From assembly GCA_964016885.1 (NCBI GenBank), contig OZ024740.1, forward strand, positions 399,156,001-399,220,000: a stretch of DNA of 64,000 bases, in the 5' to 3' direction. Of this stretch, positions 1 to 64,000 are shown piece after piece (position 1 is the stretch's first letter; each line of letters begins with the position of its first letter). The DNA comes from Eledone cirrhosa (lineage: Eukaryota). The notes beneath the pieces were generated by a model. That model was given only the letters and a program-made list of their open reading frames with translations, ran no database searches and was not told where the DNA came from. Both the position numbers and the translations under genes were made by a program.

Positions 1-276
1 AAACAACCATGTAGAGGGTTTTCTCACTGACTAGAGTGACTAGAGTATATTTTTGTGATAATTTTTTTTCAAATTTTGTTGTAGAGGGAAAGTAAGATAG
101 ATTAATATCTGAAAATGAGCTAGCTTATTGATATAAAATGTAAGGTATGTTGTCAACTTAATTAATGTAAATAATTTTCATGCTATAATAATATTGTGAA
201 TTCTTTTCACCTTCCTGCCTACTAATACTTTGCAAATTGCTTCTATTGTTGTTATTTTAGTTAAAATTGCAGTAAA

Positions 277-3200
277 CTAGCAGAAGAACCACCCCACGGG
301 TGGTTTTCTGCTAGCATATATAGTGTACATATTTATATATGCACATAGATATGCACATAGATATGATACATAAATTGACAATATGTATATAAACTGAACA
401 AAGACTGTGTTACACTTACTTCTGTAATCAGTAAAGTAATCCATGATACATTTAAAAAAAAGCGATAACGGAGATGGAAAAGCGATGAAACCGTTGACGG
501 AAAATGTTCCTGAATCTTCACTTGAGAATGTCGATGGGAAGCTTCAAGCAGTGAATTTGAAAATAGATGCTGCTGGTATGAATGAATGAATTACATTTAA
601 CAATATGAATAGTTAACCTTCGCTATATTGTTGTTTTACTGTATTCACATATAGACTTCTTAAGTTTTTGTAGTGTCCCTTTTCTAGCAGTTAAAAAGAA
701 ACTGAAATGCATTTCAACTAAAAGAGAGTGATAGCTGTTTCACATCACTGTAGAATTTCTTTGTCGACACAGTTGTCAGCAAACAGACCCCTTTCATTTA
801 ATATTTTTATATTTTCTTTTTTTGTAACTCGTAATAATGCAACATACATTTGACCATGTGAAAAGAATTGTGTTGGTAGATATACACCTATCTTTTCAAA
901 TATCTGCTCTTGTACCTTGTTGCATGTAAGGGCAAAGGCTGGTTTGACAGGAAATTGCTTGCGAATAAAGATGAAAAGGAACTCAAGCTCTTGAGATACA
1001 TGTGGTATCCTTGGGATTAGCAACCTTGTTCCAGCATTGGGACCCAATGCCACTTCAGCTTCAATTACATGATTATGTAAACTCATGATGATGTAACGTG
1101 TACCATTGCAATGCCCGTTTAGAGGATCCAGATTTCTCAGAAGCATGATGCACCTGCCTTTCTTCAGTTTAAGTATGTGTGTTGGGAAGCCTGATGGGGT
1201 AAGTTTGTTGATGAACTCAATTGGATATTGCAGTTCATTATCTACTGTATCAGAGCTTCTGCAGACTATTTCATGACCAGGGAACTTGTTGACCATGAAC
1301 TGATTCACCAATTTTGCTGCATCATTTGTTGGAGTGATAATGGCTCTATTTGCCAGCCATAGTGGGTTTGTGTAGTTTCCTGGAAGATTTGTATACACAA
1401 AATCACACAGTCCAGACACATTACCATATTCCAGACAAAGTTCATTTGGCAGAAGAATTGTGAATGCACCTACAGTTGGAATGTTACCATTTCCCACATC
1501 AAGAAGGTAGTTTGCAAACTGTCTTTCATCAGAATCCTCTGTATTAATTAGCCGTTGATTGGTTGTCATCTCCATGGTTTCCACATAGTCCCAGAGATAG
1601 GATCTCTTGATGGTTGCCTCAACTATTTGTGGTCTAGCACCATGGCATACAACTGGAAGAATTTGCTTCCAGTCACCAGATAGTAATACTGTTAGACCAC
1701 CAAATGGCTTTTTGCAATCTCGAACATCTTTGAAGCTCCTGTCAAGGCATTCAAAGATATGCTTATGTCCCATACCTATCTCATCAATGATTAGCAGGTC
1801 AGCTTGCTGCATAAGTTTACCTGTGTCATCCCTCTTTGTGAAGAAGCAAGTTGATTCAGCAGTCACATTGAGAGGAATCTTGCACTTGGAATGAAGAGTT
1901 CTATCTTTGTGAAGCAAAATGGCTGCTATTCCAGATATGGCAGTGGCAAGTGCAATTTATTTTTTAGATCAGAGGTAATCCAATAGGGTGTTTAGGACAT
2001 AGGTCATTCCTGTACCTGCACTTGCAATCAAGCAGAAAATTCAGTCTTCATTTTCATTTACAGAGGTGATTACTTTGTGAAAAATAACCAGTTGCTCAGG
2101 ATTCAATGTTGGCAGAAGTTCATTTATGTTTGCTTGCAGTTAGTATGTATTGGAATCAGTTTCTGCCAGAAGAACCCTGTTGATTTCTGGTATGGCAACA
2201 ATAGTTGGATCTGGCTGAGGAAGTCCATAGTTGGCATGAATGTCCAAACCATCATGTTGAAGTCTTTGTTGGATCTTCTGTAGTACAATCTGCACGGTTT
2301 GCATGGACATGACTTGCTCATGACGTTCATGCATGATATCCTCTGCAAGACAATTCTTTCATTTCTCCCAGAACTGCAGAGGGTCATTTAACATGCAGTA
2401 CAATAAAATGGTGCAGAAGATCTCTTGCAGCTAAAGACAAAGTGTAATGGATGAGGCCTCTTCCATAACTTTGTCTTTTTCTCCATCTTCATCTAACAGA
2501 CCAAGTTTCCTGCATGCTTCTTGGAATGTTAGAAATTCGACTCTTCAATTGTCCTCAATTCTTTGTATGAAGTTGACCCAGCCTTGTGATGTAGGATCAT
2601 TCTGAGGTAATATAATTCAGATTGATGTCTACTGAGAGATACTGTTGGAATGCGTCCAAGAGATTCACTCATAAATTGTTGATCACCATCCAGATGTCCC
2701 TTTTTTCTTCTTTGCCACTTTTTGTTTGTCCAAGTGAAATATTTAGGAATATCAATATACAATATGTTTTGTGCCAGTGGATCTCTAATATTCAGTTGAA
2801 AATATTCCGTCAACTTAGTCATTGACTGTCCCCTAGAAAAAACACTTTCTTCCTGCCCTCGCTCATACACGACCATTTGTTCCCCAGGTAAATGGCAAGG
2901 CAACTTTTCAACTGGCGGTTTTTGATGATGTAATGGAAATTTATAGATTCTCCAGAATGCTTCACTGGCTGAGATGTACCGTGCATTGATATAGGTCTCA
3001 ATCTCATTTTGGGCATGGACACAATTTCCTTGATCATCCTTAATAGTGAAAGTGATCTTGTCTGATCCTTTCGTGATGTACTTATATAAGTACTTAACAG
3101 CCTTGACACTGTGGACAACCTCACAATTGATGTGGCACTGCTATCTCAATGAGAGGAAAGGGTTGTATGGAGCAATGCAACGATTATCAACAGTAAATTC

Positions 3201-4740
3201 TTGACTTTTAAGTTGGATTGTATGGGGGTGACCACCATCCTGTTTTTCCCTTCTTCTATACTCTGGAAAGGAATTTTCGGCAACAAATGTGGTTTGTCTG
3301 AATGACTTAGGTTAACTTTTTGAGCAATGGCGTTGTTGTCCTAGCCCTTCCATACATGGGCACATCATATTAGCTTGTCCACATGGGCCATGAATGTTGC
3401 AGGATTTGATGATCTTATGCAGAATTGGATTGGTCTCTTTATCAGGAATCTCACAGTACACTACCGGATCAATGGCATCAGCAGTTTTGGGTTTGCTATC
3501 TTCAGCCATTATCAGCAGAATATGAGCATGAGTGCGGCCTCATTTCTGCCACTCTATTGTAGCAGAATGAGCCACAACTTTTCCTAGACTCTTGCACAAA
3601 TATCATGACGGTCTCTAGGTTCTTCACCAGGGTGCAAACTATTTTTTATTTCATCCCAGTTAGCGTTAGTTGTTACCGAGTTGAAATAAGATGGCTTTCC
3701 CATGTGTCGAACCACAGTCATCGAATTCTGAAAGCACTCACTGTAGAAGTGAGGTGAACCATAGATTGAAGGAGGAAGAACAATTCTCCGGCCTGTATTT
3801 ACTGAATCTCCTTCAGCCACAGCATCATACAAACCCTCATACTTTTCAGTTCGTATCATGGTTTGATTGTTGCGGGCGCATTTGAGGCGACAATATTCTA
3901 TTTTTGCCTGGGCATCTACAGCATATTGCTGCATCAGCCGCCTGCTCTTCATGATAATGTTACAGTCACCTTGCCTAACCTGAAACTGATAACAGTAGAA
4001 ATCAGTGAATATGAGTGTGTGGTTGTTGTCAATCCTTTTCAAACCAACCTGAAACCCATCATTCCCCCAAGGAAACAGTAGCACATAATGCAGAGGATCA
4101 TAAGAACGGTGCAACTGATTAATCCTCTGAAGACCACCATCTCTTTTATGAATGATGACATCCAAAAGACCTAATGCTGTATCAGGTTGAATAACAGCAA
4201 TCTCAGATGCCATGGGATGATTATATGTGTGACAATGAAAATCAGTGGGTTTTACTTTGTCAGCATGTAGGACAATATTCACATTTTCTGAGACTGGCAT
4301 TTCAATGACTGACTTGAAGCTTCTTATATAGGTGTTACAGTAGTGCAAGTCTTCTTGCAGGTCCTGCAGGACAGCAGCATCTAAATTAGCATGATGCAAG
4401 CGATTCTGAAGCTCATGAACTGTATCAAAGAAGTAAAGCTGTGCAAACTTGGGTGAAGCATCACTTGGAAGTAGTGATCCAATAATATGACAAATCTTAC
4501 CTTGGATCTTAAATGTGGGACTAAATCCTGGTGCTTTAAGCTCTTTGCAACCAATTGAAGCTAAGGCAAGCACATTGTTATATGCCCGTATCTTATGGAG
4601 AAAAGAATTTCCTGCTTGAGTGATATCGAAATATTTCAGTATATTTGGTGAATGAGGAGGAAGTTGAGGGAGTTTCACTTTTACCTGGAAGCAACACAGA
4701 GATTTGGGTTCATGCGGCCAACGATAAACTTTGCAGTGCT
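277..4740 (-). mobile_element. Decayed autonomous Helitron (Rep-helicase), 5'-truncated
   Basis: Broken - strand frames give a Helitron N-terminal region (3584-4678), Rep HUH motif EWQK*GRTHAHILL (~3513-3552), VKYLYKYITKG (~3065-3098) and a PIF1-like helicase (745-1917: LLIIDE, GDWKQILPV, CNGTR, FSHGQMYVA). The 3' terminus is a hairpin plus CTAG at 277-280 followed by T on the - strand. Confidence 0.93.
745..1917 (-). pseudogene. Helitron PIF1-family helicase domain (pseudogenised)
   Basis: SF1B/PIF1 helicase motifs are present. Walker A upstream is degraded (ASAGTGMT, ~2000-2025), with stops and frameshifts. Confidence 0.9.
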
Positions 4741-5150
4741 CCTACTTATACATACATATATCCTAATTATTTAAATTCTGCATAGCGTCTAAAAATAACG
4801 TTTTTTCATCCCTATACCTCAACCGCATTTGCATACTCATCTTAATAATTTGAAATATCTGACTTTTCTTACCTTTTCCTTCACTATCCAAGAAAAACTT
4901 GAACTGTTAAGGTATCTTTTCTTAGTTAAGTCAACATTTATAAAACAAACTTTGTATTTTATCTGATGAGAGCGTACCAAAGTTTGGTACCCTTGAAATA
5001 TATATAATAGAATAAATATGGTTTTATAAATATAGTTTCCATTAATTTAATATCATTGAATATTATACTCCAGAAAATCTGTCGAGTGCTCTGAATCAGT
5101 TATAAACATTTATATTTGTTGAATTACCAACAAATTGAATATCCCTTTTG
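4741..5150 (+). mobile_element. Putative Penelope-like pLTR fragment, family A
   Basis: Contains a minimal hammerhead at 4955-5014. A second diverged copy is at ~8007-8232. It abuts the 5'-truncated end of the Helitron. Confidence 0.6.
4955..5014 (+). ncRNA. Minimal type I hammerhead ribozyme (HHR-A, copy 1)
   Basis: Stem I tattttat/atagaata; CTGATGA at 4963-4969; stem II gtacca/tggtac; GAAA at 4995-4998; palindromic stem III atatatat; AUA triplet with predicted cleavage after 5006. Confidence 0.8.
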
Positions 5151-5154
5151 CTTA

Positions 5155-5462
5155 TCATCATCATCATCATTTCATTTTACATCCGCTTTTTCCCTGCTTG
5201 CAAGGGTGGGACAGGAACTGATTCTGGCTTGATTTCTACAGCTGGATGCCCTTCCTAACACCAACCTCATTTACAGTGAGTGCTGGGTGCTTTTTTGCCG
5301 TGGCACCTCCACGACCACTTTGCAGTGGAATGCTATGGACCCCAGTCCCTATCATCTCATTTCTACAGCTGGATATGGACCCCAGTCCCTATCATCTCAT
5401 TTCTACAGCTGAGTAAACTGGAGCAATGTGAAATAAAGTGTCTTGCTCAAGGAAACAACAAC
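5155..5462 (-). mobile_element. tRNA-derived SINE with RTE-derived 3' tail (5'-truncated)
   Basis: Matches the 43943-44284 and 7291-7590 copies; (ATG)n tail. Confidence 0.85.
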
Positions 5463-5504
5463 TTCAGGCATACATTTATTTCAAAGATTTCTTTTCTATA
5501 TATA

Positions 5505-5677
5505 TATCATCATCATCATCATCATCATCGTTTAACGTCCGTGTTCCATGCTTGCATGGGTTTGGACGGAGGGTTTTCCCACTTGAGGCAAGAGTGGTTA
5601 TCTTGCTCGCATAGGACTATCTGGCGGGTTTTCTACAGCTGGATGCCCTTCCTAATACCAACCACATTTACAGTGTA
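5505..5677 (-). mobile_element. RTE LINE 3' UTR fragment
   Basis: Reverse complement of ~47900-48070; (GAT)n tail. Confidence 0.8.
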
Positions 5678-5712
5678 ATATATATATATATATATATATA
5701 TTTATTAAAATA

Positions 5713-5788
5713 ACAGATTAAAGTTTAAGCAAAGAATCGCTGCTTTCACCCTTAACGGGATCTTCTGAAACTAACAAAGTCAATCTGT
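5713..5788 (-). ncRNA. Extended type I hammerhead variant (HHR-B), inverted copy
   Basis: Reverse complement of 7090-7165. Confidence 0.65.
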
Positions 5789-7089
5789 AATATCATTGAA
5801 TATTATACTCCAGAAAATCTGTCGAGTGCTCTGAATCAGTTATAAACATTTATATTTGTTAATAATATGGAGGTGGCCACACCATTAGCTAACATCTTTC
5901 TTTCCCTTATTACAAAGCATTTTCCCCCTACACATAAATATAGTAAAATTTTATATCTGGAGTCTAAAAGACAACCACACCCAATATAAGTTACACTGGG
6001 AGATCCTAGCTAGGGCTAGATCGTATAACGGAAATAAAAGACCATGTGACCTCTGCGCCGCTGAGGCCCTGGAAATACTCTACGCCACAGACCACATCTT
6101 AAACAAAAAATCTGAGGAAATTTCGGCTTGTAAACATAAATTGCACAAAACTTTCCTGTATTACAGCCCCACGTTATACCCTAACGGATAGTCGATCTAT
6201 ATGTGGATATTTTACGTCTTGATGTGGTAGCTAAGTATATGTTTTGTTTATACCATTACTTATTTGCATAGGTAAGTATATATTACCTGTATGTTTTGTG
6301 AAGGTACGATTACCTTCTCGTACGTATATTTGATTGAATATGTTATGGCGTATAATTTTATATTTTCTGGTACATATGGTTTGGTTATGTGTATACGGGT
6401 GTTTTGCGTCTGTGTGAGTATGCAGGTTCGTACGTATATAGGGTGTGTGTATATGTGTACTTCATGTTTTGGTTGACTTACGTCTCCGAACATAAGTGTA
6501 TTTACATGTATGTATGTGTGTGTGTTTGTTATATACGTATTTATTTATTTATATACGTTTATTTAATTATTTATTTATTTGTATACACGCATACACACAC
6601 ACACATATTTATATGTGCGTGGTTTTGTATACCTATGGTAAGTGGTTTCGCGTATGCTTGTGTATGTACGTATATGGGGGTGTGTATGTATTTATTTAAT
6701 TTCTATTACCTCTATTGTATTGAAGCGGAGATTCATTCGGTCTCCTAGTTAGTATTTTAGTCTATGACTTCTGCTATACCATTTACGTGGTTTTGTCTTT
6801 GCGTGCAATTGTTCTCAACGCTCCACATATGACGTATTATCTTCGTTTTTTTCGTTCATTGCCAGAGAACGTCTCTATGAACCACCTAAGAGAACATTAG
6901 TCTACGACCTCTTTTATACCAGTAACGTGGTTCTGTCTTTGCACGTAATTGTTTTTCACCGCACCTATTAATGACGTATTATATTCGTTTTTTCCCGTTC
7001 TTTGCCAGCGAACGTTTCCACGAACCAAAGTATCGTCTTCCTGTCTTCCTCCGGCTGCAACGTTTTTTGAAATATTCACTTCTGCGTTC

Positions 7090-7165
7090 ACAGATTGACT
7101 TTGTTAGTTTCAGAAGATCCCGTTAAGGGTGAAAGCAGCGATTCTTTGCTTAAACTTTAATCTGT
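7090..7165 (+). ncRNA. Extended type I hammerhead variant (HHR-B)
   Basis: Stem I acagattga-[ctttgtt]-agttt / aaact-ttaatctgt; core CAGAAGA at 7111-7117; stem II ccc-gttaa-ggg; GAAA at 7131-7134; stem III gca/tgc; CUU triplet with predicted cleavage after 7151. Confidence 0.65.
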
Positions 7166-7290
7166 TATTTTAATAAATATTTGCTCTACGGTTCTTATAT
7201 ATTTGATATATATTTATCCTTATCGAGCCCTCTTTGGATTTTAGTCTTCAAATTTATTATTATTACTATAAATATATATATATATATATA

Positions 7291-7590
7291 ATCGAAAGGT
7301 TGTGAGTTCAATTCTCAGACCGGGTGATGTGTTGTTTCCTTGAGCAAGACACTTTATTTCACGTTGCTCCAGTTTACTCAGCTGTAGAAATGAGATGATA
7401 GGGACTGGGGTCCCTATCATTCCACTGCAAAGTGGTCATGGCGGTGTCACGGTAAAAAAGCACCCAGCACTCACTGTAAATGAGATTGGTGTTAGGAAGG
7501 GCATCCAGCTGTAGAAATCAAGCCAGAATCAGTTCCCGTCCCACCCTTGCAAGCAGGGAAAAGTGGATGTAAAATGATGATGATGATGAT
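7291..7590 (+). mobile_element. tRNA-derived SINE with RTE-derived tail
   Basis: B-box gagttcaattc, then a core, then cccacccttgcaagcagggaaaagtggatgtaaa(atg)n; flanked by (TA)n. Confidence 0.85.
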
Positions 7591-7604
7591 ATATATATAT
7601 ATAT

Positions 7605-7645
<41 letters not shown>

Positions 7646-7760
7646 AAATTAAGATAAATCAAAATGAATTTAATCTAAATCAAAATTATGGGTGTCATGC
7701 CAGAAAGACATTATCTCCTGTGATTATTCATGTTTATTTATATGTTAATCAATTTCTAGT

Positions 7761-7799
<39 letters not shown>

Positions 7800-8047
7800 T
7801 GACACGGAGAAAAGAAATCTTTGAAATAAACGTATGCTTGAAATATGTATTATCGTCTGCTATTCGAACACCAGAGAGAGAGAGTAGTATGAGGTAGTCA
7901 TAACAACAGTGGTAGCAGCAAAACGTGTATCAAAACTATATATATATATATATATATACTATCCAGCGAATTTCCGACCGTTAAGGTTGATTTCCATGGA
8001 TACGTCGGTATTTATAAAACTAATTTTGTATTTATCTGATAATTTTG

Positions 8048-8111
8048 TATTTTATCTGATGAAAGTGCACCAAGATTGCTTGGTCGCCCTTGAAATATAT
8101 ATAATAAAATA
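8048..8111 (+). ncRNA. Minimal type I hammerhead ribozyme (HHR-A, copy 2)
   Basis: tattttat CTGATGA(8056) aagtgcaccaagattgcttggtcgccctt GAAA(8092) tatatata ataaaata. Stem II differs from copy 1 but still pairs (accaag/cttggt). Confidence 0.78.
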
Positions 8112-8247
8112 AATATGGTTTTATAAATATAGTTTCCATTTATTAATATCTACTCCAGTAATTTGTTGAGTGCTCTGTATCAGTTATAAACATTTATATT
8201 TGTCGGAATTCCAACAAATTAAATATAACTTCTACATATATATATAT

Positions 8248-10828
8248 ATCATCATCATCATCACTGTTTTACGTCCGTTCTTCCAGGAGCTGATCTGGCT
8301 TGAGTTCTACAGCTGGATGCCCTTCCTAACACCAACCTCATTTACAGTGAGTGCTGGGTGCTTTTTCGTGGCGCCTACACGTCTACTTTACAGTGTGGGC
8401 TGGGTGCTTTCGTGCCGTGGCACCTCCACGACCACCTTGCGGTGGGGGGTGTGGGGGCATATTGTCTATATGCTTCAGCTTGTACCCATGGGAGGTTGGG
8501 TACTCTGTATTACTGCGTGACGCCAGAAGTCACGGTCGTGTGTCATTGCCTTTGAGAGGTGTAATTGGGTAAGGTCGGCTTTTATCACCTCATCCCAGGT
8601 CATCTTGGGTCTCCCCACTCCGCGATTTCCATCAACTTCTAGTGCTCTGCACCTTTTTATGCAGCTGTCATCCTTCATACGCATCACATGTCCATACCAG
8701 CGCAACCGCCTCTCCTGCACACAGCATTTGATTCCTCTTATGCTCAGTCTCTCTCTCAATTCATTTATGCTTTGTCGTTCACGTATATTACTGTTACACA
8801 TCCATCGGAGCATGCAGGCTTTGTTTCTCTCTAATCTACGTAAGTCTTCCACCTTCAGCGCCCAGGTCTCACTACCATGCAACATTGCTGTTCGGATACA
8901 CGCATCATACAGTCTGCCTTTCATTCTGAGGGAGAAGCCTTTTGCAGCTAGCAGTGGTAGTAGTTCCCTAAACTTTTTCCATCCTGTTCTTACCCTAGTT
9001 ATTGTACTTTCTGAACACCCACCTCCGCTGCTAATTCGGTCACTTAGGTAGCAGAAGCTGTCTACTGTTTCTACAGAGCCCTCCCAGAGATTGGTGGTAC
9101 TTGTTTCCTGTGGCTGTTTGCTGCTTGCTGTCTCAGCACAGCTGCTGCATGTGAATCCTACATTCTTAATTAAGCTCCTGAGATCCCGCTACATCTCTTG
9201 TGTACCCATTGTTTGCATTTGGGGCAGAGAATGGAGTTCCTACCTACACCTTTCCTACATACTGAGCAAGGCCATTTCCCTGAGGGGATCTGGGTTCTGT
9301 TTTCTCGTCTACTTACAAGGACCTTAGTCTTTGTCATGTTGACTTTGAGACCCTTTCTTTCTAGTCCCTGCTTCCAAGTTTGGAATTTATTCTCTAGTTC
9401 TACCATAGATTCAGCTATGAGTGCGAGGTCATCAGCATACAGGAGTTCCCATGGGCATCCGGTCTTAAACTCCTCCGTTATTGCCTGCAGGACTATGATG
9501 AACAGGAGGGGGCTAAGAACAGAGTCCTGGTGGACCCCAACCTGTACGCTAAATTCCTCGCTATACTCATTGCTAATCCTAACTTTGCTGACTGCTCCCC
9601 TATACATGGCTTGTACCGCTTTCACAAGCCATTCATCTACTCCTAGTTTTCTAAGAGCCCACCAGATTACAGCACGTGGAACTCTGTCAAAGGCTTTCTC
9701 AAGGTCGACAAATGCCAAGTAGAGTGGCTTAGGTACTTTTCCTGGTACTTTTCCTGTAATTGCCTCACAAGGAAGAGGGCATCAGTGGTGCCTCTTCCTG
9801 GTACAAACCCAAATTGCATCTTGTCTATTTTCACCCGGTCCCTAATCAACTGTGCTATAACTCTTTCTGTTACTTTCATGACCTGGTCCATCAACTTTAT
9901 ACCTCTATAGTTTCCACTATCTAGTGCATCGCCTTTACCTTTGTAGCAGTTGACAATGATGCTACTGCACCAATCTTTTGGTATGACACCTTCTAGTATT
10001 ACCTGGTTAACAATACGTGTGGTTATAGTGTGACCTACAGACCCAGATGCCTTCAGCATCTCGGCAGCTATACCCGATGGACCGGTTGCCTTCCCCATCT
10101 TCATATCTTTGATTGCCTTACTTACTATGCTGCTGCTGATTTGTACTGCTGGCCCCTCTATAGGGTCTACTTGGGGTAGGGTCTCTTCTTCCCATGCATT
10201 ATCCTCATTTAGTAATCTATCATAATGACTCTTCCATGCATCTTTCTTCTCAGCACTTGACATCACAACTATCTCTGACACGCTGCCTCGCAATCTTGAA
10301 TACCTCCTGTTTCTGGTCCTCACATTGCAAAACATGCTTGAATTTTCTATCCTCTGCTTCCCTCCTAGCTAAGTATACTTGTCGCCTAGCTTCCCTCTTG
10401 GTCTCTATGTAATGTACCCTGCTCCCCCCGTTCTTCCATTCTTTCCATGCCTGTCTCTTGGCCTTAACTGCTTCATCTACCTTATTGTTCCACCACCAAG
10501 TTACTCTCCTCCTGCTTGAGGTCTTACTCCAGCCACAGACCTCATCCGTCGCCTCTAGTAAATTATTTTTTAGGAACTCCCAGTTCTCTTCTACATTAAA
10601 TGTCTGTATCTGTTCTTCTTTACTGCCGTAGGCGTTGAGTAAAATATCTTTAAATCTGTTACTGGTTGAGGGGACCTTCAGCTTCCAGATCTTTCTTCTC
10701 CAGGTTGGCCTCTGTTTCCAGGTTCGTCTAGTTCTGACCGTGAGGTCGCTGACAACTAAGCTATGTTGGGATGTACATTCCTCACTAGGGAAGGCTTTTG
10801 TGTTTACGTGTTGGGATGTACATTCCTC
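8248..10828 (-). mobile_element. RTE-clade LINE, 5'-truncated and frameshifted
   Basis: RT motifs (NYRGIKL, QFGF, FVDLEKAFDRVP, LLYADD) in ORFs 9667-10335, 9170-9718 and 8475-8924; (GAT)n tail; nearly identical to 28087-30324. Confidence 0.95.
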
Positions 10829-10997
10829 TCTTTATATACTCACACATACAATCTCTCTTTCTCGCTCTAGCAATTTTATGAAATCAAAGAACAACAACAC
10901 ATCAGCGTGTTGAAAAAAATCAAAATCGCTTTATCTTTCTCTTTCACTCTCTATAGTATAGATATACCGGAAGTATTGACATATATGTTTAATCATG

Positions 10998-11155
10998 TTT
11001 CGTCCCTTTACAGTCTGAGTTCAAATCCCGCCGAGGTTAACTTTGCCTTTCATCCTTACGGGGTCGATAAAATAAAGTACCAGTAATGTACTGGGTAATT
11101 GCTGGCCTTGTGCCTAAAGTAGAAACAATTATTTATTCAAAGTAATGCAACTTAT
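10998..11155 (+). mobile_element. SINE fragment (family with gcctttcatcc...ggggtcgataaa core)
   Basis: Matches 60613-60803 and many other copies. Confidence 0.85.
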
Positions 11156-11983
11156 TTTACAAACGGGATAAAATAATTATATTCTGGACGCAGTCACGCG
11201 CTCCTTGCTTTATTATAGTTTAGATAGTCATTGTTCTTTAGTTCCATGTTAACTTTGATTGAGTAAGCCTTTACCATCCCATTTATTTAGGGGTTGACAT
11301 TTTTAAGGATATGTTTGTATGGACTCATAACTCCTAATGGAGACGTAGTGGCGCCGTTGTGACATACAGCATGTCTTGGACACATTTATATCTGGTGGAG
11401 CCCATACCCTCTCAAGGTCCGAACTCAGCTGATTTCTTCCAGAGAAGGAGAGAGGGGGTTATAGTGAGGAAGTGATATAGAGGAAAAATCGACTCTGGTA
11501 CTGGAATAGTACCTTTTTTTATAAACCTCGGAAGGATGAAATACAAAGTTGACCTTGATGGGTTTTAAATCCAGAGAGCCAGAACGAATACTACAATGCA
11601 ATCTATCTGATGTTCTAACGACTCTGCTAATTCACCATTAGGGATATGTAGGACGACATTAACTAATATCGTCTTTCCTTATTTTACGACTATCGAATGT
11701 AATTTCAAAGAGATGGCTGCTATTTCCAGCGACCACTTAGAGTCTCCCACGTTTGTTGACATGGCTGTAAATAGTTATGTGAAGAGGTAGATCTATAAAT
11801 AATGAAGAAAACCCTGTGTATATGGGGTAACTAGTAAGTCCCCTATACCAGTGGAAGAGGAAACATATGGTCTATATTTTCTGGCAAGATAAACAGAATG
11901 GAAGTTTCAATGGGAAAATTTAGATAAAAGCTAATAGTTTCACTCTCTTTATTATGTGAGATTGTCTTTCACTTTAATCATTA

Positions 11984-12904
11984 CTAGCAGTAAAGCCCGG
12001 CGTTGCTCGGGGTCGCTCAGTAGCTGTGTTAAAGTTACAATGTTAAGTTTCTTTTTTGGCTTAAAAACTGTAGTGTCTACTGTGCAGACTTGCATGTGGT
12101 GTTTTTGATTAATATTCCCTCAACCAACAATATACCTTATGAAGTTAAGAAAACATAACGATAACCCAAATGTTATAACAAAAGAGGATGTTGGGGATAA
12201 AAACTGCACTGGTTATTTATTAACAAAGATCGAAAATGTAAACACTGCAACGCAGAGAAAAACATTAGCGTAACCAAGTTATCAGTTATGTCTGTCTGCA
12301 CGCCTATATCACCTCTCTGCACGACTGTCTGTCTGCACGCCTATATCACCTCTCTGCACGACTGTCTGTCTGCACGCCTATGTCACCACTCTGCACGACT
12401 GTCTGTCTGCACGACCGTCTGTCTGCACGCCTAACGAAATTTACAGATACATATATTTTAAATAAACTTATATAATTTTTGCTTTTTTTTACGAAATATT
12501 TGCTTGTTTTACGTAGTCTTTAAATAGACTTGTTTTCAAGTAAAAATATTGTTTTAAAAGGCTTTTAAATGGAAATGAAGCAAAACGGAAGCTTAGTGTT
12601 CGAACGTGTATTGTGTTAATGTCATTTTAAACGCTGAGAAAGCCAGCGTAATTTTTTACGTAAGACGCTCAATGTAAACAGAACAAAGGGAAATAACTGA
12701 TAACTTACGCTCAAAAATCGATACATTATATTCGATTTCGTCACATAGGGTGGGTCGATTTGAAATTTTTTTTTTTCCGATGTCTTCGCTAGGGCTCAAT
12801 GTACAAGTATAGCAATTTCGGTGCAATTCCGTGAGAGATTCTAAGAGGAGATGTGTGCCAAAAATCGATAGACAGACAGACAACCACAGTTTTATATATA
12901 TAGA
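11984..12904 (-). mobile_element. Non-autonomous Helitron, complete termini
   Basis: The - strand begins TCTATATATATAAAA and ends CCCGAGCAACGCCGGG...CTAG, inserted between A and T. It contains an internal 37-bp tandem repeat. Confidence 0.88.
12288..12432. repeat. 37-bp minisatellite inside the Helitron
   Basis: About 3 copies plus partials of ctgtctgtctgcacgcctatatcacctctctgcacga. Confidence 0.9.
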
Positions 12905-13598
12905 TTACCATTTTACAAAAAGAAAAAATAATGTCGTACATGACAAGAGCTTGGCTGTGTTACTGTGACCTAGCTTTGATTTCCTATATATAATTGTTTA
13001 CTTCAGTTATGAGGTGTTGTTTCTATTCTCTGGGCTCTGAGTTCCAATCATATTCAAGGTCAATGAATAAAATACCAATTTAATATTGGGGTCGATTCTT
13101 CGTCTATATCACCCCTCCCTCTCTCAAATCAGGTATGTTTAGAACAGGAGAGGGGATGAACTCTACCATGTTTAAAGTACCAAGACATGCCATATGTCTA
13201 CAGCACGCCTACCACTCCATACGTACATACTTATTTGATATGAATGTCACAGCATCTATTTCTCCCTCCTCAAAGTCAATAAATTTAATTATTCATTAAC
13301 GAATATATTTTTTTAACTTTTGTGATTTTTTGTTTGGAAATATAAAAGAGAATATTCTATATGATTAAGATTGTCATCATTTTACTTTTAGCATTGTGTC
13401 TAAATCAGAAGCCATTTTACGTTTGGCATGGGTCGGAGAAACTATGTGCCATAACTTTAGATTTTTTTTGTTTTTGCAATTTTCCTATTGAAGTTAGAAC
13501 TTTGTGGTATTTTTACCTGCCATAGATTGAGCAGAAGTCTGAGCGAAACTCTGATTCTGAGACAGTCGTTATCCAGCTGGGTTTTAGTTTAGACTGCA

Positions 13599-14152
13599 CT
13601 AGCAGATTTACCCGGCGTTGCTCGGGGTTTGAAATTATGCTAAGAATATACAGCTAGGAAGTAAAAGAACATTATTTGTCCCCAACCTGTCAAAATAATC
13701 AGAAGTCTTCAATAATTAATGCAAACGAATATTTAGTGCAATCTTTGTACACATAAAACTATGCTGATCATGAAGGAAAACACTGAACAGGATGTAGTTA
13801 TACAAATGATTAAAGAAAATACACGTTGTAAATCTGTAAAAAAAACAGGCAGTTTTGCTAAAGTACAAAAAGTTAATATTTGGTGAAAAGGTTATCTCCC
13901 TTTTTTTTTTATAAGGATTGTCAATAAAGTTTGTTATCTCCCTTACATCAATTTTTCTACCGATAATTTTGATATCGATTTTTTATTGCTCAACGTGGGT
14001 CGATTTGAAAAATATTTGTGATGTAACAATCTTAGGGACCTGTGCAACGTGCACAGAAAATTTGGTCAAATTCAGTTGGTAATTGTGAAAGCCTTATGCA
14101 TGCCAAGTTGTACACAGACACACACACATCCTCGCTTTTATATATATAAAGA
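13599..14152 (-). mobile_element. Non-autonomous Helitron, complete termini
   Basis: The - strand runs TCTTTATATATATAAAA ... CCCGAGCAACGCCGGG..CTAG at an A|T insertion site. It shares the internal gtgggtcgatttgaaa motif with 11984-12904. Confidence 0.85.
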
Positions 14153-14250
14153 TGTGTATAGCATTCAGATATGCGCTACTGTGGGACTAGGATATAGGAG
14201 TTGAAATATGCCAGCTGGTGTTGGTCAAAAGAATGTACAAGGTTGTCTAA

Positions 14251-14442
14251 TAATTGTTTCTACTTTTGGCACAAGGCCAGCTATTACCCAGTACATTACT
14301 GGTACTTTATTTTATTGACCCCGTAAGGATGAAAGGCAAAGTTAACCTCAGTGAGATTTGAACTCAGATCATAAAGGGCCGTAACTCTATGCTTCAAAGC
14401 ATGGCGTCTGACCCTCTACCGATACTACGAATCCACCGCCCC
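14251..14442 (-). mobile_element. SINE, full length (gcctttcatcc...ggggtcgataaa core)
   Basis: Reverse complement of 60613-60803; a partial copy is at 14761-14878. Confidence 0.88.
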
Positions 14443-14632
14443 TAAGGTTGTCTAATGTATTTACCGTTCTAATTTAAAAAAAAGTATAACTAGTTCAGTG
14501 TCTCCACTGCATACCTGAAATTGTATCTTCATAACTTTCTTAATTGTTCATATTCTTTAAATGACATTTTGCAGAAATATGTCTTCAAAGGTATAGACTA
14601 AGATTATATTTAGAAGAAAAAAAATTATTTGC

Positions 14633-14695
14633 TTTTTAATCCATCATGCCTTCCAATTTCACCTGGTGAAATTGGAAGGCATGATGGATTAAAAA
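14633..14695. repeat. Perfect inverted repeat, 31-bp arms
   Basis: tttttaatccatcatgccttccaatttcacc-t-ggtgaaattggaaggcatgatggattaaaaa. Confidence 0.95.
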
Positions 14696-16199
14696 AAAAT
14701 GTTAGTTTTATTTCGTTTGCATTTATAATAACAATAAATCATTAATACGATATTATAAATATAATTGTTTCTACTTTTGGCACAAGGCCAGCAATTACCC
14801 AGTGCATTACTGGTACTTTATTTTATCGACCCCGTAAGGATGAAAGGCAAAGTTAACCTCGGCGGGATTTGAACTCAGAATGCACAAAAATATATGATCA
14901 AAGCGAGAGAAAAAACAAAAAAAAAACAATTCCTCACCAAGTACGTCGATTGGTCACACACCACAAGGGTCAATGGACATTTTTTAGGCAAGCCAACACA
15001 CTGGCAGCATTACCTCGGGTGACGGCGAGGCTAAAGTGCAGAAACAACCAAGCACCCTTACAGGCATCACCTGACACTTGTTAGGCGAGCCGTTAATGAA
15101 AGAACTTCTCTGTCAATAGCCCAGCTACAAACAATTGAAAAGTAATAAAAAAACACATTAATGAATGGGACTACACAAACAATGACAGTATTATTTCCAA
15201 GTAATCGTAAAAGAAACTTTCACTTTTTGGGGTGAGGCGCTAAACAGTAGCTATACAAAAAAAAAAACAAAAAAACCCAACACTTTATCAGACTTGCAAG
15301 AGATAAATAAAGTTTTGATTTATTCAAAGAAACAAAACAGCTTTTGTTATAAATGGAGAATGTCATATATAGTTGATGTCCATTATGTAACTAGACTATT
15401 AACTTCATTTTCAGAGATTAAATTGTAGTGTAAATGTAAATGTTAAAAAAATGTTTCCTCTATAACAATGAGGGTAGTTAATGGACTGAAAAAAAAAAAA
15501 AAACATACAGTGATCTCCGTATCTTACACACGGTTGTTGAGAATATGGCGGTTTTGAACATATCCGGTCGTTAAAAAAAAAAAAATCTAAAAACTTGTAA
15601 AACGCTTTATACCTTACTATGTGAGACTGCATCACTTGATGTATGGAGAAAACTTTATTCCCTTCCGCTGTTGTTCTTTTCCTGAGTGTTTATAACTCCC
15701 AGAAAAAATCTGCCCTTGTGCCCCTTCAAAACATTGATGTAGATAAGCACTTTTATATGAGTCTTTAATATACGCATTTTTAAATAAAGATAATGCAAAA
15801 GGCGGGGGCAATTGACAGCATAAGATGCTGTCCCTCTGTAATTGTACAACAACTCTTTTTTTCATACATTTAAGTAAAACAAGTTTTTTAAGGCCAGTTT
15901 GTTTGCTAAAGCAGGAGTTTGCTTTGTTGGCCCTATGATAGGCTTAATCATACTGATCATAGGGTTCATTTTGAGGTAATTTCTAATGCCTGATGCTCTT
16001 CTTGATGCCAACCATCTCTTATGGTGTATTTATTCTAAAATAGATACAGATGACTATCAGATTTGTATTTCTAACGTTTTTATTTTCCTTCTCTTTGCAT
16101 GTTCAGTGTTCTTTCTCTTCCACTGTATTTACCTGCCTCTCACATGACCACACTCATCTCCATGCACTCATACTCCCCCCCCCCCCCCCCTTCTCCACT

Positions 16200-19100
16200 T
16201 TCTATCCCTCCCTCTGCTCACCTCACCTATGTCTTCGTTCAACCCATCGGTGGCCCGATGTTTCGACCGAACTATCACCGGTGATTGCCGATAGCTAAAG
16301 TTGCCACCACTTTAACCTAGTCCACTCTAGCATGCGTCGAACGACCAAGAGACCTGCTTGGTGGAACGACTATGTGACAAACAGTCAGCCTTCGACCTCT
16401 CATTCTCCACCAACTGTGGCACGCACGAGAGGAGCTAACTTGCCCCCACCTACCCCCTCCTCCTCTTCACGGCAGATTCCGAACGAATCCAATCCGGCCA
16501 ACCACAACTGTTAGCCCACCACCCAGCTCCACTCTAGTCCCACCGTTAAGAACCTCTGCTGTCTCCTTTACTGACTCAGTCCCTCCACCGAATTCCAACG
16601 CTGGCCCTCTACTGCCAGCTGCTGCCAGCCCACCACCTGATTGCGCTCTCTGTGCCCGCACTAGTCGGTACTTAAAGACAATTAAATGTCACCTATGCTA
16701 CGCAAGCTACCACAGAAGCTGTATCGGCATCACCAAAATTCAAGCTGAAAGGCTTCAACACTGGACCTGTAATCGGTGCCACTTCAGCTCCGACGTATTC
16801 CGTGGGGATTCCCCACGCTTTGATGACCTACTCTCTACTGAGGACTTTGTCACAGCCCTCCAGGGCTTCTCCAAATCAAAGCTCGCTAACCGGATCCCTA
16901 AGGGAGCTTGGAATAGCTTTGCACGTGCCCTCTCTAATTTACTGAAAAACGTTTGCTCGTCCAACAATAGGTCTGACTGGCAGAAATTGTTTTTGTTTCC
17001 TCTCATCTCTCTCCACGTGCACAATGTGAACTCGGGTTCCCTCACGTCCTCTCTCAGGCGGCAGTTCCAGCTGTTTGAGTCCACCCCAACCACGTCTCAC
17101 CTCAGTTCGACATCAAGCCCGGTATCCACCAACAGACAACAGTAGACCTCAAGCGAGCGGTCAATGCCAAATTCAGCGAATTTGACATTAAAGAGGCTGT
17201 CTGTCTCCTCTCTTCTCTGTCCTCTGAAAGAGAAGCACCCATCGGCACCCCCAGATGATCAGCTACACTGGCCCGAACCACCAGAATACTCGAGACCGGT
17301 TTACACCACCGATATCATCAGAAAGGCAATTTCATCCTTCCCCGCTGGGTCAAGTACGGGAATTGACGGCCTTCGTCCTCAACACCTCAAGGATGGTATC
17401 TCCTTATCGGCCAGTGACGCCGGACTCGAGCTCCTGGAGAGTCTGACCCTCAAGGTCATCCTCAAACTTGACCTCAGGAATGCCTTCAACTCCGTCAGCC
17501 GTAACATCGTCCTCGGCTCAGTAAGAGAGAGGGTCCCACAACTCTACCATTTTGCTTGGCAGGCTTATTGGGAGCCCTCCTACCTCTCTTTCGGTGACCA
17601 GGTCATCACCTCTGCCTCAGGACCCACCCGGGCCCGCACTGTTTGCATTGGGCATTGATGACGTCACCAAGATGAGGGTTGAGTTGGACCTCAATGTCTG
17701 GTACCTCGACGACGCCTGTTTGGGGGGAACTCCGGATATGGTTCTCACCACTGCCAACAGGATGGTGGAGGAGCTTGGCCGCCGGGGTCTCCAAATCAAT
17801 AGCTCCAAATGTGAGCTCTAGATCCTCAACCACCTGGCTTCTCAACACCAACAGCTGATCGACCTGTTCACAGAGTCCTTCCCTTCCATCGCGGTCCCTC
17901 CTCCGTCAGCTTGGTGCTCCTTAGGAGCTCCAATCACAGACCTGGCCTTCGAGTCAACCTTCCAATTGAAGATGGTTGGCCTTGAACAGCTGCTGAGGAA
18001 TATTGAAGTTATCGAACCCCATCAAGGTTTCTTCCTACTCAGGAACTACCTGTCTATTCCTAAGCTTCTGTATCTGCTCAGGGTCAGCCCTCTCACAGAT
18101 TTCCGTCCTGCCTCCAACACTTCGACGACCTAATCTTTGAGAGTCTCGAGTGCCTGGTCAATGCTAGACTCTCTTCAGAATCCCGCTATCAGGCTGCATT
18201 GTCCAAGCGATTTGGAGGTCTTGGTCTTTGTAAGTGTTCGTCCCTCTCTCTCCCCTGTTTCCTCTCCTCAACCCACGCTTGCTCCACCCTGGTGAGCAGC
18301 ATCCTCTCCTCTCCTCTCCAACATGGACTAGTTCCAACAGGGAGTTGGGTAAATCTTTCCAGCAATGAAGTGAGTTGGGCTTGTCTCTTCCTGAGAAGGT
18401 GGAGGACAGTCGAAGTCAGAGAACTTGGGACAGCATAAGTTCGAAGGCCACCTTCGACTCTCTCTTCGTCCAGTCAGATCAGTTTGCTTACTACCTGCCA
18501 GCGCCAGATACTCAGGCGACTGGGTCGATGCCCTACCCGTGGCCAATGTTGGTGGCCTACTTAGCCTGGACGAACTTCGTGTTGCCATCGCCCTCAGAGT
18601 GGAAGCTGACGTCTGCATGGGTTTGAGGTGCTGATGCGGCAAACTCCTCGACTCCACAGACCTCCACGGTCTTTCTTGCTGCCTGAATGCCAGCTGCTTT
18701 GTGCATCACATGGAGCTAAACCTCATTCTCAGAAGAGCTTTGGCCTTGGCGAACATCCGCTCTATGTTAGAACCATCTAAGTTGTCCAGAAGTGACAGCA
18801 AAAGACCTGACGGCCTTACCCTGTGCCCCTGGCCAAGAAGCAGGTGCCTTGTCTGGGACGTCACTGTTAGTGACTCTATTGCTCTTTCCCACATCCTGGA
18901 TGCTGCGGTTAGGACGAGAGCCACAGCTGAGTGGAGTAAGACCCTCAAATACTCTGATCTGTTGACCAGCTTCATTTTTCAGCCTGTAGCCTTCGAGACG
19001 TTTGGGGGAGTCGGGCTGCTGACTGTGAGGTTCCTCTCTTTACTGGCTGGCGGCTCGCCTAATAGAGGTAACTGGTGAATCTTGCGAGGGCGCTTGGTTG

Positions 19101-19285
19101 TTCCAGGGCTTTAGCTTCTCCATCACCCGAGACAATGCTGCGAGTGTTCTGGCTCGCCACAAAAATCATTAGAGAGGTTGCCCGGTACTCCTTGCGATGT
19201 TGCTGTCTTTTGCTCTGGTGTTGGCTAGGTTGTTCACCCCTTCCTTTATATTTTCTTTAATATTGTAACATTAAAAGAATATATC
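16200..19285 (+). mobile_element. Decayed CRE-like non-LTR retrotransposon (PHD - RT - CCHC - restriction-like endonuclease)
   Basis: PHD finger at 16642-16779; GSSTGIDGLRPQHL; LKLDLRNAFNSVSR; WYLDD (~17700); RFGGLGL; C*CG..D..HGLSC knuckle (~18630-18680); KRPDGLTLCPW...LVWDVT and PVAFETFG. GC-rich island; boundaries approximate. Confidence 0.85.
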
Positions 19286-20114
19286 TTTCTTTAAGTAACT
19301 GGTACTTGTTTTATTGACTAAGAACAAATAAAAGTTATTAATCTCCAAGTAGGCTGATGATCAATGTATTCCAGCTATGATCATCCTGTATTTTTTTTAT
19401 TAGGCATAGTATATCTTGGACTATATTTTTCATTTTGTCCTATTTTTTAAAATAAGATGTTAGGTTGTGTTTTGAAGGCGATTTGGTTATGATTTCAAGC
19501 AGATCAAGTAACTATGTAGGGCTCTTTCATTGACTTGAATGAAATTTGCAGTTGCTGTGTTTCACCCCTGGTCAGCACTGATTGAGCAGACCTGTGGTCA
19601 AAGGCATTTTGGCTATCTTTTTATGTCTGTAAAACTGTATTATCTAATATGTCACTTCCTTATTTAATATAGTGGGTGAGCAAGATGCTTCGTTTCATGT
19701 TGTTTTTTATAGTATGATTTGGGCCACTATCATTAAAACAGAAGAAATATCCTATGGGATGCAACCTTGTAAGAAGTCAGTGAAACCTACATAGGTGTGA
19801 GCTGTAAATTTCAATTATATCACTGAAAGAGAGTGAAGGATATAAATATTTGGTTGTTACAGAATGAAGTAAAATAGGAGGAAATAAAAGAAAAAATTTG
19901 AGAAAATGTAAATGGAGGGTTGAGGAAAGAATATCATTAAAAGAAGTTAATGTAGGAGCAATACTCTTTTGTGATTTTCTGCAGCTTTTCCTCAGTGGAT
20001 AAAAACTAATGATAGAGATGCACCAGATGAGAACAGCTACTCTAATAACAGTGAAATACAAAACTAGTTAAAATTTGTTCAAATGACACTATATAAAATT
20101 AGTTATTTACACCA

Positions 20115-20452
20115 TAGTGATGACTGAATGGTTAAGTTCATTTCTTAATCATTAGGTACCATGTTTGATTCCACAGCATGGCATCTTGGGCAAATGTCAT
20201 TTACCATAGACTCAAGTTGACCTAAGTCTTGTAAGTTAAATCAAGTAAACAGAAACTGTTTGTAAGCCCATCAGATGGATTGTACATGAAATTCAAATGG
20301 GCCAGCCATATGTCATACTAAATCATGATAATTATGTTAAGGGTACAGGTGTCTGAGGAATGTTCTGCCACTTGTATGTTAATTTTATGAGCAGGTTGTT
20401 CTGTTGATAAAAAAAAACTGGAACTCTTGTCACCAAAACTAACAGAGGTCCA
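20115..20452 (+). mobile_element. Old tRNA-derived SINE (family also at 36740-37056, 52180-52600, 55745-56090)
   Basis: Shared core gggccagcc...gtcacac...gagaattatgttaagggtaca...gttaattt...aactggaac. Confidence 0.7.
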
Positions 20453-20993
20453 TTTATCTTTCTTAATCCATATTCAGTTTAAATATGTAATAGAACTGTA
20501 CCATAGGATATCAAAGAAGAACTGTTCTCTTTATTAGAAAGGCAGCAAATTGGCAGATTTGTTTCGATTTACTGCATGCTGTGTTCAAATCTCACTGAGG
20601 TCAACTTTGCCTTTCATCCTTTTGAGGTTGATAAATAAAGTAGCAGTTCAGTATTGGGGTCGATTCTTAATCTCTCTTTATTCCATTCTCTCTCTGGAAG
20701 ACATTGGTAGTGTTACAGCCTGGACTGTGATGGTCTCCGCCAGGCTTAAAATACCCAAGACAATATTGTCAGTATGGCATCCCTACGACTCCCATCATGA
20801 GTTAAGAAACTTTTACCTTCATTTCACTTTATTGGAATTTCAGTTGAACTTGAATATATATTAAGCTATGTAGCTACCAAATATATATATATATGCTTGT
20901 TGATTCTTCTGTTTACTTCTTTTAAAATATTTAATTTCACTTCATTGATTTTAATCATACATGAACTATTATCATTTTTTTTCTAATTACCAG

Positions 20994-21113
20994 GATGCCT
21001 GTTCGGTATTACAAACTTTGCAGTCTGTAATGGCTGTACGAGAGAAGGCTGTAAAACATGCATATCATGAATTAACACAGACCAAAAAGGGATTCCTCTG
21101 TTTAGGAATGACA
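20994..21113 (+). CDS. FPGS: FPGS exon (DACSVLQTLQSVMAVREK...FLCLGMT)
   Basis: cag|GAT...ACA|gtaaga, 120 nt, phase 0/0; resembles the N-terminal DAVRMLNTLQ helix of animal FPGS. Confidence 0.8.
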
Positions 21114-24100
21114 GTAAGAGTTATTTTATTTCATTTCATTCTTATGTATAAATCTCTCTCTATATATATACCATTTAAGTTAGTCTGATTACCAATGAGT
21201 AGAACTGGTGGTTTTGGTTGGCAAACCATGATGTAACAAATCAATCAAACCACTCAACATTATGCAAGTCATCCATCGTAAAGTATTTATTAAACAACAG
21301 AAAGCCTGACTGGAAAATTTGCTTTAGAGTTTTAATTCCGGGAAATCACAATACGCATTTTGATGACCCAGCTCCATCATCCAATTATGATGCAAGACAG
21401 GACAATCTCATCATGTAACTTCGACAGAATTACATAATAGGGTTACGTTGAACCCACACATATGGAAGATAGGGAAAAGAGAATAGGAAATTGAAAATTC
21501 GATTTGGGGTCTGCCTGTAAAAAAACTGTTGTATTGAGAAGACTTTTCAATTGTGTCTGTTACATGACAATCTCTCTCATCCTAGTTCCACAATAAAATG
21601 CACCCATTACACCCTGCAATGTGGTTGGTGATAGAAACCATGCTAAAACCAGAACATAAGTAAGCAAGATGTGGGCCCTTGGCCTATTGGTGAAAAGACA
21701 GTAACTCTGACTTGGTCCATTATGACCTGTTCAACCCATGCTAGCAGGGAAAATGGATGCTAAATGATGATGATGATGATGATGATGCATTACTAAAATC
21801 AACATTAATTGTTACAACAACTATAAAACAAATACATAAATAATAGTCAAACAAAATAACATTGTTTTCTCTTCTATTGTCTCTTTTTTTCACATGATGT
21901 CATCTGTGCTTTCTTTTAGTCATATGTCAGCTGTTTGTACCTCTCTTCACAAACCATACATTATCATCTTAAAAGAAAGATAACACATTAGATAATGCAG
22001 TCTAATGAAAATATAAATTGAATGTTCAGAGACAATAGTTGTCTCTCTCTTTCACTTTTTTACTCTCTTGATAGCAACTCTCTCTTTATCTTCTTACTCT
22101 CTGTGGTTAGTTGTGAGTTCTACACCTTCTAATAGTCTAAACTGATAAATTTCTGTATTTTATCACCAGGCTTTGGTAGGAAGTGGGTGGGGTGACTTCA
22201 GAACATTCTGGGTGGGCACTGTAATTTACAATAATTCAAAAGGCTGAGTTTTGAAATAAGTATATCATACGTTTTAAAAATAAGTATATAATCCTTTTTT
22301 TTAAGAAGTACCATTGAAAAATAGGGTTGTGGGGGCATCTCTCACTCGTCATATACCCACACTGCTCTGTTAGCACGGTTGAAACAATTACTATCTTGAA
22401 CTGGCTACATTAATTTAGTCTTTACATTATTTTAGTCTCTTCATCTACATGTATCCCTGACTGACATACAAATTATTCAAACACCTGTAATCTTTTTCCT
22501 TACCTTCAGACCCAACTGTTGCACTACCAAAGCCTGTTCTTTCATAGGATCACTTGATCACTGTCATATCAAAGCATCTCTTCCTCTTCAAACCTCTGTT
22601 TCAATCCTTTACCATTTACATTACTCTATATTTACTATTATATTTTCATGGTAAAGGCTTTATCTCACATAATATCAAATCTATGATATTTTGATATTCT
22701 TTCCTTTTTTTGAGAAATGCTGGATATCAAATGTGACAAATGAAATTATATTAGATCAAGAGGGTAGCAATATGATACATCTAAGCCAGATCTTGATATG
22801 ATACATCTGCTCTAGAGCTTTCCAAAATTTTCAAAGATATGAATTTTTATGGAACATTGAATTTTTTTTTTAGTGATAGAAAATGAATGAAATCAATTGC
22901 TAAAGGGTTAAGTATATATTGTAGAGAGTCAGGTGGAATAGAGAAGGGGAGTTAGAGGAGTGTTTATTCTGTTTGTTGTATTTTGTATGTGTAGTGTAAA
23001 GTTACAAGTAAGACAGAACCATATTAGTTGGGAAGTGGTGAGTAAGAGCATTCTGCTAAGCTTTTAATGACACCTTTGACAAGAGTCTAATTAAGTCTGG
23101 CTGCATTTGGAATGGTTAGAAAGCTAAAGGTTCATCATCTTCCCCTTAAATTGTTGCTGCCTGTTTACCAACCATTTTACAGAATGTACTAGGTGCATTT
23201 TATTGTAACACCAACGCCAGTGAGGTTACCTTGAATCAAGCAAGACTAAAGAGTACTCACTATTCTATGTTGTATTTGTGCTTTCACTGTATGTGACCAA
23301 GAGAGGGAATAGAAGAGAGAGCAATGAAAAGATAAACAGGAGTGTAGGGGAGAAACAGAAATTGGGGTGAGAGGGTAGTAAAAGAGGGTGTAATGGAGGT
23401 GTCATTGCTGGAAGGAGTAATGAAAGAGAAATAGTAATGGCACTGTCATGGAAGAACAAGGGTGAATGGGAGAAGGTAGCATGGTTATGGTGGAAGAAAG
23501 AGGGTGCAGAGGGAGAGAGTTATGGAAAGGAGGTAACACTGGAAACACTAATGGCAGGAAGTAATGAAAGAGAGATAATGATGGCAGCTACATGTTTACT
23601 GGGAAGAGAGACAGGGTGGTGGTTTGAAACAGAAATGAATCATGGTAAGAGAAAGTGATGGATATCACTGACAAGTGACCTGGGGGAGATGAAGTGATAG
23701 CTGGCAGAAAAAGTAATAGACTGTATTGGGTACAAACAAATCTGATGTAATCCATCATATACAGGTATTATGTTGGAGGAGAGAAATAGCATAATAAGGT
23801 TGATAGTCAGGAAATATTAAACAAAGGCAGGGCCAGTCTGATTATATAATTCTTCAAGTGTGTATGGCAAGCCTGGATGCTGATTGACATCATATTTTTT
23901 AACCTTTCTGTTATCATATCAACCATAATAATACTCCATGTGTGTTTTTATATTTATATATATCTCCATCTGTAACTCTTTAAAATTTACACACGCACGT
24001 ACGCACACACATGCTGCATTTCTTGCTGCGATAAGAAGTCTGCTTTCCAATCACAAAGCCATAGTTTCTAATCCTACATTTGTCTCTGTAAATTCTTATT

Positions 24101-24179
24101 TCTCTAAAGTTGCTCATACATTTAATTATGAATGTCATTGTACATATATGCTGAACATTTATGTAATTATATCCTAGAA

Positions 24180-24365
24180 ATAATTGTTTCTACTTTTGGC
24201 ACAAGGCCAGTAATTACCCAGTACATTACTGGTACTTTATTTTATCGACCCCGTAAGGATGAAAGGCAAAGTGAACCTTGGCGGGATTTGAACTCAGATC
24301 GTAAAGGGACGTAACTCTATACGTCAAAGCATGACGTCCGACCCTCTACCGATACTGCCAATCCA
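24180..24365 (-). mobile_element. SINE copy
   Basis: Reverse complement of the 60613 family; forms an inverted pair with 24498-24663. Confidence 0.88.
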
Positions 24366-24497
24366 TGTGTCAATAATGAACATAAACTATAGGGTAATGC
24401 AAATCCCCCAGTTTGTATGATTGTTCATATATCTGGTAATCCTGGTATATATAGCATATCAAACCTGGACTCCAAAAATTAAATGTTCAATGCTGTT

Positions 24498-24663
24498 GGC
24501 GGTGGATTGGCAGTATCAGTAGAGGGTCGGATGCCATGCTTTGCAGCAAAGAGTTACGGCCCTTTATGGTATGAGTTCAAATACCACCAAGGTCGATAAA
24601 ATAAAGTACCAGTAATACACTGGGATAATTGCTGACCTTCTGCCAAAAGTAGAAACAATTATT
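24498..24663 (+). mobile_element. SINE copy with internal deletion
   Basis: ggcggtggattggcagtatc...gagttcaaat...gtcgataaaataaagtaccagt...gtagaaacaattatt. Confidence 0.85.
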
Positions 24664-24794
24664 GCTAACACTGGTCGACTAGATTTAAACAAAAGACACT
24701 GCCTAAGATTTTCAATTAATTTTGAATATAATGAAGTAATGTAACTAACTTTCTCATTATTAAGCTACTGTTTAATACAGGTTCTTATATAAAA

Positions 24795-24997
24795 CTAGCA
24801 GAAAAACCACCCCTCATGTGGTTTTTCTGCTAGCATGTGTAGTGTGTATATTGATATTATATACAAGTATATATACATGTAGATATGATACATCAAATAA
24901 AATCGTAATTGACAATATACACAGAAATTAAAGAGAGACTGTGTTACACTCTTATGTAATCAGTAACGTAATCCACGATACATTTTATAAAGACGAT
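24795..24997 (-). mobile_element. Helitron 3'-end fragment homologous to 277-465
   Basis: ctagcagaaaaaccac...gtggtttttctgctag hairpin plus ~160 bp alignable to 315-465; abuts an RTE 3' UTR fragment (24997-25247). Confidence 0.8.
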
Positions 24998-25454
24998 CAT
25001 CATCATCATCATCAACGTTTAACGTCTATCTTCCACGCTAGCATGGGTTTAGACGGGAATTGTCCTACTTGAAGCAAGATTGGTCGGGTGACCATGTCTC
25101 GCTCGTATAGGGCTGTCTGGCAGGTTTTCTACGGCTGGATGCTCTTCCTAACACCAACCACGTTTACAGTGTGGAACTGGGAGGTTTTTACCGTGTTACC
25201 TACATGGCCACATTACAGCGTGGACTGTGTGTTTTTTTGTTGTGACACATATTATATATAAACTGCATTAGGAAAAAATTAGCAACAGAAATATATGAAT
25301 ATTTATTTAAATGATCACTAACCGGAAGTGTTGATATTTGAAAATTTTAAAGAAGTGAATTTTTAAATAAACAATAAAATATATTTAATGAACAGCCACG
25401 AAATTTAGTATATAAATTATCTATATAAATTATCTAATATTCATTCATTATTTG

Positions 25455-25845
25455 TGGATTGGCAGTATCAGTAGAGGGTTGGACGCCATGCTTTCCAGCA
25501 TAGTTACGTCCCTTTACGATCTGAGTTCAAATCCCGCCGAGGTTGACTTTGCCTTTCATCCTTACGGGGTCGATGAAATAAAGTACCAGTAATGCACTGA
25601 GTAATTGCTGGCCTTGTGCCTAAAGTAGAAACAATTATTTATTCAAAGTAAACGGTAGAGGGTCAGATGCCATGCTTTCCAGCATAGTTACGTCCCTTTA
25701 CGATCTGAGTTCAAATCCCGCCGAGGTTGACTTTACCTTTCATCCTTACGGGGTCGATAAAATAAAGTACCAGTAATGCACTGGGTAATTGCTGGCCTTG
25801 TGCCTAAAGTAGAAACAATTATTTATTCAAAGTAATCCAACTTAA
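25455..25845 (+). mobile_element. Tandemly duplicated SINE (2 copies)
   Basis: 25471-25650 and 25655-25834 are nearly identical, including the downstream flank atttattcaaagtaa. Confidence 0.88.
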
Positions 25846-26670
25846 TTTACTAAGGAGATACTTTATTATAGTTTAGATTATGATGGAAGGTTTTTAGATA
25901 AATATGTAGCAAAAGAAATGTTTTCCAGTTTTCTTCTCCCTTACAGACACAGCCACCAAGTAAGTGAGCTGCAACCTTGCAGAGAAGACAATAGATAAAT
26001 TCTCCTGATGGTAGGACTTACAGCACTAGTACTTGGAAGGAGAAAATGTTCTGTTATCTATAAAAAATAACTAGCTGTCATAAATAGGCTGTCCTGTGGT
26101 CCTAGACAACAAAGTTTACTGCCTCTTTGCTTGTATAACACAACCTCACCATATAAGAGTTTACTACTACCTCTGCTGGTACATACTGCCTGACTACAAC
26201 GTGTCACTTTTTAAGGGAACATCCCATGATAAACAAAGAGACCCTCACACAACACAGAAGCCTTGTTGAACACTATATTCATTTGTGAACACTATAATCA
26301 AACTTTATATTTACAATTCGAAGTAATCATATTTTTTTCCCTTTTTGCTGAAGTAAAGTAAAGATATATATTCAACCAGAATTGTTGGTATTTGTCATGT
26401 TTATCATTTCTTCTACAACAACCAAAACTTTGCTTCAAATATACCACTTTAAATCAATCAGCTTTGTATTGTAGAACTGGGAGTGGCTTGGTATCAGAAG
26501 GGTTAAAGTCTTGCTATTTCAGATGGCATGTCTGCATAATTCTTTTTTTCAGATGTTAATCCACATAATTGATTTCATTGCATTTTTAACAAAGAAATAT
26601 GTATAGTTATTTTTTTAATGTTATATAATTTTTCATGATGCAATCTTTGCTTCTTTTTTCATTGCATTAG

Positions 26671-26789
26671 ATGGAAGACCTGGATCAGTTGTCTGTAATT
26701 CATGTTGCTGGCACAAAAGGAAAGGGTTCAACCTGTGCTTATACCGAAAGTATTTTGCGAAACTGTGGATACAAGACTGGAATGTTCTG
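26671..26789 (+). CDS. FPGS: FPGS exon with P-loop ([39 protein letters not shown])
   Basis: tag|ATG...TG|gtaac, phase 0/2; [11 protein letters not shown] is the FolC/FPGS signature. Confidence 0.95.
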
Positions 26790-26967
26790 GTAACTTTTAC
26801 ATTAAACTTTTTTTTCCATGCAACCTGAATGTGATTATATTTCTCAATGAGAATATTGTTATACAGTGTGTAACTGATTTTTATGAAGAGATGCAGAAAT
26901 AAAATTATGTTAGAATAAAGTAATATGAACATTAGATTATAAGACTACATTTTGATACTGATATATA

Positions 26968-27800
26968 TCATCATCATCATCACGGTTTAACATCCATTTT
27001 TCTAAACTAGCATGAGTTAGATAATTGTCCAGATTGAACCAAACCAGAGCAAATGACTTTCTCCAGCTCATACAGGACTGATTTTGGTTTGGTTTCTATG
27101 GCTGGATGCCGTTCCTAACGTCAACCACATTTAGTGTGGACTGGGTGCTTATTGTTGTGACACCTACATGACCACTTTATAGTGTGGACACTGCCTTGCT
27201 ATTTTGAACATCTCACACTTTAGTCATCAGGCCACATTACATGTATACATTTTCTACTTTCTGCTTCCCTTCTTACAAAGTATACTGTTGCCTCGCCTCT
27301 CTTCTTGCCACTTGGTAGAGCTCTCTGCTACCTCCATTTTGCCACTCCTTCCATGCCTGTCTCTTGGCTGTAGGTGTTTCATCTACCCTACTATTCCACC
27401 ACCAAGCCACTCTTCTGCTCCCTGGACTTTTGCTCCGGCCACATACCTCATTTGTAGTCTTCACTAGATTATCTTTCAGGAACTTTGACTGCTTCTGTAT
27501 ATTGTATGTCGCTATTTCTTCTTCCTTATTGTCAAAAGCGTCAAATAAGATATCCTTAAATTTGTTACAAGCTGAGGGTTTCTTCAATTTCTGTATCCTT
27601 TTCCTCCAGGTTGCCCTCTGTCTCTGAGTTTGTCTAGCTCTAATTAGTAAGTCACTACTACTAGGTTATGCTGAGAGGTGCATTCCTCACCCGGGAGGGG
27701 TTTTGTGTTTATGACCATCGTCCTATCTTGCTTTCTGGTGAGAATGAAATCTATTTGACTGGTGTGCTCACCGGATCTATAAGTGATCAAATGATTGTCA
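26968..27800 (-). mobile_element. Degraded RTE fragments (3' UTR and linker region)
   Basis: VAWWWNS and NTKPLPGEECTSQH motifs; (GAT)n tail at ~26968. Confidence 0.8.
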
Positions 27801-28086
27801 GGTTTTTTAAAATGTATACATATATACATCTGGAACCAAAGATCAGTCAGTTCTAATGATTGTAAATTGTTGTTGGGAATATTGATAAAGAAACCTGATG
27901 TAAATCTAATATATATCTTGTTGATTCTATAGCTCTATCTTTCTATGCTCCATTACTGCCTTTCTTTCTCTTTCTTTTCCTCACTACTCTCTCTCTTGCC
28001 CCCCCCCCCCTCTCTTGCCTTCTACAAATAATTTTTTATACTTTAATACAAGATCAGGACACACTTTGAAATTAATTACATTGACT

Positions 28087-30324
28087 CATCATCATCATCA
28101 TCACCGTTTTACGTCCGTTCTTCCACGCTAGCATGGGTTAGACGGGTTGTCCTGTTGTGGGCAGTGTCTGGTCGGCTGACCATGCCTTGCTCATACAGGA
28201 ACTAATTTGGCTTGATTTCTACAGCTGGATGCCCTTCCTAACACCAACCTCATTTACAGTGAGTGCTGGGTGCTTTTTCGTGGCGCCTACACGTCTACTT
28301 TACAGTGTGGGCTGGGTGCTTTCGTGCCGTGGCACCTCCACGACCACCTTGCGGTGGGGGGTGTGGGGGCATATTGTCTATATGCTTCAGCTTGTACCCA
28401 TGGGAGGTTGGGTACTCTGTATTACTGCGTGACGCCAGAGGTCACGGTCGTGTGTCATTGCCTTTGAGAGGTGTAATTGGGTAAGGTCGGCTTTTATCAC
28501 CTCATCCCAGGTCATCTTGGGTCTCCCCACTCCGCGGTTTCCATCAACTTCTAGTGCTCTGCACCTTTTTATGCAGCTGTCATCCTTCATACGCATCACA
28601 TGTCCATACCAGCGCAACTGCCTCTCCTCCACACAGCATTTGATTCCTCTTATGCGCAGTCTCTCTCTCAATTCATTTATGCTTTGTCGTTCACGTATAT
28701 TACTGTTACACATCCATCGGAGCATGCAGGATTCGTTTCTCTCTAATCTACGTAAGTCTTCCACCTTCAGCGCCCAGGTCTCACTACCATGCAACATTGC
28801 TGTTCGGATACACGCATCATACAGTCTGCCTTTCATTCTGAGGGAGAAGCCTTTTGCAGCTAGCAGTGGTAGTAGTTCCCTAAACTTCTTCCATCCCATT
28901 CTTACCCTAGTTATTGTACTTTCTGAACACCCACCTCCGCTGCTAATTCGGTCACCTAGGTAGCAGAAGCTGTCTACTGTTTCTACAGAGCCCTCCCAGA
29001 GATTGGTGGTACTTGTTTCCTGTGGCTGTTTGCTGCTTGCTGTCTCAGCACAACTGCTGCATGTGAATCCTACATTCTTAATTAAGCTTCCTGAGATCCC
29101 GCTAGATCTCTTGTGTACCCATTGTTTGCATTTGGGGCAGAGAATGGAGTTCCTACCTACACCTTTCCTACATACTGAGCAAGGCCATTTCCCTGAGGGG
29201 ATCTGGGTTCTGTTTTCTCGTCTACTTACAAAGACCTTAGTCTTTGTCATGTTGACTTTGAGACCCTTTCTTTCTAGTCCCTGCTTCCAAGTTTGGAATT
29301 TATTCTCTAGTTCTACCATAGATTCAGCTATGAGTGCGAGGTCATCAGCATACAGGAGTTCCCATGGGCATCCGGTCTTAAACTCCTCCGTTATTGCCTG
29401 CAGGACTATGATGAACAGGAGGGGGCTAAGAACAGAGCCCTGGTGGACCCCAACCTGTACACTAAATTCCTCGCTATACTCATTGCTAATCCTAACTTTG
29501 CTGACTGTTCCCCTATACATGGCTTGTACCGCTTTCACAAGCCATTCATCTACTCCTAGTTTTCTAAGAGCCCACCAGATTACAGCACGTGGAACTCTGT
29601 CAAAGGCTTTCTCAAGGTCGACAAATGCCAAGTAGAGTGGCTTACTTTTAGCTAGGTACTTTTCCTGTAATTGCCTCACAAGGAAGAGGGCATCAGTGGT
29701 GCCTCTTCCTGGTACAAACCCAAATTGCATCTCGTCTATTTCCACCTGGTCCCTAATCAACTGTGCTATAACTCTTTCTGTTACTTTCATGACCTGGTCC
29801 ATCAACTTTATACCTCTATAGTTTCCTCTATCTAGTGCATCGCCTTTACCTTTGTAGCAGTTGACAATGATGCTACTGCACCAATCTTTTGGTATGACAC
29901 CTTCTAGTATTACCTGGTTAACAATACGTGTGGTTATAGTGTGACCTACAGACCCAGATGCCTTCAGCATCTCGGCAGCTATACCCGATGGACCGGTTGC
30001 CTTCCCCATCTTCATATCTTTGATTGCCTTACTTACTACGTTGCTGCTGACTTGTACTGCTGGTCCCTCTATAGGGTCTACTTGGGGTAGGGTCTCTTCT
30101 TCCCATGCATTCTCCTCATTTAGTAATCTATCATAATGACTCTTCCATGCATCTTTCTTCTCAGCACTTGTGAGGGCAAGCTCACCTATATCATTCCGGA
30201 TACACTTCTCTCCAATGACATCACAACTATCTCTAACACGCTGCCTCGCAATCTTGAATACCTCCTGTTTCTGGTCCTCACGTTGCAAAACATGCTTGAA
30301 TTTTCTATCCTCTGCTTCCCTCCT
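28087..30324 (-). mobile_element. Young RTE-clade LINE, 5'-truncated, with uninterrupted RT ORF
   Basis: ORF 28387-30288 (633 aa) with a complete RT (GVHQGSVLSP, YADD), PHD-like finger and RLRWYGHV C-terminus; (GAT)n tail. Confidence 0.96.
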
Positions 30325-30860
30325 CGAGTATATTACTGGTATTTATTTCACTGACAATACAGAGAGAGAAATGGTAAGGAAAGTAAGTGAGAGAGAGGGG
30401 GCAGCAAGCTGAAAGGGAAATTTTTGAGTTCAAATCCTAAACAGGATCCAATTTGCTTTTTATGCCTCCTGGGGTCGATATAATCAACTATACCTTCTCA
30501 CCACAATTCTCATAGAGTGGGGTTGTGGATAGTCAGAGTTGTAGAGCATCAGACAAATGTTTAGTAGTTTAGTATTTCCAATTCTTTATGTTTTGAGTTC
30601 AAATCCCATCCAGGTCAACTTTGTCTTTCGTCCTCCTTATGGCCGATAATATAAAATACCAACCAAGAACTAGGGATCGTTATAATCAATCAACTTGCCC
30701 GTCTCCTAAAATTGCTGACCTCGTGCCAAAATTAGAAAGTACTATACTCATACAGCCCTATCTCTCGGTCTTGGAACAAAATGAAAGCTTTTATTCGTAG
30801 AAATAAATGATTGTGACTAATACAACAGTTGTCTCCCTTAAACGTTTAAATCTAAAGCAA

Positions 30861-30908
30861 CTGCAGAATAAATTCACAAAATATATATTTTGTGAATTTA
30901 TTCTGCAG
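30861..30908. repeat. Perfect 48-bp palindrome
   Basis: ctgcagaataaattcacaaaatat|atattttgtgaatttattctgcag. Confidence 0.95.
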
Positions 30909-31814
30909 GACAGGGTTATCTTTAATATTTCTCTGAAATAATGTTAGATAATGCCGATGTATCCCAGAGTTGTCCATCTCCCTCCTCCACCGCCTTTACA
31001 AATCCGTGGATTTGTGTTCATCTAAGAATATGTTATAAAAGAAAGGACAAACAATAGACATTTTTAGCTGCTTTGTTGCTGCCCTTGTTTTTACTCTTTA
31101 ACAAAATCTTATTTGTGTTTTTGTTGCCTCAAGTTGGCCTTCCTTTTTTTTTCTTCATCCCTCTGTCTCTCTTTTGATTTTGTTTCTTAGCTGTAGGGGG
31201 TACACCTCACCTTGTCTGTCATAGCTTACTGTATGCATTGTTGTTAATGATATTGAAGTGTGCCAAAACTGTCCTGGGATATTCCATGTATGTCAAAGAA
31301 TGTATTGGTACATTTTAGTTTAGTTTGTGAAGCACAGGACTAGACAGAGTAAATTAAAAAAATATTTGATTAAAATATTTAATTCATTTTATTTTAAACA
31401 ATGTTTTGGAAAATACCAAAATAAATCTGTAATCCCTGCCCCGAAGAAGTAAAATACAAAAAATAGCTCTGACTTTCAAAGAACTAATGAAATCCCTCAC
31501 CCAATAGTAAAAAAATGGCGTTTATTCATATGATTGATAATTTCAGGATGAATTTAATTATGTTTAATATTATATAATTTGAAAATGTGAACATCCCAAA
31601 TGCATAAAATTACTGTGATAGCAAATAATAGATATAGAATAATAGAATAACTATAGATAATAATTGAGAAAATTGGGTAAATAACCCTTAAAAACAGAAA
31701 AAAAGCAACAAATTGAATCTTACATCTCACAAAGACCATATAATCATGTCAACCATTTTGCTAAGGTTCTACTTCCATCTTTTTACGATGCTCTATAGCT
31801 TGAAGCTAGAATGT

Positions 31815-32290
31815 ACAGGGCTGCTCAGTTCTTTGAGGATGTGTCTTTTAATAATTCTAACTTTTTTCTAAGTTGTTCTGATTATCATTTCTTTTCAGAT
31901 AAATGATGACAAACATCAAGCAAACTCAACAAATGAAAAGGCACACTGTAATCGTTGCCTTAAAGGCGGAGCATAGTGATTTAGGGATTGCTCACTTCCT
32001 GAAAGTTGTACGGTCCTTTGTTGTCAAAGTTCACAAAGAGCTGGAAGTTGCTGACTGATTCTACCTCAGTAACCAAATATAAAATACCTGCTAATAGTCC
32101 TAATACCAAAAGGTGCAAAAGAATTATTGATAAGAACCCAAGAAAGTCAATTAACGTTATTGCTAAGGAGCTCAAGGTTTCAAGGCACACTATTGGAAAA
32201 ATTGTGTATGAGGACATTTGATACATGTCATATGTGGCAAGGCCAATTTTTGTCGGCAAAGACAAAAAATAACTGTCTGTTTGAAATTTG
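31815..32290 (+). mobile_element. Tc1/mariner-superfamily transposase remnant (N-terminal HTH)
   Basis: QMKRHTVIVALKAEHSDLGIAHFLKV...KEL and IIDKNPRKSINVIAKELKVSRHTIGKIVYEDI; TA-CAGGG at 31815 may be a TIR start. Confidence 0.65.
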
Positions 32291-32728
32291 AAAATGTGAG
32301 TGTCCCAAGCATAGAAAACGACTGTAACAACAATTGATCACTATAGGTAGTAGTTAAGAAAATTGGGTAAACTACTCTTAGAGAAAGAAAAGAAGTGGAC
32401 AGACATGCCTGCAAGGAATTAAACCTTGTATCTCTTGAATACTTTATTTTGTGAGTTGATAACCATTATTATTTATAGTAGAGTGTCAGAGAATACCTTC
32501 ACAGTGTGAGTTCTAGTTGTTTACATTCTGAGTTCAAATCACGACAAGGTCAACTTTGCTTTTTGTTCTCCCAGAGTCAATAAAATAAGGACCACTCAAG
32601 TACTGAGATCAATATAATCGCACAACCCCTCTCCCCAAATTGCTGGCCTTATGTCTAAATTAGCAAGCACTATTTATGTAACCTTCAATACTAATCTAAT
32701 TTCTCTTTTGGATAATTTAAAATTTCAG

Positions 32729-32843
32729 TTCACCACACTTGATTGATGTAAGAGAAAGGATACAAATCAATGGTCTACTTCTTTCAAAAGCAACATTTTC
32801 CAGATACTTTTTTGAAGTATATGATCCCCTGTTTAAATCAATG
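32729..32843 (+). CDS. FPGS: FPGS exon (C-SPHLIDVRERIQINGLLLSKATFSRYFFEVYDPLFKSM)
   Basis: cag|T TCA CCA CAC...ATG|gtgatg, phase 2/0; SPHL..VRERI.ING motif. Confidence 0.95.
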
Positions 32844-33479
32844 GTGATGTACTTTTTCTTTCTATTATGAAATCCTGATAAATTAATTGTCACTACTGCA
32901 ATTGTAGTTGTATAAATTTACCCCCTCCCAAGCTAATCCTGATTTAGTAAAATTATGATCAAATACATTCCAGCACCCTGCTTTCAGGGTATTGCATATC
33001 CAGTTATCTAGGTGAAGGATGGAGTGTTATGATGTGGGAGGTGTATAGAATTGGGTAATTGGATTTGGTACGCTTTTGTATATTTTGGTACTTTTTAAAC
33101 AAAGATTTTGGTATTATTGAGAAAAAAGTTTTGGCAGCCCTGCTGAAGAGTCTTATTGCCAGCCACTTTACAGAATGTACTGGGCATATTTTATCATGTC
33201 ACTAACACTAGAGAGGTTGTATCCTTGGCACACTAAAGAGTCGTCTCTAACCTTTGGCAAATTATTTACAACATCATGCCCTTCCCATCACCAACCACTC
33301 TACAAGGTGTACTAGTTGCATTCTATCATGTCAAACACTAGAGAGGTTGTTGTGCACTTGAAATATGAAGAGTTCTTTCAACACTTTTTGGCATGATTTC
33401 TATAACTGGATGCCCTTCCTGTCACCAAGCACCTCACAAGGTGTACTGCGTGCATTTTATTGTGTCTATGTTAGAAACA

Positions 33480-33955
33480 ATTCATCATCATCATTATTAT
33501 TTTATGTCTGCTTACATGGGTTGGATGAGTCTTATTGAACACAGCTTTCTTCCATTGGTCATGTCCCTTCATCATCTCTTCTGTGAAGTTCAACATCCTG
33601 AGATTCACTCACACCACTTCTGCCTACATTTTCCTTCTTCTGGAGCATTTCTTTACTCTAAGATCATCATCTGTATACACTATGTGTCTGTAGCAGTGTA
33701 ATTTGATCTCTTGCATGCAGCCTTATATACAATTTTTCCTTCAACTTATCTGTTTCATTGTTCGTGTACATTAACATTAGGTATCTAGTGGAGCATGCTA
33801 CCTTCATTTCTTTCTAACCTTTGCACATCCTCTGCATCACACTTCATACAGAATTATCATATTATTTACCCTTTACTTGAAGGGAAAAATCCCTTTGTTG
33901 CTAGCAGTAGTAGTAACTCCTTGAACATTTTCCTCTCCATTTTTAATCTAGTTAC
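33480..33955 (-). mobile_element. Highly degraded RTE 3' fragment
   Basis: Remnant of the ELLLLATKGF region and a (GAT)n tail. Confidence 0.6.
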
Positions 33956-33988
33956 TATGCTTTATTATTGTATTTCTTTTTTTTATAG

Positions 33989-34234
33989 CAAAGTGGAGTA
34001 ATCAGTGAGATGCCTCATTATTTTCGATTCTTCACTTTAATGGCATTATATATATTCCTGAAAGAAGCAGTTGATGTTGCTATATTAGAAGTTGGTATTG
34101 GAGGCATGTATGACTGTACAAATATTATAAACACAGCTGTGGTGTGTGGCATCACTCTACTTGATTTTGACCATGAGAACATGTTGGGATCAACTCTTGA
34201 TAGCATTGCTTGGCAGAAAGCAGGAATTTTCAAG
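33989..34234 (+). CDS. FPGS: FPGS exon (QSGVISEMPHYFRFFTLMA...EVGIGGMYDCTNII...DH...IAWQKAGIFK)
   Basis: tag|CAA...AAG|gtatga, 246 nt, phase 0/0; EVGIGG.YDCTN and IAWQK.GIFK signatures. Confidence 0.97.
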
Positions 34235-34789
34235 GTATGATGTGTTAATTAAAAAAAAAATTAATATTTTTGATTTTGATATAAAAATGTTATGTATAAC
34301 TAGGATATAGCGATGTAATGGATGTTTGGCGAATTTACAGGGTGTTTAAAACATTGGATTCTGAATTCAAATCCTGCTGTGGTCAACTTTGCCTTTTATC
34401 CTCTTGGCGTTGATAAATACCAAACCAGGTTTTTGTATTGGTGGAATAGTTAGTGTAAGACAGGATGCCTTGTTCCAACTCTGTGAATTCTGAGTTCAAA
34501 TCTTGCCTCCTGTTACCAGAAAAATGATAACATTATATGACTGGGACCTCTATCATTAAAACTCCCAAGAAACTTCTACAAAATACAACCTCATAGAAGG
34601 CCTGCAGGGGTAAGCTGTAACACCACCTTCAACAACAATGTAACTGTGTATGTATAGCTAGGATATGATATAGAGATGTAATATGTATGTGTATTAATAA
34701 GGTATAGCGATGTAATGTATGTGTGTGTGTGCATATATATAACTAGGATAATAATAATGAAATTATTGTGTACAGTGCTCAGGAGCACT

Positions 34790-36600
34790 ACAACTCATCA
34801 AAGGTGCATGTATTGTACATAGAATGACGTACAAATGTCAGAAAAGTGAACAGTGTATGAGTCATGATATACATGTGTGCGTGTGTATGGAGGGGGAATA
34901 TCAGGTGTAGTGTTGGCGAATTTCAGGAAGCATGGAAGTTTTCGACAGCTAGCAACTGTGTTCCATGCTTCAGCAACTCTGAGTGTGAAAAAATGTTTCC
35001 GAAAGTCATGGGAGCTGTGCTGTTTTCTGACTTTGTGGGCATGCCCACGTGTGTTAGACACATGGAATTCAAAAAGGTGCTCAAGGTTGTTTTTGGCAAG
35101 ATGGTTAATAATTTTGTGGGTGTTTACCAAGTCAGTTGCCAGACGTCGGAGCTTCAATGTATCCATGCCCAGGGAAGCAAGACATTCAGAGTATGGTAAA
35201 TGCCTGATGGAGGGTATTCGCTTGGTTGCACATCTCGGAACAGTTTCCAGGAGGTCAATATTCTGAGCAAGATGGGGGTTCCAGACTGGTGATGCAAATT
35301 CTAAGTGTGGCCGCACCATAGCTATATACAGCTTTAAATAGATAGCTGGAGAGCGGCTGACAAAGGTATTGTTGGGTGATGCCAAGACACCCTCGGCCTT
35401 CTTGACAATTTTAGAGATGTGCTTTGTCCAATGCAAATTGTTGCTGACCGTAATGCCAAGGTCACGTTTACAAGAAGACTTCTTGAGATTAGTGTTGTGG
35501 AGGGAGTATGTGGATGCTGGGTTTTTCCTCCGAAAATGCATTGTGGCACACTTGTCCACAGCCAGCTTGAGTTGCCAGTCTGTGATCCATTGCTGCATTG
35601 AGTCCAGGTCTAATTGCAGGAAAGATCTGTAGTGTTCAGGATCTGTCCTTTTTATCTCTTGATGTCATCTGCATATTTCAGCACTGAGGCATTCTTTAAG
35701 TTGGTATCTATGTCAAAAGGGGACCGAGAACAGATCCCTGCAGTACACCAGATTACATCTCATAGGGTGAAGAATGCTGTCCTAGAACTGTGACTACCTC
35801 CCTTCGACTGAGAATGAAGGACTTCAATCAGTTAAAAAGACCATCCTTCACACCCATTGCAGAGAGTTTTGCCACAAGTCTGTTGTGTGGCACAGGATTA
35901 AAAGTTTTAGCAAAGTCAAGTTAAACAACATCCACCCATGAGCTGCCACCAGTGATCCGGGTAATGTCTTCAGAAACTCACAGCAGCTGGAATTAGGGAT
36001 AAATCCAAATTACGAGAGCTGGATAAGGCTGTGAGAATTCCAGAAGTTCGAGAGTGTTTCTCTGACACAGGATTCCATCAGTTTGGCAATGTAGCTAGTA
36101 AGACTGACTGGATGATAGTTGACAGGCAATGTGTGGTCACTCTTTTTGAACAGAGGAATGACACTGGCAGTTTTCCACTGCTACAGAGTAACACCGTTGT
36201 TAAGACAGAATTGAAAGAAGAGTGAAAGCTGGTGCAGAAGAAAGTACCCACCACATTTGAAAGCAGGTACGTAACACCATCAAGGCCAGGAGAGGCATAG
36301 TTGTGCTTATTCTTAAGGTGATATGGCAGCATTGCAGGTGTAAATTCCATTGTTGTTATAGAATCTGATGTCAGCTGTGGTGGAGATGTTATGTTTTAGT
36401 TTGCAACAGTAAAAATGCCTGCATAGCATTCAGCAATGAGTTCTGTCAGTAATCTGGTTTGTGTGGAGATTGTGAAGAGGACCAACTGGAGAGTGGCTCT
36501 CTGCTTTGAATGTACATATTTCCACAACACTTTACTGTCATGGTTGTTTGCTATGTGTTGTTCAGATTCAAGCACTGCCTTTTAGATTTGTCACCTGCTT
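34790..36600 (-). mobile_element. Decayed CR1-group LINE
   Basis: ORF 34798-35598 (WQLKLAVDKC, RDLGI, VRPHLEFASPVWNP, NTRGH); KYADDI at ~35661-35678; GVLQGSVLGP; SPGLDGV at ~36290. Confidence 0.88.
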
Positions 36601-36739
36601 GAGATTGAGATATTTATGTATAACTAAAATAAAGTGATGTAATTGTTTGTGTATAATTAGGATACAAAGATGTATTATGTGTGCATATATAATTAAGATA
36701 TACAGATGTAATGTATCAATGTATAACTAGAACATAATT

Positions 36740-37058
36740 GGCACTCCATTGGTTATGATGAGTGTTCCAAGTGATTCGATCAATGGAACAGCCTGTTAGT
36801 GAAATTAACTGCAAGTAGCCTAGAATTCCACGGACATGTGTACCTTTAACGTAGTGCTCAGGGAGATTCAGCATGACACAGAATATGTCAAGACTGGCCC
36901 TTCGAATTACAGGTACAAATCGTTTTTGTTAGTTGAGTGGATTGGAGCAACATGAAATAAAATGTCTTGTTGAAGGACACATGCGCCACTGGGAATCGAA
37001 CTCTCAACCATATGATTGTGAGCCAAATACCCTAACCACAAAGTTAGGCATCTTCACA
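36740..37058 (-). mobile_element. tRNA-derived SINE
   Basis: The - strand has an A-box-like gtggttagg, B-box gagttcgattccc and a core shared with the 20115, 52180 and 55745 copies. Confidence 0.8.
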
Positions 37059-37449
37059 ACTAGAATATAGTTATGTAATATCTGTGTCTGCGTGTAACTA
37101 TGATATCTATAAGATATCAGTTTTATATAATGTAAGTTATTCTATTTATTGTATTCTAAAATGGAATACCATATTTACTGGTCTATTTATCCTTCTTTTT
37201 TTATTTAAAGATTTTTTCTGTTTGATATATATATTTTGTCTATTATTATAGAGTTAATGAGGTGTAAGATACATGTCTTTTGATGACATGTATTTTTTTC
37301 CTTTTTTCAAATATACACCTAACTGTACCAATGATCTCATGCATTTTCCAAAATATATACATATATACATATATATATATAGTAATAATAATAAATTCTT
37401 TGCTTAAACTTTAATCTGTTATTTTAATAAATATATATATATATATATA

Positions 37450-40400
37450 TCAGCATCATCATCATCATCATCATCTTCGTTTAACATCCATTTTCCACGC
37501 TAGCATGGGTTAGACGGGAGTTGTCCCACTTGAGGCAAGGCTGGTCGGGTGACCGTGTCTCACTCATATAGGACTATCTGGCAGGTTTTCTACGGCTGGA
37601 TGCCCTTCCTAACACCAACCACATTTACAGTGTGGAACTGGGAACTTTTTACCGTGTTACCTACACGGCCACATTACAGCGTGGACTGTGTGTTTTTTTT
37701 TGTCGTGACACCTACACAAACTCGATCTCATTTTCTCGTGCTGTTGGTGGGAGTGGGAGGATAGGGTAGGGGTAGTAGATTGGGGTGTATATTTGGTTAA
37801 GAAGTGCCTACTGACTGTAGGTTTTGCTTTGTACATAGGCAAGGCGGGTCTTCTGTATTCCTGCGTAGCGCCAAAGATCTCGGTCCAGTGACATTGTCTT
37901 AGAGAGGTGTAAGTGTGTGAGGTCGGAATTTATCAGATCATCCCAGGTTTTTCTGGGTCTACCTACTCCGTAACTACCATCAATTTTGATCGCCCTGCAC
38001 TTTTTTATGCAGCTGTCGTCTTTCATGCGCATCACGTGACCATACCAACGTAGTCTTCTCTCGAGTAAACAGCATCTGATCCCTCTTATTCCTAATTTCT
38101 CACTTAGTTCATTTATGCTTTGCCGTTCACGTATATTACTATTACACATTCAATGGAACATGCATGCTTCGTTCCTTTCCAGTCTACGCAGGTCCTCTGC
38201 ACGTAATGCCCATGTTTCACTGCCATGTAGCATTGCTGTTCGTATACAGGCATCATACAATCTGCCTTTCATTATTAGAGAGAAACCTTTTGTGGCCAAC
38301 AGCGGTATAAGCTCTCTGAACTTTTTCCATCCCGTTCTGACTCTGGCTACTCTACTTTCAGAACACCCTCCACCACTGCTGATTTCGTCACCCAGGTAAC
38401 GGAAAGTGTCTACTATTTCTATGGAAGGAGCTAGTATCCTTTGGACACTTGCTACCTATTGCACCTGAGCATTGGCCACATATAAAGTCTACGTTCTTAG
38501 ATAGTTTACCTGTGATGCCACTACATCTTTTATGTACCATACTTTGCATTTGGGACATAAAATGGAATTTCTGCCTACTCCTTTCCTACACACTGAGCAT
38601 GGCCATTTCCCTGAGGGCACCTGTGCCTTATTTTCCTTTCTACATACTAGAACTTTAGTCTTAGACAAGTTAACTTTAAGGCCTTTTGATTCTAGGCCAT
38701 GCTTCCATGTTTGGAATCTCTTCTCTAGTTCAGCCATTGATTCAGCTATGAGCGTTAGATCATCTGCGTATAGGAGTTCCCATGGGCAGCCGGACTTGAA
38801 CGCCTCTGTTATAGCTTGAAGGGCAATAATAAATAAGAGGGGGCTAAGGACAGAGCCTTGATGAACGCCAACTTTTACACTAAATTCTTCACAATATTCA
38901 TTGTTAATTCTAACCTTACTGACTGTTTCATTATACATAGCTTGTGTAGCTCTCATAAGCCATTCATCTACACCTAGTTTTCTAAGAGCCCACCAGATAA
39001 TGGAGCGGGGGACTCTGTCAAAAGCTTTCTCCAGGTCTACAAAAGCTAAGTAGAGGGGTTTACTTTTAGGTACTTCTCTTGTAGTTGTTGTACAAGGAAA
39101 AGAGCGTCTGTAGTACTTTTACCTGACACAAACCCAAACTGCATTTCATCTAGATCAATTCACTCTCTGATTTGTTGCGCTATAACTCTTTCTGTGACCT
39201 TCATGACCTGGTCAACTAACTTAATGCCTCTATAGTTTCCCCTATCTAGAGCATCTCCTTTACCCTTGTAGCAGTTAATGATGATGCTGCTACGCCAGTC
39301 TTTCGGTATGACCCCATTCTGTATTACTTGGTTAACTATACGAGTGACCATAGTGTGTCCCACCATACCAGATGCCTTCAACATCTCAGCAACTATCTCC
39401 GAAGGCCCAGCTGCCTTGCCTGTCTTCATATCTTTGATTGCCATACTTATTATACTACCTTTAACTTGCACAGCTGTTATTGCACCCATTTATTCTCCTC
39501 ATTTAATAGTCTCTCGTAGTGACACTTCCAGGCTATCTTCTTATCAGTATCAGTGAGCGCAAGTACACCATTATCATTACGGACACACTTCTCCCTGACA
39601 ATATCACGGTTTTCCTTGACACATTGTCTAGCAATCCTGAACACCTCACATTTTCGGTCCTCACGTTGCAGAATATGCTTGAACTTTCTATCCTCTGCTA
39701 ACCTTTTTGCAAGGTACACTTGTCTCTTAGCTTCTTTCCTGGCCACTTGATAGTGCTCTCTACTTCCCCCATCCTGCCATACTTTCCAAGCCTGCTTTTT
39801 GGCCTTGATTGTCTTTTCCACCTTACTGTTCCACCACCAAGTCACTCTCCTCCTGCCAATAGGTCTGCTCCAGCCACAGATTTCATCCATTGCTTTTAGC
39901 AGGTTCACTTTCAAGAATTGCCACTGTTCCTCTATATTGCACGTCTCTAATTTCTTTTCCTTATTGTCAAAGGCATCAAGTAATAAGCTTTTAAATTTGT
40001 CACTGGCTATGGGGTCCTTCAACTTCCATATTCTTCTCCTCAAGGTAGGCCTCCTCTGTCTATAGGTGATCAAGTGGTTTTCACGTTTTTTGAAGTTTGT
40101 GTTACAGATAGTTAGGCTATTTGCGTCACAGAATTCCATGGATTCCATCATAGCCATCACTATGTTGTCCAACGTGACCGTTTAGATCGCCAGCAATAAT
40201 TAAGTAGTCACTGTCGGTTATTTGGGAGGTAGTGTGCATTAACATCTCATAGAACCTGTCCTTTATAACATCAGGTAGACCAGATTGGGGTGCATAAGCA
40301 GATATTATTGTCACAGTAGTTCTATTTAGAACTAGTCTTAATTCAATTATTCTGTCATTCACTCTATTTACGTCAATTACCTTATCTACCCATTTTTCAG

Positions 40401-41376
40401 CTAACATAATTCCTACACCACCCTATCCGTTGTGATTTCCCACCTAGAAAAGTTTATAGCATCGTTTTTTACCTACAATGAATCTGGCAGACCCCCCTCT
40501 CCACCTAGTCTCTTGAATACAACAAACACCAACTTCTTTACGTTCAAGCATCTCTACAATCTCATTTGAGCAACCTTTCAATGTGCCTACGTTCATGGTA
40601 CCAACTCTGAAGTTGGGAGGATGGGTTGGAGGGGCAGGGAGGGGTGTGGGAGATGGGATTTTGTTGGTCATCTGTGTCTGAAATAAAGAGGGGTCCTTGT
40701 ATTATCGTCTTGCAGCAGGAGGTGAATTTATCTTTATCTGTGACATTGTCATTGAGTGCTTAGACTTTTCAAATTTTCGCAGTCAACCCATCAAACAGGT
40801 CTAAACTTAAGGAGTAGTAACCGGGGTGGTAGCTTTGCTATACTGATTTGTTAGAGAACTTACTAAAGCCGCTGAGTTATGATTGGACCATATAGCAATG
40901 GTGGTGAGTGGGGGTGGGTGGGCGGTAAATGGGTGACTTTAGGAGAAGTTTAGTTTTTGGGAAAGATCCAACAGATTTAGACATTAAAAAGACATAATAA
41001 TTTAAAATCAGAGAGGAAAAACGGAGAATTTGAATTTTAGAGTGGTAAATAAGATTATGAAAACACTGCTTAATTGAGGAGACTACGGAAACAAGGAAAG
41101 AAAGACAGGTTTTGCTTACATTCTCAAAATCGACAGTTCGCCCTTAAGATAGATTAGATAGATAAATTCTGTCGTTGGAAGTCAGCAAGATTTATTTTAT
41201 ACTTGCAATCAGGCGGGGGGAGGGAGGGGGTGGGGTGAGAGAGGGAGCAAAGTGTTTACAAAGTTTGCGAGCGAGATGCAGGAAGGTTCTAGAATAATTA
41301 TGGGTGACTTTAGGAGAAGTTTAGTTTTTAGGAAAGATCCAACAGATTTAGACATTAAAAAGACATAATAATTTAA
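37450..41376 (-). mobile_element. Near-full-length decayed RTE LINE (APE endonuclease + RT)
   Basis: APE motifs VGTMNVGTL, CCIQETRW, ISAYAPQ and GDLNGHVG (40126-40671); RT fragments at 38489-39489; putative 5' UTR ~40700-41376; (GAT)n tail at ~37455. Confidence 0.92.
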
Positions 41377-41382
41377 GATATT

Positions 41383-43794
41383 TCATCATCATCATCATCA
41401 TTTTACGTCCGCTTTTCCCTGCTTGCAAGGGTGGGACGGGTCTTATTCAGCACAGCATCTCTCCACTCGTCACGGTCCCTCGTCATCTCCACCGTGAGCT
41501 TCAATGATCTGAGGTCTGTTCTCACCACCTCCGCCCATGTTTTTCGTGGTCTACCTCTACCACGTCTTCCTTCAACTGGCATTTCCTGGCACTTCTTCAC
41601 CCATCGGTCATCCTCCATGCGCATCACATGTCCATACCACCTCAGTCTCCTCTCCCGTACACTACATTCTATCCCTCTCAGACAGTCTCTCTCTCAACAC
41701 ATTTATGCTGGGTCGTTCACGCACATTTACACTGCACATGCAACGGAGCATCCTTGCCTCATTTCTCTCCAGCCGTCGCATATCCTCTGCAGTTGCTGCC
41801 CATGTCTCACTACCATGCAGCATCGCGCTCCTCACACAGGCATCACACAACCGGCCTTTCGTATGCAGGGAGAAACCCTTCTTCGTCAACAGAGGAAGCA
41901 GCTCCCTAAACTTCTTCCAACCCGTCCTTATTCTAGATACTATGGCCTCGGAACACCCTCCTCCCATGCAAATCTGATCTCCTAGGTACCGGAAGCTATC
42001 CACCACTTCTATAGCGCCCTCTTGCATTTGAAAAATGTGTCTATCAGTGCGACTTCTACTGTCTAATTTCCCTGTACATCTACTGCATACATATTTCTCC
42101 CTACCTGTTAGTTTGCCTGCTATCCCGCTACATCTCTTGTGTACCCAGGATCTGCATTGTGTGCATTTTATAGAATTTATGCTAGTTCCTTTTCTGCATA
42201 TTGAACATGGCCATTTCCCTGACGGAATCAGGGTTTTGTCCTCTTTTCTACTCATCAACACTTTTGTCTTAGCTAGATTCACTCTCAGTCCTCTTGCTTC
42301 CAACTGCTGTTTCCATAGCCAGAATTTATTCTCTATCTCCTCTACTGATTCTGCTATAAGAACCAGATCGTCAGCATAGAGAAGTTCCCATGGACAGCCA
42401 GTCTTAACCTCCTCTGTTATGGCTTGGAGGACTATAATGAACAAGAGCGGGCTGAGGACCGAACCCTGATGTACTCCTACTTGTATCTGGAATTCCTCAC
42501 TAAACTCCATTCCTACCCTGACTTTACTGAGAGTACCTCTGTACAAAGTTTGCACTGTCCTCACAAGCCATTCCTCAACACCTAGCTTCCTTAGGGACCA
42601 CCAGATGACAGATCGGGGTACCCTATCAAAGGCCTTCTCTAGGTCAACAAAGGCTAAGTATAGTGGCTTATTCTTCTCTAAGAACCTCTCTTGCATTTGT
42701 CTCACCAAGAAGAGGGCATCTGTTGTACTCTTCCCAGGCACAAAACCAAACTGCATCTCATCTAGTTTGACCCTTTCTCTAATTAGTTGTGCTAAAATCC
42801 TTTCTGCCACTTTCATAACCTGATCTATCAGTTTTATACCCCTATAATTGCTCCTCTCCAAAGCATCCCCTTTATCTTTGTAGCAATTTATGAGAATACT
42901 GCTGCACCAGTCTTTGGGTATGACACCACCATATATAGCCTGATTGATGATGCGTGCAACCAGTTTAGTGCCTACGTCCCTTGATGCCTTCAGCATCTCA
43001 GCAAGTATTCCCGATGGTCCGGCCGCCTTACCATTTTTCATTTCCCTAATCGCCTCTTGGACCCTATATTCGTCAATCTCAATAGCTGGTCCCTCTGTCG
43101 GATCTACCAAGGGTAATTTCTCTCTCTCCCATTCGTTCTCCACATTCATCAGTCTCTCATAATGACACTTCCAGGCCTCCTTTTTCTGATCATTTGTGAC
43201 ACTAAGTACACCGGCATCATCCCGGACACATTTATCTCCAACAACATCCTGATTTGCATTGGCACACTGCCTTGCAATGTGGAACACCGCACGCCTCTGA
43301 TCATCCCGTCGCAGAACATTGGCAAACCTCCTACTCTCTGCCTCACTGCGTGCTAAGTACACCTGACATCTAGCTTCTCTCTTAGTGGCTGTATATTCTT
43401 CCCTACTCCCACCCTTTTTCCAAGCCTTCCATGCTAGTCTTTTGTCTCTAATAGCCTTATTTACTGTGCTGTTCCACCACCAGGTCACTCTCTGTCTGGT
43501 TGGAGCTCTGCTCCAGCCACAGGTTTCATCAGTAGCCTGCAGCAAGTTGTCACGTAAGAACTTCCAGTTATTATCTATGTCATACGTCTCTAAATCGTCT
43601 TCTTTTTCGTCATATACATCTTGAAGGGCTTTCCTAAATTTGTATTTTAGTGAAAGGTCTTTTAGCTTCCAGACCTTTCTTCTCCACACCTTCCTATATG
43701 TCTCATTCCATCTCTTGCTTACTGAGATATCACTAACAACTAACCTATGCTGTGGGGTACATTCTTCCCCAGGGTATGCCTTGGTATTAGACAC
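41383..43794 (-). mobile_element. RTE LINE, distinct subfamily with essentially no 3' UTR
   Basis: 710-aa ORF 41662-43794 plus a frameshifted C-terminus (41403-41627) whose stop codon runs directly into the (ATG)n tail. Confidence 0.95.
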
Positions 43795-43820
43795 TATATA
43801 TTAGACACTATATATTAGAC

Positions 43821-43903
<83 letters not shown>

Positions 43904-43942
43904 CATATATATATATATGTATACATATATATATATATATAT
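43795..43942. repeat. (TA)n/TACA microsatellite
   Basis: Seen directly; further long tracts at 44285-44523, 44690-44766, 44828-45093 and 46470-46715. Confidence 0.95.
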
Positions 43943-44284
43943 ATCATCATCATCATCATCATCATTTTACGTCCGCTTTTCCCTGCTTGCAAGGGTGGGA
44001 CGGGAACTGATTCTGGCTTGATTTCTACAGCTGGATGCCCTTCCTCACACCAACCTCATTTACAGTGAGTGCTGGGTGCTTTTTTGCCGTGGCACCTCCA
44101 CGACCACTTTGCAGTGGAATGATATAGACCCCAGTCCCTGTCATCTCATTTCTACAACTGAGTAAACTGGAGCAATGTGAAATAAAGTGTCTTGCTCAAG
44201 GAAACAACACATCACCCGGTCTGTGAATTGAACTCACAACCTTTCGATTGCAAGGCCAACGCTCTAACCACTAAGCCATGTGCC
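43943..44284 (-). mobile_element. Full-length tRNA-derived SINE with RTE tail
   Basis: The - strand begins ggcacaTGGCTTAGTGG (A box) ... GAGTTCAATTC (B box). The 3' ~40 nt are identical to the LINE end at 41383-41440. Confidence 0.9.
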
Positions 44285-44483
44285 TATATATATGTATACA
44301 TATATATATGTAGGCACATGTATACATATACATATATATATATATATAGGCACATGTATACATATATATATATATAGGCACATGTATACATATATATATA
44401 GGCACATGTATACATATATAGACACATGTATACATATATATATATGTATACATATATATATATGTATACATATATATATATGT

Positions 44484-44527
<44 letters not shown>

Positions 44528-44719
44528 AAATGGGGAGAAGGATACTGCATGGTTGCACATGGATAACATGTTATAAAATGAGTCCCTCATCAGTGATTTA
44601 CCAACGGTCATAGGTATTTCATTGCATTAAAAATCATATACCTCACGTTGGCGCAATAATAACTAAAATAAGTTATTAGGACAATTAAAATATATATATA
44701 TATATATGTATATATATAC

Positions 44720-44754
<35 letters not shown>

Positions 44755-44858
44755 CATATATATATAATCAAGGTTTAGCAAATAAGATAAAGTTCCAAAA
44801 TAAATTTTAAAAAATTAACTTTACTTACTATACATATATATATATATACTTACTATAC

Positions 44859-44932
<74 letters not shown>

Positions 44933-44946
44933 GTATATATATATAC

Positions 44947-45010
<64 letters not shown>

Positions 45011-45024
45011 GTATATATATATAC

Positions 45025-45094
<70 letters not shown>

Positions 45095-45196
45095 AGTAAT
45101 AATAATAAAATTGAAGACTAAAATCCAAAGAGGGCTCGATAAGGATAAATATATATTAAATATATAAGAACCGTAGAGCAAATATTTATTAAAATA

Positions 45197-45272
45197 ACAG
45201 ATTAAAGTTTAAGCAAAGAATCGCTGCTTTCACCCTTAACGGGATCTTCTGAAACTAACAAAGTCAATCTGT
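45197..45272 (-). ncRNA. HHR-B hammerhead variant, inverted copy
   Basis: Reverse complement of 7090-7165. Confidence 0.65.
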
Positions 45273-46381
45273 AAACGCAGAACTGGATATTTCAAAAAAC
45301 GTTGCAACCGGAGGAAGACAGGAAGACGATACTTTGGTTCGTGGAAACGTTCCCTGGCAAAGAACGGGAAAAAACGAATAATACGTCATTAATAATACGT
45401 CGGCTTGTAAACATAAATTGCACAAAACTTTCCTGTATTACAGCCCCACGTTATACCCTAACGGATAGTACGATCTATACGTGGATATTTTACGTCTTGA
45501 TGTGGGAGCTAATTATATGTTTTGTTTATTCCTTTACTTATTTGCATAGGTAAGTATATATTACCTGTATGTTTTGTGAAGGTTGTATACCTTCTCGTAC
45601 GTATATTTGATTGTTATGGCGTATAATTTTTATATATTCTGGTATTTAGGGTTTGGCTATGTGTATACGGGAGTTTTGCGTCTGCGTGAGTATGCAGGTT
45701 CGTACGTATGGTGGGTGTGTGTATATGTGTACTTCTTGTTTTAGTTGACTTACGTCTCCGAACATTCGTGTATTTATATGTAGGTATGTGTGTGCGCTTG
45801 TTATATACGTATTTATTTACTTATATACGTTTATATAATTATTTATTTATTTGTACACAAGCATACACACACACACACATATTTATATGCGTGGTTGTAT
45901 ACCTATGGTAAGGTTTTGCGTATGCTTGTGTATGTACGTATTTGTTTGCGTGTATGTATTTATTTATTTCTATTACTTCTGTATTGTATTTATTTACTTT
46001 GTTCTTAACTCTGTAGCGGAGATTCATTTGGTCTCCTAGTTAGAATTTTAGTCTATGACTTCTGCTATACCATTTACGTGGTTTTGTCTTTGCGTGCTAT
46101 TGTTCTCCACGCTCAACATATGACTTATTATCTTCGTTTTTTCGTTCATTGCTAGAGAACGTCTCTATGCACCACCTAAGAGAACATTAGTCTACGACCT
46201 CTTTTATACCTAAACGTGGTTCTGTCTTTGCGCGTAATTGTTTTTCACCGCTCCTTTTAATGACGTGACGTATTATTCGTTTTTTCCCGTTCTTTGCCAG
46301 CGAACGTTTCCACGAACCAAAGTATCGTCTTCCTGTCTTCCTCCGGTTGCAACGTTTTTTGAAATATCCAGTTCTGCGTTT

Positions 46382-46457
46382 ACAGATTGACTTTATTAGT
46401 TTCAGAAGATCCCGTTAAGGGTGAAAGCAGCGATTCTTTGCTTAAACTTTAATCTGT
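46382..46457 (+). ncRNA. HHR-B hammerhead variant, sense to FPGS
   Basis: CAGAAGA at 46403-46409 and GAAA at 46423-46426; the only difference from the 7090 copy is in the stem I bulge. Confidence 0.65.
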
Positions 46458-46494
46458 TATTTTAATAAATATATATATGTATATATATATATTA

Positions 46495-46530
<36 letters not shown>

Positions 46531-46561
46531 ACATATATATATATGTATATGTATACATGTG

Positions 46562-46599
<38 letters not shown>

Positions 46600-46716
46600 T
46601 ATATATATATATGTATACATGTACCTATATATATATATGTATACATGTGCCTATATATATATATATATATATATGTATACATGTGCATATATATATATGT
46701 ATATGTATATATGTGC

Positions 46717-48070
46717 CTATAACAGAGGAGTTCAAGACCGGTTGCCCATGGGAACTCCTATACGCAGATGACCTAACACTCATAGCTGAATCAATGGCCG
46801 AGCTAGAGAAGAAATTCCAAACATGGAAGCACGGCCTAGAATCAAAAGGCCTTAAAATTAACCTGGCTAAGACTAAAGTTCTAGTTTGTAAGAAAGAAAA
46901 TAAGGCGGCGGTCCCTTCCGGGAAGTGGCCATGCTCAGTGTGTAGGAAAGGCGTAGGTAGAAACTCCATTTTGTGTCCCAAATGCAAAGTATGGGTGCAT
47001 AAAAGATGTAGTGGGATCACAGGTAAGCTAACTAAGAACATAGATTTTACATGTGGCCAGTGCTCTGGTGCAATAAGTAGCAGCAAGTGCCCACAGAATA
47101 CTAGCTCAATAGTGGACAGCTTCCGTTACCTGGGTGACAAAATCAGCAGTGGGGGAGGGTGCTCTGAAAGTACAGTAACTAGAGTCAGAAGTGGATGGAA
47201 AATGTTCAGAGAGCTTATACCACTATTAGCCGCTAAAGGGTTCTCCCTAAAAATGAAAGGCAGGTTGTACGATGCCTGCATACGAACAGCAATGTTGCAT
47301 GGCAGTGAGACCTGGGCATTGTGTGCAGAGGATATACGCAGACTAGAGAGAAACGAAGCTTGCATGCTCCGCTGGATGTGTAATAGTAATATACGTGAAC
47401 GGCAAAGCATAAACGAACTAAGGAAAAAATTAGAAATAAGAGGGATCAGATGTTGTTTACTCGAGAGAAGGCTACGTTGGTATGGTCACGTGATGCGCAT
47501 GAAGGACGATAGCTGTATAACAAAGTGCAGGGCAATAAAGATAGACGGTAGCCACGGAATAGGCAGACCCAGAAAAACCTGGGACGAGCTGATAAACTCC
47601 GACCTCACACACTTACACCTCTCCAAGACAATGTCACTGGACCGAGACCTTTGGCGGTACTCAGTAACAGAGAAGACCCGCCTTACCTAAATACAAAGTA
47701 AAACCTACTACAGTCAGTAGGCATCTCTAACAAAATAACCCCCCCCCCCCATCCACACCGCCCCTTTCAATGTAAAGTTATGTTGGTGCCACAACATCCA
47801 GGCTGAAACAAATGAGATCGTGTAGGTGTCACGTCAAAAAAACACACAGTTCACGCTGTAATGTGGCCGTGTAGGCAACACGGTAAAAACCTCTCAGCCC
47901 CACACTGTAAATGTGGTTGGTGTTAGGAAGGGCATCCAGCTGTAGAAAACCCGCCAGATAGTCCTATGCGAGCAAGATAATCACTCTTGACTCAAGTGGG
48001 AAACCCCCGTCCAAACCCATGCAAGCGTGGAACACGGACGTTAAACGTTGATGATGATGATGATGATGAT
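46717..48070 (+). mobile_element. RTE LINE 3' portion
   Basis: [18 protein letters not shown]...RLRWYGHV, open to 47690, then 3' UTR and (GAT)n tail. Confidence 0.94.
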
Positions 48071-48102
48071 ATATATACATATATCATTTAATCATCTTAC
48101 AG

Positions 48103-48180
48103 TCTCTAGTCCCAGCTATTACTTTACCTCAACAAGAAAAGGCAATGAATGTTCTCATTGAAAGAGCACAAGAGATAAAT
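48103..48180 (+). CDS. FPGS: FPGS exon (SLVPAITLPQQEKAMNVLIERAQEIN)
   Basis: cag|TCT...AAT|gtaagt, 78 nt, phase 0/0; matches VPAFTV.Q...L..RAQ. Confidence 0.92.
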
Positions 48181-49845
48181 GTAAGTAAGAATTCTTTTTT
48201 CAGGTTTTTATTTTATGTTTCAAGGTTTAAAAATACTTCTCTCTTCCAGAAAAATTATTTTTTCTTGAAAAAAGAAAACAGGCAATGATTTGATGAACAG
48301 TGCTGTACTTCTTTTACTGTTTTTAGTCATTGGACTTGGGGCATCCCCATCAAAGGCCTTTAGATCATTATATTGATCCCAGTACTTTGTAAAGGTGCAT
48401 TGCCTAGTGGTTGAGTATTGAGCTCATGATTGTAAGGTTAGGAACTTGATTCCCGAGCTGCTTGGAGCATTTTGTCCATGAGCAAGACACTTTATTTCAT
48501 GTTGCTCTAATCCATTCAGCAAGAAACATAAGTACCAGCAGAGGCAGCTGAGGTTTAAGCTGTTACTGACTCTACTCTCAGTTGCTTAACAAAGCCAAGG
48601 TAAGATTTAGTCTGCTGAGCTTCTGTGTTGTGACAGATGAAACTTTGTTACTTACTTTATCGATCTTGTTAGATATGAAATGAAAAGTCCAGGTCAAAAT
48701 GAGGCTGTGGCAGGGAATACTCAGTATCATGTGGTGGAACTGAATCTGGAACTTATTTCCATGTTGTTATATACAATGAGGGATGAGAATATTGCATATA
48801 GCCTTTAGCATAAATTTAATTATTCTTATTTCTGTGCACACATGCACATACAAATACAAGCACCAGCAAATGTGGGAAACTCAGTGTGGTTGCTTGGCTC
48901 GCAAAAAATATCAGAGAATCTCCCCTCAAAACATCTTTCTATCTAAGATAGGAAGGACATAGTGTATTCCTGGATCTACAAAAAGTTGATATAGTCATGG
49001 CTGGAACGTTTTGATCATAGCTCTGCATATACATATGCATTCACTTACAAATGCACTCATATACATACACATGTGCATCCAGCCCACACTGTAAAGTGGT
49101 CATGTAGGCGACATGGCAAAAAGTACCCAGCACACATTGGCGTTAGGAAGGGCATCCAGCCATAGAAAACCAGCCAGAAACAGTTCTATATGAGCAAGAC
49201 ACAATCACCAGACCCAACTTGCCTCTAATGGCACAAACCCGTCTAACCCATGCTAGCATGGAAAATAGACATTAAACAATGATGATGATGATGATGATGA
49301 TGATGATACCCACATGTATTTTCATAAACATATGTATACACGAATTCTCTTATATACATAGACATAGTCCCACCCTTGCAAGCAGGGAAAAGCGGGCGTA
49401 AAATGATGATGATGATGATGATGATGCATATACATACACATACATATGCACTCATATACATAGACGTATGTATAAATATAGATAGGCATTCATATACATA
49501 TATGTCCCACCCTTGCAAGCAGGGAAAAGCGGACGTAAAATGATGATGATGATGATATATTTGCATACATATAGACCTGTATATACATATATATACACAC
49601 ATACATACATATACACCTGTATATACATATATATATATATACACACGAGCACTCTATACATTGGCATATGCATATATACATATGTGCATACATACATACT
49701 TGCACTCATGTACACTCATGTTCACACATGTACACACACACTCACAGACACACACACTCACAGACACACACACTTACACACATGTAAATATGTATTTGAA
49801 ACTAGATGAAATCTATGAATCTATGTTATGCTGTTATTGTTCTAG

Positions 49846-49978
49846 AATCCACTGTACACTGTCTCAGGAAAGATTCCAGGTTTAAACAAAGATACTACAA
49901 GTTATGAAACAATTCAGCTTTTGAACATATCATTAGCAATGCAGTTGGCTCGAGTGTGGTTAAGTGACCATCATAGAG
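49846..49978 (+). CDS. FPGS: FPGS exon (NPLYTVSGKIPG...IQLLNISLAMQLARVWLSDHHR)
   Basis: tag|AAT...AGA G|gtaaaa, phase 0/1; Q..N..LA.QLA..WL motif. Confidence 0.9.
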
Positions 49979-51280
49979 GTAAAATAAATACTTTCGTTAC
50001 CAATATCATTACTTTTAATAGAATGGATTAATTCAATAGAATGGATTAATTCTTTTGTTATTTCTAATGAAATACCTTGCCAATGCCTACCCCCACCACT
50101 CGCCTCCTCCTTTTGCCCCCCCCCCCTTTTTTTCTTTTCTCATCCACCTCGAAAGAGAGAGAGAGAGAGAAAGAAAGTTTCCTGCCAGTTGATTTTGCCT
50201 GTAAAATCTGTCCAGCGATTCTTTCCTGAGACATTCTAACCATATGCCTGTAATATCGTAGTTGTTATCTTTCAATTCGGAGAAGTAACGGCTCTACCTG
50301 AAGTGACTCTCTGATCTTTGAGCTACACACTCCATTGAGTAACGTTACTCCAAAAACCCTTAGGAGGAACTCCATTTTGGCTGCTTGTATTCGTGATTGC
50401 ATTCTTTCAGTCATTACCTAAGATTCATGACCTTAGGTAAGGGTTGGCATGAATACTGAATTGAAGATAGTGAGCTCTAGCTTTCTGAGTTCTAAGTTCA
50501 ATTCCTGCCAAGGTTAGATTTACCTTTCATCCCTTTAGGGCTTATAAATAAAGGGTCAGTGGATAGACAGCATTGTTAGGGGTCAAATGGGATGTTTTGT
50601 GATATCTGTTCCAGCTCTCTGCATTCTGAGTTCAAATCCTATCTCTTTCTGTCAGTTGTGAATGGCAGATAATATCAGCAATGGAAAAACTAAAGCAACA
50701 TTGTTTCTTTGGCTTCAACTGATGATTAGCTTCTTTTTTAAAATATAAAATTATGTACATGGAATTTAGAACATAACTTGACATAACATAATTTAAATAT
50801 AAGGATTTTAAAATGAGAGATTTTGCATTAGAATCAGAAGCAGTTTAAGGTGGGCTGGTATCCAAATGGTTAATCCATTCTTACTCCCCATAAAATGGGT
50901 AGCACCCATAATTATTTTTCATACTCTCAAAAGGTTATGATAAAAACATTGTAAGGGGGACAAAGTGCCCAGCCCACACTGTAAAGTGGTCGGGTAGGTG
51001 TCACGATAAAAAGCACCTGTAAATGTGGTTGGTGTTAGGAAGGGGATTCAGCTTTAGAAACCAAGCCAAAATCAGTTCTGTATGAGCAAGACATGGAACA
51101 ACTTGTCTAACCCATGCTATCGTGGAAAATGGGTGTTAAACAGTGGTGATGATGATGATTTTCCCATTCTCTCTTTGTCCCTTTTCCACCTTTTCTCATT
51201 TTTACCTCTTACTCACAACCAATGGATGGGTACCCTCTCACCTATCTCTAATCTAAACTGATGACTCAATGTATTTGTAG

Positions 51281-51385
51281 ATAATTGTCAGAAACAGTGG
51301 TCTGGTGACTGCAATGTCGAATTAGAAACAACAAACCTACCAGTTCTTAATTTTGACTTTCCACATTTCTCTAGCTTCACTAAAG
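51281..51385 (+). CDS. FPGS: FPGS exon, variable linker (DNCQKQWSGD...LPVLNFDFPHFSSFTK)
   Basis: tag|AT...AAA G|gtaaat, 105 nt, open and phase 1/1, linking both neighbours; sequence similarity is weak. Confidence 0.7.
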
Positions 51386-51499
51386 GTAAATGTTATTTGT
51401 TTTGTCCATTAAATCTTGGGAGTGGTGTAAAGGTGGAAGGTATGGAAACATTTTGTTGCCAAGGAGACATGTTAAATTGAGAAAGTTGATTGAACTTGG

Positions 51500-52016
51500 T
51501 AACAGTGGCTAGAGTGAGATGTGCATGGAAAATGGAAATTCTGGGAACTGTGTGGTGTGTTAATGAGGATTGTTATTGAAATTGATGTGTAAGAAGTTCC
51601 ATGATTTATGGAAGTGAGACACGGGTGATGAACATGGAGCAGCAGGGAATACTGGAAGGAGCTCAAATGGGAATGGTTCTGTTGATGAGCAGAGTTTCGC
51701 TCAGAGAGGACCACAAATAATGAATTGCAGAGGATGATGGGAATAGAACCAGTTATAAGTGCTGGGAAGAGAAATAGAATGAGATGGCTGGGTAATGAAT
51801 TGAGGAAAGATGAAAGTGACTGGGTGAAAGGAGTGATGGAAATGAATTTAGAAGGAAGTAGTGGAAAGGGAAGACCAAGATAGATATAGTTAAATGGAGG
51901 AAATGAAAGCCAGAGAGTTGGTGAAGATGGATACAGTCAATACGGCAAACTGGAGACGTTTGTCTTGGGGTCTACAAGACTAACCTCTGCTTTAGCAGGG
52001 AAAATGGCCTTAACAC
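51500..52016 (+). mobile_element. Highly degraded RTE 3' end
   Basis: R.RMRWLG...DWVK.V...EG..GKGRP remnant and a gcagggaaaatggc tail. Confidence 0.6.
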
Positions 52017-52179
52017 ATTTGTTATCTAACTATTTGTAAATCTAGCTGCAACATTAAGTAATGATCTGAGCACTGAAATGAGGCTGCTGATGGAAAATCT
52101 AGTTTTTCATTTTTCTCTTCAAAACCAAATTCTTTCAGAAAATTAATTAAATCAAACATCTACATAATTAAACACTGCT

Positions 52180-52600
52180 GCATGGCTGAATGGTTAAGAA
52201 GCTCTCTTTTTAATCATTCACTGTAACACCGTGTGACAAGGCTGGCCTTTTGAATGCATCCAATGCATCCAATAGGCTCCCAAACATTTTCCGTTTGGGA
52301 AAGGCATGATGCCATGCAGTGAGTCTGAACCCAGAGTTTAGGGTTCAGACTCACTGCATGGCATCATGTCTTTCACTATAGCCTCTAGTCGACCTAAGCC
52401 TTGTGAGTGAAACTGAATAAACGGAAAATGTTTGGGAGCCTATTGGATGCATTCAAAAGGCCAGCCTTGTCACACGGTGTTACAGTGAATCTTACTCAGA
52501 ATTATGTTATGGGTGCCTGTGTCTTACATGTTAATTTAACGAGTAGGGTGTTCTATTAACAAACAACTAGAATATTGGTTATCAAAATAGATGGAGGTCT
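52180..52600 (+). mobile_element. SINE carrying nested inverted duplications
   Basis: Outer arms 52216-52296 / 52419-52490; inner arms 52299-52333 / 52341-52374. Confidence 0.8.
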
Positions 52601-53385
52601 ACTTATATAATTAAGCATTTTAAAGTTATTTTTAAGTTATTTTTATATATATTTTGTATATATATTTTTATTTATGTTTAAATAAATAAATATTATTTAT
52701 GTAAATATTAACCTGAAAATACAGAATACATTGAATACGTATTTATAAATAACTCTGCACACCCCCCAGTGTCACTTCTTAGCATAGAAAGCTTGCCAAG
52801 GAAAAATGGTTAGGAAGATCCTTTAGTTGTGTAAAAAACGTAACAATCTTCCTAGAGTTGGTGACCTACATGATAAACGTACCCAGTACACACTGTAAAG
52901 TGGTTAGTGATAGGAAGGGCCTCCAGCTGTAGAAAGCTTGCCAAACAAAGGGTTGGGACGTCCCTTCAGTTGTATCAAAACATAACAACCTCCCTAGTGC
53001 TTGTATCACAATGAAATACATTTGGTAGAGTGTGGGACCTTATATAAGTGCGATGCAGACTCCCAGTCTGAGATGTCAGTAGACCAGCTTCAGTACTGAC
53101 TGAGTATATGAAGACCTGTCCAACCTTTGCCAGCAGGGTAAGGAGACATTAAAGGATAATGATGATTAACAAATATACCTTTTTGGGAACAGAACTCTAC
53201 TAATAATATTTTATAAGATGTAGGAGTTATGAAATGTTATTAGACACTAGATATTAGCAATGAGATATTCCTGTGTTTACAAAAGTAGTAAATAAATTTG
53301 CTCAATGTTTACAATAAGAAAAAAGACCAAGTCTAAATGGTGGTTGTACAATATAGAGAAAGTTTGTTATAATAAATATATTAGT

Positions 53386-53680
53386 GTATATATAGTGTAT
53401 TTTGCAATACACTGTATGCTTAATTAAAAGCATTTCGAAGACCTTATGCTATTGTTTTAGAGTAGTGACAGACTCACTTACTTTAATTTTCAGCAAACAG
53501 AGGAGATAAAGCTGACAGGGCCTTGTTTCGCATTTATTGATGCTTATCAAAGCCAACTACTCCTCCTGTTTGCTGAAAATTAAAGTAAGTGAGTCTGTCA
53601 CTACTCTAAAACAATAGCATAAGGTCTTCGAAATGCTTTTAATTAAGCATACAGTGTTTTGAAAAATACACTATATATAC
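53386..53680. repeat. ~120-bp near-perfect inverted repeat
   Basis: Arms 53386-53505 and 53560-53680. Confidence 0.93.
53501..53564 (-). ncRNA. Type I hammerhead with U3-A8 covariant core (HHR-C)
   Basis: The - strand reads aggag tagtt ggct TTGATAA gcat-caataa-atgc GAAA ca-aggccc-tg TC agct ttat ctcct; GUC cleavage triplet. Confidence 0.72.
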
Positions 53681-54899
53681 ATTCATATATATATAGCTAT
53701 TTCAGAGCACCATTTCTAATTTTCAATTTCTGCTTGACCGGCAACCGCTCTGTATAATCAGTTCCTGATTATTTACTAGAATTCTATAAGAACCAAACAT
53801 CCATGATTTCAGCAAACAGGAGGAGTAGTTGGCTTTGATAAGCATCAATTGATGCAGGAGGATGACAAGTATGATGTGATGGGTATATGATAAGTTTAGT
53901 AGAATTTAAAAGGAGTGATGTGAGAGAAAAGAGGAGTATGATTTCAGGTGGAGTGGGGTGAGGGTACAGTGATGAGAACAGTTACTAAAGTGTGATGGGA
54001 TTTAAAAGAGTAAGGGGATGGAGTGATCTTAGCGTGTGTAGGTACTGTGATGATGAGAATAGTTACTAGAGAGAAATGTGTTGGGTGGGGTGTGAGTTTT
54101 CTTGTTAGTCTAATGCATCGATGTTGAGAATATGTAAGAGAAATGTTTCAAAAGATATTTTTAGTAAATAAGGGTCCTATTTGAGTGAATTTTTTCTAGT
54201 TTAATTAACTACAAAAAAAGCTCCCAGTACTCGCAGTAAAGTGATTGACATTAAGAAGGGCATTCAGCGATAGAAACCAAGCCCAAATCAAAACATATAA
54301 GGAAACTGTGGTCACCTGAGACCTGTTTAGCCACATAATGTGACAGCCTGCCTAACCCATGCAAGCATGGAAAATAGACATTAAACAGTGGTGGTGATGA
54401 TGATGATGATAGACACTGGAATAATATAGTTATTCTATGTTGACCCAACATTAGATGAAATTATTGAAATATAACTAAATGTTCCATAAGAATGTTCGGA
54501 ATAAATACCTTATTTTGAGATGTTAACCTGGGAATGCCAGGTTGAACTTTATTCATATAATCTAATCATTGGCTATTTCAACATGTCTCTCTCATTATCC
54601 TCCTGGGTAATGCTGTCTCCATTCTGTCTGCTGGGACCATGAGGCGGTTTGTGCCTGGGGTTCTCAATGCTAGAAAAAAATAGCCCACATTGTCCAGGCT
54701 TGTATCATTGGGGTAGCAATGATTGAGTACTTACTCTTACTAACTTTAACATACCAACTTGTTAATGGAAAATTATCAACATTCTTAGACTCTGTTTTAT
54801 CAAATTTTTCATTTACATTATGAACTTTGTTTGAAATATCTTTGTAACAAGAGGCATCACTGTCATTGATATCTAATCATTGGTTTTATTTCTCTGCAG

Positions 54900-54997
54900 G
54901 AATTAAGGCCTGTCACATATCTGGTCGATTACAGATCATAAAGAAGAAATCAGTGAGTTTCTACTTGGATGGTGCTCACACTGTAGAGAGTATTAAG
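54900..54997 (+). CDS. FPGS: FPGS exon (GIKACHISGRLQIIKKKSVSFYLDGAHTVESIK)
   Basis: cag|GA...AAG|gtaaga, phase 1/0; GR.Q...YLDGAHT..S motif. Confidence 0.95.
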
Positions 54998-57393
54998 GTA
55001 AGAAGAAACATCATCCAATCTAATCCAATCCAGGGCCTTTTCACTTCTTTTGGAGGAACCCCCTCCCAGGTTGACCTTCATCACTTTCTGTCTGGTTTTG
55101 ATCATGTTAGAGGTGTAGCCGTACACACCATGCTTAAATCATCATCTTCATCATAATGATCTATAATGTGGAAAGAGAAAGAAGGCTAAACAATGCAAAA
55201 TGTACTGTAAGATGAGGTTACGAAAAAGTAAGTTACCCGGCAATCTTTGTTTTGTGTTTTGTTGTTGCTATTCTTTCTTCTGTCCTAATATTTTGGGACC
55301 TAAAATCCCCTTCTTCAGAGTTTAAGGAACTTTCAGAGAATAATGATCATTTTCATTGCTATCATCATCGTTATAATCATTATCATTGTCATTGCTGTTG
55401 TCATCGTCATAATGATCATCCCCATTGCCACCACATACAAACTTGCATAACATAGATACATGCATGTATCTATGTTATGCAAGTTTGTATGTCTTGACAG
55501 CACCCCTATGATTCCATCAGGAGTTACGGGTTCATGCATCCATACTAATTATCAATCTTGTTCTTTGATAAGTATGAAGTCTGGTTTCATGTTCACCAAC
55601 GGGCAGCTGATCAGATGTCAACATTCTTTGTCATTTATGCCACAGTGCTCCAAGAATCTTGATCTTTCTTCAATTCATTCTATCATATGTAAACCTGAAT
55701 AACTATCCTGATGTTGCCCAACATGTCCATTGAAAGTGGACACAACATACCCAAATGGTTAAGAGGTTTGCTTCACAATCATTAACTCTTGGGTTTAACA
55801 CCTCCATGTGGCATCTTGGGTATGTGTTATTTATCATAGTCACAGTTCAACCCATGCTTTGTGAGTGAAATTAAGTAGATAGAAACTGTTTAGAAGCCTG
55901 TCATATGGATTGTACCGGTAATTGAAAGGGCCAGCCTTGTCACATACTGTATCATGCTGAATCTCCTTGAGAATTATGTTCAGGGTACATGGGCCTATTA
56001 AATGCTCTGCCATTTACATTAATTTCATAAGCAGACTGCTCTGTTGATTGAACAACTGGAACATTCATTATTGAATCTGACAGAGGTCTATTAATTTCTA
56101 TTGAAATTCCCAGCCATGATAATGAAGTTATTGTCATCTGTTATTGAGGTAGTCTGCAAGGTAACTTCATAGAAATAGTCTTTCTGCCCATCTGTCAGTC
56201 TTGATTGTGCTGCTTAGATAGACATATTAGCCTAAGATAAATTATTCTGTTAAATTATAAATATAAAAGGTTAACTATGCTGTTTGCACACTTCATTTTT
56301 GCCAGATTACTTTAGTAATACCTAGCATAATTACATCTGTTTCAACTCCAGAGGCTCATCAGACCAGAGCTTATCCTGGTTTTATTGGTGTTAAGCAACT
56401 GAGAGAACAAGACTCTTTCATGGATGAGATACCAGTCTGTTGTATGGTTAATTCCCAACTGCTGCTGATATATATTTTTCTGTTGAGTTGGTTGGAGCAA
56501 TGTAGATTGAAGTATCTTGCTCAAGAACAGAATACACCACCTAATCTTGGAATTGAACCTGTAACCTTACAGTTGTGAGCCCAACACCTGACCACTAGAC
56601 CACAAGTTTCATAATTGATTAAATATGTTGAACTGCTATCTAGATGATTAAATTCTTATATATATTAAATCTGAGATTGAAGTGTTACCTAGTATAACAT
56701 TTTTATTTTGCTGTGTTTAAAAGTATGGAATGTGACATTGTATAGTTTAAAAACCATATTGCCTTGAATAAGCAGAGACCATATCAAGTGGTGAGTACCT
56801 CCTTAGTCTTGCAATGTTCAAGGCAAACACACTAGTGTTGGTGTCATGATAAAATTCACCGAGTATACCCTGAAAAGTGATTGGCATTAGGAAAGGCACC
56901 CAGCTGTAGAATGCATGCTAAAAATGAAACATATGAGCTAGACGTGTTTTTCCACCCCATGCTAGCATAGAAAATGGACATAAAATAATGATGATTGCAT
57001 TATATGATATTAAAATGGTTTCACTGAGCTGCCATGGTATTTCCAAGATGACAAATGACAAGGTTTACTGCATAGTTACTAAAACATCAAAATAGGTTTT
57101 GCACAGTACCAGAATGGCTATAATGGTAATCAGTCTTATCTGAATAGGAATTTAGATATTTGGCAAGCCATTTTGGTTTTAAATTGCCATTGGCATGTTT
57201 GGGAACTTAAAAATTCAAATCCTTATCCATTCTTTTCAGTTTTGACACTGTATCTCTTGCCATTTTGCAACTAGACTTATATAACAATTAACACAATTCT
57301 AGTTTATGGATTGCTATTTTAGGAGACATGGTATTCTGTAATACTTAAGAATTGAAACCTTATATAACATGTAACTCTACATATCTTTGGCAG

Positions 57394-57443
57394 GCCTGTG
57401 CTTATTGGTTTCTGAAGCAATCAAATTTAGAGATGAGATCCAA
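57394..57443 (+). CDS. FPGS: FPGS exon (ACAYWFLKQSNLEMRS-)
   Basis: cag|GCC...AA|gtaagt, phase 0/2; AC..WF motif that follows DGAHT in FPGS. Confidence 0.88.
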
Positions 57444-58054
57444 GTAAGTAGTATCAGTAATTTACTGTTTCATCAAATTAATTATTTTAATAAGTCCATT
57501 ATTTGTTTTCTCTTCCTTCTTTTTCTTATGGACTCCTTCTCTTTACTGATCACATATTTTGTGTTTTCTTTTTCCTCCAATACTTTACTAATTTTTATGT
57601 TCCCATTTCTCTTGATATTTGCCTCTTTAATTCTCTTCCTTATACATTCCCTGTCTGTCTGCATGTTATCCCCTCTCTCTCTTCCTATTTACAATTTACT
57701 GTTTTTGATCTCCCTGATCAAGTAAAGAGCCATTCTATTAAAAAAATAAATAAAAAAGCAAAAAAAAACTCCAGTGACTTGACTAAATATTGATATTTTT
57801 TACAAGTAGAACCTGGCAGAAACTGTTGCAATGCTGGAATAAATAATTTATGATATTTACTTTCAACTTTCAACATTCTGAGTTCAAATCTCACCGAGTT
57901 CAACTTTTTCTTTTCGTCATTTTGGTTCTAATAATTAACTATATCCTTTTCCCCATGAATTTGGGCCAAAGAGAGATTGCCAAATTTAAGAATGAAAGTA
58001 GTGTGTCTGTTTGAATTAGTGTGTCATTGGGGAAAGGTATATTTCGAATGACAC

Positions 58055-58810
58055 CAGTAAGAAAGAGGTCTAGAAATGTTATGAGAGGCTGATGAATATG
58101 GAGAATGAGTGGAAAGAAGAACTACCCCCAATAGACTTAACAGAGGGACTGGCTAGAGGGCCAAAGATGCAACCAGGGAGAGTAAAAATGGAAAAGTTCT
58201 CCAAGCTGTAACAGAGAGGTTTAAGCTGATGACTTAGTTCTTATAGCTGAACCTGTGGAAGCTAGAGAAGAAATCCTTGGTGTAGAAACATAATTTAGAA
58301 TCAAAAGAGCTCAGAGTAAATTTAATAAAGACCAAAGTTTTAGTAAGTACAAAAGAACTAACTCTGATTCCATCATACTTGATATGTAGGAAAGAGTAGG
58401 TAAGAATAATTTACAATTTACACAGTCTAAAATATGGGTATACAAGAGGTGTAGTGGGATAGCAGGCAGGCTAACAGGAAAGGTAGACTGTATGTAGCAA
58501 ATGCATAGGAGTAGATTGTCATGAGAGCCCACTGAAATAAACTTTTGCCAATCCCAGGAAGGTATTATAGAAATAGTTGATAGCTTCTGTTATCTAGAGC
58601 AACTAATTAGCAAGGGAAGAGGTTGCTCTGAGAACATAGTAACTAGAATAAGAACGGGATGGGAAAAGTTCAAAGCTACTACACCTCTCAACAATAAAAT
58701 GTTTCTAGGAATGAAATGCTGGCTGTGTGATGCATACATGTGAAGTGCAATACTGTAAGACATGGGCAGTGAATGCAGAGTATATGCAAAGGATGGAAAG
58801 ACATGAAACC
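58055..58810 (+). mobile_element. Highly degraded RTE fragment
   Basis: YERLMNMENEW, ADDLVLIAE and IEIVDSFCYL remnants with many stops. Confidence 0.75.
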
Positions 58811-60612
58811 CATAAAAGCTAGTTTTTAGTGATTGCCACTTCATTTCTGGCAGTTTTTACCTTTGTTTGAGGTCCTGTGGTCTTCCTAGCTGATCTTGAG
58901 GGGACTATGGAGGTAATTCTGGTAGAAGTACTCTAGTTAAGTCTGATATCATTGGTAGATGACCCAATTTTCAGATTCAATAAGGGATGAAAACTGCCTT
59001 ATACATCAGCAACGTCATATAGGTTTTGAAAAAAGTAGTTTTTGAAGGTACCTAAATGCAGTTGCTGTATATTTTAAATTATGTAAGATTTGGCCACTGA
59101 TGTTTGCAAGGCTTGTGAGAAGACTCTCATGATAGCTAATGTGGTTGATATTCTTGAACAGGTAACTTTTGATTTGATGGCAGGTGGTCAGGAGTTCACC
59201 ATATTTGGGGTTAGTTGAAATAGGATTAGAATTTTACTAAGGCTAATGGAGAACTTCACATTACTGTACACAACATTTGCCATGAAAAATGCACCTAGTA
59301 TATCTTGTAAGGTGGTTGGTGATAGGAAGGGCATGATAACTTCTCTGGTCAATGGTCTGCACATTACATGCACCCAGTACAATATGTAAAGTTGTTGGCG
59401 ATAGGAAGGACATCCAGCTGTAAAATATTTGGGAGGCTTCATCAGCTGTGTCAAAGACATGACAACCTTCCCAGTATTGATGATCTGGATGATAGATGCA
59501 CCTAGTACACCATGAAAGTGATTGGTTATAGGAAGGGTATCCAGCCATAGAAAACCTCCCAAACAAAAGGCTGGGAGGGGTGGGGGTGGATTTTCAACCT
59601 CCATAGTGCTGGTGCCACAATAAAATGAACTCAGTAAAATTCATGAACTTATGAAAGTCAGCTGTGGAGCCTGCAACCTGTTTGAGAACTTGGAAGAGTG
59701 TGTGAATGTATCTAAGTGAGATATAGACCACACCAGCTTATCTGAGATGTCAGTAACTCCACTTGAGAATTGAGTTGGTTTGACTTGACCTACCCAACCC
59801 CTATTAGCAGGGAAAACAGCCATTAAATGATGATGATGATGATGAGAGGATGTAGACACTATACAGTTATCAGCAACATACTGAAGGTCAGCTACAGAGG
59901 TCAGCACCATTTTGTTCTTGAGATGGTCTTCAATAGGTTCCTACTTGTCCCATATTTAATTTTGTGTGTGGCTATTAATGATAACTATTGTTAACCCAAA
60001 CCACTTGACCTCTCCACTTATAATAGTTATATTTAAATAAACAATGTCTACTTTGTTCATTCCTTTCTCTATTATAATCAATTACCACTTTCACTTCAAG
60101 TACCAACATCATCATCAACATCACAAACATTATCATCACCATAACTATAGGAAAGGTAAAGTGAATATCATAATCACTTTACTCTAATCTTGATAGCTAC
60201 TTCCAGAAATATCTAATCCTTCAGTATCTAGAAATATTAATAGCATACAAATGATAATATAACACTACTATACAAAGATTACCATTCCACAATTTAAACA
60301 AAACAAAAAACAAAACAAAAATAAACAATAAAAAAGCCCTCAAAGATAGACAAAAATTACAGCAAGTTAATAGTTCCATTAGTATACATAGAACTAAACA
60401 TTAGTATACGTAGAGTTAGACCATAGGTTCCTTCGAACTAAACATTGGCATACTTAAATCTAAATCTTAGTACACTTAGACATAATCATTAGTGCACGTG
60501 ATTTAGACATTAGTATACTGGACCTAGATATTAGCATGCTTAGAGCTAGACATTATTTTACTTAGACATAGACATTAGTATATTTAGACCTAAACATTAT
60601 TTTACTTAGACA

Positions 60613-60803
60613 GGCGGTGGATTGGCAGTATCGGTAGAGAGTCGGACGCCATGCTTTGACGCATAGAATTACGGCCCTTGCTATTCTGAGTTCAAATCCC
60701 ACCGAAGTTAACTTTGCCTTTCATCCTTACGGGGTCGATAAAATAAAGTACCAGTAATCCACTAGGTAATTGCTGGCCTTGTGCCAAAAGTAGAAACAAT
60801 TAT
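60613..60803 (+). mobile_element. Full-length SINE inserted in the satellite
   Basis: ggcggtggattggcagtatcgg ... gagttcaaatccc ... gcctttcatccttacggggtcgataaaataaagtacc (resembles the Meta-SINE core as I recall it); flanked by the direct repeat attattttacttagaca. Confidence 0.9.
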
Positions 60804-61339
60804 TTTACTTAGACATAGACATTAGTATATTTAGACATAGACATTAGTATATTTAGACCTAAACATTGGTATATTTAGACCTATACATTAGTATATTTAG
60901 ACCTAAAGAGCAGTATATTTAGACCTATACATTAGTATATTTAGACCTAAACATTGGTATATTTAGACCTAAAGAGCAGTATATTTAGACCTAAACATTG
61001 GTATATTTAGACCTAAAGAGCAGTATATTTAGACCTATACATTAGTATATATAGACCTAAAGAGCAGTATATTTAGACCTAAACATTGATATATTTAGAC
61101 CTAAAGAGCAGTATATTTAGACCTAAAGATTGGTATATTTAGACCTAAAGTGCAGTATATTTAGACCTATACATTCATATATTTAGACCTAAACATTGGT
61201 ACATTTAGACCTAAACATTAGTATATTTAGACCTAAACAGCAGTATATTTAGACCTAAACAGCAGTATATTTAGACCTATACATTGGTATATTTAGACCT
61301 AAACATTGATATATTTAGACCTAAACATTGATATATTTA

Positions 61340-62543
61340 GTAAAGGAGATGCTCTAGATAGGGGAAACTATAGAGGCATTAAATTAATTGACCAGGTCAT
61401 GAAGGTCACAGAAAAAGTTATAGTGCAACTAATCAGAGAGCAAATTGAGCTAGATGAAATGCAGTTCGGGTTTATGTCAGGCAAAAGTACCACAGACGCT
61501 CTTTTCCTTGTACGACAACTAAAGGAGAAGTACCTAGCTAAAAGTAAACCCCTATACTTAGCTTTTGTTGACTTGGAAAAAGCCTTTGACAGAGTCCCCT
61601 GCTCCATTATCTGGTGGGCTCTCAGAAAACTAGGTGTCGATGAATGACTTGTGAGAGCTATACAAGCCATGTATAAAGAAAGAGTCAGCAAGGTTAGAAT
61701 TAACAACGAATATATTGAAGAGTTTAGCGTAAAGGTGTTCATCAGGGCTCTGTCCTTAGCCCCCTCCTATTTATTATTGCCCTTCAGACTATAACAGAGG
61801 AGTTCAAGACCGGCTGCCCATGGGAACTCCTATACGCAGATGACCTAACACTCATAGCTGAATCGATGGCTGAACTAGAGAAGAAATTCCAAACATAGAA
61901 GCATGGCCTAGAATCAAAAGGTCTTAAAATTAACTTGTCTAAGACTAAAGTGCTAGTATGTAGGAAGGAAAAGAGGACACCAGTCCCCTCTGGGAAATGG
62001 CCATGCTCAGTGTGTAGGAAAGGAGTAGGCAGAAACTCCATTTTATGTCCCAAATGCAAAGTATGGGTGCATAAAAGATGTAGTGGGATCACAGGTAAGC
62101 TATCTAAGAACATAGATTTTATATGTGGCCGGTGCTCAGGTGCAATAAGTAGTAGCAAGTGCCAACAGGATACTAGCTCCTTCCATTGCCCAGATGGTTT
62201 TATAGAAATAGTGGACACCTTCCGTTACCCCACCCCCACCTACATCACCCCTTTTGCCGTAAAGTTATGTTGATACCACAACATCCAGTCCTAAATAAAT
62301 GAGGTTGTATAGGTGTCACGACAAAAAAAACCGCACACACTCCACGCTGTAATGGTAACACGGTAAAAACCTTCCAGTCCACATTGTAAATGTGGTTGGT
62401 GTTAGGAAGGGCATCCACCCATAGAAAACCTGCCAGACAGTCCTACACAAGCAAGACAACCAATCTTGCCTCAAGTGGAACAATTCCCATCTAAACCCAT
62501 GATAGCGTGGAAGGTAGACATTAAACGATGATGATGAGGATGA
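61340..62543 (+). mobile_element. RTE LINE fragment inserted in the satellite, internally deleted
   Basis: KGDALDRGNYRGIKL...FVDLEKAFD, YADD and PHD-like finger; jumps at ~62230 to the 3' UTR; (GAT)n tail. Confidence 0.93.
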
Positions 62544-64000
62544 TATTTAGACCTAAACATTGATATATTTAGACCTAAACATTGGTATATTTAGACCTAA
62601 ACATTGGTATATTTAGACCTAAACATTGATATATTTAGACCTAAACATTGGTATATTTAGACCTAAACATTGGTATATTTAGACCTAAACATTGATATAT
62701 TTAGACCTAAACATTGGTATATTTAGACCTAAACATTGGTATATTTAGACCTAAACATTGATATATTTAGACCTAAACATTGGTATATTTAGACCTAAAC
62801 ATTGGTATATTTAGACCTAAACATTGATATATTTAGACCTAAACATTGGTATATTTAGACCTAAACATTGGTATATTTAGACCTAAACATTGATATATTT
62901 AGACCTAAACATTGGTATATTTAGACCTAAACATTGGTATATTTAGACCTAAACATTGATATATTTAGACCTAAACATTGGTATATTTAGACCTAAACAT
63001 TGATATATTTAGACCTAAACATTGGTATATTTAGACCTAAACATTGGTATATTTAGACCTAAACATTGATATATTTAGACCTAAACATTGGTATATTTAG
63101 ACCTAAACATTGGTATATTTAGACCTAAACATTGATATATTTAGACCTAAACATTGGTATATTTAGACCTAAACATTGATATATTTAGACCTAAACATTG
63201 GTATATTTAGACCTAAACATTGGTATATTTAGACCTAAACATTGATATATTTAGACCTAAACATTGGTATATTTAGACCTAAACATTGGTATATTTAGAC
63301 CTAAACATTGATATATTTAGACCTAAACATTGGTATATTTAGACCTAAACATTGATATATTTAGACCTAAACATTGGTATATTTAGACCTAAACATTGGT
63401 ATATTTAGACCTAAACATTGATATATTTAGACCTAAACATTGGTATATTTAGACCTAAACATTGGTATATTTAGACCTAAACATTGATATATTTAGACCT
63501 AAACATTGGTATATTTAGACCTAAACATTGGTATATTTAGACCTAAACATTGATATATTTAGACCTAAACATTGGTATATTTAGACCTAAACATTGGTAT
63601 ATTTAGACCTAAACATTGATATATTTAGACCTAAACATTGGTATATTTAGACCTAAACATTGGTATATTTAGACCTAAACATTGATATATTTAGACCTAA
63701 ACATTGGTATATTTAGACCTAAACATTGATATATTTAGACCTAAACATTGGTATATTTAGACCTAAACATTGGTATATTTAGACCTAAACATTGATATAT
63801 TTAGACCTAAACATTGGTATATTTAGACCTAAACATTGGTATATTTAGACCTAAACATTGATATATTTAGACCTAAACATTGGTATATTTAGACCTAAAC
63901 ATTGATATATTTAGACCTAAACATTGGTATATTTAGACCTAAACATTGGTATATTTAGACCTAAACATTGATATATTTAGACCTAAACATTGGTATATTT

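What the first reader, a model, noticed from the sequence alone, without database searches (positions are those of the whole stretch)
53386..53860. U3-A8 covariant hammerhead in the loop of a ~120-bp inverted repeat
Seen: the spacer of the inverted repeat (- strand 53564-53501) reads ggct-TTGATAA-gcat(caataa)atgc-GAAA-ca(aggccc)tg-TC-agct. This is a hammerhead in which C3 and G8 are both changed to U3 and A8, with a GUC triplet and a near-palindromic loop III. The repeat arms extend stem I into a ~120-bp helix. A + strand 5' half-copy at ~53807-53857 keeps TTGATAA and has a different but paired stem II (gcatc-aatt-gatgc). Known: the 3-8 Watson-Crick pair is required for catalysis and U3-A8 is a functional swap. 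Inference: a third, unrelated HHR family, probably an inverted pLTR remnant of a PLE or a retrozyme-like non-autonomous element.
Basis: partly seen in the sequence, partly recalled or inferred. Interest (0 to 1): 0.75.

Follow-up and report, generated by a model that had tools for sequence, protein, structure and literature searches.

The report
U3-A8 hammerhead retrozyme, Penelope-style insertion
This is one damaged copy of an abundant 320-base non-coding repeat that carries a predicted self-cutting RNA with a known two-letter swap in its core; copies sit back to back in TA repeats with two fixed ends, so the repeat is likely pasted in by a Penelope-type jumping gene, and the long hairpin around this copy is likely a by-product of that insertion.

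Summary
The hammerhead is there as described (minus strand, U3 at 53550, predicted cut 53514/53513). It belongs to a ~320-nt non-coding unit with over 3,000 core matches genome-wide (control 3), in dispersed copies and tandem arrays of up to 17 units: an animal non-LTR retrozyme. A sister clade has C3-G8. With the same flanks the counts are U3-A8 2117, C3-G8 830, mismatched 36 and 34, so the swap is a real covariation; it is already published for natural and Penelope hammerheads. The 129-bp inverted repeat is not part of the ribozyme. Insertions are two head-to-head, 5'-truncated arms with variable junctions, and this junction type has only 9 strict matches. The half-copy is the next tandem unit, cut off, with two loop bases changed. 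Of 27 two-armed insertions, 24 end with exactly one ~25-nt tail, in (TA)n: the Penelope-like-element signature, also shown by a U3-A8 Neptune element here. The helper is not identified; cleavage, expression and circles are untested. The scan noted the same system on other DNA of this genome.

The parts
53372..53578 (-). Left arm of the insertion: 5'-truncated unit (positions 114-320 of the 321-nt reference copy), with the complete hammerhead; its 3' end at 53372 is the no-tail end, in decayed TA-rich DNA
   Evidence: 96.6% over 207 nt to a real copy, L003
53510..53554 (-). Type I hammerhead core with U3-A8; stems I (4 bp), II (4 bp), III (3 bp); predicted cut between 53514 and 53513 after GUC; loop III is one base off the family palindrome (53518)
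53487..53578 (-). Natural extended stem I (segments a and a' of the unit, about 16-20 bp beyond an internal loop), with compensatory changes between clades
   Evidence: helix 1: 16 pairs, 8 with changes on both sides, 91.7% paired
53560..53578 (.). Head-to-head junction: 19 nt explained by both arms, because the two sides of stem I are complementary
   Evidence: L001: left 5' end at 114, right at 187, overlap 19
53560..53855 (+). Right arm: unit positions 187-321, then 1-162 of the next unit; its 3' part, where the tailed end is expected, is lost
   Evidence: 97% identity; for intact relatives
53372..53694 (.). The 129-bp inverted repeat (53372-53500 / 53566-53694): the same unit segment read once in each arm
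53696..53720 (+). Internal copy of the ~25-nt tail segment, between the two fixed 3' end points used by the family
53807..53855 (+). 5' half of the second hammerhead (TTGATAA at 53835-53841), cut at the end of stem II; two loop bases changed so that the stem-loop is a perfect 14-nt palindrome
53856..54130 (+). Old, unrelated dispersed repeat entered in its middle (72-85% to other copies): right flank after a deletion or rearrangement

Best explanation
The locus is a secondarily truncated insertion of a ~320-nt non-coding tandem unit with a U3-A8 type I hammerhead (an animal non-LTR retrozyme), likely copied into TA-rich DNA in trans by the reverse transcriptase-endonuclease of a Penelope-like element (PLE). 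Shown: unit, arrays, covarying fold, two head-to-head 5'-truncated arms, two fixed 3' ends about 25 nt apart with one used per arm, and (TA)n flanks. Inferred cycle: tandem transcripts would cleave as hammerhead dimers paired through the palindromic loop III, and monomers would be circularised. The PLE enzyme would cut both strands in (TA)n and prime one cDNA from each, one at each internal start site. Both cDNAs run through the cleavage site, so the template was circular or uncleaved. The two 5' ends are then joined head to head, here through 19 nt of stem I self-complementarity. That join places the hammerhead in the loop of a 129-bp inverted repeat.
For: Copy number 3053 vs control 3. Arrays at 316-321 nt period, up to about 17 units. 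Structure: 93.5% of 952 cells paired, 15 of 30 pairs with changes on both sides, covariation 0.38 vs 0.07-0.12 for slid partners, on 32 hand-picked copies. Position 3/8 counts with the same flanks: U-A 2117, C-G 830, C-A 36, U-G 34. Loop III stays self-complementary in several different sequences; self-duplex -19.5 kcal/mol. A circular monomer folds at z -4.9 against 60 shuffles. Of the first 47 distinct loci listed, 34 have a head-to-head junction. Of 27 with both outer ends intact, 24 have exactly one tail (p 5e-5 against 0.5), and 24 of 26 tails abut (TA)n. The C3-G8 clade gives 14 of 16. Both arms are of the same subfamily in 23 of 25 loci. The genome holds a near-intact Neptune-type PLE (RT, Zn linker, GIY-YIG) whose inverted copies follow the same one-end-each rule in 6 loci. 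An inverted 5' copy, a one-sided 30-40 bp tail and microsatellite targets are PLE hallmarks (PMC3846280, PMC8557442); the tail equals the gap between two RT start sites in vitro (PMC11167929).
Against: No cleavage, expression or circle was shown. In Xenopus only 1 of 9 predicted retrozyme dimers cleaved in vitro (bioRxiv 10.64898/2026.07.22.740005). A subfamily with an extra A between stem II and G12 has amplified (6 of the first 100 matches; 26 of 195 extracted copies, duplicates included), so a canonical core may not be strictly required. The 3-8 covariation rests on two clades, which is probably one double change, not thousands of events. 5' ends are not enriched at the cleavage site (6 of 64, p 0.10). 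The helper is not identified: the Neptune pLTR does not align to the unit (score 31 vs shuffles 32 +/- 4.7), its tail is 68 nt rather than 25, and the one apparent fusion (L046) has a tail at both outer ends, which fits two separate insertions better. 19 of 47 loci gave one arm end or none. L039 and L040 are duplicates, and L177 is doubtful.
Confidence: 0.8

Rival explanations
1. The unit is a non-autonomous PLE derivative copied from uncleaved linear tandem transcripts; the hammerhead is kept for transcript trimming or is weakly active, and no circle is involved.
For: Hammerhead cleavage was not needed for PLE insertion in vitro and uncleaved RNA was the main substrate (PMC11167929). The monomer is predicted to misfold. 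The extra-A subfamily spreads. Units within a locus are not identical (median 4%). This differs from the best reading only in the template.
Against: All three stems, the 3-8 pair and the loop III palindrome covary across subfamilies. Arrays of 6-17 units are easier to make on a circle. Within-locus divergence is about twice the distance to the nearest outside copy, as expected if identical units decayed after insertion.
Confidence: 0.35
2. Solo inverted pLTR remnants of an autonomous PLE, with arrays made later by unequal crossing-over, as satellites are.
For: PLE 5' truncation leaves inverted pLTR pairs with hammerheads 100-700 bp apart on opposite strands (PMC4209133). Local amplification is proposed in bioRxiv 10.64898/2026.07.22.740005.
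Against: Upstream of the hammerhead the copies examined continue into the previous unit, not into a coding region. No homologous pLTR beside an ORF turned up in the 50 loci fetched around GIY-YIG hits; the one match, L064, is a separate insertion after a PLE end. Multi-unit arms carry the same fixed ends and inverted partner as single units. The search sampled only 50 of 10,596 GIY-YIG candidates.
Confidence: 0.1
3. The long hairpin is a selected RNA structure, in which a ~120-bp stem I forces the hammerhead fold or makes dsRNA, or the element is a MITE-like unit with terminal inverted repeats.
For: The junction through stem I recurs in about 13 of 28 distinct loci chosen for likeness to the window, in several subfamilies.
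Against: 0 of 34 junctions in the unselected set are of this type, and the strict pattern has 9 matches genome-wide (a lower bound). The long arms do not improve the predicted active fold (7.7 kcal/mol penalty with or without them). Junction points are scattered along the unit.
Confidence: 0.04

Closest known systems
Animal non-LTR retrozymes (Cervera and de la Pena 2020, PMC7229834; Li, Clavereau and Pollet 2026, bioRxiv 10.64898/2026.07.22.740005)
   Same: Non-coding 170-400 nt tandem units of low GC, one type I hammerhead per unit, short helix III with a palindromic loop suggesting dimers, thousands of copies, self-paired predicted circle, coexistence with PLEs.
   Different: U3-A8 core in the larger clade. 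Two-armed head-to-head insertions with a one-sided tail in (TA)n are not described in the parts of these papers I read ('inverted' 0 times in PMC7229834; once, in the references, and 'tail' 0 times in the preprint). Expression and circles are not shown here.
Hammerheads in pLTRs of Penelope-like elements, including the U3-A8 variant of Schistosoma Cercyon elements (Cervera and de la Pena 2014, PMC4209133)
   Same: U3-A8 covariation (about 1,300 hits reported there), opposite-strand pairs a few hundred bp apart, dimer-type architecture.
   Different: No ORF. The hammerhead has a real helix III and a long extended helix I, unlike the minimal PLE motifs.
PLE insertion anatomy and internal RT initiation (PMC3846280, PMC8557442, PMC11167929); non-autonomous Chlamys elements such as MRC1
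   Same: Partial tandems, inverted 5'-truncated copy, tail at one end, AT or microsatellite targets, two fixed 3' ends about 140 and 165 nt downstream of the cleavage site.
   Different: The tail is about 25 nt (30-40 in print; 68 in the Neptune here). There is no detectable sequence homology to a sampled autonomous partner. MRC1-type elements belong to a clade that mostly lacks hammerheads.
Natural U3-A8 hammerheads (Perreault et al. 2011, PMC3088659)
   Same: The same compensatory swap, reported in several natural examples and stated there to be active in vitro.
   Different: Here both versions occur within one homologous repeat superfamily in one genome.

Membership tests
Type I hammerhead ribozyme | Conserved core (N3 UGA N7 N8 A, GAAA, UH) with a Watson-Crick 3-8 pair | tested here: met
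   2947 of 3017 pattern matches are U-A or C-G
Type I hammerhead ribozyme | Three helices supported by compensatory change | tested here: met
   helix I 1 of 4 core pairs and 8 of 16 extension pairs, helix II 4 of 4 with double changes; helix III's three pairs never vary, but its loop palindrome covaries
Type I hammerhead ribozyme | Rfam gathering score | tested here: not met
   HH9 25.3 bits vs 52; no other hammerhead model listed at E<=1
Type I hammerhead ribozyme | Self-cleavage after the UH | not testable with these tools
   Monomer predicted to misfold by 4.3-7.7 kcal/mol
Animal non-LTR retrozyme | Tandem 170-400 nt unit, low GC, a hammerhead in each unit | tested here: met
   316-324 nt period, arrays up to about 17 units; the window copy itself holds one whole and one cut hammerhead
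Animal non-LTR retrozyme | No protein coding; no LTR-type ends | tested here: met
   No ORF of 150 aa or more at the locus; no RT-like ORF inside units; ends are the two fixed points. PBS and PPT were not searched separately.
Animal non-LTR retrozyme | Expressed as linear and circular monomer RNA | not testable with these tools
   No run on record as RNA was available
Autonomous Penelope-like element | RT plus GIY-YIG ORF between pLTRs | tested here: not met
   Units follow units; a same-strand pair 3.25 kb apart was an array split by a Tc1/mariner and another insert
PLE-mobilised non-autonomous element | Inverted 5'-truncated partner, one-sided tail, microsatellite target | tested here: met
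   34 of 47, 24 of 27, 24 of 26
PLE-mobilised non-autonomous element | Sequence shared with an autonomous partner's pLTR | tested here: inconclusive
   Only the U3-A8 core, three pairs of stem II and a 7-nt end motif are shared with the Neptune of L093; no significant alignment; 50 of 10,596 candidate loci sampled
PLE-mobilised non-autonomous element | Target-site duplication | tested here: inconclusive
   Ends merge into (TA)n, which hides any duplication

The most novel reading that the evidence does not exclude
Animal retrozymes are inserted by a dimeric Penelope-type enzyme that primes two cDNAs on one circular ribozyme RNA, one from each cut DNA strand and one from each of two fixed start sites, copies round the circle, and joins the two 5' ends head to head, sometimes through the ribozyme's own stem I. 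The U3-A8 clade arose from a C3-G8 clade by a double core change that may track a U3-A8 Neptune helper.
Probability: 0.3. Interest if true: 0.7.

Novelty: new member of a known kind. Interest (0 to 1): 0.42.

Why it matters
Which enzyme moves animal retrozymes is still a hypothesis in print: PLEs are called a strong candidate (PMC7229834) or inferred from co-occurrence and pLTR trees (bioRxiv 10.64898/2026.07.22.740005). This family carries the PLE insertion signature on thousands of young copies, with both 3' ends mapped, so the published in vitro PLE assay (PMC11167929) can test it directly. It also offers natural C3-G8, U3-A8 and extra-A versions of one ribozyme for comparison.

Tried and rejected
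RNA evidence: no RNA holder listed; only contigs of unknown kind from one sample could be laid, which show nothing on expression or cleavage. Autonomous parent: a same-strand pair 3.25 kb apart was an interrupted array. A C3-G8 search keeping the GC ends of stem II returned 39 matches; those listed have other stem II sequences, and the 12 loci fetched did not align to the unit. 50 loci around GIY-YIG hits had no homologous pLTR. An alternative upstream sequence seen as a loose end had 0 matches in the assembly. L046 as a retrozyme-Neptune chimera: rejected as weak, since both outer ends carry a tail. Enrichment of 5' ends at the cleavage site: not significant. A first scripted end classification was faulty because its anchor was palindromic, and was replaced; my earlier hand count (24 of 26) is superseded by 24 of 27. 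The 30 loci were chosen by likeness to the window and are biased towards its junction, so they were not used for frequencies. Literature: searches for retrozyme + octopus, U3-A8, and retrozyme + Penelope + inverted + pLTR + target-primed, and two related searches found no description of this family or of two-armed retrozyme insertions; the library lacks most subscription papers and Repbase. The preprint's supplements were closed and may list comparable cases.

Full report
Observation. It lies between arms 53372-53500 and 53566-53694 (129 nt, 96%). Rfam sees it only below threshold (HH9, 25.3 bits against 52). The window lies in a 2.996-Gb genome and is rich in LINE-like and Helitron-like frames (names recalled from the translations). 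An earlier scan note calls the genome cephalopod; I did not test that.

The family. A DNA search gave 2049 candidates, of which 40 were scored. The core pattern has 3053 exact matches against 3 for the control. Read in the sense of the ribozyme, the element is a 316-324 nt unit: spacer, stem I 5' side, core, stem I 3' side, then about 115 nt ending in a TA run. Units follow each other head to tail, from partial dimers to about 17 copies. No coding frame lies in them. A sister clade, 75-80% identical, has C3-G8. With the same flanking pattern the genome holds U3-A8 2117, C3-G8 830, C3-A8 36 and U3-G8 34 (controls 0). Only paired versions have amplified, but this probably reflects one double change between two clades. 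On 32 copies that I picked from the 116 distinct variants, 93.5% of cells pair, 15 of 30 pairs change on both sides, and all four pairs of stem II do. Two of the five shuffle measures (number of pairs with double change, further pair types) did not exceed the shuffles. Loop III stays self-complementary in several sequences and lengths. The family loop forms a self-duplex of -19.5 kcal/mol and no stable hairpin, and the monomer is predicted to prefer an inactive fold by 4.3-7.7 kcal/mol, which fits cleavage as dimers as in amphibian retrozymes (PMC7229834). The window copy has one substitution in that palindrome (-11.1 kcal/mol). A monomer folded as a circle gives z -4.9 against 60 shuffles.

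The inverted repeat. In the first 47 distinct loci listed, taken in order, 34 have two arms joined head to head, with 5' ends scattered over the whole unit and mostly 0-6 nt of overlap or a short insert. In the window the left arm starts at unit position 114 and the right at 187, and 19 nt are explained by both, because these are the two complementary sides of stem I. This junction type recurs in about 13 of 28 distinct loci chosen for likeness to the window, in different subfamilies, but in 0 of 34 unselected junctions, and a strict pattern finds it 9 times in the genome (a lower bound). It is a recurrent but rare outcome of insertion. The long arms do not change the predicted folding penalty. 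The conserved extension of stem I is only 16-20 bp.

The half-copy. 53694-53855 is positions 1-162 of the next unit at 97.5%. Stem II strands are unchanged; two loop bases differ and perfect the palindrome, and the sequence then enters the middle of an old unrelated repeat. I read this as a later deletion with a small templated change at the break (inference). Contigs of one sample span both outer breakpoints.

The ends. Arms stop at one of two points about 25 nt apart. Among the 47 loci, 27 keep both outer ends: 24 have one tailed and one untailed end, 2 have none and 1 has two (p 5e-5 against 0.5, the highest share that independent choice could give). One locus had a cut end and 19 gave one arm end or none. 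24 of 26 tails abut (TA)n. The C3-G8 clade gives 14 of 16, among 34 loci. L039 and L040 are duplicates. The two arms are of the same subfamily in 23 of 25 loci. These are the hallmarks of Penelope-like elements: an inverted 5'-truncated copy, a 30-40 bp tail at one end and a microsatellite bias (passages of PMC3846280 and PMC8557442). In vitro, the tail is the gap between two internal RT start sites, both DNA strands are cut and extended, AT-rich DNA is preferred, and the protein is predicted to be a dimer (PMC11167929, parts 1-2 of 4). The first end lies 143 nt downstream of the cleavage site, and arms, the window's included, read through that site, so the template cannot have been a cleaved linear monomer. 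5' ends are not enriched at the site (6 of 64, p 0.10).

The helper. The genome has 10,596 GIY-YIG candidates. One family (L093) has a 938-aa frame with RT, a cysteine linker and GIY-YIG, which I place with Neptune by that linker, and a minimal U3-A8 hammerhead in both pLTRs. Its inverted copies use one end each in L098, L101, L104, L127, L149 and L175. It shares the U3-A8 core, part of stem II and a 7-nt end motif with the retrozyme, but its tail is 68 nt, the pLTR does not align, and the apparent fusion in L046 has two tailed outer ends. It is a candidate only.

Comparison. It meets the sequence criteria of animal non-LTR retrozymes (PMC7229834, part 2 of 6 and passages; bioRxiv 10.64898/2026.07.22.740005, parts 1-3 of 5 and passages; supplements closed). 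Expression and cleavage could not be tested. It is not an autonomous PLE. U3-A8 is published for natural hammerheads (PMC3088659, passages) and for Schistosoma PLE hammerheads (PMC4209133, part 1 of 4). A review (PMC11722881, passages) also names PLEs only as possible helpers. My searches found no account of two-armed, one-tailed retrozyme insertions. I looked up the scan's earlier notes after reaching my reading; they describe the same system for other units in this genome, and none matched this sequence. They are not independent support.

Verdict. This is a new member of a known kind. Its value lies in the insertion anatomy of the family rather than in the U3-A8 swap or the hairpin. Interest 0.42.

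Noticed in passing
L093:773-5940 (-), G000:C1:145870000-145877000: Near-intact Neptune-type PLE, about 5 kb unit, with a minimal U3-A8 hammerhead in each pLTR and two fixed 3' ends 68 nt apart; many young copies.
   Followed up: partly
L008, L009, L011, L012, L014, L016, L017, L025, L027, L148, L158, L171: Amplified subfamily with one extra A between stem II and G12 of the core; activity unknown.
   Followed up: partly
G000:C2:83744007-83745209; C1:47998767-47999127; C1:255497266-255497626: U3-G8 wobble variants occur in all listed copies of some single insertions, on both strands in the first case, so they seem to have been inserted as such; C3-A8 variants are nearly all isolated.
   Followed up: no
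window 53581-53589 and 53696-53705 (+): The unit has a donor-like GTAAGT after stem I and an acceptor-like TTTCAG at the start of the tail in both clades; PLE pLTRs can hold an intron. Not tested.
   Followed up: no
window 4963 and 8056 (+): Two related C3-G8 hammerhead motifs with an AT-palindromic stem III, unrelated by BLAST to this family.
   Followed up: no
L031:1615-5934: Retrozyme array interrupted by a Tc1/mariner-like element (inserted in the unit's TA run) and by a second insert in stem III.
   Followed up: partly
window 52216-52490 and 55426-55499: Other inverted repeats: nested perfect arms at 52216-52490 (MITE-like) and a 74-nt palindrome at 55426-55499.
   Followed up: no
L058:970 (+): A further U3-A8 hammerhead with different stems, apparently another family.
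   Followed up: no
window 745-4741 (-); 8475-10831, 28387-30342, 41662-43800: Helitron-like helicase fragments and several LINE-type RT frames (names recalled from the translations).
   Followed up: no
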